Positions 1 to 64,000 of a stretch of DNA of 64,000 bases are shown here, piece after piece. The stretch comes from Selaginella moellendorffii (taxonomy: Eukaryota; Plantae; Lycopodiophyta), in contig NW_003314278.1 in NCBI RefSeq assembly GCF_000143415.4, forward strand, positions 2,058,362 through 2,122,361. Reading direction: 5' to 3'. The notes beneath the pieces were generated by a model. It ran no database searches. It was not told the DNA's origin and was given only the letters and a program-made list of their open reading frames with translations. The position numbers were made by a program, and so were the translations under genes. Position 1 is the first letter of the stretch. Each line of letters opens with the position of its first letter.

Positions 1-978
1 TAGCATAAGGAAGTTGGATATACCCTTACGGGGGATAAGTTGCTTGTGTTGCGATATAATAAGTCAATGTCATAAAAGGAAATACTCATTGTCAAGAAAG
101 CCATCATTGGGACACCCGAACACTCTAGAACACCAGAAGGTGGTGTTTGATATCGCGAGGGCAATGGATAAAGCCCAAGGGACTAAGTCCCTAGCGAATG
201 ATGGATAGAAGGTGCTATCCAAATGTCCAAGGTTGCGGAGACAGGAGAGGACTGTCTACCCGAGTTGGACAAAGCCAAAAATGGAATTTTGGCAAGGCTA
301 GTGATGGGCATGTAAAGGCCCATAAGCAACAATGTAATCCCAGTGTGTGGGATTATAAGGTGAGCATACCCGGATTGAGGAACCACTCCCTAGGCTATTG
401 GGTAGGTTCATCCCCAAGAATACTTGCTAAAGCGTGATAGAAAGTGCAAAGCTATCTTCTTGGTCTGGAGGAGAATGACCAAAGGAAAGGTGAGAAGCCA
501 AAAAGCAAGAAGTAAGGGGATAGAACCGAACCATAGGAATCAAAGGGCATAACCAAGGTTGGTTATGCCAGCTGGGAGTGGAGAATCAAGTGGGGGCTCG
601 AGGGTGTTGCCGCTAGCAACCGTGATGCCATGGAGAGTCTAAAATATGGAATTGTCCATGTTAGACTATGTGGCATTTTGAAGGCTTGCAAAAAGGGAGG
701 CCTTAGCAAGCTGAGGGACAGAGTTCCTTCAAGGTTCCCAAAGACGATTCTAGGTAGCTTAGTACCTAGAAAGGCCAAGTGTAAATGGTTCATGGAACGC
801 GCGAAATCAAAGTGGCGCAGCAGAGGCGTGGTCTTGAAGCTTGCCATGAGGCAAGGCTATCAAGGTTAGGGAAGTAGTTCCTGAGTGTTCAAAGAGAGGG
901 CTTTGAACGAAAGTCGATGGTCAAGGACTTTCACGCTTATGCAGGAACCATGTTACAGTGGTCGGAGGACTTGCCAAG
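1..978 (+). mobile_element. Family A non-autonomous LTR element, internal region (5' part lies outside the window)
   Basis: Colinear with the A internal regions at ~33400-34168 and ~41700-42660. It continues at 2747 after the LTR insertion (uninterrupted copies read ttgcc/taagcgaga). Confidence 0.9.
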
Positions 979-2746
979 TGTGAGACAAAAAATCCCTAGG
1001 CCCCAAAGTGGAGCCGGAAGGGCGCCACATGGTAGTGGCCGAAGCGAGAGCCAAACGAGCGTAACACGTTTGGACAAAAAGCTCCGACTTGAAAAGTCAA
1101 GAGCGGGAGTGGAACTCCCAACGAAGTGCTCGAGGAACGAGCACGAAGCGAGCAAAAGGCGAGGCTCCAAAAAGGGACCCAAAAGGACCAACACATGACA
1201 CGTGGGAGTGTCCGAGATGGAGTCCGAAGTGGAGTCCGAGGTGGACCCGAGTTGGAGTCCAAAGTGGAGTCCGAGATGGACCCGAGATGGACCCGAAATG
1301 GAGTCCGAGATGGAGTCCGAGATGGACCCGAGATGGAGTCCAAGATGGAGTCCGAGATGGAGTCCGAGATGGACTCGAGATGGAGTCCGAGATGGAGTCT
1401 GAGATGGAGTCCGAGATGGACCCGAGATGGAGTCCGAGATGGAGTCCGAGATGGACCCGAGATGGACCCGAAATGGAGTTCAAGATGGACCCGAAATGGA
1501 GTCCGAGATGGAGTCCGAGATGGACCCGAGATGGAGTTCGAGATGGACCCGAGATGGACCCGAGATGGAGTCCGAGATGGAGTCCGAAGTCGAGACCGAG
1601 ACCGGGACAGAGACCGAGACCGAGACCGAGATCGGGATCGGGACCGAGACCGAGACCGAGGCCGAGGCCGAGACCGAGCCCGAGCCCGAGTTCGAGTCCG
1701 AATCCGAATCCGAGTCCGAGTCCGAGTCCGAGTCCGAGTCCGGAGCTTGAGAGGGTGAAAGCCCAAAGCGTTTGTCTCCCAGACCCTAGGGGGTTTGGTG
1801 AGCTCCAAAAGTATAGTAGGGGGAGGACTGCAGTGGAGCCAGTTTGGCCAGGAAAGGCCAGTTTGGCCCAGGAAGGCCAGACCCAGTGTTGGGTGATGAA
1901 CTGACCACTGGGAAGTCCAAGACTAGAGTGAATACGGACCGACAAGCGGGGTAGCTTGGTGAAGTGTTCAAGAGCCGGCTCTAGTTCCCCCGGGAGATCG
2001 ACTGGCCGATGCTCCCAGTCCAAGTGTGGGTGGCACTACCTACATGGATACCAGGCGTGGCTCAACGGAACCTCGCTCTAAGCCCATGGCTAGAGCACCT
2101 AAAGGCGATAGGTGGGGAGAGTACCTAGGTGGCTCGCGTAAGGCCACGGTGTTCCGAAATGTCGTCCCAAAGGCCCAGACTGTGGAAAGGAAGAGGAGCA
2201 GTCCTCTGGGGTAGTGACCAAGGACACAGTCGTGTGGTGAGGAAGTCCCAGAGGACCGTGGGACTTAGTGGTCGGGCCTGTGGGCCTCGATCCAGTGGCA
2301 GTGTTGGCAAACATGGCCAGGGGCAGAAAGGGACTTGGTAGGAACTGACAAAGGGACTTTGGGGAAGGCGATTCCCCAGGTCTGTGGGCATCCTAAGGAT
2401 GCTAAGGAGTGGATCTAGGATGACCCCTCGTAGACAGATGGCCCAGTCTTGGAGAGACGGGATGGTGATGCAAGTGGTATTGGACCATTTGCGCAGCAAA
2501 GGTGAATGGGCATGGCCTTAGCGTAACGGGCCGAGATGTCAGTGGTACCTTTGGGTGTCGGTCATGGGATCGGACACGTGGAGCACTTGGACCAAGTGCA
2601 AAGGTTGAGTGGCATGGATGCCACTCTCGGGGCTAGCAAGCCCCAAGTCCTGAATGGGACTTATGGAGGTTGTGAATGAGACTCCTCCAAGTGGTCGGAG
2701 GTGTGGTTAAGTGACTAAAGTAGAATGGAAAAATTAGTCGCTTACA
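979..2746 (+). mobile_element. Family A LTR inserted into an A internal region
   Basis: TGTGAGAC...GTCGCTTACA termini, flanked by CCAAG at 974-978 and 2747-2751. No PBS follows. Confidence 0.92.
1217..1741 (+). repeat. LTR-internal minisatellite: (GAGATGGAGTCC/GAGATGGACCC)n then (GAGACC)n then (GAGTCC)n; present in every full A LTR
   Basis: Seen directly. Length varies between copies (e.g. 4750-5075, 22306-23025, 38862-39398). Confidence 0.95.
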
Positions 2747-4510
2747 CCAAGCGAGATTGGCACGTCAGGGGAAAAAATACCCTAGTTGAAGGTGATAACT
2801 TCAAAAAGGGTGGGCCATGGGGCCGAGCATGGAGGAGTCCATGCATGATCACAGACATGTCAAGTGAGAGGACTTGGCAGTGTGGAGGAACTAGGTTCCT
2901 AAGCTGTGATCTGTAGCGTGCTTTAAAAATAAGTTGGTGCACCGGCGTGGGGAGTCACGCCAAGCATCTTGTGTGATGCCGTCCGTAGATGCATATACGG
3001 AGGTTGGGTTCGAGTCCCGACCCTCTAGTGCTTGGGTTCGAGTCCCAAAATCACTAGGGCGTGGTGATGGTTTGGAATATGAGGACACTCATATTTCGGT
3101 GGTCATGGACTCTCAGTGGGGAGACTGGTTTGGGCACACCGCCAAGCGAGGGATGCCTCGGAGTCGTGATGCACGGTTAGATTGCTTAGTGTGAAAGCTC
3201 AGCATATCTAACTTGAACACTTTGGTGCAAGTGGCACCAAGGTCGTGGTGAGTGAGATGGGGACACCTAATCGCAGTTGCTATGAACCCTTGGCCATAAG
3301 GGCTAGCTTGGGTGCACCGCCAAGTGTGGGGGATGCCCCCGGGGTTATAGTCAACAACTTGGAGGTCTAGAAAACCAAGTACCTCTTGGCAACTCTGTTA
3401 AGGTGCCAAGGTGAGATCACTAGGTGATCTTATGGCCAGATAAGGACAAGGTCCTTGGTTGGCTAAGGAATGAAGTTCCTGGTTCAAAATGTTGAAATTG
3501 AACTGTTTAAGGTGGTGTGGCTTGGTCGTGATGACCAAGTGGGAAGAGCACCTAAGGGAAACAAACTATGTCCGTGCGATGGCATAGTGAGTCCGAGGAA
3601 AGTAGTCTCTATAAAAGACCCATGGGAGGGTCACGAAGTTGGGCCGTGGATAGAGCCCATAGCAGAAGATGCTAAAGAGACGTACTAGGGGTGAACATCC
3701 TCCAGACTTGGCAAAGAAGTCTTTGCTATGGAACCGAAACAATACCTCAAGGAGGGAGGTAGAGATTCAATGTTGCTTGGTGCAACAATCAACGGATAGG
3801 AGCAAAAGATGAGTGGCCAAGATAGGGCCGTGGAATCCCTTGGAAGGAATCCAAGTGACAAAATTAAGTGAGGAACACTAATGTGTTGGACGCTAACAAG
3901 TTGCGGGAAAGAAAGTGTGTTTCCAAGGAGGGATTCCGAAATGCTCCGATTTGGCGAAAGTGGAAGCTCCAAGGGAGGGAGCGGTAAGGTAGCCAAATGA
4001 TAGGGCCATGAACAGCCCTAGCACAAAGTATGATAACTGGAACTTTGGCACGAAATAAAAGAGAGGATGATGGTGCCCTCGAGTAGAGCACTTCCTAGGA
4101 TGGGAAGTGGAGTTGCACAAAAGGTGCAAGGCAAGGTGTCGGAGACACCTAGGAAATTGACTCCAAGAAGTCAAAATTCAAAAGTTCCAAAGTGCAAAGG
4201 TTATATCGATGGAAATTGAGACTACTCGAGAAGGAGTAGTGGGATTGACTTAGAGAAAGGTCTCTAAGAGGTTTAGCGAGAACTAAACCAATAAAAGGAG
4301 GGAAGCATTACATGTGGTCCAATCAGTCTCTAAGTTGGAGAGACTACGCTCCTTAAAGGATGGACAAGGCATGGTGAGCCTTTGGTGTCAAACCATAGAC
4401 AAAGATTGGCTAGGTGCCAAGGATGGAAATGGTAACACGTGTGGGTGTTACTTTATGAAAGGGTTTACCGTTCGATGAGGACATCGAACTTCGTCTATGG
4501 GTGGTGGAGT
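2747..4510 (+). mobile_element. Family A internal region, 3' half, ending in the PPT
   Basis: Homologous to 6081-7901, 34165-35933 and 42656-46327. Ends ATGGGTGGTGGAGT immediately before the next LTR. Confidence 0.9.
4497..4510 (+). promoter_or_regulatory. Polypurine tract of family A (also before the LTRs at 7902, 35934, 38624 (variant), 46328)
   Basis: ATGGGTGGTGGAGT abuts the TG of the LTR and is identical to the family B PPT. Confidence 0.8.
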
Positions 4511-6080
4511 TGTGAGACACAAAATCCCTAGGCCCCAAAGTGGAGCCGGAAGGGCGCCACATGGTAGTGGCCGAAGCGAGAGCCAAACGAGCGTAACACG
4601 TTTGGACAAAAAGCTCCGACTTGAAAAGTCAAGAGCGGGAGTGGAACTCCCAACGAAGTGCTCGAGGAACGAGCACGAAGCGAGCAAAAGGCGAGGCTCC
4701 AAAAAGGGACCCAAAAGGACCAACACATGACACGTGGGAGTGTCCGAGATGGAGTCCGAAGTGGAGTCCGAGGTGGACCCGAGTTGGAGTCCGAGATGGA
4801 GTCCGAGATGGACCCGAGATGGACCCGAAATGGAGTCCGAGATGGAGTCCGAGATGGACCCGAGATGGAGTCCGAGATGGAGTCCGAGATGGACCCAAGA
4901 TGGACCCGAGATGGAGTCCGAGATGGAGTCCGAAGTCGAGACCGAGACCGGGACCGAGACCGAGACCGAGACCGAGATCGGGATCGGGACCGAGACCGAG
5001 ACCGAGCCCGAGCCCGAGCCCGAGCCCGAGTCCGAGTCCGAATCCAAATCTGAGTCCGAGTCCGAGTCCGAGTCCGGAGCCTGAGAGGGTGAAAGCCCAA
5101 AGCGTTTGTCTCCCAGACCCTGGGGGGTTTGGTGAGCTCCAAAAGTATAGTAGGGGGAGGACTGCAGTGGAGCCAGTTTGGCCAGGAAAGGCCAGTTTGG
5201 CCCAGGAAGGCTAGACCCAGTGTTGGGTGATGAACTGACCACTGGGAAGTCCAAGACTAGAGTGAATACGGACCGACAAGCGGGGTAGCTTGGTGAAGTG
5301 TTCAAGAGCCGACTCTAGTTCCCCCGGGAGATCGACTGGCCGATGCTCCCAGTCCAAGTGTGGGTGGCACTACCTACTTGGATACCAGGCGTGGCTCAAC
5401 GGAACCTCGCTCTAAGCCCATGGCTAGAGCACCTAAAGGCGATAGGTGGGGAGAGTACCCAAGTGGCTCGCGTAAGGCCACGGTGTTCCGAAATGTCGTC
5501 CCAAAGGCCCAGACTGTGGAAAGGAAGAGGAGCAGTCCTCTGGGGTAGTGACCAAGGACACAGTCGTGTGGTGAGGAAGTCCCAGAGGACCGTGGGACTT
5601 AGTGGTTGGGCCTGTGGGCCTCGATCCAGTGGCAGTGTTGGCAAACACGGCCAGGGGCAGAAAGGGACTTGGTAGGAATTGACAAAGGGACTTTGGGGAA
5701 GGCGATTCCCTAGGTCTGTGGGCATCCTAAGGATGCTAAGGAGTGGATCTAGGATGACCCCTCGTAGACAGATGGCCCAGTCTTGGAGAGACGGGATGGT
5801 GATGCAAGTGGTATTGGACCATTTGCGCAGCAAAGGTGAATGGGCATGGCCTTAGCGTAACGGGCCGAGATGTCAATGGTACCTTTGGGTGTTGGTCATG
5901 GGATCGGACACGTGGAGCACTTGGACCAAGTGCAAAGGTTGAGTGGCATGGATGCCATTCTCGGGGCTAGCAAGCCCCAAGTCCTGAATGGGACTTATGG
6001 AGGTTGTGAATGAGACTCCTCCAAGTGGTCGGAGGTGTGGTTAAGTGACTAAAGTAGAATGGAAAAATTAGTCGCTTACA
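4511..6080 (+). mobile_element. Family A LTR
   Basis: TG...CA termini. Nearly identical to 979-2746 apart from minisatellite length, and again followed by CCAAGCGAGA. Confidence 0.92.
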
Positions 6081-7901
6081 CCAAGCGAGATTGGCACGTC
6101 GGGGGAACAAATACCCTAGTTGAAGGTGATAACTTCAAAAAGGGTGGGCCATGGGGCCGAGCATGGAGGAGTCCATGCATGATCACAGACATGTCAAGTG
6201 AGAGGACTTGGTAGTGTGGAGGAACTAGGTTCCTAAGCTGTGATCTGTAGCGCGCTTTAAAAATAAGTTGGTGCACCGGCGTGGGGAGTCACGCCAAGCA
6301 TCTTGTATGATGCCGTCCGTAGATGCATATACGGAGGTTGGGTTTGAGTCCCGACCCTCTAGTGCTTGGGTTCGAGTCCCAAATCACTAGGTCGTGGTGA
6401 TGGTTTGGAATATGAGGACACTCATATTTTGGTGGTCATGGACTCTCAGTGGGGAGACTGGTTTGGGCACACCACTAAGCGAGGGATGCCTCGGAGTCGT
6501 GATGCACGGTTAGATTGCTTAGTGTGAAAGCTCGGCATATCTAACTTGAATGCTTTGGTGCAAGTGGCACCAAGGACGTGGTGAGTGAGATGGGGACACC
6601 TAATCTCAGTTGCTATGGACCCTTGGCCGGAAGGGCTGGCTTGGGCGCACCGCCAAGTGTGGGGGATGCCCCCGGGGTTGTAGTTAACAAGTTAAAGGTC
6701 TGGAAGACCTAGTACCTATTGGCAAACCTGTTAAGGTGCCGAGGTGAGATCACTAGGTGATCTTGTGGCTAAATAAGGACAAGGTCCTTGTTTGGGTTAA
6801 GGAATAAGGTTCCTAGTTCAAAGTGTTGATTTGAACTATTGATGATGGTGTGGCTTGGTCAAGGTGACCAAGTGGGAAAAGCACCTTAGGGAAATGAGCT
6901 ATGTCATTGCGATGGCATAGTGTGTCCAAGGAAAGTAGTCTCTAAAGAGACCCATGAGAGGGTCACAAAGTTGGGCTGAGGATAGAGCCCACAGCAGAAG
7001 ATGCTAAAAGAGACTTACTAGGGGTGAACACCCTAGTCTTGGCAAAGCAGAGCCTTTGCTATGGAATCAAAAGAATACCTCAAGGAGGGAGGTAGAGATT
7101 CGATGTTGCTTGGTGCAACAATTAACGGATAGGAGCAAAAGATGAGTGGCCAAGATAGGGCCGTGGAATCCCTGGGAAGGAATCCAAGTGACAAAGTTAG
7201 GCGAGGAACACTGATGTGTTGGACGCTAACAAATTGCGGGAAAGGAAGTGTGTTTCCAAGGATGGATTCCGAATTGCTCCGATTTGGCGAAAGTGGAAGC
7301 TCCAAGGGAGGGAGCGGTGAGGTAGCCAAATGATAGGGCGATGGACAACCCTAGCACAAAGTGTGATAAATGGAACTTAGTGCCCAAGGTGGCACGAAAT
7401 AGAAGAGAGGATGATGGTGCCCTCAAGTAATGAACTTTCTAGGATAGGGAAGTGGAGTTGCACAATCTGTGCAATGCAAGGTGTTGGAGACACCTAGGGA
7501 ATTGATTTCCAAAAGTCAAAAGAGTAAAAATTCCAAGGTGCAAACATTTAATAGATGGAAATTGAGACTACTCAAGAAGGAGTAGTGGGATTGACTTAGA
7601 GAAGGGTCTCTAAGAGGTTTAGCGAGAACTAAACCAATAAAAGGAGAGAACCACTACATGTGGTCCAATCAGTCTCTAAGTTGGAGAGGCTACCCTCCTT
7701 AGAGGAAAGGCAAGGCATGGTGAGCCTTGGGTGTCAAACCATTGAGGCATATGCAAAAGGCATGGTGAGCCTTCAATGTCAAACCATTGACAAATATTGG
7801 CTAGGTGCCAAGGATGGAAATGGTAACACATGCGAGTGTTACTTTACAAAATGGTTTACCGTTCGATGAGGACATCGAACTTCGTCTATGGGTGGTGGAG
7901 T
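6081..7901 (+). mobile_element. Family A internal region, 3' half (second tandem copy)
   Basis: Direct repeat of 2747-4510 with a small local duplication near 7710-7790. Ends in the PPT. Confidence 0.9.
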
Positions 7902-9592
7902 TGTGAGACACAAAATCCCTAGGCCCCAAAGTGGAGCCGGAAAGGGTGCCACGTGGTAGTGGCTGAAGCGAGAGCCAAACGAGCGTAACACGTTTGGACC
8001 AAAAGCTCCGACTTGAAAAGTCAAGAGCGGGAGTGGAACTCCCAAAGAAGTGCTCGAGGAACGAGCACGAAGCGAGCAAAAAGCGAGGCTCCAAAAACGG
8101 ACCCAAAAGGACCAACACATGACACATGGAAGTGTCCGAAATGGACTTGAGTTGGAGTCCGAAGTGGAGTCCGAGATGGACTCGAGTTGGAGTCCGAAGT
8201 GGAGTCCGAGATGGACCCGAGTTGGAGTCCAAAGTGGAGTCCGAGATGGACCCGAGTTGGAGTCCAAAGTGGAGTCCGAGATGAACTCGAGTTGGAGTCC
8301 GAAGTGGAGTCCGAGATGGACCCGAGTTGGAGTCCGAGGTGGACCCGAGATGGACCCGAAATGGAGTCCGAGATGGAGTCCGAGATGGACCCGAGATGGA
8401 GTCCGAGATGGACCCGAGATGGAGTCCGAGATGGAGTCCGAGATGGAGTCCGAAGTCGAGACCGAGACCGGGACCGAGACCGAGACCGAGACCGAGATCA
8501 GGACCAAGAACGAGACCGAGGCCGAGGCCGAGACCGAGCCCAAGCCCGAGTCCAAGTCCAAATCCGAGTCCGAGTCCGAGTCCGAGTTCGAGCCTGAGAG
8601 GGTGAAAGCCCAAAGCGTTCGTCTCCCAGACCCTGGGGGGTTTGGTGAGCTCCAAAAGTATAGTAGGGGGAGGACTGCAGTGGAGCCAGTTTGGCCAGGA
8701 AAGGCCAGTTTGGCCCAGGATGGCCGGACCCAGTGTTGGGTGATGAGCTGCCCACTGGGAAGTCCAAGACTAGAGTGAACACGGACCGACAAGCGGGGTA
8801 GCTTGGTGAAGTGTTCAAGAGCCGGCTCTAGTTCCCCCGGGAGATCGACTGGCCGATGCTCCCAGTCCAAGTGTGGGTGGCACTACCTACTTGGATACCT
8901 GGTGTGGCTCAACGGAACCCGCTCTAAGCCCATGGCTAGAGCACCCAAGGGCAGAAGGCGAGGAGAGTACCCAGGCGGCTCGCGTAAGGCCACGGTGTTC
9001 CGAAATGTTGTACCAAAGGCCCAGACTGTGAAAAGGAAGAGGAGCAGTCCTCTGGGGTAGTGACCAAGGACACAGTCGTGTGGTGAGGAAGTCCCAGAGG
9101 ACCGGGGGACTTAGTGGTCGGGCCTGTGGGTCTCGATCCAGTGGCAGTGTTGGCAAACACGGCCAGGGGCAGAAAGGGACTTAGTGGGGACTGACAGAGG
9201 GATATTGGGGAAGGCTATTCCCCTTGTCGGTGGGCATCCTAAGGATGCTAAGGAGTGGATCTGAGATGACCACTCACGAATGGTTTGCCTAGTCTTGGAG
9301 AGCCAAGACGGTGATGCAAGTGGTATTGGACTACCAGTGTGGCAAAGGTGATTAGGCATGGCCTTAGCGTAACGGGCTGCTATGTCGGTGGTACCTTTGA
9401 GTGTCGGTCATGGGATCAGACACGTGGAGCACTTGGACCAAGTGCAAATGTTGAGTGGCATGGATGCCATTCTCGGGGCTAGCAAGTCCCAAGTCCTGGA
9501 TTGGACTTATGGAGGTTGTGAATGAGACTCCTCCAAGTGGTCAGAGGTGTGGTTAAGTGACTAAAGTAGAATGGAAAATTTAGTCGCTTACA
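7902..9592 (+). mobile_element. Family A 3' LTR
   Basis: TGTGAGAC...GTCGCTTACA, preceded by the PPT and followed by unrelated sequence. Confidence 0.92.
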
Positions 9593-9833
9593 TAATTCTG
9601 ATAACTCAAAGTGTAACCTTGAGTTGCTAATATGCCTTACTCATGAGCCCAAGTGCAAACTCATGCAAACGGAATATCTCAATCCATCTAATAAACCCAA
9701 GCGCAAGCTTGCACAATATGGTATAAAAGGTAACCAAAATCCATACCCAAGGAACGAATGCAAAGTCTTAGCACCCAAACATGTACCCACTTGGATTATC
9801 TTTTTCATCTCTGAGTATGCAACTATAAGTGGC

Positions 9834-10470
9834 TATGGAGTCCAAGATGAAGTCCAAGATGGACCCGAGATGGACCCGAGATGGAGTTTGAGATGGACCC
9901 GAGATGAATTCTGAGATGGAGTTCAAAATGGACCCAAGATGGAGTACGAGATGGAGTCCGAGATGGAGTCTGAGATGGAGTCTAAGATAGACCCAAGATG
10001 GAGTCCGAGATGGAATCGAGATCGATATTGAGACCGAGACTGTAACCAAGACCGAGTTTGAGTTTGAAACCACCAATATGGCAAAGGTGAATGGGCATGG
10101 CCTTAGAGTAATAGGCTGATATGTCAGTGGTGCCTTTGGGTGTTAGCCATGGGATCGAATACATGGAGCATTTAGACCAAGTGTAAAGGTTGAGTGATAG
10201 GGATACCATTTTTGGGGCTAGCAAGCCCCAAGTCTAGAATAGGGATTTGAACTATTGATAATGGTATGGCTTGGTCAAGGTGACCAAGTGGAAAGGACAC
10301 TTAAAGGGAAATTAATTATGCCAATACTATGGTATAGTGAATCCAAGAAAGTAGCCTTTAGAAAAGACCCATGGGAGGGTTGCAAAGTTGGGCCATCAAT
10401 AGAGCCCGTAATAGAAAATGTTAAAAAGACTTACTAAGGGTGAGCACCCTCTGGTAAAATAGAGCCTTTT
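9834..10470 (+). mobile_element. Rearranged, decayed family A fragments
   Basis: A minisatellite piece, an LTR 3' piece (gggcatggccttag...gctagcaagcccc) and an internal piece (gacccatgggaggg) joined together. Confidence 0.75.
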
Positions 10471-10513
10471 GGTTCCATGGCAAATGCTCTATTCCAGAAT
10501 AAGGACTGAAAGT

Positions 10514-10556
10514 GAGGTCACTTAGCCCAGTACTATTCAACCCAAGGACATTTAAC
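10514..10556 (-). repeat. Degenerate 5S rRNA core-like sequence (Cassandra-TRIM-like remnant)
   Basis: gaggtcacttagcccagtactattcaacccaaggacatttaac resembles the reverse complement of the plant 5S core GTTAAGCGTGCTTGGGCGAGAGTAGTACTAGGATGGGTGACCTC. The flank is shared with 14781-14862. Confidence 0.5.
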
Positions 10557-10743
10557 CCTAAATATCCCAAGACTCTTAATTGATTGGAAAAAAGGGTGCA
10601 CTCTTATTCATAGGCCATTTCCCTTTATATTTGAAATTTATAGATTTTTTCTCAAGTTGTTCTCTTTGGTTGCTTACAGTAACAAAATTAGTTGCCCAAT
10701 CTCATTGGATAGTACTCATTGAGACGTATTCTTTGATACCAAA

Positions 10744-11180
10744 TGTAGCGCACGTGGTTTTCACCCTTTATCCTATGGTGATTTACCATAGGATAATCAT
10801 AAAGTGGAACCTAAACCCTCCATATGCTATGTGTCATATGCCATGCCACATGGTGCGGAACCTGAGTTTCAGAACCTTAGGCCACTGAACGAAAGAATGG
10901 AGGCAAACTCCTAAGCATGGAGCCAAGGAGCAAAGGCACTAGAGCATGGAATAACCCCCAAGCGTATAGTCCAAAGAGCAAAATGACAAGAGTATGGAGT
11001 GATTTAGAATAGTTCTAGAGCATCTAACATCCTAATGTTAGGACCAGCACGCAATATAGAGCTAAATGGAGTTTGGCGTTATTTTAGCATATTGGTAGTC
11101 TAATGCAAGGATATGGGTACTCCACCAGCTAGCATAATGTGGAACTTGGGCTTAGACTTAAGCCAAATGCAGAACAAGGA
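10744..11180 (-). mobile_element. Family C LTR 3' end followed by a PBS (TGGTATCA at ~10734-10741)
   Basis: Inverted homologue of 14310-14742. The minus strand ends GCTACA-tt-TGGTATCA. Confidence 0.7.
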
Positions 11181-11199
11181 ACTCAAACTTGCCACTCAA

Positions 11200-13150
11200 T
11201 TTGTTTGAATGTCAACACAGTTGCTAACAAGCAAATGCAAGAATGTTAATAACATAACACTACAGCCTAAGCATCAATATTATTTGCATTGAGATTAATG
11301 AAACTTAATATCAATCTTAAGGAGAGACATCTCATTTCATTTGAATCTCAATATCAACAATGTCAACGACAAGGCACCACTTCAATGCCATCAACACTAG
11401 AACAAAGCTAAAAGATTGTAAGAGTGAATCACTACTCAAAACTTTTTAGCAACCAAGCTAACCAAAGTCAAAGATACTTTAATCAGTATCTGAGACTAGA
11501 TCTTTCAACAATACTCAGCTATAGATAACACATCATTAAAGAGTGATTCACCACATCCAAGACTTAATGAAATCTAACACTACGAATTAAACGTAACCAA
11601 ATGATATCGATAGAGCTAGAATCGATATACCAACATGGAAAAATAATGACACGATCCTCTGCAACACCATCCGGTAAAGCAAATTCATCACTGCTAAATC
11701 ATCATCAAGTGAAGCAAGTGTCAAACAGTCCTCGACAAAGTCTGTAAGCAACTACTAGTTGCAAAGCAACCAGCAATCATTCTTCAACTTGCCTTCACAA
11801 GACTCAAACACTAAGCTCATGCCATTGAGTCATATACTTATCCAACATAAACATAATATCCTAAGTATGAGATAAAGGTTTATGGTCAAGTATAAACTAA
11901 ACGACTATTCGAATCCAACTCAATTGCAATAAGCTCATTAATACGTTTAGCCAACAGCTCTGAGCATGCTTTGAAGAGGCTAGCTATGTATGATCAACAC
12001 TTAGCCGAAACTAAAGTGAAGACCATAAGATGGACTCATATCGGTACACAACCTCCTTATAGACAAAACTATAGTACGGGTACCAATATTTTAACCTCAA
12101 CCAACTAAGCTGGATATCACCATCCTCAACCAAGGTGCAAGGCCACCAAGACCAAGTTAATATCAGTGAGAGCTCACTACTCTCATAGAATCTTAATAAA
12201 ATGCAAGGTGCAACCTACCACCTAGCACAATGCTAAAAGAAAGGCATAAAGGTCACCTTTCTAGAAAAGTGCAATGGCCACTTTTCTACACTAACTCTAG
12301 ACTCTATCCAACTCAATTGCTTTAGCTCTAAAAGTTAGCATCCTTTTTGGGTCATATCATACAAACTATTACTAAGGTTTAAGCCAACCAAAGTCAACTC
12401 CAACCCCTTCACTAGTTTATATTGACTTATGAAAATGGAATGGTTTTCGAGCAAAGTGATCAATACATCAGCCATTGAAAAAGTCTAAAAAAATTTGTAG
12501 AAATTTTTCCATCCTAGAGAAAGAATGTCTCTTAGTTTAAGAAATCAAACTTTCAAGACTCAACTAACTTCCTCCTACCAACAACTTCACAAAGGTTTAT
12601 TTCAACACAAATTCTCGAGACCTATAGTATGCTTAAGTGTCGAATATCATACCCATAATTCCGATATCCAACACCAACATCCGCAATATACAAAAAAAAC
12701 ATCCAAGATTCGATCATGAAGACCATATCTCTAGATATCCAAATTGCATTAACACTCTTCATCAACCACCTTTAAGATCCAATGTGAAGCCAAAACACTA
12801 ACAAAGAAAATGACATAGAAAATCAAGATCCAAGGAAAATTCCTCATCACTAGAAATAACAATGCCACTTTCACTAACACAAGTGCTAGTGATGTCAATG
12901 CCCCAACTACACATTTTCTCCATCCAACAATTTACTCCAAGTGCTAACGGATCAACTAACGAGCTATAGCAAATGAATGCTAGAACCCTTTTCCAACACT
13001 TTAATGGACAAACTTAGGGAAACAAGGTACCAACTTAAGCTTAGCATAATGGATCACCATCGAGAATCTAGTTAAAGCTACTATAATGGTACTTCGTGCA
13101 AGTAGACTAGTTTCACTATCAACCACTTTGGGGTTGATCATTGCTTAACC
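11200..13150 (-). pseudogene. Possible very old Ty1/copia pol relic
   Basis: Only faint motifs, e.g. a CESCxxGK-like GAG-pre-integrase remnant at ~11788-11812. No ORF. Confidence 0.25.
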
Positions 13151-13199
13151 AAGCAACTTCATATACACATTGCTCATTATCACATGGATATGATATAAG

Positions 13200-14742
13200 T
13201 ATTGGGCCAGTATAAGCAAATTGGCTTCGGCACTTCGTGTGCATGGTGAAATCTCTAGTCATGGGGTAGCTATTGTCTATTAGTCACATAACCTGCCTCT
13301 CTATTGATGTTCTTTATTCCGTTAAAAGGGCATGACTATATAAACAACTCTAACTATCTGTTTACAGTAGTCTATCTAAACCTTACTGATAGGTTTAGTT
13401 TCTTTGCTCAGGTTGGTTGGGGCCTCTGGCTTCTCTCTCCATGTCCTTGCGGGCAGGGGCGTATCACACTTTTGTAAGCTGGCTGACACCCAGAGTAGCA
13501 AGGGTGGCTAACACCGTTAGTCATTTCCTTGTCAGCGACGGCCAGAAGGTGTCTGAGTTGGTAGCGCATCCGCGTTCAACAAAGAGGTTACCCTAACTCA
13601 TTTAAGTTGGTGTATTTCTCATATAGTATGAATACCATGAACTTTTTCTGGAGTTGCTTCCTTGGTGGTATTCTAGACTCAAGTATGCATCGACGAGGAT
13701 GTCAATCTTCCCTAGGGGGGGAGAGTGTCGCGAATGTGGCTTTGGGTATCGAAAGTTACCTATCAGCTAGTCCTTACAGACACTCTTTCCTTATTGCCAT
13801 GACGGCAAGAGGTTAGTATTGCTAGTTCCCTTTATCAGCCCCTCTTGTTCAAGTGTTAGTAAACTGGGCTTAGCATCTATACTTGGCCAAATAAGCATAA
13901 GGAAGGAATTCCTAAGTGTCTATTTAGCTGACCATACTCGGCTCGGCTTGTTAGTTCTCTTTTGCTCTATCTTGCACTGGCTTGACAAGAACCCTCATGT
14001 ATTGAAACTGGTCCCTCAATATCGTTAGATGATAACTTACTGTGTCTGCAAAACACCCTCGCTATCATGCCCTTTGTGTTAGTCTTATTTCGGTCCCAAA
14101 TGCTATTTATGGAAAGTGTCTAGATTTGCTCATTTAGCATATCTATAGAATGTAGAAATCGGCCTAAACACAATGGTGTTCGTCCCATGTTCAAATTCAC
14201 AATCTAGAGCCATTCCATGTATAGTAGGGATAGTGGGTAGGTTTGACATGGCCGACCAACTTGAGGCATAGTCTAGCTCCTGCTTGCATGCCTGTCCTTG
14301 TTCTGTGTCTGGCTTGGGTCTAAGCCCAAGCTCCACACCATGCTAACTGATGGAGTACCCATGTCCTCATATTAGGCCACTGATATACTGAAATAGTGCT
14401 AGACTCCGTTTGGCTTCATTTTGCATGCTGATCCTGGCATTGAGATGCTAGTTGTTCTAGGACTGTTCCAAGTTGCTCCGTGCTCTTGTCCCTTCACTCC
14501 TTAGGGTGTACGCTGGGGAGTTGCTCTGTGGTTCGGTTCCATCACTCTTTAGCTCCATGCTTGGGGGTTTGGCACTATTCTTTCATTTAGAGGCCTAAGG
14601 CCCTGAACCTCAAATTCCACATCAGTATTCTATGGACACGTGGCATATAACACGTGGCACATAGAGGGTTTAGGTTCCGCTTCATGGTGTTATCCTATGG
14701 TAAATCACCATAGGATAAAAGGTAAAAACCACATGTGCTACA
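13200..14742 (+). mobile_element. Family C LTR-like repeat (5' boundary approximate)
   Basis: Ends TGTGCTACA. Homologous (inverted) to 63400-64000 and 10744-11180. Terminal hairpin TTATCCTATGGT-aaatc-ACCATAGGATAA. Confidence 0.65.
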
Positions 14743-14780
14743 GACCCCTATAATATTAAATATATGCTCCTAAATTTAAA

Positions 14781-14825
14781 CTTTTCAAGAGGTCACCCAA
14801 CCCAGTATTATTCAAACCCAAGAAC
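14781..14825 (-). repeat. Second degenerate 5S rRNA core-like sequence
   Basis: cttttcaagaggtcacccaacccagtattattcaaacccaagaac versus the 5S reverse complement CTTCCCAGGAGGTCACCCATCCTAGTACTACTCTCGCCCAAGCAC. Confidence 0.5.
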
Positions 14826-15349
14826 CAAGTATCCCAAAACCCTTAATTGATTAGAAAAGGGGAGATAAAAAGGTATATTAGGCATTTTAAAATTAAACTC
14901 TTAATGTGTTCATTAATTCTTACAAATCAAAGGGAGCTCTTCTATAAATTAGATGTAATAATCTTCAACTTGAGAAAACTCCCCATCATCAACTTTGTCC
15001 TCCTTATTTGGAATATGATAAATTGAAAAATCTATTTTTACAAAGAAGTCAAAATGAAAGGATATTTCAATAGAAGAATGGGAATGTGACAAATGATTGT
15101 TGTGCAGAGTTTGAGGTTAGCAAGAGAGCCTATATGTATTTTTCTTTTGAGCCATTCTTAAACCAAACACTACACTTTTAATATGTTACTTTTTGTAATT
15201 ATTTTATGGTGCAGAAATATTTTTAATATGTATATTGCAATAGGCACCCTAGAACAGGGTATGCTACATAAAATTAATATCATTTCATTATAATTTCTTT
15301 TTTAAGGGACAATACTATAATATAGTAAAACAATTCTAGATTTTAAATT

Positions 15350-15838
15350 CCATTGTAGGGTGGCCTAAAAATCCCATATTTAGCATTAGCCAATATAATG
15401 TTTTCTAAGGAGATGTTTCTCATCATGAAGTGGTAGTGGGTATATGTTTGTAAGTTATTATTGAATCTATTGTATATCTATATATATATACACATTTTCT
15501 AAACAATTGCTAAAAACAAGTTTATAGCCATTTTTTTTGTCCATTAAATACTAAATATAATAGCATTTTATGCCTTCAAACTCTCCCACCATATCAGGAG
15601 CAATATCTTGCAAAAATATGTAGCACTACTCTTGAAGTGCTAGAAGCAATCTTTCTTTAGTAATAATATCCAAGTAAATAGGGAGCTCTAGTTCAACTTC
15701 ACTAGAGCCTATAACAAAAAGAAAATTTTTATATAGAGGTGAAGGTAGAATATAAGTAGAATTTGGGGATGAAGATGGAGATTGATATGAAATATTAGAG
15801 GATCAAGTATGAGTAGCAATGACTTTTCTTCAAGCCAT
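15350..15838 (-). pseudogene. Decayed copy of the small Cys/His ORF family (homologue of 49556-50104)
   Basis: Conceptual translation gives ...ISYQSPSSSP... and HYHFMMRNISLENIILANAKYGI, matching the intact copy. Contains stops and frameshifts. Confidence 0.7.
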
Positions 15839-16080
15839 TTTTATACTAAACTTTCCAACTTTCCAAATAACTTAAGGACAAAAATACTACAATAACTATA
15901 ACTTTTCTTAGTAGTTTATAAACTAATACTAGGAATGAGGTTTATTTATTATGACACTGATAATACTTAGATTCTTGAATGTTAGACTCAGAAATGGAAC
16001 TTTAGAATAGAACTTCTAGAATTCTTTATTATTGTGTATATATATACTAAAATATTTATCATTATATTGAAAACCTACTC

Positions 16081-16083
<3 letters not shown>

Positions 16084-16143
<60 letters not shown>
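16084..16143. repeat. (TA)n microsatellite
   Basis: About 30 perfect TA units. Confidence 0.98.
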
Positions 16144-16146
<3 letters not shown>

Positions 16147-18799
16147 TTTTCTATACTTCTGCCAACTTTCTTGAGAAATAGATTATAGGTAAATATAGAT
16201 CATGTTATAATGGTAGGGCATATAAATACACATGCATTTTCTCATGCAAGATTACTTTTCAATATTGAAAATATAGATGCACTTTGTTGTTATATTACTT
16301 TTAAGTCTTTTAAAAGACTTTTATTTCTATTATTATTATTCACAAATGACTCTTGAAAAGTTCTAGTAGGGATTCACTATGAAAATATATCTTATTCTTA
16401 TTATATAGAAGGATTGTGATATTGGCAAGCAAGTAGAGTTTTTAATATGAATTAATATATAAAATAAAAATACTATAGAAAGTTCTATGAAGTAGATTTA
16501 ATGGTGTTTTCACCATGCTGTTCATTTCTTAATTTCTCTTATTTTAGACTATTATTTTGGAAATAATAGAAGTATTTTTATCAATGGTGACAATGGTCTC
16601 TATATTCCTGAATAGGTAATAAGGACCAAGAGTGTAATATAAAGATTGTGGTATTGAAATAAAATTAATATTTTCACATTTTTTTACTCTACAACTTTTA
16701 CTCATAAATGTTTTATTTCTCTTGCTTCCCATCTTCTCAAGAACCTTATAGAAATATTTTGGAAGAAGAAAAATATATTGCCTTCACTAACATATAATAA
16801 TAATGGCTAGTTGGATGCATGGTCATCACATTCACCATGCATTCACAGCCCGAAACAAGGAGATAAACTGGTTCACTGAATTGGCCAATTAGGCACCTAA
16901 GCTCAAGCACTTAGACATCCAAGGCTTCCATTAGAGCCTCTTGATCTAGACACAAGTTCAACAAATCAATTAATTAGGGTGAAAAGAGAAGTTGAAAAAC
17001 AAAAGCTACTACCTAAGTGTTCTCTACTATAACATTGCTCTAGCACCATGAGCTTGGATTGTTGCCTATGATCTTAACAAACCAATTAGTCATACTAATA
17101 TGAAAAAGAAGATGTAAAAAAAAAACTCATCTGATCAGTGCTCCATAGGTTGCTTGTGATCTAAACAAACTAATTAATCTTGCACATAGAAGAAGAAGAC
17201 AAAAAAAAACTCACATGATCAATGCTCCATGAGCAAGAATATTAGAATGTGATAGTGGTAAATGTAAAATAATATAGTTTTAGAAAAAATAGATTCTTAT
17301 GAATCTAAAAGAGTCAATCTAGTAGAAGCTTTTGACCTAGGTACTTATATATTCCAATATTTTAAAGTTCATCAGAACCTTCATTTTTTCAACTTAAATT
17401 TCTTTTGTAAAACATACAATTGACTTTGTTAACTTGTGTTGACTCATGCTGAGTTGAGCTCAACTCGTAACTCAACTCAACTTTAGACTATCCCTTGATG
17501 TATGGTGAACATTTTATGGTATTACACTCTCAACATATTATAGAATCAAGAAGAAGTGGATGGGTGATATTTGAAAATTTGTTCATGGAAATAAAGACTT
17601 CCTATAAACTAGAGGGCATGTTATGATGGCTGAAGCATTATTTCAAAAGTTTGTGAATACTTATAGTGAGTCAATGTTTTATAAAATAAAGTTGCTAATT
17701 AATAGGACCACAACTAGCAATCTTGGAAGAAATTAATGTTGAACTTGAGTCTCTTGATTACAAATACATTAGCCAAGCTAAATTCAGCATTATATGGAAC
17801 ACGTAATTTAAGGATGTGGACATTGCAAAATTCTCAAGCTTGATTAGGTCTGATGAGTGTATACAAATCAAATTAGTCAAATGCAAGAATTCATGCACAC
17901 TAACAGAGAGGGAAGAGCTCCACCATAAAAGAAATGAGCATAATATGGAACAAAAGAGTTATGTAAATGTTTTATGATATGAACTAAAGCCCTATTTTGT
18001 TAAAGTGGAAATTATTTCTAAACTTGAGAGTAGAAGTCATTGTAATAATTGATACAGTTTTATGCTGGTTGTGTTTCATTGCCCCTGCCACATTCTTGGG
18101 ATCCATCTGCTATATGCATTATTTACATCATTAAAATCATAATACATTTTAAACTCTCAAATTATTTTATAAACTAAAGTAATAATTATAATTATTATAC
18201 TTATTTGTTAAATTTAGGAATAATTGCAACCATATTACTAATAAAATTACAATATAAATAATTATTTTCTGAATTAGATAAAAGATCTTTATAATGGACA
18301 TTGGTTTGATATATTTTGAAATAATTTAGAAGAAAGTAAATTTTTTTATATATGATTTCTATTAGTTTATTTACATTATCTAGTATATTATAATATGAAA
18401 AATTCAGGATGGAAATGACCACTACTATAATGCTGAGTAGTTTGTATATATATAACAGCATTTACATAAGTTTAAAGAGTGAAATTAAAATTTAAAATTA
18501 CTATAATCTCTATTTAAAATTATAAATAAACCATAATATTTATTATCATTAGTGATTTATTGTGGCTAAAATTTAATACTTTAAATATCTAAAATAAATG
18601 TTTTAACTGTAATAAATAAATATTTATTTTTTAGCTATGAGTGCATGGAATATAGAAAGAGATTACAAAAAATATGCATAGCAATTAGCCCCAAAAACCC
18701 TAGCTTATATATAGAAGTGAATAGTCCCAATTTAAACTAATTCGACGACTACCAAAATCCCACTACGTTAATATTAATATACAATATCATAATAGACCT

Positions 18800-21620
18800 C
18801 ACATCATCCCCTTCTCTCAAAATGATGGAAGACCATTAGAGTAGATAGGCCGGGATCTGGAAGAACATCAAAAGGAGGCATCGGTGGATTTATAGATGGT
18901 GTTAGTTGTTTTTGATCCCTTTGTACAAAGCATTTCAACCATTGCACATATACAATTTCTAGGGGATTGGCTTGTTGGATGTTATGTTGAACCTCATAAA
19001 CTTGTAGTCCAACTTGTCACAACACTCGATACAATCTTTTCCACTAAGCAAGGAGCCCCTTAGATAAGCCAAATATCGTAAAATGGGGAAAACAGACTAA
19101 CACCAAGTCATCCACTTTGTACTCTACAAGTGGATGATGATAGGAGTTGTAATGCCATTGTTGTCCCACTTATACACGGCCTAGGTGTTTGGTAGACTCT
19201 GCTTAGACAAGCAGAAGAATGCCTGTCAAATATTGATCCCAAGACCTAATATCGGCAGCTTGTGGCAATTGTGAAGGTAAACCCAATTCCGTTAATAATA
19301 TTAGATTATAACCATATAGGAATTTATATGGTGAAGCACTAATAGAACTTTACACCCCTATAACATATGTATATTAAAGAGATGGTAAATAACCATCCCA
19401 ATTGGAGTGCTAAAAGTTCATATACTTCGTGATCATCTAGCATGATCATCTTCCAATAATGTTCGTGAACTATGTAAATATGCATGAAGTTTCTCGAAAC
19501 CCCAAACTGCTGCTAAACACTCATTCTCTATCATGGAGTAGTTCACCTTTGCTAGTTGTAATGTACAGTTGATATATGCAATGGGATGGCACTGACCAGA
19601 CACACTCGGGCTCTCTTGCACCAACACACCTCCAATATTAAAAGTATCTATGCGCAAAATGAAAGGTCAAGTGTTGTAGTGCATTCTATCTCTCTCCCCT
19701 TAAGCCAACTGGAAAAGGGGCAATTGCTTAATGAGAGAGCCCTTAGTGGCTATTTTATCCCCATTTATCCCCCAAGGTTCCAAGGATTCACGGTGATAGT
19801 ATATCCAAATCTCATCCCATGATCACATGCGCTACAAGTGTAGTCAGAATATGTTAAAACCAGAGGAGTCATCAACAGCTCTTTGAGATCTGTGAATGCA
19901 TGTTCACAATTCATAGATCAGATAAAAGATGATATTGATGAATTCAGCAATGCTCACAACAGTGTAGTGCGATAAAAAAGATGATCCATAAAACGACAGA
20001 GATACTGCACTTTGCCTAGAAAGTGTTGCACATCATTCACACACTTTGGAGTAGGGAACTTTTAGAACAACCACAAGTTTGTTATGATCAATTTACAAAC
20101 CTTCACGAGAAATACAGTACCCAAGATAAGTTGTCCTTGGACCCAAACACACTTTTCGACTGCTTTAGCTTTAAACTAACTTCCCGTAACCGATCTAACA
20201 CCTTACGAACATTTCCTCCCATATCCCTTCCGAGTGGATCAAGACATCATCAATGAAGTCAGTAGTCACCTTTGATATATCGCAAAGAACCTCATCCATC
20301 ATCCGTTGGAAAGTTGCTAGAGCATTATTCAAACCAAATAGCATTACCAAGAACTCGTACAAACCAAATAGTGTATGAAAAATAGTCTTTGGAATATTTT
20401 CTTTAGCTATTAGTACTTGCCAATACTTAGAATCAAGATCTAGCTTAGTGAACTAAGAATTTCTCCCCAGACGATCCAAGAAATCAACAATGTGAGGAAA
20501 ATTATACACATCTAGGATTATCACTTCATTTAATTGATGATAGTTGATGCAAAAACAAATACTTCATTAAGTTTCGTCACAACATGAGGTTTAAATGCCC
20601 AAGGACTTTGCAACTTTCTAATAACACCCTTTTCTAACATTTTCTTGACGTTTGCATGTAAAATTATGATCTCTTTGAGTGATCGATGACAAATAAGAAC
20701 CTTGATCGGATGAGCATCCCCAGTTGGAATAGGATGACATGTTGCAATCTTGGCTTTAGATGGCAGGTCAAATTCAAAGGGATTAACATACTTCTTCATA
20801 AGTTCGTCGATTGTTACAACACAAAGACAATCAGAAAGATTGAAAAAGGGAAGAGAGGAATAAGATAGAAATATAGAAGGAAGTAATGGAGAGACAAAAG
20901 TGATGGAAGCAAAGGTAAAAGCAAAGAAATGAAAAAGTACTAAAGTGAGAGGAATTGATAAAATATAAGGAAGTATAAGACAAGGAGGAAAAACCTCAAA
21001 ATCATATTTAGCATGATTGTGTCACAATGAATTCATACCAAAGATGAAATCAAAAGCTTGATTCGACACCACATGCAATGACTGCAACTCAAGTTTGAGA
21101 TCGCCCATAAACAAAACCAAATCCTTCTTATCCCATGTATAAGCATGTGTATGGCCATTGCCATAAAGAATGAAAATTGGCTTTGCTACATGATATAAAT
21201 GTAGACAGCAACGTGTGGCAATAGGCTAAGCTATAGAAGATAAGCTCGAACCTGTATCAATCAATATAAAGAGAATAATAAGCGACCTCTTGTTATAATA
21301 ACGAGTTTGGAAAATAAACATTGGATGAACTGGTGCTAAATGAACCCCTTGATGATACTCCCAAAAGAAAAATGAAGGGGTTACTAACTTATTCGTGCAA
21401 AGTCCCTCTACTACTCTTGCAACTCCTCGTTTCTTAAATGCATTTTGATGTCCAAACCTTCTACAGCAGCAACACCAACATAATGTTGTTAATGCCAAGG
21501 TCTCCACCTAGGAAATGGAAGTCGTTAGTCCAGAAAACACCGACAACACTGATAAGTGTGACTAATTTCATCACATACCCAGTAGTGGACATTATAGACA
21601 CAATTACATCCTCACCCTTA
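18800..21620 (-). pseudogene. Old degenerate Ty3/gypsy pol (PR-RT-RNaseH remnants) with putative PPT at 18804-18818
   Basis: LIDTGSS (protease), IPTGDAHPIK and FGLYEFLVMLFGLNNALATFQRMMD (RT), NYSMIENECLAAVWGFEKL (RNase H). The minus strand has GAGAGAAGGGGATGA-TG. Confidence 0.85.
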
Positions 21621-24351
21621 TCCTTGGGGATGGTCCAAAGTTGAGTTGAGCTCAATTCAGCTCAAGTTAATGCTAGTCAACATAGTCAACCATAAGTCTT
21701 ATAAGGAAATATTAAGTCAGAAAAATGTTATTCTTTGGTGAACTTGAAATTTATGAATTTAAGTATTAATAGTTCAAAGAAATTTCTATTTTCTGAATCT
21801 TTCCAATGCAATTTATACAATAAAATACTGTTTCTAGAATTAGAAGTTCGTCTGAACCCATAGAAATTTTTGGGCTTTATCAATCCCAAATAAAATGGGA
21901 ATATTGAAGTTTGATTGAACCTAAATTTCTATTGTACATTTCAACATTTTAACATTTCAACAATTGACCAGAAATATATAAATAATTCGAGAAACACTGA
22001 TTTACTCATTCATTCTATAGGGTTTACAAGGATAGGAAGCAAGGAAAACAAAAAATCTGTAAGTAATTTGTGAGACACAAAATCCCTAGGCCCCAAAGTG
22101 GAGCTAAGAGGGTGCCACGTGGTAATGGCTGAAGCAAAAGCCAAACAAGCGAAACACATTTGGACTAAAAGCTTCAACTTGAAAAGGTCAAGAGTGGGAG
22201 TGGAACTCCCAACGAAGTGCTTGAGGAACAAGCATGAGGCGAGCCATGAGTGAGTCTCCAGAAAAGGGGACACAAGAGAACCAAACCATGACACGTGGAA
22301 GTGTCCGAGATGGAGTTTGAGGTGGAGTCCGAGATGGAGTCTGAGGTGGAGTCCGAAATGGAGTTTGAGATGGAGTCCGAGGTGGAGTCTGAGGTGGACC
22401 TGAGATGGACCCAAGATGGACCCGAGATTGAGTCTGAGATGGACCCAAGATGGAGTCCGAGATGGACCCGAGATGGACCCGAGATGGAGTCCGAGATGGA
22501 CCCGAGATGGAGTCCGAGATGGAGTCCGAGATGGACCCGAGGTGAAGTCCGAGATGGAGTCCGAGATGAACTCGAAATGGAATCCGAGATGGACCCGAGA
22601 TGGAGTCCGAGATGGAGTCCGAGATGGACCTGAGATGGAGTCTGAGATGGACCCGAGATGGAGTCCGAGATGGACCCGAGATGGAGTCCGAGATGGAGTC
22701 CGAGATGGACCCGAGGTGAAGTCCGAGATGGAGTCCGAGATGAACTCGAAATGGAATCCGAGATGGACCCGAGATGGAGTCCGAGATGGAGTCCGAGATG
22801 GACCGAAAATGGAATCCGAGATGGAGTCTGAGAAGGACCCAAGATGGAGTCTGAAGTCAAGATCGAGACCAAGACCGAGACCAGGACCGAGACCGGGACC
22901 GAGACCGAGACCGGGACCGAGACCGAGACCGGGACCGAGACCGAGGCTGAGGCTGAGGCCGAGACCGAGCCCAAGCCCGAGTCTGAGTCCAAGTCCGAGT
23001 CTGCGTCCGAGTCCGAGTTCGAGTCTGAGAGGGTGAAAGCCCAAAGCGTTCATCTCCCAAACCTTGGGGGGTTTGGTGAGCTCCAAAAGTATAGTAGGGG
23101 GAGGACTACAATGGAGCCAGTTTGGCCAGGAAAGGCCAGTTTGGCCCAAGAAGGCTGTACCTAGTGTTGGGTGATGAACTGCCCATTGGGAAGTCCAAGA
23201 CTAAAGTGAATATAGATCAACAAGCGGGCTAGCTGTAAGCCACAAATTTTTCCTTTCCAATTTGCCAGCTTACCTCGTCTATCCGACCAACTCTGCCTTG
23301 GCTTGTGCTAAGTTCCCTCGCCAAGGTTCCCGCCTATGGTACCAGCTTCTACTTGGTCCTACTTGGTTTCAGCTACTCACTGCACGAGCAACGGAGTGTT
23401 AGCCATCCATCTACGGATTCCCAAATCTCTCCCAATCCCCCTCCCCGGGTTAGACTGGACTTAAGGTTCGGCTACACTCCCCGCAGGCACAAGCAGCCAA
23501 GCACACCAAGCCTCCAGATTCCTAACACCCCTTGGTACCACAAGACTTGATCATGGGACCCTCTAAATCCCAAGTATTGGGTGCAGGACTTGCTTCGGGA
23601 CGTCAGGGCGAAACACCGTGGCCTAACGGCCTGGTATGGGTACCTCTACCCCCCCACTTCCATCCCGAAGGGAAGGCCCAAGCCCCTAGGAAGGGCGAGG
23701 ACCAATGAGCCACAAGGTACTCAAGTGGGGCACCACTCCACATGAGCCGGGAGCACCGCAGTCGGTTTCCCTTTCGGGAGTGGGAGCTGCTCTTGAGCAC
23801 TTCCCTGGGTGGCCCCTCCGGCACCACTCAAGCCCATGCTCACTCCCACCCAAGGCCCCTCGGCCCCAGTCTCAACCTCAAGTCAGTTTGGAAGCACCAC
23901 TGGAGAGTTCCTTCAAGACTGGTTCCTGGACCTCACTATCCCTACTATACTTTTGGAACCCCCGGAAGCCCCCCCCCCCCCCCCCCTGGGAGACGCATGC
24001 TTTGGGCTTTCACCCCTTGACCCGTATTAGTATTTGGACTTAGTCTCTGGCTCGATCTCGGACCCGATTTCGGATCCGACTTCAGATTCGGTCTCGGAGT
24101 CGATCTCGGAGTCGATCTCGGACCCGATCTCGGACCTGACCTCGGACTCGACCTCGGACTCGGTCTCGGACCCGATTTCGGATCTCGGACTCCGTCTCGA
24201 ACTCGGTCTTGAACTCGGACTCGAACTCGGTCCCCGAGTCGGTCTTGGACTCGATCTTCGACTTGGTCCGATCCGATGAACTCTTTGTCATTTTGGTCAT
24301 GCTTTTGGGGTTCCTTTAGCCTAAAACACTTCGGCGAGTTGGTTCCTCACA

Positions 24352-24365
24352 ACTCCACCACCCAT
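24352..24365 (-). promoter_or_regulatory. PPT of element B
   Basis: ATGGGTGGTGGAGT directly before the TG of the 3' LTR. Confidence 0.85.
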
Positions 24366-25136
24366 AGAAGAAGTTCGATGCCCACATCGAACGTCTCGCT
24401 TTATCCTATGACTTGTTGACCATGGCTCCGGGGGCATCCCCCCACTTAGTGGTGTGCCTAAGTTAGCCTCCCCAGCCAAGAGCCCATGACAACGGAATAT
24501 AGGTGTCCCTATACCCCTAACCTCACCACGCCCTAGTATGGGGTCGGGACTTGAACCCAGCCTTGCTTTACTAGGGGGTTGGGACTCGAACCCAACCTCC
24601 ATAGAATACGTCTACGGATTCGACATCCCCACGGGGAGTCAGGTGTAGTGCCCTACGCCTGGTCGACCTATCTAACCCATGCTAATTAGCTTACCTTCGG
24701 CGCGCCTTCGGGTCCCAACATATGCCACTTGCTCAACTTTGCAAATTGATATTTTTAATTGAATTTTGCATAAGTACATAGAGTTCTGCCTTGCAGAAAT
24801 TCCTCCACTAGATCTCGCGCATTCGCTAGGTTCTCCTCCGGTTCCCATGTTGCTTCACAGTGTGGAAATCCTTTCCACTTCACATGGAACTCTCTCACCT
24901 CGCGTCCTTGTCGCTTGCTCTTGCGCGCATTGAGGATGGCCTCGACTTCGTATTCCTCTTCCCCTTGGATAACCTCAAGTAAAGGTCTCACTTGGTCCTT
25001 GCGAAGCGGATCCTCAAAGTACGGCTTGAGTAAGTTCACGTGGAACACTAGGTGCATCTTCCCCATCTCTCGAGGAAGTCAGAGTCGGTAAGCCACTTTA
25101 CCGATTCGTACCTCAATCTCGTAAGGCCCCGCGAAC

Positions 25137-25188
25137 CTGCTTAAGGAACTCAAGATCAATTCATTTACAGGAATACATGCATCTTTAC
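25137..25188 (-). other. Putative 52-nt spliceosomal intron before the integrase GPY motif
   Basis: AAG|GTAAAG...TTCCTTAAGCAG|G. Removal gives RKLTQ-R-FAGPYEI in the chromodomain frame. Confidence 0.8.
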
Positions 25189-25606
25189 CTTTGGGTCAAC
25201 TTTCGGCTGATCCCACTTGGTAGTCTGAGGTTCTTGGTGTTCAGCCACACCTTCTCCCCAGCTTGGAACTTTACATCCCGACGCTTCTGGTTCGCGTATT
25301 TGGTTTGCCTTTGTTGAGCCTGTTCCAAGGAATCCCTCACTAGATTCCAAATGCTAAATCTTTCCGCCGTGAATGCCTCCACTTCGGGCAACTCTCCATG
25401 ATACTCGGCCATGCCGAGTTCCACAGGACCTTCAATAGCTCGCCCATTGATGACTTCCCATGGACTCACCCCGATACTCGAATGTGGTGAGTTGTTATAA
25501 CACATTTCCACAAGTCCCAAATGACTTACCCAATCGGTCTGGTCTCCCGAGACATAGCATCGCAAATAATCCTCCAGCTGCCTATTCACCCTTTCTGTTT
25601 GTCCGT

Positions 25607-25652
25607 CTGTCAAGAAGTGTTAGTGCCAACAACTTGACTTAATACCCCATAC
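25607..25652 (-). other. Putative 46-nt spliceosomal intron in the integrase catalytic core
   Basis: CAG|GTATGG...CACTAAC...TTCTTGACAG|AC. Removal gives AYHPQT-D-GQTERVN in frame. Confidence 0.8.
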
Positions 25653-27699
25653 CTGTCTGTGGGTGATAGGCTGTGCTGAATTTCAACTTGGTGCGATACT
25701 GTTCCAGGAGAGTCCTCCAGAACCTACTGGTGAAGATCTTATCTCGATCTGAGATGATCTCTTCCGGTCTTCCCCGCACTCGAACCACTTGTTTGAAGAA
25801 TAGCTTTGCCACACCTTTCGCATCCACCTCCGTTGTGGTGGGTATGAAATGTGCCATTTTTGAAAATCGGTCCACCACCACGAATATCGCATCAAACCCC
25901 TCGCTTGGGGGGAGTCCCGTGATGAAGTCCATCGTAAGACATTTCCACGGACGATCTGGAATTGGGATGCTTTGCAACAAGCCCCCACTAGCCTTAGTCA
26001 CGGCTTTTACCTGCTGACATGTTGGACATGTCTTTACATAGTCTTGGACGTCCTTAGCCATATCTGGCCAATGGTACTTCCTCTTGAGTAAGCCCATCGT
26101 CTTGGGCACTCTGCCGTGTCCCGCAAGGGGTCCGTCATGACACTCTTCTAAGGCCACCTTCCTTAGTTCCCCTTCTGGAACATACACCCTCGTTTGCTTG
26201 TAATAGATGAGTCTGTTGCGTTCTGCATAGCCCGTTTTCTCTTCCGTTGGCAGTTCACCTCTCTGGTGAGCTTCCCGTGCCTCTAGATTCCTCAGCAACA
26301 CTTCTTGTGCTAGACCATCATTCTCATATGCTATCCGCACATCGTCCCAGAAGGTTGCTGTTGCGCTGGATATTGCCAATCTCAAGCTCGCTTTTCGACT
26401 TAGCGCATCCGCCACGATGTTGCTCTTCCCAGGCTTGTATAGAATCTCGCAATCAAACTCGGCCAAGGCATTGGCCCACCGACGTTGTTTCCCTCTCAGG
26501 TCGGGCTGTGACAAGAAGTGTTTCGTTGCCACATTGTCTGTGTAAACCTTGAAGTGTCTCCCAAGGTAGTGTCGCCACTCCTTGAGCGCCTTGACCACTG
26601 CAAACAATTCCTTCTCATGGGCAGGCCACTTCCGCTGAGCCTTGTCCAACTTCTTCGAGAAGAACGCTACCGGATGGTTGTCTTGCTTCAAAACTGCGCC
26701 CAATGCAAAGTCCAAAGCATCCGTTTCTACCTCAAAGTCCTTACCAAAGTCTGGTAATGCCAATACAGGAGCCTTCCTCAACTTCCCTTTGAGGTGGACG
26801 AATGCCGCCTCGCATTCCGCTGTCCACACCATCTTCCCTTTTCCTGTTTGGTCCGTTAAGGGCAGGGCTACTCTCGAATAGTGTCTGATAAACTTTCGAT
26901 AGTAGTTGCATAGCCCCAGGAATGCCCTCAACTCGTGTACATTTGATGGTCGCTCCCATTCCTGGATCGCTTGGACCTTCTCCGGGTCCACCTTGAGCCC
27001 GTCCTGGCCCACCACATGCCCGAGGAACTTTACCTCTTGTTGAGCAAAGTCACATTTGCTCTCTTTAGCATACAGTTTGTGTTCCCTTAGTTTCTCAAAC
27101 ACCTTCCCCAAGTGTTCGGCATGCTCCTCTAGCGTCTCGCTATAGATCAAGATGTTGTCGATATAGACGACCACAAAGTGATCCAGATAGGGTACAAATA
27201 TGTGGTTCATTAGCGCCGAAAACGTTGCCGGCGCATTACATAGCCCGAAGGGCATCACCAGAAACTCAAAGCTCCCATACCTCGTTCGACAGGTTGTCTT
27301 CTCGACATCTTCCTCGGCTACCCTGATCTGGTAGTATCCTGACCTTAGGTCAATCCTCGAGAAGTATTTTGCCTTTCCCAACCTATCGAACAGGTCCTCA
27401 ATCCTTGGCAAAGGGTACTTGTTCTCCTTTGTATACTTGTTGAGCAACTGGTAGTCTATGCACATGCGCATAGATCCATCTTTCTTTTTCACAAATAACA
27501 CCAGTGCCCCATACGGTGACTTGCTCAACCTAACATACCCTTTGTCCACCAACTCCTCTAGTTGGCACTTGAGCTCCTTGAGTTCTTTTTCGTTCAAACG
27601 ATAAGGGGGACGAACCACTGCCTCAGCACCCTCGACCAGCTCAATCTTATATTCTATCGGTCGTGCTGGGGGTAGCCCCGCCGGTAGCTCCTCTAGCAT

Positions 27700-29526
27700 G
27701 GTATCCTAGAATTGGTCCAACACCCGCTGGATCACTAAAGGTACTTCTTCCATTCCTGTCTTTTTGTCACTCTTCACCGAGAGTAAACACAAAAAGGCTG
27801 CCTTAGTTCCTTTAGTGAGTTGTCCTTTCGTGGACACCAGGTTTAAGTAGGAATCTTTGGCCTTGCTTTGCCCTACCTTTAGATCTTGGGCCTCCACCCT
27901 AGATCTTCTTCCTTGGGCATTCGCCAGTACCACAAGGTTTCTACCTTGTCCATGCAGGGCTACCACGAATCGATTGAACCAGTCCATTCCGAAGATCACG
28001 TCAAATCCCGCCATGTCCAACACGGTGAAATCCATGTCCACCTTCCAAGTCCCCACTTCGACTCTCGCTTGTCGAAGTACCTCATCGGTGCTTTGGCTAC
28101 CTTGAACAAACTCTATAGTCCTTGGTTCGCCTAGCCGCTACACCGTTAGTCCGGCTTGCTGGACCATGTCTGCAGCCACAAAATTATCCGAAGCACCCGT
28201 GTCAATAAGGATCTTAACAAAGCTACCTCCGAGCTTCCCTCGGAGGGCTAGTAGATGTCGCGAACGACTCTCTACCAAAGTTGCTCGTGTAATGAGTAAC
28301 TTTGAGTTAGGGATTGGATCACATACCTCAGTTTGGACTTCACCCGACTTGATGGCCATATTGGCTCTGGCCTTCTTCGGGTAGGGACATTCCCTCGAGA
28401 AGTGTCCCACTTCACCGCAGTTGTAGCATACGTTGTTTCCCACGCTGCTATACAACTTGACCTTCTTATCCGTGGGTTTGTCTCTTTTCGCTTGACTCCC
28501 CCACGTACTCGCTCACTGGCCACCGGATCTGCTTTTCCGGAACCCCGAGGACTCATTCTTAGAGAAACTCTTCTTGAATTTCCCTCTGTTAAACGTTCCC
28601 CTTGGTTTGGCCCCTTTGCTAAATGTGGATCCCGACCCCGTCGTGTTCCCTTTTCGCAGGTTATCGTTGAAATGCACCTTGATGGCCGCATCCAATGCTT
28701 CCTTGTAGTTGGTCGGGTTCCACCGCATTATTTCGCCGCGAGCCCAGGTTTGCAACCCTGATATGAAGGCATGGAACGCATCCATATCCCCCATGTCCGT
28801 GACAAGTATTCTCTTTGCCATAAACCCATTCACATACTCTTGAATGGTTCCAGTCTGCTTCAGCCTACTCAGCTCGTCCCTTAGATGCAGAGTAGCATTC
28901 GGAGGAACGTAAGTTGCACAGATCCTCGCCTTCATCATTTCCCAAGTGGCCACCGGTCCTTCGTTAGCCTCTGTCGTTCTCCACCAAGACTTGGCATTAT
29001 CTACCAAGTATGGTTTTGCACATGGAACCTTCTCCGAGCTCAGTAATCGCAACGCTTGGAAGTAGTCCTCCATATCGTAAAACCAATCCTCCACCACCTT
29101 ATAGTCGTTCACTCCCTTGAAGACCGGTGGGGGCTTTGGTTTGTACTTGGGAACTGCCTGAGGGACTGATTCCACTTCGGTCTGTTCGACCTTGTCTGGT
29201 TTTGCCTCAGTCCCTGCCGAAGGGTCCGCACCTTCTGCGCTGCCAGCATCAGCAGTCTTTCGCTTTTTCTTCCGCTTCTCATCACGCTTTAGCTTGCGTA
29301 CGAGAGTCTCTAGCAGGGCATTGGTCTGTGCCAATTGTCCTTCTAGAACATCCAATCGAGCCTTGGACGACCGAACCTCACCACCAGACTCCTGTTTGGA
29401 AGTTGCCTCACTGGAGTCCTCCTCATGCAAGGATTCCTCATCCATAGCCTCCTGTTCGACTGGAGGCTCTAGCTCTGGAGGAGGTTCCGTCTCTGCCTGG
29501 GTTCGCTTACGTCTTGCCCTTGCTAT
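27700..29526 (-). pseudogene. gag: gag (retrotransposon capsid, CCHC zinc knuckle) and aspartic protease, in frame with pol
   Basis: CYNCGEVGHFSREC knuckle and LIDTGASDNF protease motif. ORFs 28513-29445, 28138-28455, 27706-28056 and 25639-27699 share one frame, separated by single stop codons. Confidence 0.92.
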
Positions 29527-29569
29527 CTCCCAGCAATCTGCCTCTATCCTTCGCTAGAACTGAGGAAGA

Positions 29570-29582
29570 GGCTCCGATACCA
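29570..29582 (-). promoter_or_regulatory. Primer binding site (tRNA-iMet type) of element B
   Basis: TGGTATCGGAGCC, 3 nt after the 5' LTR; one change from the canonical TGGTATCAGAGCC. Confidence 0.9.
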
Positions 29583-30804
29583 AATTGTAAGCCACAAATT
29601 TTTCCTTTCCAATTTGCCAGCTTACCTCGTCTATCCGACCAACTCTGCCTTGGCTTGTGCTAAGTTCCCTTGCCAAGGTTCCCGCCTATGGTACCAGCTC
29701 CTACTTGGTCCTACTTGGTTTTAGCTACTCACTGCACGAGCAACGGAGTGTTAGCCATCCATCTATGGATTCCCAAATCTCTCCCAATCCCCCTCCCCAG
29801 GTTAGACTGGACTTAAGGTTTGGCTACACTCCCCGCAGGCACAAGCAGCCAAGCACACCAAGCCTCCAGATTCCTAACACCCCTTGGTACCACAAGACTT
29901 GATCATGGGACCCTCTAAATCCCAAGTCTTGGGTGCAGGACTTGCTTCGGGACGTCAGGGCGAAACACCGTGGCCTAACGGCCCAGTATGGGTACCTCTA
30001 CCCCCCCACTTCCATCCCGAAGGGAAGGCCCAAACCCCTAGGAAGGGCGAGGACTAATGAGCCACAAGGTACTCAAGTGGGGCACCACTCCACATGAGCC
30101 GGGAGCACCACAGTCAATTTCCCTATCGGGAGTGGGAGCTGCTCTTGAGCACTTCCCTGGGTGGCCCCTCCGGCACCACTCAAGCCCATGCTCACTCCCA
30201 CCCAAGGCCCCTCGGCCCCAGTCTCAACCTCAAGTCAGTTTGGAAGCACCACTGGAGAGTTCCTTCAAGACTGGTTCCTGGACCTCACTATCCCTACTAT
30301 ACTTTTGGAACCCCCTGCAGCCCCCCCCCCCCACCCCCACCCCTGGGAGACACACGCTTTGGGCTTTCACCCTTGACCCGTATTAGTATTTGGACTTAGT
30401 CTCTGGCTCGATCTCGGACCCGATTTCGGATCCGACTTCAGATTCGGTCTCGGACTCGGTCTTGGACTCGATCTCGGACCCGATCTCGGACCCGATCTCG
30501 GACTCGACCTCGGACTCGGTCTCGGACCCGATTTCGGATCTCAGACTCCGTCTCGAACTCGGTCTTGAACTCGGACTCGAACTCGATCCCCGAGTTGGTC
30601 TTGGACTCGATCTTCGACTTGGTCCGATCCGATGAACTCTTTGTCATTTTGGTCATGCTTTTGGGGTTCCTTTAGCCTACGACACTTCGGCGAGTTGGTT
30701 CCTTACAGTAGCTTGGTGAAGTGTTCAAGAGCCGGCTCTAGTTCCCCCAGGAGATCAACTGGCCGATGCTCCTAGTCTAAGTGTGGGTGGCACTACTTAC
30801 TTGG

Positions 30805-33800
30805 TGTGAGACACAAAATCCCTAGGCCCCAAAGTGAAGCTGGAAAGGGTGCCACGTGGTAGTGGCTGAAGCGAAAGCCAAATGAGCGTGACCTGTTTGG
30901 ACTAAAAGCTCCGACTTGGAAGGTCGAGAGCGGGAGTGGAACTCTCAACAAAGTGCTTGAGGAACAAGCACAAAGCGAGCAATAAGCGAGGCTCCAAAAA
31001 GGGACCTAAAAGGACAAACACATGACACGTGGAAGTGTCTGAGATGGGGTCCAAGATGGACCAAGACGGAGTCCGAGATGAAGTCTGACGTGGAGTTCGA
31101 GATGGAGTCCGAGATGGAGTCCGAAGTGGAGTCCGAGATGGAGTCCGAAGTGGAGTCCGAGATGGAGTCCGAGATAGACCGAGACGGAGTCCGAGATGGA
31201 GTCCGAGATGGACCGAGATGTAGTCCGAGATGGAGTCCGAGGTGAAGTCCGAGATGGAGTCCGAGATGGAGTCCGAAGTGGAGTCCGAGATGGAGTCTGA
31301 GATGGACCGAGACGGAGTCCGAGATGGACCCGAGATGGAATCCGAGATGGAGTCCCAGAAGGACCCGAGATGGAGTTCGAGGTTGAGACTGAGACCAGGA
31401 CTGAGACCGAAACCGGGACCGGGACCGAGACCGAGACCAAGACCGGGACCGGGACCGAGACCGAGCCCGAGTCCGAGTCCGAGTCCGAGTCCAAGTCCGA
31501 GTCCGAGTCCGAGTTCAAGTCCGAGTTCGAGTCTGAGAGGGTGAAAGCCCAAAGCGTTCGTCTCCCAGATCCTGGGGGGTTTGGTGAGCTCCAAAAGTAT
31601 AGTAAGGGGGAGGACTGTAGTGGAGCCAGTTTGGCCAGGAAAGGCCAGTTTAGCCCAGGAAGGCCAGACCTAGTGTTGGGTGATGAACTGACCATTGGGA
31701 AGTCCAAGACTAGAGTGAATACGGACCGACAAGCGGGGTAGCTTGGTGAAGTGTTCAAGAGCCGGCTCTAGTTCCCCCGGGAGATCGACTGGCCGATGCT
31801 CCTAGTCCAAGTGTGGGTGGCACTACCTACGTGGATACTAGGCGTGGCTCAACGGAACCTCGCTCTAAGCCCATGGCTAGAGCACCTAAAGGCGAAAGGT
31901 GGGGAGAGTACCCAGGTGGCTCGCGTAAGGCCACGGTGTTCCGAAATGTTGTCCCAAAGGCCCAGACTGTGGAAAGGAAGAGGAGCAGTCCTCTGGGGTA
32001 GTGACCAAGGACATAGTCGTGCAGTGAGGAAGTCCCAGAGGACCGTGGGACTTAGTGGTCGGGCCTATGGGCCTCGATCCAGTGGTAGTGTTGGTGAACA
32101 CGGCCATGGACAGTAAAGGGACTTAGTGGGGACCAGAAAAGGGACATTGGGGGAAGGCTATTCCCCATGTCTGTCGGCATCCTAAGGATGCTAAGGAGTG
32201 GATCTGGGATGATCACTCATGAACGGATGGCCTAGTCTTTGAGGGACGGGACTGTGATGGAGGTGGTGTCAGACCACCGGTGTGACCAAGGTGAATGGGC
32301 ATGGCCTTAGCGTAACGGGCTGATATGTTGGTGGTACCTTGGAGTGTCGGTCATGGGATCGGTCACGTGGAGCACTTGGACCAAGTGCAAAGGTTGGGTG
32401 GCGGGGATGCCATTCTCGGGGCTAGCAAGCCCAAGTTTGAAATAGGACTTATGGAGGTTGTGAGTGAGACTCCTTCAATTGGTCGGAGGTGTGGTTAAGT
32501 GACTAAAGTAGAATGGAAAAATTAGTCGCTTACAACTTGGTATTAGAGTTGTTCCTTAGTCCGACTTTTATTGGTGCTCAAGTATATCACCATTGATGTT
32601 GGCATTGGAAGGTCCTAGGAGTGGGCCTATCCTTGAGGAGTAGCATGTCGAGAGGACATGGCTCTCCACTCAAGTTCATGCGTGAACTTGGGCACGATGT
32701 GGTGGATAGAAAAGGGCCAATAATAGAATGACTTTGGGATCTTGGGAACAATATAAGGTTTCCTCAGAGAGCTGAGGATGTGATCCAGATGAGCATTTGA
32801 TGCAGCAAACGGGCTAACGTAGTTGTGGTAAACAACTATAATTGGGATCACGGGAAACATGTAGACTCCAAAATAATAAAGGAGTCACAAGATTACCCTC
32901 ATATAGTTGAGGCCGGTGCTCATAACTTTGAGACCGGAATTGATGACCATGGGAGGTCAAATATAGGAGAGGACACAAGTCCTCGAAATGGTAGCTGAGG
33001 TTACCCTTGATAAATGCTGGAACAACCCAAGGAGTTGGGGATGTACTTAGAGGATGAGTTGGTATTCTCATCACATGGACAAGTGGTCCTAAGAGGCAAA
33101 AGGTTGCCCCAAGAGAATAAATCAAGTGTCGGAGTAACACTTGCAAAGATGGTCCTTGTGAGTAGGACCTGAATATAAGAAGTTGTATTCCAGTGAGCTG
33201 GCACCTCAAAGGTAGGACCTCATGGGTCGTCGGATGACAAAGTCCAAAAAGCTGGATGACTCCAATAGAGTCAAGGAATAATCCTAAAGGATTGATGGAA
33301 GCATTTGGACTGAGGTGTGTGGTACCCCACGAAGGATGGGGGGGATCATAGGATCCAAGGATGAGAACAGAGGGTATCTCATCGCCCAAGGGATTAAGTC
33401 TCTAGCGAATGAAATGTCCAAGGTGGCGGAGACAGGAGAAGACTGTCTACTTGAATTGGACAAAGCCAAAAATGGAATTTTGGCAAGGCTAGCGATGGGC
33501 ATGCAAAGGCCCATAAGCAACAACGTAATCTCGGTGTGTGGGATTATAGAGTGAGCATACCTGGATTGAGGAACCACTCCCTAGGCTATCGGGTAGGTTC
33601 ATCCCTAAGAATACTTGCTAAGGCATGATAGAAAGTGCAAAGCTATCCTCCTGGTCTGGAGGAGAATGACCAAAGGAAAGGTGTGAAGCCAAAAGCAAGA
33701 AGTAACAGGGTAGAACCGAACCATAGGAATTGAAGGGCATAACCAAGGTTGGTTGTGCCAGCTGGGAGTGGAGAATCAAGTGGGGGCTCGAGGGTGTTGC

Positions 33801-36800
33801 TGCTAGCAACCGTGATGCCATGGAGAGTCTAAAATATGGAATTGTCCATGTTAGACTATATGGTAATTGGAAAGCTTGCAAAAAGGGAGGCCTTAGCAAG
33901 CTAAAGGACAGAGTTTCTTCAAGGTTCCCAAAGATGATTCTAGGTAGCTTAGTACCTAGAAAGGCCAAGCATAAATGGTTCAAGGAACGCGTGAAATCAG
34001 AGTGGCACAGTAGAAGCGTGGTCTTGAAACTTGCCATGAGGCAAGGATATCAAGGTTAGGGAAGTAGTTTCTGAGTGTTCAAAGAGAGGGCTTTGAATGA
34101 AAGTCGATGATCAAGGGCTTTCACGCTTGTGCAGGAACCATGTTACAGTGGTCGGAGGGCTTGCCAAAGCGAGATTGGCAAGTCAGGGGAACAAATACCC
34201 TAGTTGAAGGTGATAACTTCAAAAGGGGTGGGCCATGGGGCCAAGCATGGAGAAGTCCATGCATGATCACAGACTTGTCAAGTGAGAGGACTTGGCAGTG
34301 TGGAGGAACTAGGTTCTTAAGCTGTGATCTATAGCGCGCTTTGAGTAAAAGTTGGTGCACCGGCGTGGAGAGTCACGCCAGGCATCCTGGGGGATGCCGC
34401 CCATAGATGCATATATGGAGGTTGGGTTTGAGTCCCGACCCTTTAGTGCTTGGGTTCAAGTCCCAAATCACTAGGGCGTGGTGATGGTTTGGAATATGAG
34501 GACATTCATATTTCGGTGGTCATGGACTCTCAATGAGGAGATTGGCTTGGGCATACCGCCAAGCGGGGGATGCCCCGGAGTTGTGATGCACGGTTAGATT
34601 GTTTAGAGTGAAAGCTCGGCATATCTAATTTGAACACTTTGGTACAAAAGGCACCAAGGACGTGGTGAATGAGATGGGGACACCCAGTCTTAGTTGCTAT
34701 GGATCCTTGGCCGGAAGGGCTAGCTTGGGCGCACCGCCAAGTGTGGAGAATGCCCCCGGGGTCATAGTCAACAACTTAGTAAGGTCTGGAAGACCTAATT
34801 CCTATTGGTAGACGTATTAAGGGGTCAAGATGAGATCACTAGGTGATCTTATGGCTAAACAAGGACAAGGTCTTTATTTGGGTTAAGGAATATGATTCCT
34901 AGTTCAAAGTGTTGATTTGAACTATTGATAAAGGTGTGGCTTGGTCAAGGTGACTAAGTGGGAAGGACACCTAAGGGAAATGAACTACTACAATACAATG
35001 GTATTATGAGTTCAAGAAAATAGTCTCTAGAAACAGACCCATGGGTGGGTCACAAGGTTGGGCTAGGAAGCGAGCCTAGAACAGTTGGGGAGACTTACTA
35101 GGGGTGAACACCCCAGTCTGGGCAAAGCAGATCTTTTGCTATGGAACCAAAAGAATACCTCAAGGAGGGAGGTAATGATCCTATGTTGCTTGGTGCAACA
35201 ATTCAAGGATAGGAGCAAAAGACGAGTGCCCAAGATAGGGCCGTGGAATCCATTGGAAAGAATCCAAGTGGCAAAGTTAGCCAAAGAACACTAATGTGGT
35301 TGATGCTAATGGATTGCGAAAAAAGAAGTGGACTTCCAAGGATGGATTCCCAAGTGCTCCAATTTGGCAAAGGAAAGGTTCCAAGTGAGGGAGCAACTAA
35401 GTAGCCAAAAGATAGGGCCGTGGACAGCCCTAGCACAAATAATGATAAATGGAATGTAATGCCAATGGGGGCACAAAAATAGAAAAGAGGATGAGGGTGC
35501 CCTCGAGTAGAGAACTTCCTAGGAGGGGAAGTGGAGTTGCACAAAATGTGCAAAGCAAGGTGTCGGAGACACCTAGGAAATTGACTTCAAGAAATCAAAA
35601 GTAAACGTTCCAAAGTGCAAAGGTAGATCAATGGAATCTGTGACTACTCAAGAATGATTAGTGGAATTGAGTTAGAGAGGGTGTCTCTAACGGGTTTAGT
35701 GAGAACTAAACCAATAAACGGAAAGAACCACCACAAGTGGTCCAATCAGTCTCTAAGTTGGAGAGACTATCCTCCTTAGAGGATGGACAAGGCATGGTGA
35801 GCCTTTGGGGTCAAACCATAGACAAATATTGGCCGGGTGCCAAGGATGGGAATGGTAACACCTGCGGGTATTACTTTATAAAAGGGTTTACCATTCGATG
35901 AGGACATTGAACATCGTCTATGGGTGGTGGAGTTGTGAGACACAAAATCCCTAGGCCCCAAAGTGGAGCTGGAAAGGGTGCCACGTGATAGTGGCTGAAG
36001 CGAAAGCCAAACGAGCGTGACCCGTTTGGACTAAAAGCTCCGACTTGGAAGGTCAAGAGCGGGAGTGGAACTCCCAACAAAGTGCTTGAGGAACAAGCAC
36101 AAAGCGAGCAATAAGCGAGGCTCCAAAAAGGAACCCAAAAGGACCAACACATGACATGTGGAAGTGTCCGAGATGGAGTCCAAGATGGAGTCCAAAGTGG
36201 AGTCCGAGATGGAGTCCGAGATGGAGTCCAAGATAGAGTCCGAGATGGAGTCCGAAGTGGAGTCCAAGATGGAGTCCGAAGTGGAGTCCGAGGTGGAGTC
36301 CGAGATGGAGTCCGAGATGGAGTCCGAAGTGGAGTCCGAGATGGAGTCCGAGATGGACCGAGACGGAGTCCGAGATGGACCCGAGATGGAATCCGAGATG
36401 GAGTCCCAGAAGGAGTCGAGATGGAGTCCGAGGTCGAGACTGAGACCGGGACCGAGACCGAGACCGAGACCGGGACCGGGACCAAGTCCGAGTCCGGGTC
36501 CAAGTCCGAGTCCGAGTCCGAGTTCGAGTCCGAGTTCGAGTCTGAGAGGGTGAAAGCCCAAAGCGTTCGTCTCCCAGACCCTGGGGGGTTTGGTGAGCTC
36601 CAAAAGTATAGTAAGGGGGAGGACTGCAGTGGAGCCAGTTTGGCCAGGAAAGGCCAGTTTGGCCCAGGAAGGCCAGACCCAGTGTTGGGTGATGAATTGA
36701 CCATTGGGAAGTCCAAGACTAGAGTGAATACGGACCGACAAGCGGGGTAGCTTGGTGAAGTGTTCAAGAGCCGGCTCTAGTTCCCCCGGGAGATCGACTG

Positions 36801-37543
36801 GCCGATGCTCTCAGTCCAAGTGTGGGTGGCACTACCTACTTGGATACCAGGCGTGGCTCAATGGAACCTCGCTCTAAGCCCATGGCTAGAGCACCTAAAG
36901 GCGAAAGGTGGGGAGAGTACCTAGGTGGCTCACGTAAGGCCACGGTGTTCCGAAATGTTGTCCCAAAGGCCCAGATTGTGGAAAGGAAGAGGAGCAGTCC
37001 TTTGGGGTAGTGACCAAGGACACAGTCGTGTGGTGAGGAAGTCCCAGAGGACCGTGGGACTTAGTGGTCAGGCCTGTGGGCCTCGATCCAGTGGTAGTGT
37101 TGGTGAGCACGACCATGGACAGTAAAGGGACTTGGTGGGGACCAGAAAAGGGACATTGGGGGAAGGCTATTCCCCATGTCTGTCGGCATCCTAAGGATGC
37201 TAAGGAGTGGATCTGGGATGATCACTCATGAACGGATGGCCCAGTCTTTGAGGGACGGGACTGTGATGGAGGTGGTGTCAGACCACCGGTGTGACCAAGG
37301 TGAATGGGCATGGCCTTAGCGTAACGGGCTGATATGTTAGTGGTACCTTGGAGTGTCGGTCATGGGATCGGTCACGTGGAGCACTTGGACCAAGTGCAAA
37401 GGTTGGGTGGCGGGGATGCCATTCTCGGGGCTAGCAAGCCCAAGTTTGAAATAGGACTTATGGAGGTTGTGAGTGAGACTCCTCCAATTGGTCGGAGGTG
37501 TGGTTAAGTGACTAAAGTAGAATGGAAAAATTAGTCGCTTACA
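30805..37543 (+). mobile_element. Complete family A element nested in an A LTR
   Basis: LTRs 30805-32534 and 35934-37543, PBS TGGTATTAGAG at 32538-32548, PPT, and TSD CTTGG (30800-30804 / 37544-37548). Confidence 0.93.
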
Positions 37544-38245
37544 CTTGGATACCTGGCGTGGCTCAATGGAACCTCGCTCTAAGCCCATAGTTAGAGCACA
37601 TAAAGGTGGAAGGTGGGGAGAGTACCCATGAGGCCCGCGTAGGGCCACGGTGTTCCGAAATGTTATCCTAAAGTCCCAGACTGTGGAAGGGAAGAGGAGT
37701 AGTCCTCTGGAGTAGAGACCAAGGATACAGTCGTGTGGCGAGGAAGTCCTAGAGGATTGTGGGACTTAGTGGTCGGGCCTGTGGGCCTTGATCCAGTGGT
37801 AGTGTTGGCGAACACGGCCATGAGCAGAAAGGGACTTGGTGGGGACCGGAAAAGGGATATTGGGGAAGGTTATTCCCCATGTCTGTGGGCATCCTAAGGA
37901 TGTTAAGGAGTGGATCTGGGATGATCACTCATGGACGGATGGCCCAGTATTGGAGAGACGGGATTGCAATGTAGGTGGTGTTAGACCACCGATGTGACCA
38001 AGGTGAATGAGCATGAGCGTAACGGGCTCATATGTCGGTGGTACCTTGGGGTGTCGATCATGGGATCGGACACGTAAAGCACTTGGACCAAGTGCAAAAG
38101 TTGAGTGGCATGGATGCCATTCTCGGGGCTAGCAAGCCCCAAGTCCTGAATGGGACTTATGGAGGTTGTGAATGAGACTTCTCCAGGTGTTCGGAGGTGT
38201 GGTTAAGTGACTAAAGTAGAATGGAAAAATTAGTTGCTTATAATT

Positions 38246-38258
38246 TGGTATCGGAGCC
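38246..38258 (+). promoter_or_regulatory. PBS (B-type, TGGTATCGGAGCC) after the outer A LTR1
   Basis: Seen directly; the same att spacer and sequence as element B. Confidence 0.85.
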
Positions 38259-40399
38259 ACTTAGGAAATTGACTCTGACAAGTCAAATTTAAAAGTTCCA
38301 GAGTGCAAGTGTATATCAATGGGAACTGAGGCTACTTAGGAGTGAGTAGTGGGATTGAGATAGAGGAGATGCCTCTAACGGGTTTAGCAAGAACTAAACT
38401 AATGAAAAGGAAAGAACCACCATAGATGGTCAATCGAGTCTCTATGTCAGAGAGGCTATGCACCGTAGAGGATGGAGAAGGCATGGTGAGCCTTCGGTGT
38501 CATACCATTGACGAATATTGGCCAGATGCTAAAGATGGAAAGGGTAACACATGTTGGTGTTACTTTATAAAAATGGTTTACCATTCGATGAGGACATCAA
38601 ACTTCGTCTATGCTTGGTGGAGTTGTGAGACACAAAATCCCTAGGCCCCAAAGTGGAGCCAAAAGGGCACCACATGGCAATGGCCGAAGCAAAAGCCAAA
38701 CGAACATAACACGTTTGGACTAAAAGCTCCAACTTGAAAAGGTTGAGAGTGGGAGTGGAACTCCTAACAAAGGGCTTAAGGAACAAGCACGAGGTGAGCC
38801 ATGAGTGAGTCTCTAGAAAAGGGGACACAAGAGGACTAAAACATGACACGTGGAAGTGTCCGAGATGGAGTCCGAGGTGGAGTCCGAGATGGAGTCTGAG
38901 GTGGAGTCTGAGATGGAGTCCGAGGTGGAGTCCGAGGTGGACCCGAGATGGACCCAAGATGGACCCGAGATTGAGTTCGAGATGGACCCGAGATGGAGTC
39001 TGAGATGCAAGATGGGAGTCCGAGATGGAGTCCAAGATGGACCGAGATGGAGTCTGAGATGGAGTCCGAGATGGACCTGAGATGGAGTCCGAGATGGACC
39101 TGAGATGGAGTCCGAGATGGACCCGAGGTGAAGTCCGAGATGGACCCGAGATGGAATCCGAGATGGAGTTTGAGAAGGACCCGAGATGGAGTTCAAAGTC
39201 GAGACCGAGACCGAGACCGAGACCAGGACCGAGACCGAGACCGAGACCGGGACCGAGACCGAGACCGAGGCTGAGGCCGAGACCGAGCCCAAGTCCAAGT
39301 CCGAGTCCGAGTCCGAGTCCGAGTCCGAGTCCGAATCCGAGTCCGAGTCCGAGTTCGAGTCCGAGTTCGAGTCCGAGTTCGAGTCCGAGTTTGAGTCTGA
39401 GAGGGTGAAAGCCCAAAGCGTTCATCTCCCAGACCCTGGGGGGGTTTGGTGAGCTCCAAAAGTATAGTAGGGGGAGGACGGCAGTGGAGCCAGTTTGGCC
39501 AGGAAAGGCCAGTTTGGCCCAGGAAGGCTGTACCCAGTGTTGGGTGATGAGTTGCCCACTGGGAAGTCCAAGACTAAAGTGAACACGAACCGATAAGCAG
39601 GGTAGCTTTGTGAAGTGTTCAAGAGCCGGCTTTACTTCCCCCGGGAGATCGATTGGCCGATGCTCCCAGTCCAAGTGTGGGTGGCACTACCTACTTGGAT
39701 ACCTGGCGTGGCTCAATGGAACCTCACTCTAAGCCCATGGCTAGAGCACATAAAGGTGGAAGGCGGGGACAGTACCCATGAGGCTCGCATAGGGCCACGA
39801 TGTTCCGAAATGTTGTCCCAAAGTCCCAGACTATAGAAGGGAAGAGGAGTAGTCCTCTGGAGTAGAGACCAAGGATACAGTCATGTGGCGAGGAAGTCCC
39901 AGAGGACTGTGGGACTTAGTGGTCGGGCCTGTGGGCCTCGATCTAGTGGTAGTGTTGGCGAACACGGCCATGAGCAGAAAGGGACTTGGTGGGGACCGGA
40001 AAAGGGGTATTGGGGAAGGTTATTCCCCATGTCTATGGGCATCCTAAGGATGCTAAGGAGTGGATTTGGGATGATCACTCATGGACGGATGGCCCAGTAT
40101 TGGAGAGACGGGATTGCAATGCAGGTGGTGTTAGACCACCGATGTGACCAAGATGAATGAGCGTGGCCTAGCGTAATAGGCTCATATGTCAGTGGTACCT
40201 TGAGGTGTCGGTTATGGGATTGGACACGTGGAGCACTTGGACCAAGTGCAAAAGTTGAGTGGCATAGATGCCATTCTCGGGGCTAGCAAGCCCTAAGTCC
40301 TGAATGGGACTTATGGAGGTTGTGAATGAGACTCCTCCAGGTGGTCGGAGGTGCAGTTAAGTGACTAAAGTAGAATGGAAAAATTAGTCGCTTACAACT

Positions 40400-40410
40400 T
40401 GGTATCAGAG
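40400..40410 (+). promoter_or_regulatory. PBS (iMet, TGGTATCAGAG) after A LTR2
   Basis: Seen directly, 3 nt after CTTACA. Confidence 0.9.
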
Positions 40411-43400
40411 TTGTTCCTTAGTCTGACTTTTATTGGTGCTCATATATATCACCACTACTGTTGGCATCGGAAGGTCCGAAGAGTGGGCCTATCCTCAAGG
40501 AGTAGCAGGTCGGGAAGACATGGCTCTCCATTACAGTTTATGTGGGAGCTTGTAAACGAGGTGGTGGATAAAAAAGGGCCAATAATGGAATGACTTTGGG
40601 ATCTTGGGAACAGTGCAAGGTTTTCCTCATTGAGTTGAGGATGTGATCCAGATGAGTGTTTGACTTAGAAAATTGGCTAAAGTAATTATTGTAAACAACT
40701 ATAGTTGGGATCACGGGGAAGATAGAGACTCCAAAACGATAAAGGAGTCACAAGATTACCCTCATGAAGTTGAGGCTAGTGTTCATGAATTTGAGACCAG
40801 AATTAATGACCATGGGAGGTCAAATGTGGATGAGGACATAAGTCCTTGGAATGGTAGCTGGGCTACCTTGAATAAATGTTGGAACAACCCAAGGAGTTGG
40901 GGGTGTACTCAGAGGATAAGTTGGTATTCTCGGTCCTAAGGGGCAAAAGGTTGCCCCAAGAGAACAAATCAAGTGTCAGAATCACACTTGCAAAGATGGT
41001 CCTTGTGAGTAGGATTTGAATACAAGAAGTTGTATTCTAGTGAGCTAGCACCTCAAAGGTAGGACCTCATGGGTCATCGGATGACAAAGTCCAAAAAAGT
41101 TGGATGACTCAAATAGAGTCAAGGAATAATCTTAAAGGATTGATGGAAGCATTTGGACTAAGGTGTGTTGTACCCCACGAAGGATGGGGGGGATCATAGG
41201 ATCCAAGGATGAGAATAGAGGGTATCTCATTGATGGCAGAATGTGCTATACTAAAGTCGTGGGAAAGGTGTTCCCCAAAAGAAAGCAACTTTGGCATAGA
41301 GTTGTGTGTGAACACTATGGTGTAGTGTTAACTGATAGTTGGAATGGAAAACGACTATTTTGGTCTTGGCAAAAGACCTAGACACAAGTAAGAACTGTCA
41401 TAGAGGTAGGCTTGTGGAGCCGTTAGTGTGGAAACACTAAATGTGCTAAGGCGTGTTGCCTTGAGGTCAAGTTGGCGAGTTCATGAGAACCCCTTCCAAA
41501 GGAATCCTAATGGAAATGGGAATGGCATAGCCTAAGTTGGAAGGCATGCGGTTAGAGTGTGGAGACCCAAATAATGATGGAGGTGTGAAATCACCAGCAA
41601 TGAGTTGTAAGACTTAACAACTATGAGACAACTAAGCAAAAGGTGCAAAATACCTGGTTAAATTGGTAGAAGGTAACTACCTAAGACTTCTTATGGGGAT
41701 AAGGAAGTTAGATATACCCTTACAAGGGAGAAACTGCTTATGTTGCAAAATAGTAAGTTAATGTCGTAAAGGGAATGCTCATTGCTAAAGAAGGCCATCA
41801 TTGGGACACCCAAACACTAAAAATACTAGGAAATGGTGTTTGGTGTCGCGAGGGCATTAGATAAGGCCCAAGGGACTAAGTCCCTAGTGAACAATGGATA
41901 GAAAGTGCTATCCAAATGTCTAAGGTTTTGGAGATGGGAGAAATTCGTCTACCCGATTTGGACAAAGCCAAAAATGGGATTTTGGCAAGGCTAGTGAGCA
42001 TATAAGTAGCAACGTTAATCCTAGTGTGTGGGATTATAAAGTGAATATGCCCAGATTGAGGAACCACTCCCTAAGCTATTGGGTAAGTTCATTCTTATGA
42101 ATACTTGCTAAGGCATGGTAGAAGGTGCAAAGCTATCCTCCTAATCTAAAAGAGAATAACCAAAAGAAATGTGTGAGGGCAAAAGGCAAGTAGTAAAGGG
42201 ATAAAACCAAACCATAGGAAGCAAAGGGCATAACTTAGGATGGTTATACAAGGTGGGAGTGGAAAATCAAATGGGTGATCGAGTGTGTTGTTGCTAGCAA
42301 CTATATTGCCATGGAGAGTCTAAAGTATGGAATTGTTCATACTAGATCATATGGCAATTAGAAAGCTTGCGAAAGGAGAAGCCTTAGCAAGCTAAGGGAT
42401 AGAGTTCTTTCAAGGTTCCTAAAGATAATTCTAGGTAATGTAGTATTTAGAAAGCCAAGTGTAAATGGTTTGTAAAACGCGCAAAATCAGAGTGGCACAA
42501 CAAAAACATGGTTTTGAAGCTTGCCATAAGGCAATGCTATCAAGGTTAGGGAAGTAGTTCCTGAAGTGTTCAAAGGGATGACTTTGAACGAAAGTCAATG
42601 GTCAAGGACTTTCACACTTATGCATGAAACTATATTACATTAGTCGGATGACTTGCTAAGCGAGAGTGGCAAGTCAGGGGAACCAATCCCCTAGTTGAAG
42701 GTGTTAACTTAAAAAAGGGTGGCCCATAGGGCCAAGCATGGAGGAGTCCATGCATGATCATAAACTTGTCAAGTGAGAGGACTTGGCAATTTGGAGGGAT
42801 TAGGTTCCTAAGCTATGATCTGTAGCGCACTTTGGAAATAAATTGGTGCACCGGCGTGGGGAGTCACACCAGGCATCTAGGGTGATGCCGTCCGTAGATG
42901 CATATACGGAGGTTGGGTTCGAGTCCCAACCCTTTAGTGCTTGGGTTCGTGTCCCAAATCACTAGGGCGTGGTGATGGTTTGGAATATGAAGACACTCAT
43001 TTTTCAATGGTCATGGACTCTCAGTGAGGAGATTGGTTTGGGCACACTGCCAAGCGAGGGATGCCTCGAAGTCGTGATGCACGGTTAGATTGTTTAGTGT
43101 GGCTCGACATATCTAACTTGAACACTTTGGTGCGAGTGGTACCAAGCACGTGGTGAATGAGATGGGGACACCCAGTCTCAGTTGCTACGGACCCTTAGCC
43201 GGAAGGGCTGGCTTGGATGCACTACCAAGTGTGGGGGATGCCCCCGGGGTCATGGTCAACAACTTAAAGGTCTAAAGGAATTAGTACCTATTGGCAAACT
43301 TATTAAGGTGCCAAGGTTAGATCATTAGGTGATCTTATAGCTAAAACAAGGACAAGGTCCTTGTAAAATTAACGGATAAGGTTCCTAGTTCAAAATGTTG

Positions 43401-44341
43401 AATTGAACTATTGATGATACTGTGGCTTGGTCAAAGTGACCAAGTGGGAGGAACACCTAATGGAAATGATCCTTGGCAATGCGATGGCATAGTGAGTCCG
43501 AAGAAAGTAATCTCTATAAAAGACCCATGGGAGGGTCACAAAGTTGGGCTAGGGATAGAGCCCACAGTAGAAAATGCTAAAGAAACTTATTAGGGGTGAA
43601 CATCCTCTGGACTTAGCAAAACAAAGTCTTTGCTGTGGAACTGAAAGGATACCTTGAGAATGGAGGTAGCGATCCGATGTTACTAGGTGCAACAATCAAG
43701 GATAGGAGCAAAAGAATAAAGGCTAAGAAAAGAGCCATGGGAATCGTGGGAAAGAATCCAAAACGCAAAGTTAGTCCAAGAATGCTAATGTATTGGGTGC
43801 TAACAAATTGTGGGAAAGGCAATGTATGTCCAAGGATGGATCCCCAATTGCTCCGATTTGGCAAAAGTGGAAGCTCCAAGGCAAGGAGCGGTAAAGTAGC
43901 CAAATGATAGGGACGTGGACAGCCTTAGCACAAATTAGGATACCTGGAACTTAGTGCCAAAGGTCACACCAAAATGGGAAAGAGGATGATGGTGCCCTCA
44001 AATAGAGAACTTCCAAAGATGGGGAAGGGGAGTTGTACGATATGTGTAATACAAGGTGTCGAAGACACTTAGGAAATTGACTCTAACAAGTCAAATTTAA
44101 AAGTTTCAGAGTGCAAGTTTATATCAATGGGAACTGAGGCTACTTAGGAGTAAGTAGTGGGATTGAGATAGAGGAGGTGCCTTTAACAGGTTTAGCAAGA
44201 ACTAAACCAATAAAAGGGAAAGAACCACCATAGGTGGTCGATCGAGTCTCTATGTCCGACAGGCTATGTGCCTTAGAGGATGGAGAAGGCATGGTGAGCC
44301 TTTAGTGTCATACCATTAACGAATATTGGCTAGGTGCTAAG

Positions 44342-46232
44342 TGTAAGGAACCGACTCCCCGAGATGTCGTAGGCTAAAGGATCCCCGAAAGCATGACCGA
44401 AATGACAAAGAGTTCATCGGATGGGACTGAGTTGAAGATTGAGTCCAAGACCGACTCTGAGACCGAGTTCAAGATAGAGTCCGGGATCGAGCCCAAGGCC
44501 AAATCGGAGACCAAGTTCGAGACCGAGTTCGAGACCGAGTTCGAGATAGAGTCCGAGATCAAAATCAAGTTCGAGACCGAGTTCGAGGTCGAGTCCGAGA
44601 TCGGGTCCAAGATCGGGTCTGAGATCGAGTTCGAAATCGAGTCTGAGACCGAGTCCGAAGTCGGGTCCGAGATCGAGTTTGAGACTAAGTCCAAATACTA
44701 ATACAGGTTAAGGGGTGAAAGCCCAAAGCGTGTGTCTCCCAAAGGGGGGGAAGGGGGGGGGGGGGGGGGGGGGGTTGGGGTCCCTTACGGGGGTCCCAAA
44801 ATTATTTATGGGTTGTGGGGGCCCGGGACCCACCTTTGAGGGACTCTTTCGTGGGGCTTTCCAACTGACTTTAGGGTTGAAACCGGGGGCCAAGGGCCCT
44901 TGGGGGGGATGAACCTGGGGCTTTGGGGGGGTTTTAAGGGGCCCCCCGGGTAATGGTTTAAAGACGCTCCCCCTCCCCAAAAGGGAAATGGATGGGGGGG
45001 CCCCCCCCTTAGGGGAGGGGGGGCCCCCAAATTGGGNNNNNNNNNNNNNNNNNNNNNNNNNNNNNNNNNNNNNNNNNNNNNNNNNNNNNNNNNNNNNNNN
45101 NNNNNNNNNNNNNNNNNNNNNNNNNNNNNNNNNNNNNNNNNNNNNNNNNNNNNNNNNNNNNNNNNNNNNNNNNNNNNNNNNNNNNNNNNNNNNNNNNNNN
45201 NNNNNNNNNNNNNNNNNNNNNNNNNNNNNNNNNNNNNNNNNNNNNNNNNNNNNNNNNNNNNNNNNNNNNNNNNNNNNNNNNNNNNNNNNNNNNNNNNNNN
45301 NNNNNNNNNNNNNNNNNNNNNNNNNNNNNNNNNNNNNNNNNNNNNNNNNNNNNNNNNNNNNNNNNNNNNNNNNNNNNNNNNNNNNNNNNNNNNNNNNNNN
45401 NNNNNNNNNNNNNNNNNNNNNNNNNNNNNNNNNNNNNNNNNNNNNNNNNNNNNNNNNNNNNNNNNNNNNNNNNNNNNNNNNNNNNNNNNNNNNNNNNNNN
45501 NNNNNNNNNNNNNNNNNNNNNNNNNNNNNNNNNTCTTGAAGGAACTCTTCAGTGGTGCTTCCAAACTGACTTGAGGTTGAGACTGGGGCCGAGGGGGCTT
45601 GGGTGGGAGTGAGCATGGGCTTGGGTGGTGCTAGAGGGGCCACCCAGGGAAGTGCTCAAGAGCAGCTCCCACTCCCGATAGGGAAACTGACTGCAGTGCT
45701 CCCAGCTCAAGTGGAGTGGTGCCCCATACTTGAGTACCTTGTGGCTCATTGGTCCTCACTTTTCCTAGGGGTTTGGGCCTTCCCTTCGGGATGGAAGTGG
45801 GGGGGGGAGGGGGAGGAGTAGAGGTACCCATACCGAGCCGATAGGCCACGGTGTTTCACCCCGATGTCCCGAAGCAAGTGTTGCACCCAAGGCTTGGGAT
45901 TTAGAGGGTCCCATGATCAAGTCTTGTTGTACCAAGGGGTGTTAAGAACCTAGAGGCTTGGTGTGTTTGGCTGCTTGTGCTTGCGGGGAGTGTAGCCGAA
46001 CCTTAAGTCTAGTCTAACCCAGGGAGGGGGATTGGGAGAGATTGGGAATATGTGGATGGAAGGCTAACGCTTTGTTGCTCGTGCAGTGAGTAGCTGAAAC
46101 CAAGCAGGACCAAGTAGGAGCTGGTACAATAGGTGAGAACCTAGGCGAGGGAACTTAGCACAAGCCAAGGTAGTGTTGGTCGGATAGATGAGGTAAGCTG
46201 GCAAATTGGAAAGGAAAAATTTGTGGCTTACA
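44342..46232 (+). mobile_element. Family B LTR (probably solo) inserted into an A internal region; spans an assembly gap
   Basis: TGTAAGGAACC...GTGGCTTACA, TSD CTAAG (44337-44341 / 46233-46237). Reverse complement of the B LTRs. Confidence 0.85.
45037..45533. other. Assembly gap (N run), preceded by low-quality sequence after a poly-G run
   Basis: Ns. The stretch 44780-45036 is a homopolymer-inflated version of sequence that reappears after the gap. Confidence 0.97.
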
Positions 46233-48744
46233 CTAAGGATGGAAAGGGTAATACATGTTGGTGTTACTTTATAAAAATGGTTTACAGTTCGATGAGGACA
46301 TCGAACTTCGTCTATGGGTGGTGGAGTTGTGAGACACAAAATCCCTAGGCCCCAAAGTGGAGTTGAGAGGGTGCCACGTGGTAATGGCCGAAGCAAAAGC
46401 CAAACAAGCGTAACATGTTTGGACTAAAAGCTTCGACTTGAAAAGGTCAAGAGTGGGAGTGGAACTCCCAACGAAGTGCTCAAGGAACAAGCACGAGGCA
46501 AGCCATGAGTGAGTCTCCAGAAAAGGGGACACAAGAGGACCAAACCATGACATGTGAAAGTGTCTGAGATGGAGTCTGAGGTGGAGTCCGAGATGGAGTT
46601 TGAGGTGGAGTCCGAGATGGAGTCTAAGGTGGAATCCGAGGTGGAACCGAGATGGGCCCAAGATGGCCCCAAGATTGAGTCTAAGATGGACCTGAGATGG
46701 AGTCCGAGATGGACCCGAGATGGACCCAAGATGGAGTCCAAGATGGACCTGAGATGAAGTCCGAGATGGACCCGAGATGGAGTTTGAGATGGACCCGAGA
46801 TGGAGTCCGAGATGGAGTCTGAGATAGACCCAAGGTGGAGTCTGAGATGGACCCGAAATGGAATCCGAGATGGACCCGAGATGGAGTCTGAGATAGACCC
46901 AAAATGGAATCCAAGATGGAGTCCGAAGTCAAGATCGAGACCAAGACCGAGACCGGGACCGAGACCGGGACCAAGACCGAGACTTGGACCGAGACCGGGA
47001 CCAAGACCGAGACTTGGACCGAGACCGAGCCCAAGCCCGAGTCCAAGTCCGAGTCCGAGTTCGAGTTTGAGTTCGAGTCCGAGTTCAAGTCTGAGAGGGT
47101 GAAAGCCCAAAGCGTTCGTCTCCCAGACCCTGGGGGGTTTGGTGAGCTCCAAAAGTATAGTAGGGGGAGGACTGCAATAGAGCCAGTTTGGCCAGGAAAG
47201 GCCAGTTTGGCCCAGGAAGGCTGTACCCAGTGTTGGGTGATGAGCTGCCCATTGGGAAGTCCAAGACTAAAGTGAACACGGACCGACAAGCGGGGTAGCT
47301 TAGTGAAGTGTTCAAGAGCTGACTCTAGTTCCTCTGGGAGATCGACTAGCCGATGCTCCCAGTCCAAGTGTGGGTGGCACTACCTACTTGGATACCTAGC
47401 GTGGCTCAACAGAACCTCGCTTTAAGCCCATGGCTAGAGCACCCAAAGGTAGAAAGCAGAGAGAGTACCCACGAGGCTTGCGTAAGGCCGCAGTGTTCCG
47501 AAATGTTGCCCCAAAGTCCCAGACTATGAAAAGGAGGAGGAGTCATCCTCTAGTGTAGAGACGAAGGATACAGTCATGTGAGGAGGTAGTCCCAGAGGAC
47601 TGAGGGACTTAGTGGTCGGGCTTGTGGGCCTTGATCCAGTGGCAGTGTTAGTGAACATGGCCATGGACAAAAAGGGACTTGGTGGGGACTGAAAAAGGGA
47701 TATTGGGGAAGGCTAATCCCCATGTCTATGGGCATCCTAAGAATGCTAAGGAGTGGATTGGGGATGATCACTCATGGATGGATGGCCCAGTCTTTGAGAG
47801 ATAGGACTGTGATGTAGATGGTGTTAGACCACGCATGTGACCAAGGTGAAGGGGCATGGCCTTAGTGTAATATGTCGATGGTACTTTGGGGTGTTGGTCA
47901 TGGGATCAGACACATGGAGCACTTGGACCCAGTGCAAAGGTTGAGTGGCAGGGATGCCATTCTCGGGACTAGCAAGCCCAAGTCCAAATTAGGACCTATG
48001 GAGGTTGTGAGTGAGACTCCTCCAAGTGGTCAGAGGTGTGGTTAAGTGATTAAAGTAGAATGGAAAAATTAGTCGCTTACATAATTCTAGCATACAGAAA
48101 TGTGAGAATATTAATTTTGTTTCACTACCACAATCTCTATATTACACGTCTAGTCCTTATTACCCATCCGGGAATGTGGAAACCACTATCATTATTGATA
48201 AAAATGTTCTTGTTACTTCTGAAACAATAATCCAAAGCAAGAGAAAAGAAGAAATGAACAGCACAATGGAAAGCACTAATAAATCCACTCTATAAACCTT
48301 TCAATAGCTTTTATAATCCATTAAATATTATTAAAAAATATAAGTTTTTTATATATATCTTATTTCTTTTGATATATTTTGTCTTTGCAAAGAGTATAAG
48401 TATATATGATATGGACAAATCAAAGAGTTAAATCTATATATGATTTTGGGATTGAAAGGTAATCTTGCAAAAAGGCATATTTGTGTGCCTGTATGCATTT
48501 GCCATTATTATATATGGCAGGCCAGCTATATAAAATAAGGCTATATATTAATTATGTGCTAGTTTTTAGCTTTTGAAACCCTATAGCCACTTGTCTCTCA
48601 TAGTAGGTTGTAATTACTAAGATTGACAATTATGATTCAATATATTGTCATGTTATAATAAAACATCATTCCCAAGATTGAAATATAGTATATTAATTAG
48701 AGAATTTTTATTGCTAGGAAGTTTAATTCTTCTTGTGTGTTGCA

Positions 48745-49293
48745 ATGGTTAGAAAGAAGTTTAACTTTGGTCCCAAAAGCATTTCATATGAGTCTCCACC
48801 TCCATCTCCAATCTCAACTAATAATCCACCTTCACCTCTACATAACAATCTTTCTTTTCATTTTGAGGGTTGTTGTGAGGTTCTTTCATTTGCGACCTTG
48901 AGTGCAACTGAACAAGAATTCCTTCCTTATAATGTTGTTAAAAGAGTTGGATTGCCTCCAATGCTCCAAGAGTGATGTCAATATTTTCTTCAAGATCTTG
49001 CTCCAGATATGGCAGGAGAGCTTAATGTAGATATATATTATTTTCAATATCCTATATGCAACTTTTATTTAAACAAGACAAATAGTTGTATGGGTTTGGT
49101 AAATTTTATTGAAAATTGTCGCAAATGCCCAAGAGCGGGTTTGGAAGGTTTACACGTGTGGATGTATAAGAAAATCAAAAAAGAATTAAAAACACACAAC
49201 TATTATGATTTCATGGTGGAGAACAATATTCCATTAGTGAACACTACATTAGTAAGTGCTAAATATGGGATATTAGGCCACCCTTTAATGTAA
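48745..49293 (+). pseudogene. Tandem paralogue of the small Cys/His ORF, with an in-frame stop
   Basis: ORFs 48733-48975 and 49009-49293 align with 49556-50104 (MLQE*CQ versus MLQERCQ). Confidence 0.75.
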
Positions 49294-49555
49294 TGTGAAA
49301 GTCATACATAGTTTTTTCAAAAGTTTAATTCTTTATGAGTAAAGTGGAGAATTTTATATTTTTGAGAATGATAGTATTTTAGCATATATAAAGATATTAT
49401 TATATATACAAGTGGTTCTGACACTGTTATAATTCTGAAGTTCCATTTTTGAGACTGACAATTTAAACTTTCAAGAACCCTTAGATCTTTTCTTAGTATA
49501 AATACTGACAAAAGATGCTTTCAACATTGAAATTTCAGTTATTTAGAGTATAGGA

Positions 49556-50104
49556 ATGGCTAGGGAAAATGCTATTGCAACTTGCATTTGGCCCCCATGC
49601 ATTTCATATAAGTCTCCACTTCCGTCTCCAACTTATACCAACATTCCACCCTTCCTTCCACACAATAATCGTTGTGAGGCTTTTCCTTTTGTAGCCCCAA
49701 GTGTGACTGAACAAGAGATCCCTCTTCCAGATAATGTTTTAGATGTTGCTACTAAAGATGGATTGCCTCATATGCTTCAAGAGCGATGCCAAATGCTTCT
49801 TCAAGATCTTGCTCCAGATATGGCTGAAACTTTTGAAAGAATAAACACATATTATCTCCAATGTCCCATCTGCTATTTTTATTTAGATAAAACAGAAGGC
49901 TGTATAGGTCTAGAAACTTTTCTAGAACATTGTCACAATTGCCTAAGAACTAGTGTGGAAGATGTGCATAAATGGATGTATAAGAAAATTAAGAAAGAGT
50001 TAAGAAAACACAACCATTATCATTTCATGGTGAGGAACAATATTCCATTAGTAAATACTATATTCACAAGTACTGAATATGGTACTTTGAGGCCATCCTA
50101 CTGA
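49556..50104 (+). CDS. Hypothetical 182-aa protein with a CxxC...HxxC putative zinc-binding motif
   Basis: Intact ATG-to-stop ORF in AT-rich DNA; CPICYFYLDKTEGCIGLETFLEHCHNC; at least two homologous copies in the window. Confidence 0.55.
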   Translation: MARENAIATCIWPPCISYKSPLPSPTYTNIPPFLPHNNRCEAFPFVAPSVTEQEIPLPDNVLDVATKDGLPHMLQERCQMLLQDLAPDMAETFERINTYYLQCPICYFYLDKTEGCIGLETFLEHCHNCLRTSVEDVHKWMYKKIKKELRKHNHYHFMVRNNIPLVNTIFTSTEYGTLRPSY

Positions 50105-52923
50105 AAATTCTAGGTACTAATAATTCTTACACTATGATATTATCCATCTCCCCCCACCCCCCTCTCGCCTTTTTTTTTATTAACAAAATTGTATTACCTA
50201 TAGATAATAAACTCATAATACTAGTAATTATGAAATTTGATAGACTAACACTGTAACTCTATCATCTTTGACACTGACACTGTCTCTATCACTGACACTA
50301 TCACTATCACTATCTACTGCACTGACACTGTCACTGTCACAATCATTATCACATTGACATGTAACACATCTTTCTCATTGTAAGTGGATATATTCAATTG
50401 TCTTTTAATGTATCATTAATAAATAGATTTTTCATACCACTCCTCAATTTACACATTGCATATGATGTGCCATACATACCTAGGAAGACTTCTAGAAAAT
50501 TAAATATATATTGTATATAAGTTTATAAAACATCATAAATTACCTCCTAGAAGAAACTGATAGAGAAGGATAAAAACCTCTAAGATGGTGTTTGAAGAAC
50601 TCATATTCTTCAATCGCAAACACCGATCTACCAGAGTCACATGCTGCTTCGACTATCGAACATTACCTACTATGCAATCGATGACAACACCCCTAGTTGG
50701 GCAATAAAGCTCAAATAGGACATGCATTGCTGATGGAGATCGAAACTGATACCCAGACAATGTGTTGTAGATGTCATCATTTACGAGATTTGGTATGATG
50801 TCAGCAAAAGCTATCATACCTTGGCAAAACCCTTGCAGCATGCTCACTATCACAAAAACCATCATTTTCTCTTATGTAGAACACATGGTAGGTCCACATC
50901 ATGATCTGAATAATAAAACTTTAGAGACAACCAAAACAGAAGATGATTTCTTACCTTCTCTGGCATGCCTAGGATGCCTTTGGTCTCAACCCCAACACTA
51001 TCTATGATGCACTCGAAAGAGAACCTCTTGAAGTTGACTTGAGTTGCATACTTCATAAGGCAAGACATCCAATGGGGGTCATTTGGGAGAATGAAGGCAA
51101 CTTGATCGGTTGTGTGAAGGAGAATTGCTGCCAAAAGGAATGCATCCTTCAAGTGGTTTTTAGTCAGATTGTTCTAACTTGGGACATCACCATTAGCGTC
51201 TGGAAGACCATCTAGCATGTCAAAGAGCATGAAATTTGTGCTCTTGAGTGGTCACCTATAGATCTTTTGACAAAAGTGCTCCCACTTTTGCCAGATAGCC
51301 ATATTCTCAGCATCCTCCTCAAAAGATGCCATCAATGAACTGTAGGAGCTAATAAAGATCCCAACTTCACCACGGAATGCCGTTGGAGAAATAGGGCGAA
51401 TCTAGGGGGAGAAGACAAAGATAAGATGTGAACTTAAGAAAAATTTATATATTGTCATGTGGCGTGTGGTAAATGTAAGTTCCTCCAGATCCTCTTTATG
51501 GGCATCAAGACGAGCTGGAATGAAGTTACTCTTGACAGCTTTTGTTGCAACCATTTTGAGGAACTAAGAAAAGGAGAGAATTAAGAGAAATATACCTCAA
51601 GAAATTTCTTGGTTATGGGGATGTCTTGGACAATCATCATCACTATTGATTAATTCCTCCAGATGTGGATTTGCACGCTTTCATCAAGGTAGAACTTCTT
51701 AGACATTCTGGTTCTCTTGCTTGACTTCGTCTCGAGGAATTTCTTGCAAGTTGTTCTCACCGCCATTTTCACTCTCCTCGCCATTGGCACCAACAGTGTC
51801 AACATTCTCGTGGCCATCATCTTCGTCATCCGGGACATCTTTATTATTGCCTCTTGCAGCCTCTCAGTGGGTTGGTGCATAATCTAGCATCTCCAATTCC
51901 CAAGGACAAGCTTGTTTTGTTACTACTGGAAACTTCATTATTGTCGGGTACATGCCTCCATCTCTCACACCATGCCTCAGAAGTCATTTGCATACCGGTA
52001 TTTTGAGAGGAACACCTCTATATTGGAGATACCTATGATAAAAGATAAACAAATTGAGTATAGTTGAGAAATTGTATATTACTTGAAAGCTGCTCACTGC
52101 ATGAAGTAAGGTTGGCCAAGTTGTTTATCAAATGGAGTCGTGTTTATGGCCTTTTTTGGCAGCCAGTCCTCTCCGAGTTTTGTAAGCTCAGTGGTGACAA
52201 AATCCTTGAATGGAAGTTGCTTAGGATCATCCCCTATGAAAGGCACTAGAAACATCTCCCCTTCATATATAGTTTGTGAAATGTAGATGGTCCTCTTCAT
52301 CACAGTCTCCATCATACTGTCCAAACCTTTTTCTCCTTCCCTGAGTCTGCTATTGAGGTCGTTCAAAATGTGTATCTGTTCCTCATATATAAGTTTCGAC
52401 TTTGAGATGTTGTAAATAATCTCATCTGGAGTCTTGCCCACTTAAGAAATAACTTTTTGTGAGTAACCTTCATGTAAATGCAAATAATATTTACTTTCAT
52501 GACAAGCAATCTTTGTTATGATATCGAACCACTCCTTTGGGCGTCGAGAGTCAGCCATATTAAGTAATTTCCTTACCTTTGTCTTCTTTGTGATGTTGAT
52601 TTTCTTGTCAATTGCAGCTAAATGCTCCGAGAGTTCTTGATCATTTTCAGCTCGATGCGATTGTGCATATGCATCTTGCTTAACCTTCACCAATGGCTGA
52701 AGATAACACAAACATTCTATGATAAAAAGTATACTTGGAAGAACATACCTTACTCCACACAGCTATCATAAAAGCCATTGGATTCTTGTACTATCTATTG
52801 GCATCTTGACGACCTTGTTGATGCCAAATAAGTGATGCTAAATCATCACCATAATGGCTGCAGACTGCATCCTTGTCGAGATTAGCAAGAAACCAGATTT
52901 ACTCGATATCATGTACTAGGCTA

Positions 52924-53812
52924 TGTTTTTGCACTACAAACTGTCCCAACCTGGAAGACACAAATTGTTAAAAGTGATTGAAGAGGGAGAGGTACTTACG
53001 CATTAATTTTGTGGTAAGTTATCACAAGCCTTGCCACATCTAAAGATCCTCTCGCATATACATGTCCAACTAAAACATTGATGTGATAGACAGAATCGTC
53101 TCAAAAGCATTCATTGATGCACTTCATCCATGCACACTAATGATGATTCTCGTCCATAATGTAGAACATTTTCCCCACAAATTGTTGAGTCTCAAGATGA
53201 CTCATAAGCATGTTGTCAAATTCGCGGGACTTCATTTTCCAAATGTCATCCCAAACCCTCTCGATTTCTAGTGACATCGAGAGGGTATTTGTCATTCCTG
53301 GCTTGAAGACCGAAACAAGGAACATACCTATGTTTGTTCCAAGGCCATTTTGTTTGTACAGACAGTTTGTAGTGTTTTTGCACTACAAACTGTCCCAACC
53401 TGGAAGACACAAATTGTTAAAAGTGATTGAAGAGGGAGAGGTACTTACGCATTAATTTTGTGGTAAGTTATCACAAGCCTTGCCACATCTAAAGATCCTC
53501 TCGTGTATACATGTCCAACTAAAACATTGATGTGATAGACAGAATCGTCTCGAAAGCATTCATTGATGCACTTCATCCATGCACACTAATGATGATTCCC
53601 GTCCATAGTGTAGAACATTTTCCCCACAAATTGTTGAGTCTCAAGATGACTCATAAGCATGTTGTCAAATTCACGGGACTTCATTTTCCAAATGTCATCC
53701 CAAACCCTCTCGATTTCTAGTGACATCGAGAGGGTATTTGTCATTCCTGGCTTGAAGACCAAAACAAGGAACATACCTATGTTTGTTCCAAGGCCATTCT
53801 GTTTGTACAGAC
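52924..53812. repeat. 449-bp tandem duplication inside the ParB-like region
   Basis: gcactacaaactgtcc occurs at 52931 and 53380; the copies are near-identical. Confidence 0.95.
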
Positions 53813-54159
53813 TATAGATGTCCATGTTGACGAAGTGCGGTGAAGTAGACCAAATGATGCTTGTTTGAGTGAATGGACATAGTGGGATTTCTTGAATCAT
53901 GTCTCTTAGGCCTTCCCACTTGAGAGACTCCAGAGTCGTGTGAATGGCCTTCTCTTTAGTTCTCAAAACTGTCTCTTGGAAGCGCTTGTTTACAATGTGT
54001 TCAAGTAGCTCCACTTCTCTTTCAGCTTTAGCCACACCTCCAGTAACACCATTTTCAACTCTAGCCCCCAGCTAGGGCCCAACACCCTAGTTAGGCGCAC
54101 TTGGGCACTGCCCCGTAATGTAGCTAGTTTCTGCCATATTTTGCGAATATGTTAAGAGT

Positions 54160-54411
54160 AATGGCATTTGTGGTTTTGGCAGCAATGGTAGTGATGACAA
54201 TGGTTGCAATGGTGTTGCTGGTGGTGATGATGGTGGCAATGGTGGTGGTAATAATGGCGATGATGGCAGTGGTGGTAATGGTGGTGATGACAGTGGTGGT
54301 AATAGTGGTGATGACGGTGGTGTTAATGGTGGTGATGAAGGTAGAGGTGGCAATAGTGGTGAAGGTGGTGGTGGTGGTAATGGTGGTGGTGGCATTGATG
54401 GCGGTGGTGGC
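54160..54411. repeat. Degenerate GGT/GAT trinucleotide low-complexity tract (poly-Pro on the minus strand)
   Basis: Seen directly; ORF 54087-54413. Confidence 0.85.
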
Positions 54412-54639
54412 AAAAATGGGGGTGTATATAGACTGGAGCTATTTGGTTGCGAAGACGGCAGAGTTGTCGCTATGGAAATCTCTATTTGAATATCAACTTG
54501 ATTGTCGTCCTAGATCTCATTTTCTCATGTCTTCTCTTTGATCCAACATCCTTCTCCTTTGTAGTTGTTTCCGTTTCTGAAAATAAAAAAAACTCATTAA
54601 TAATTGAAAATGCATAAGAAGTAAAAATGCATAAGAAGC

Positions 54640-55320
54640 GGGGACTTTGGGGCAGGGACTTGGTGCAGGTATTGGTTCACCGGTGACCGGCCCGCCCCAA
54701 GCGCCTTGGCTGGCCCGCATGGAGTGCCCAGCCTGGGCACTTGGCACAAGGACTTGGTGTGGGTGCTGGTTTCCCGGTGTACCGGCCAGTGCCAAAGTGC
54801 CATGGCCGGCCCACGCCAAGTGCCTAGCCTAGGCACTTGGACTTGGCGCTTGGGGGCGGGATGGTTCGCCGGCACACCAGCCCGCACGCCAAGTCCAAGT
54901 GCCCACGTGGAGTGCCCAGCTTGGGCACTTGGTGTGGAGAATTGGTATAGGCACCAATTCGCTGGTGTACCGGCCCGCCCCCAAGTGCCTTGGTCGGCCC
55001 GCACAGAGTGCCCAGGCCGGGCACCCCTGTTGGGACTTGGCGCGGGTGCCAGTTCGCTGGTGTACCAGCCCGCCCCCAAGTGCCTTGGCTGGCCCGCGCG
55101 GAGTGCCCAGCCCGGGCACTTGGCGCGGGGACTTGGCGCGGGTGCTAGTTTGCTGGCGTACTAGCCCACTCCCAAGCACCTTGGCTGGCCCATACTAAGT
55201 GCCCGGTCTAGGCACTTGGCGCGGGTGCCGGTTCGCCAGCGTACCGGCCCGCCACGGCCAGCCTGGGCGAAGTCCCCGGCCAAATGCCTGGCCTGGGCAC
55301 TTGGCAGTGGCAGTGCTGGG
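54640..55320. repeat. GC-rich degenerate tandem repeat (~90-100-bp units) built from GGCACTTGG/CCAAGTGCC
   Basis: Recurrent ggacttggcgcgggtgcc...gtaccggcccgcccccaagtgccttggctggcccgc...gagtgcccag. Confidence 0.85.
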
Positions 55321-57518
55321 CATGGCAGCGGCATGGCACTGGGCGTGGTGTGGTATAGGCACAGCAGCACTGGGTGTGGCGTGGGCGTGGCAGTGCTGGG
55401 TGCGGTGTGGGCACGGCGGCATTGGGTGTGGCATGGGAGTGGAGGAGAGGGGATGGAGGAGTAAAAAATTTACTCTTGGCGGCATTCTGTTTGATACTGA
55501 TGGATCTCTACTTTCTGTAAAACCCAAATGCCAGCGGCTGCCCTAACCCTAACCTAACTTTCATCATAATCGTTCATGTGGATGCAGTAAATCTTCATTA
55601 CATTCTGCAAATATTTGTTAGCAATGTACAATTTCTATTCTGTCATAGATTTGATCACGTGATAAAGTCCTTTTGACTTGTAATTTAATAATAGAGGTGT
55701 GCTCTAATATGACTATGCTGTAATGTGGAAATAATGTCACAGACGCATGTGTTGAATTGATCACAGTACAAAATTATAAATGAGAATTATGTGTTTCTTG
55801 CAAGTCATAGCATCTTGTCAGAAAATATAAGATTATTAAATTGTAAGGTGTTATTTCCAAAGCAATATATATATAGATAATTTACTATAGGTGATAGATG
55901 GTAGTACAAAGATAGAATATATTTAAATGATTTCAGAAGAATGTGATGATTTCTGTCTTTAATGAAGTACTAAAAATATGTACAATATTTAATTTATTTA
56001 GCAATAGTTAGTTGATGGTAGATCCTAGAATAAAATCATTCCTATCTTTCATATTATGGCATATGCTTGAGGTGATATTTCTTTCCGTTCTACCAAAAGT
56101 TAGTCCATATAATAAATTTAAGCATCTTTTTGAATTCAATGTATACAGACTTTTAATATTGTACAACATAGTCCTTTATACTTCATACAAAATTTATTAT
56201 AACAACATTATTCAATATTAGATCCTAGAATAAAATCACCTTTTCTTTTCAAATAATAGCATAGCATATGTTTGAGGTGACATTTCTTTATAAAAGTTCA
56301 AAATTTCAAAACCTAAAGGCAACAAAATGGAGAGTTTAGTTTTGCATTACCAAGATCACCTACCACTTTCTTTTTCCCTAAAGTTTTATTTTAGAAAGTT
56401 TTCTTTACCGACGTTTTAATCTTTCTCTCGGTTATATTTCATTGGAGGCTATGATTCGCAACAACATTGGTATAGTTGAACAATCGGAGTTTCTTCTTTC
56501 GAGTGTAAGTGAAGGTGGACAACATTGGGATTTGTAACATTTCAAGTCGAAGGAGATTCGAGTTTTTGGATCTCCAATCAAAATGCGAGACTACAATCCT
56601 ACCAAAGTGAATGTGAAGCAAGAGTCAGTCGTCATCATTTCTTCCTCTTTTAGTTCTAGTGGAGATGTTAGTCTAGTGCGAGCCAAGAATTTTAAAACTC
56701 CAACTTCACTGATATTCAAAGTTGTTTGCAACGCTTTCCAGTTTTCCCGCCTCTCTATCGATGTGCTTTCCTTTCTACATAGGCCTGTAAGCGAGCTCCC
56801 ATTTACATACAATAGAAATATCTTCTTTGAACTACCACCTCTTATTAGCTCAAAACGAAAGGGGATGGAGATAAAGCAAAACGTTCACAACTGATGCAAG
56901 ATCAAGACCACACATTTCCAGCATTTCGAAAGCACAGTGTCCATGGTTCATTATAGTGGGTATTTGGATTGTGTGAATAAAGCATGCAATTGAGAGCACG
57001 GTAAAAACTCCACATATTTTGAAGGATCTGCAACCAATCTTCCCATCTATGACACCATTGGTATTGGATTCAAGTGAAGCTCTATTTCATTAAAGTGGGA
57101 ATTGTCATTATCCCACTTGTAAAATAAGGTTTCCAAACCTTTATATAGTATATAAATATAACAAAATTCAACTGCATTGAGGCACATGCCATTTTATTTT
57201 AAACAAGGAAATGTCTACTCAATCACTTCTCCTCCCCCTGCCACTGCTTCACCTCTCTCTTCTCCTTGTCATCGTCGTCCAATTTCTTTCCATCCTTTTA
57301 ATATTGGCTCAGTTGCTCCGAGTCTAGGTGGAGCCCAAGTCCCCATTCAATCTTTACTTTCCCCTTATTAATAAAACAACTTCGTAGACTTCCAATAACA
57401 TGCTGTAACACTTCTAGTATAATGCAAATCCTCTCAAAGAATTATCTTTTAATATTAATACAATGGCATGGAACCCCATGCCATAATAAGTTACATTTTT
57501 AAATAAATACATGCCATC

Positions 57519-59480
57519 TCAGACTGTTATTTTTTGCCTCCAATGCCTATACAATAATCTTGGAATTTCATCACTCTCCACACTATCAGGATTTAAACCC
57601 AATAGTAATGCCATCTCTTCTCTAATACGTCCACGCTCATGTTCAGTGGTCGAAGAACCCATTCGGTTGAGCAGATTATGGAGATGCGGATAGTGCTTGG
57701 CTAAACAATATACATGCCATAAATGATGACTGGTGTCTGTCCGATCAAATGGCTTCTGATATACCGTTCCATCTGCCATTTGGTTGATTTCTGCAGCCAC
57801 CTCCTGGACTGGCCGGTTCTCTATCACCATCGCTCCAAGCCATTTTGCAAAGTCCCCCAGAACATACGGTTTCTTCTCCCTAGTTCCCATACTGCAAGAG
57901 ATGGGGTACACTGCATATGTGTGCGTGTTCGCTACAGTTTTAATCGGCGAGTCATTGATGATGAGGATTTCACTTGACCTAGCAGTCCGGTTCATCACTA
58001 CAGCCTCTGGCTTGATGAAGATGGGCTTGCTACCCCTCACATGGACCATAGTCAAGCAATCCTCCTGCATTAGGAGAAAGTCAAATGGTAATATTACTCG
58101 CGTCTGATCGTGCATCATATGTAGCAACGTTAATGCATTGTGGCGCATCATGGATGTCCAAACTCCCAATTGCAAATTGAACCCGGCCCTCTGTTTTAAG
58201 TGTCGCATGGTCATTATTAGATCCCATAGTTTTTCCCGTGTGATTAATGTGAATCTGTCTCTTTTGACCAACTTGCGACCGCAGGCTTTGGAGGGTGCAG
58301 TGACATTTGAGGACAAGCCACGCTCATGGGAGAAAAGGACACCGTTCAGATCAAAAACGATACAGTAACTTCGCCGTGACTCTGAAATGAAATGCGTCAA
58401 CATAAAAAATGGTACAAGTCAATTTTACCATCTACAATAGTAATAGTAACAAGTACTATTATCTGCGACGATTTTTGCTGCCTCTTCTTGCTCTTTCTCC
58501 TCTTTGCGGCTCTTCTTTTTGGTGGGTGTAGTGTTTGAAACCGAGGCAATGGCATCACCGAGTAGCTTCTTTTTTGGAGCAGGAGAGTCAGACGTCGGCT
58601 TGAGCTTGACCACCCTTTTCTGCTTTGGGGTAGTTTCCAGATCGTCCCCTTCGCTTCGCAAACTGGAGGCACTCTCAACGGCTCAATGTTGGAATATAGT
58701 TTTTGAACATTGCCGTAGGTGAGGTCCGTGGATTCCATGTGATCTTCATAGACCCGCAGCGTCTTTGAAATTGTGGGCCTCCTGGACAACCTCTCCCTAG
58801 CTCCCTCTAGGAATTCCTCATAGCCGCTGCCCCCCTCTAGGAAGCCGCTAGGATGTGCAAGGTGGATCTTGAAGGCGGACGCTGTCTCTACCACAAGTGC
58901 CAGTCCATATTCTTGCATGGAATTGCATGGAGTGTCTGTCACTTGGATGAGGATCCCCATGCATTCTTTTCTCCCACCATTTGTGTTGTACAGCCTCAGA
59001 TCCTCGCCTTCCATCCCAAAAGTCCAACTGGTGAGCTCCTCCCCCTTCCCTGCATCCACATTGATAGTGGCTGGAAGAAGAACGCAATTCCTCGCCTGTT
59101 CAGAAATGCACAACAATTAGAGCTGACAGATGAAAAGCTAGCAGCTGGAAATAACGTGAGGCCACATGCCATTCACCATTGCATCAGATGTCTTGAGGCT
59201 GCATCCTAAGATGGCGTGAGGCTATACGCCATCTGTAACCGGACTGCACTCGAGAGCCCAATCAGTGCATGCCAATGTTGCTACTGAATGGCATGTGGCC
59301 TCATGCTATTTTCTATTTGGCCTAAAAGACTTACCATTTGAAGCCGAATGGAGGCATGACAATCGAGGCCAGACTCGCTGGCGAATGTGCACTGTGTGTG
59401 CAGCGGATTGTAGCAGCAAGGCTACTCTGCCACTTACAGTTGGAGAGTGGCGCTGAAATCTCCTGGGACGCCAAGTGGGC
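57519..59480 (-). pseudogene. Intron-containing gene ending in an FCP1/NIF-like HAD phosphatase domain (57519-58380); N-terminal part apparently frameshifted
   Basis: IVFDLNGVL, LGVWTSMMRHN, KPIFIK and LIINDSPIK correspond to HAD motifs I-IV of the DLNG-type FCP1-homology family. GTAAGT donor at ~59333; acceptors at ~59097 and ~58382. Confidence 0.65.
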
Positions 59481-60606
59481 TGCGTGTGGGTGGCAGAGTG
59501 GGCGGCGAAGTTGGCGGCGAAGTTACAAACTGGGTGTGTCTTGAAGTGGATGCCGATGCACACGAGCGCAATGCGAGCGCGAGTGTGATGCAAGCGCGAG
59601 TGGACGCCGATGCACACGAGAAACCTGTAGAGAAGGTAGATGAGCGTGAATGTGAGCGTGATCGCGAGTGGGAGCGCGATGCGAGCGCGAGTGTGCGAGC
59701 GCGAGTACGAAGCAAAATGCAAAACCTAACCTCACACGCGCGAAATGTCACGACGGTTGGTAATCTTGCCACGTCATCATTCCTCGAACTTGGGCGCCAC
59801 CATTAATTTCTGGATCGCCGCGCGCATGCGTGAAATCCAAATGAAATCCGCAACGTCATCATTCCTCGGACTGCATGCACGCGAAATCCAAAAGAAAGAT
59901 CATGATTGGGATATCATTTAATACCCTCTCTATATTTATACCATGCATGATTGGATATTCCAAAGCATCTTGTATTTCCAAAAATGCCAGATGTTCAGCT
60001 AAATAAATTGTCAGAGGATTTGATGTGACGTTCAAGCGTGTGGGCTCATGCAATTTTGATCCCAAAAAATGCACCAAAAAATGCTCGGCGTCATTTGGCG
60101 TTATCTCTTGAATGGCGTGGGGCCGCATGCCATTTTCAGGGGCACATAGGAGTATATTCCTAGAATATTCTGACACGTGCGAGATTTTTTTGAGTTTTCT
60201 ACAGATCCAACCGTTAGATCGCAACTAAATTTTACAGAATGGTATACAATGTCCTTCTTGATGACCCTGCAAAGAAGCATCTCGATCGGATACCACATAA
60301 GACCACACAAGCCTTACAATGTTTTAGGGGCATTTGCCATAGATCCGACCGTTATTTTGCTCCAAGATTTTACAGTTTGGTGTGCATTGACCTTTCTATT
60401 GACACTGCAAAGGGACATCACAATCAGATGCGGGATCACATGAAACTAACTTCACTAACTCTGGTTTCACCAAGATCTACGTAAGGAGTTATGAAATGAA
60501 AAGACCCTCTCTATTGAAATGTGTTTATGGTCCTAGGGGCATTGTGACATATCAAAGGATTTTGCATCAAGTTCTGTATTTGCATGTTTATCAAGCTACT
60601 GAATTG

Positions 60607-60632
60607 CTAAACCCTAAACCCTAAACCCTAAA
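60607..60632. repeat. Short interstitial plant telomeric repeat / telo-box (CCCTAAA)x3+
   Basis: ctaaaccctaaaccctaaaccctaaa. Confidence 0.8.
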
Positions 60633-61453
60633 TATATGGCAAATGCTGCGTGAAGAAAGATGCCCTTTCTGGGCAAATGCTGTAAGAGGCAGATGCCGAG
60701 TAGATGTATCTCAGGCTAGTGAAGGGGACAAACGAAAGCTAGCTATAAACATGACGAGATGCAAATAGATTACTAGGCTGGTCCTGCGAAAATCAAAAAC
60801 CATAATTGAAAACATTGAAAATGCAAAAAGAAAGGTTTATAATATTTTTGAATTTTAAGCAACCAAAGGAATGTAAGTAGGGCATGTGTTTGTAAGTTTA
60901 AAAATGCCTCAACCACTTAAATTCCCAAGTAAATAAAGCTGTTTCTATTTTTGGTACAGGTAAACTTTATAGCGTGTGGGCTCATGCAATTTTGAACCCA
61001 AAAATGCACCAAAAAATGCTCGACTAGCATTATTCTTTGAATGGCGTGTGGCCTTATATTGCCATAAATGGATGTACACACACAGCATAATTATTCCTTT
61101 ACACGGCGAATAATCTTGGCGCGGATCGCTGACACGGCATGGCAAAGTTCGAATCACTGACATGGCACAGCTGGATCAAGGCAAGGACATGATGTGACAA
61201 AGTTCAACCTCCGACAGCAAAGTCTAGAAGCTACTCAGTTTGAAATTTGTCAGAGGAATCATAAGATCTGGTTTGTCAGAGGATTTGATGTGACGTTCAA
61301 GCGTGTGTTATTTTTGAATTCTCGAACTCATTCCTAGGTCTATCATTTTTGTGCGCCGTGTTCTTGGTTCCGCTGAGCGCAATGAGCGCTGCTTGTGTAA
61401 ACGGCGTTGTGAGCTGTGGTTTATGCGTCTACGAGCGGTTGCAACATGGCATT

Positions 61454-61596
61454 GTTGAGTGGCATGGATGCCATTCTCGGGGCTAGCAAGTCCCAAGTCC
61501 TGGATTGGACTTATGGAGGTTGTGAATGAGACTCCTCCAAGTGGTCAGAGGTGTGGTTAAGTGACTAAAGTAGAATGGAAAATCTAGTCGCTTACA
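61454..61596 (+). mobile_element. Isolated 3' end of a family A LTR
   Basis: Matches 9450-9592 and ends GTCGCTTACA. Confidence 0.9.
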
Positions 61597-62029
61597 CCTC
61601 TATGTCGTAAAAAAAAGGTACTAGAGAAATTCCTTAATAATATGAATGTTATTTAGTTTCATGAAAATACATTAAGGGTCAAATGAGTTAAATGACTTCT
61701 CCAGACTAGCAATGCCTCTTGCTACACCTTCACAATTAGATTTGTCCCAGATATGTCCCTGGACAAAAAACATATAATTTCACATCATTTTCAAATACTT
61801 GAAAATTTGTACCTAATCCCATTTTACTGAATAAATCCCACTTTAACGAAATAGAGCTTAGTGTTGGTTTTGCAAGAATGCTCCATTGTGTAGTGCCATT
61901 TGTAGGGCTAAGATGTACTATTTTCTTCCACGGGATAGAGAGGCTAGTAGAGTTGCAATACATATTGGCACGCATACACATCCAATGCAGGAAGGGATAT
62001 AAAGGAGTTCAATCAATTATTTCAAAAAT

Positions 62030-63400
62030 GCAGTGCAGATAGAGACTGTGAGAAACTCATTTATAATTCCAAAGCATGTTCAAAAAATAGTGCTTAAGGA
62101 TTTTATCGCAAGCACTTTACTTGATCTAGACTGCAAGAATACTCAACTGGATGAGGCTAGCTTGCAGGAGTTACTACTACACGTGCAACCTGCAACTAGC
62201 CTTAGGAGTTATGAAAATATTGTTACATACTTTTCAATAATATCTCTCTTATATTTTGTTTTATTTAGGATAAAGTTTTGAATCTGTGAATCTCGAGAGT
62301 GGAAACTCCAATAAAAAATTAACTCAATCCTTGAACTAAATCAGACTTGTCCCTACGAGTTTATCCATGGGAGTTTATTTCCAGATCAAGTCGTTAATGA
62401 GCAAGAGTGTTCCTTTGTTTTCAAAATGTCTACCATAAGCCTTGCCTTTAGTGTGGATCTTGTTTCCTGAATGGATATATTTGGGTCAAATGACCTTGCT
62501 AATGCATAGGTACATTTTGACCATATGGAGCGGGTGGTGGGTTGGACAACCATGGGAGCTTATGTGTATGATCTGAGGTAGTTTTTTTTTTCTCATTATC
62601 TTAAAATGGTATTAAGCATTGCCCTTTTCACAGGCTACGTTGTAACATGACAATTGCAATAGCAGAGTTTAAAGTACAAGACCAGATGGCTCAGGAAATA
62701 TTTTGGAAGTCCCTCTCCAACATTGTATTGAAGTGGACTGGTAAGCCTACCAACTTTCACGGTTTCATGGCAGATGGGGCTGAGGCTAATTGGAATGGTG
62801 TCCGGGTAGTCTTTGGGAATGGTCAACCTCTAGAGGTCGTGAGAAGACTTGTGAGTTCTATTGGGCTCAAAGCCTAAACCAACATTGCCACCTTATCAAG
62901 CCAGATTTCCAATTAGCATTTAAGGAGTTGTGCAAACAATAGTAGGTTGCACCTTTTAAAGAAGAGCATGAGGCAAAAACAAATGAGATCCGATATGGTG
63001 GCGTGAAGATGGCCATATTGACACAAGTTGTCTACCACAACTTGAGTCGTGGTTAGGGTGGTGGGAAGTTAAAATGTTCCAATGGGGACATCATTCTTTT
63101 TAGGTTGGTTTTTCTTTTTTTCCTCTCTTTTTATTGCTTTTTAATATTATCTTTTTGTAAGGATCAACCACTTGAGGATCTTGTATACACCCTAATTGTG
63201 AATCTCTCAGAGAGAAAACATTGGAGTTGGCGTTCCTCTGAGGTAGAGAAAGGGAAGATGAGTTTATATGAAGCATGTCTATCAGATTTGATACGTGCTG
63301 TAGAGCAGTTTTCAAAAGCCTTGGCATTTGAGGAAGGAAGATACATAGGAATAGGACCTTCGGTTGAGATGTTGCATGATTGGATGAAAAAGAAAGTGAC
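62030..63400 (+). pseudogene. Degenerate MULE/MuDR-type transposase
   Basis: VHFDHMERVVGWTTMGAYVYD, GFMADGAEANWNGVRVVFG and CEFYW (CxxH position) motifs; 56-nt GT-AG intron at 62578-62633; stops and frameshifts. Confidence 0.65.
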
Positions 63401-64000
63401 CTACCCACTATCCCTACTATACATTTGGAACCCCCCAAACCCCCCCCCCCCCCCCCCCTTGAGGAACAAACGCTTTGGGCTTTCACCCTAAGCCTCCCTT
63501 AGTATCAGGAGTTAGTCTCTGGGACAAGCTCGAAACTTACTAAATATAGAATGTCCTTAGATTGCGAATTTGGATACGGGATGAACACCATTGTGTTCAG
63601 GCCAATCTCTATATACCGTAGATAGATATTGAGGGACTAATCTCAATACGCGAGGGTTCTTGTCAAGCCAGTGCAAGACAGAGCAAAAGAGAACTAAGAG
63701 CCAGGCCAAGTATGCTCAGCTAGAAACACATAGGAGTTCCTACCTTATGTCCATCTGGCTAAGTACAGGTGGTAAGCCCAGTAAACTAACACTTGAACAA
63801 GAGGGGCTGCTAAAGGGAACCAGCAATACCGACCTCCTGCCATCGTGGCAGTAAGGTAAGAGTGTCCATAAGGACTAGTCGACAGGTAACTTTCGATACC
63901 CGAAGTCACATGCGTGACACTCTCCCCCCCTTGGGAAGATCGACGTCCTCGTCGATGCATACTCTAGTCTAGAATACTACCAAGGAAAGAACCCCAGAAA
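63400..64000 (-). mobile_element. Family C LTR-like repeat (runs off the window)
   Basis: Reverse-complement homology to 13640-14240; carries the GGGTGAAAGCCCAAAGCG motif. Confidence 0.75.

Follow-up and report, generated by a model that had tools for sequence, protein, structure and literature searches.

A high-copy Ty3/gypsy chromovirus of Selaginella moellendorffii, very likely the described family SM1-Galahad, carries two short inserts (46 and 52 nt) inside its integrase reading frame, and these inserts look like spliceosomal introns of the size usual in this host. The family itself was known and this feature of it had so far gone unrecognised. Judged from sequence, the inserts are quite probably true introns in use. 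That spliced RNA makes the integrase and unspliced RNA is the genome that is copied is, in our view, a probable reading. Indirect evidence shows that the whole family has the inserts and that this copy integrated with them in place.

The element lies on the minus strand of a 64-kb window, by which we mean the whole stretch of 64,000 nt that was analysed, and its parts are collected in Table 1. Pfam searches with six pieces returned Gag, CCHC, protease, RT, RNase H, integrase and chromodomain, arranged as in gypsy elements. The domain order Gag-PR-RT-RH-INT followed by a C-terminal chromodomain (from Pfam and from structures of Ty3 and integrases), together with TG..CA LTRs, a PBS, a PPT and a target-site duplication (TSD) of 5 bp with one mismatch, is that of a Ty3/gypsy chromovirus. 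The PBS is one that we take to belong to tRNA-Met. The Rfam search of the element gave no match. No clear pair of TATA boxes was seen in the LTR, and for this reason the LTR speaks neither for nor against a two-promoter scheme of the BARE type. A second LTR of the same family, about 90% identical, with an enlarged middle part and apparently solo, was observed at 44342-46232 (-), and a decayed gypsy-type RT/RNase H relic, 40% identical to the RT of the element, at 19500-21400 (-).

Table 1 Parts of the element and its flanking target-site duplication; positions are those of the window.
Feature	Position	Strand	Content
Element, full length	30707 to 23234	-	7,474 nt
5' LTR	29586..30707	-	1,122 nt, TG..CA, 12-nt poly-G tract, 11-12-nt tandem units
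Primer-binding site	29570..29582	-	13-nt, presumably tRNA-Met type
Coding piece 1	25653..29526	-	Gag, CCHC knuckle, protease, RT, RNase H, integrase zinc finger and core
Insert 1	25607..25652	-	46 nt
Coding piece 2	25189..25606	-	418 nt, open; catalytic Glu, remaining integrase core, start of SH3-type C-terminal domain
Insert 2	25137..25188	-	52 nt
Coding piece 3	24755..25136	-	GPY motif, end of SH3 domain, group I chromodomain
3' untranslated region	24352..24754	-	Small hairpins, polypurine tract; parts common to non-coding family A
3' LTR	23234..24351	-	1,118 nt, 18-nt poly-G tract
Target-site duplication, left copy	23229..23233	.	One mismatch against the empty site in three family A LTRs
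Target-site duplication, right copy	30708..30712	.	

The copy examined is dead. It has four in-frame stops (28513, 28138 and 27706 in piece 1; 25079-25081 in piece 3) and an altered RT motif in piece 1, all of which were absent from the preliminary description of this DNA. The chromodomain is intact, and pieces 2 and 3 are open save for the one stop and contain no frameshift. The LTRs, called near-identical before, are 96.6% identical when measured, and the duplication of the target site claimed at the same time is indeed present at 5 bp, with one mismatch. The host site is an LTR of family A, a second group of repeats in the window, and the empty site is found in three other family A LTRs. 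With a TSD inside a family A LTR, the inserts were already present at integration, in agreement with the earlier proposal that this copy transposed with them.

Removal of the two inserts restores an integrase that is collinear with its homologues, as is the case for U2-type introns. Piece 1 ends just short of the catalytic Glu of the integrase. Each coding piece was aligned separately to 205 fetched proteins, with repeated-domain proteins counted more than once. Among pairings in which both pieces aligned as far as their ends, only the split codon lay between the pieces at junction 1 in 215/215, and the same was true at junction 2, a loosely conserved region, in 40/67 pairings, the other 27 giving -3 to +16. 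Excision at the GT/AG ends, as originally proposed, therefore puts the pieces in register with the relatives. On yeast Ty3, residue 1267 is the last one matched by piece 1 and residue 1269 the first one matched by piece 2. In the element, a distance of 35 residues from the second catalytic Asp to the Glu is obtained only across junction 1 with insert 1 left out. Related DNA loci were also free of inserts, both across junction 1 (12/12) and across junction 2 (8/8; 14 loci in total); these loci, from viral and genome contigs, are distant (39-59% over long matches). None of the 351 fetched proteins ended at either junction. The junction-1 intron pattern was found in no viral contig, no prokaryote genome contig and a single metagenome contig (L001), where a long unrelated open frame marks it as a chance match.

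Both inserts have GT..AG ends, a branch-like motif, a high U content and a host-typical length, the signals of U2-type introns. Insert 1 (GC 41%, phase 1) combines a GTA donor, a CTAAC branch-like motif 14 nt from the insert end and a CAG acceptor. Similarly, insert 2 (GC 35%, phase 2) has a GTA donor, a TTGAT branch-like motif 20 nt from its end and a GCAG acceptor. Translation that enters either insert from upstream meets a stop (GMGY* in insert 1, KLTQR* in insert 2), and the sizes and ends of the inserts are as first placed. The coding pieces have a GC content of 50-52%, and the inserts contain 33-35% U against 17% in the flanks, in line with the 15-point U excess quoted for plant introns (PMC3735527). 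A U content as high as that of the insert was found in 4.2% of size-matched coding windows for insert 1 and in 1.4% for insert 2, and the GC content of insert 2 was below that of all 4,437 coding windows of equal size.

At 46 nt, insert 1 would be a rather short intron; the median intron of S. moellendorffii is 59 bp (PMC3729371, Table 3). GT..AG introns of 49 and 56 nt occur in DNA-transposon relics of the window, and the 56-nt intron reported before in a MULE relic was confirmed at 62578-62633. The 49-nt candidate (GTAAGT..CAG; 52951-52999 (-)) joins two frames of a decayed DNA-transposon-like gene and sits inside a 440-nt tandem duplication (52924-53812). A further candidate was noted in a long two-piece frame at 57519-59116 (-), likely split by a 75-nt intron; a 47-nt candidate at 58382-58428 was dropped, as the frames fit the 75-nt intron better. 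This frame encodes an IVFDLNGVL motif, which we assume to recall HAD/FCP1-type phosphatases. Elsewhere in the window, a short frame with cysteines is present at 48766-50104 in two copies that have diverged (71%).

To what extent such signals arise by chance was estimated from random inserts of matching size and composition. Some GT..AG register was obtained in 0.8-4.8% of trials, and GTA..YAG with a branch-like motif in 0.02-0.15%. With flanking duplications allowed, the rates were at most 4.8% for GT..AG, 0.5% for GTA..YAG and 0.15% with the branch-like motif in addition; as products for two inserts, the joint rates were about 2e-3, 2e-5 and 2e-6, respectively, which are no strict p-values because the finding was picked among many windows. 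Direct repeats flank both inserts, of 5 nt at insert 1 and of 4 nt at insert 2, where AGGT stands at each end. Part of the GT/AG signal therefore comes free, since a duplicating insertion supplies splice letters through its flanking repeats. Introners, which are similar introns repeated at many sites with splice sites derived from TSDs, would leave such repeats, but the two inserts are dissimilar (886/1,000 shuffles score equally well), and no copy of either was found elsewhere within the 64-kb window. The inserts fold no better than shuffles (z -0.65 and 0.71), which rules out reading them as hairpins or mini-transposons.

The identity of the element was missed in the preliminary description, as was the existence of an intact sister family, SM2-Galahad. 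SM1-Galahad was described from S. moellendorffii as an element of ~7.5 kb with LTRs of more than 1 kb containing poly-G tracts and a 13-bp tRNA-Met PBS, present in hundreds of copies that are 95% similar (Novikov et al. 2012, PMC3350952). Its consensus has an ORF1 of 3,885 bp that terminates within the integrase core, an ORF2 of 316 bp and an ORF3 of 309 bp with the chromodomain; this layout is given without a reason and no intact copy is reported to have been found, and neither 'intron' nor 'splic' occurs in the text. The element described here agrees in size (7,474), LTRs above 1 kb with poly-G, 13-bp PBS, ORF1 (3,885 bp), ORF3 (309 bp) and group I chromodomain, and differs in ORF2, which is 318 bp here. 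Counting 3,885 bp back from the stop in insert 1 leads to position 29526, where this copy has no start codon, and in genomic run X1 the sites at which it departs from almost all other copies include 29524. It is therefore very likely SM1-Galahad, matched by anatomy and ORF lengths.

SM2-Galahad, in contrast, is intact and has a single uninterrupted ORF of 1,577 aa, hundreds of copies and LTRs that are 99.7% identical (PMC3350952). The three coding pieces here sum to 1,557 aa (by arithmetic). SM2-Galahad and the Galadriel clade share with the element a tRNA-Met PBS, a 5-bp TSD, a chromodomain and a gag-pol of ~1,540-1,580 aa, but their pol is uninterrupted (PMC3350952; PMC6317226). In a tree, the element groups (support 0.999, 32 of the 75 rows) with single-frame plant elements of 1,370-1,670 aa, none of them clade-labelled. 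The uninterrupted ORF of the sister family argues that the inserts were gained.

Because the published consensus ORF lengths of SM1-Galahad already imply both inserts, these are family-wide and not private to one copy. The genomic run, which may itself be the source of the window, points the same way. Here, 65,520 contigs were placed on the element at 85% likeness (summed contig depth was not taken as copy number), and depth in the two bins with the inserts was not reduced. Just two indels were listed in 5,401 bases, alongside at least 646 substitutions: 1-nt insertions at 25629 and 25630 (4 and 16 contigs), both inside insert 1 and probably one variable spot. No indel was listed across copies in pieces 2 and 3, whereas insert 1 has some. 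A loss of 46 or 52 nt was found neither among these two indels nor among the best 15 of at least 114 joints, which had depths of 214-462 against ~900,000 summed. Among the pieces listed, one of 240 nt and 33 differences crosses insert 2, with just one gap.

We propose that the host spliceosome excises both inserts from some of the transcripts. RNA spliced at both sites would encode a polyprotein of ~1,557 aa with a D,D35E integrase, an SH3 domain and the chromodomain, and it alone would give full integrase; removal of insert 1 by itself would lead to a stop before the GPY motif. Unspliced RNA would yield Gag-PR-RT-RH and an integrase stump without the catalytic Glu, the C-terminal domain and the chromodomain. 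The result would be an excess of Gag and RT over integrase from a single-ORF element.

Loss of introns on reverse transcription is the textbook proof of transposition by way of RNA. For the same reason, a family with hundreds of copies and introns in its integrase must sort its RNAs, because reverse transcription of spliced RNA loses them. Spliced RNA retains the PBS, the PPT and R, so that one would expect it to be copied and insert-free elements to prevail. Such elements were not seen among the joints listed, which suggests that spliced RNA is barred from reverse transcription. The translated and the packaged RNAs would probably be separate pools, as in BARE1, and integrase would reach the genome RNA in trans within a mixed particle. 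Both introns were presumably gained in the SM1-Galahad lineage, probably as short insertions whose flanking repeats gave the splice-site letters.

RNA, protein and constraint evidence was also sought. Sampled at ~12% each, three RNA runs under the same species label (X22-X24) yielded 12, 3 and 0 reads; at a floor of three reads no junction was listed, the 15 reads together being too few for listing. Protein searches returned nothing more than 56% identical to any piece, so that no read-through product of the family is on record. Compared with 66 relatives, the conserved columns kept were 44/46 in piece 1, 23/30 in piece 2 and 15/18 in piece 3; piece 2 is below the relatives' median of 93%, with 5/66 relatives scoring lower, and its deviations are mostly conservative replacements.

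The lower conservation of piece 2 and the lack of a spliced read among these 15 are compatible with a different history, in which SM1-Galahad is an integrase-dead parasite: two disabling insertions without useful splicing became fixed in a master copy, and the family multiplied on integrase taken from SM2-Galahad. A suitable donor exists in the intact and abundant SM2-Galahad, no intact SM1-Galahad is reported in the 2012 paper, and non-coding family A shows that elements with such ends are mobilised in trans. We nevertheless consider this history, the main rival to our reading, unlikely. It calls for two independent insertions that both came with donor, branch-like motif, acceptor, U-richness and host intron size, which is improbable. 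Moreover, the frames downstream of insert 1 have stayed free of frameshifts in this copy and of listed indels across copies, unlike insert 1 itself, and the changes in piece 2 are mostly of the conservative kind.

Family A (979-4510 and repeats) is non-coding, with a longest internal frame of 110 codons, and some of its units stand head to tail with one LTR in common. The 48 nt before its 3' LTR are 94% identical to those of the element (24352-24400) and include an 8-bp stem of which the loop differs. LTR ends, a tRNA-Met-type PBS and pieces of the 3' UTR at 72-74% are also in common (24352-24400, 24413-24618). Paired small hairpins occur in the 3' UTR of both families (24530-24610 (-) and the internal region of family A; fold z -1.8, no Rfam match), and presumably they recall a tRNA T-arm or a Pol III B-box. 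Since the PPT region, LTR ends and 3' UTR pieces are in common, family A is likely to be mobilised by a Galahad family as its passenger, for which SM1-Galahad or SM2-Galahad would suffice. The splicing model had been offered as an explanation for the success of family A; it is not needed for this purpose, because intact SM2-Galahad could serve SM1-Galahad and family A alike.

It is also conceivable, if quite improbable, that the inserts are spliced and the spliced RNA is packaged as well, the introns persisting through rare splicing or because insert-free copies make poor masters (e.g. silenced or poorly exported), without any sorting. Short facultative retrotransposon introns are often partly spliced, in a subset of transcripts in Ogre (PMC6317226) and in about half in BARE1 (PMC3735527), and single-copy insert-free joints could sit among the joints beyond the best 15 of at least 114. 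However, a copy without inserts would produce its integrase in cis and be expected to spread, and those best 15, all of low depth, contain no insert-free joint. A route to integrase without splicing, by ribosomal recoding over the two inserts or by translation of the downstream ORFs as separate proteins, is hardly credible. In its favour, the frame of piece 3 runs open through insert 2, which one +1 shift could pass, and three ORFs were drawn in the 2012 paper (PMC3350952). Against it, insert 1 carries stops in the incoming as well as the outgoing frame, which all but excludes recoding, 15 extra residues would disrupt the D,D35E spacing, and the first ATG of ORF2 is downstream of the catalytic Glu.

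We therefore return to true introns with spliced RNA for the integrase and unspliced RNA for the genome. A stronger form would make the two introns, gained de novo, a switch: packaging would be fully closed to spliced RNA, no new copy could encode in its own RNA the enzyme that integrates it, and host splicing would set the integrase supply, including that of family A passengers. This form we put forward only tentatively, and we lean slightly against it. If the proposed cycle holds, every genomic copy records which RNA was packaged, so that the choice of LTR elements between genome and message becomes testable by counts of copies and reads. The cycle would also account for the odd layout of three ORFs reported for SM1-Galahad in 2012 and provide a dated case of intron gain, with a sister family without inserts and flanking repeats that survive. 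Equally, annotation tools that label such elements 'defective' may overlook spliced autonomous families.

Plant LTR elements are generally without introns, Ogre and EVADE being exceptions (2025 review, PMC12786077). We found no literature report of introns inside a Ty3/gypsy integrase or in SM1-Galahad, in a search that left most subscription papers and Repbase outside, and passages of PMC2864245, PMC12130899, PMC12477816, PMC2678813, PMC3783388 and a Chlamydomonas preprint contain nothing on this matter. The splicing-gated life cycle proposed at the outset thus keeps its support from host-sized, family-wide introns, but its novelty was overstated, as Ogre, foamy viruses and BARE1 are precedents. 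Splice-gated supply of an enzyme is already known from Ogre and foamy viruses.

Penelope-like elements also keep introns through retrotransposition (PMC8557442), but they are not LTR elements and have another mechanism, and their intron is mostly in the 5' UTR. In BARE1 and EVADE/copia the intron is likewise small and facultative, and in BARE1 a capped spliced RNA is translated while only unspliced RNA, a separate pool, is packaged (PMC3735527, PMC12786077). There, however, splicing removes Pol and leaves Gag only, and the unspliced genome encodes everything. Foamy viruses produce Pol from a spliced RNA and supply the enzyme in trans to an unspliced genome (PMC7828637), but splicing in this case skips gag to give a separate Pol, and no intron lies within an enzyme. 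Ogre of legumes is also a Ty3/gypsy element, in which the intron is removed in a subset of transcripts and retained in the genome (PMC6317226, PMC12786077, PMC3735527), and its removal is needed to translate the whole polyprotein (PMC6317226). Ogre has one intron of ~274 bp in the non-coding spacer between its gag-pro and rt ORFs; the element here has two tiny inserts, both inside a single enzyme, one of them lying between catalytic residues, and the integrase alone would be gated.
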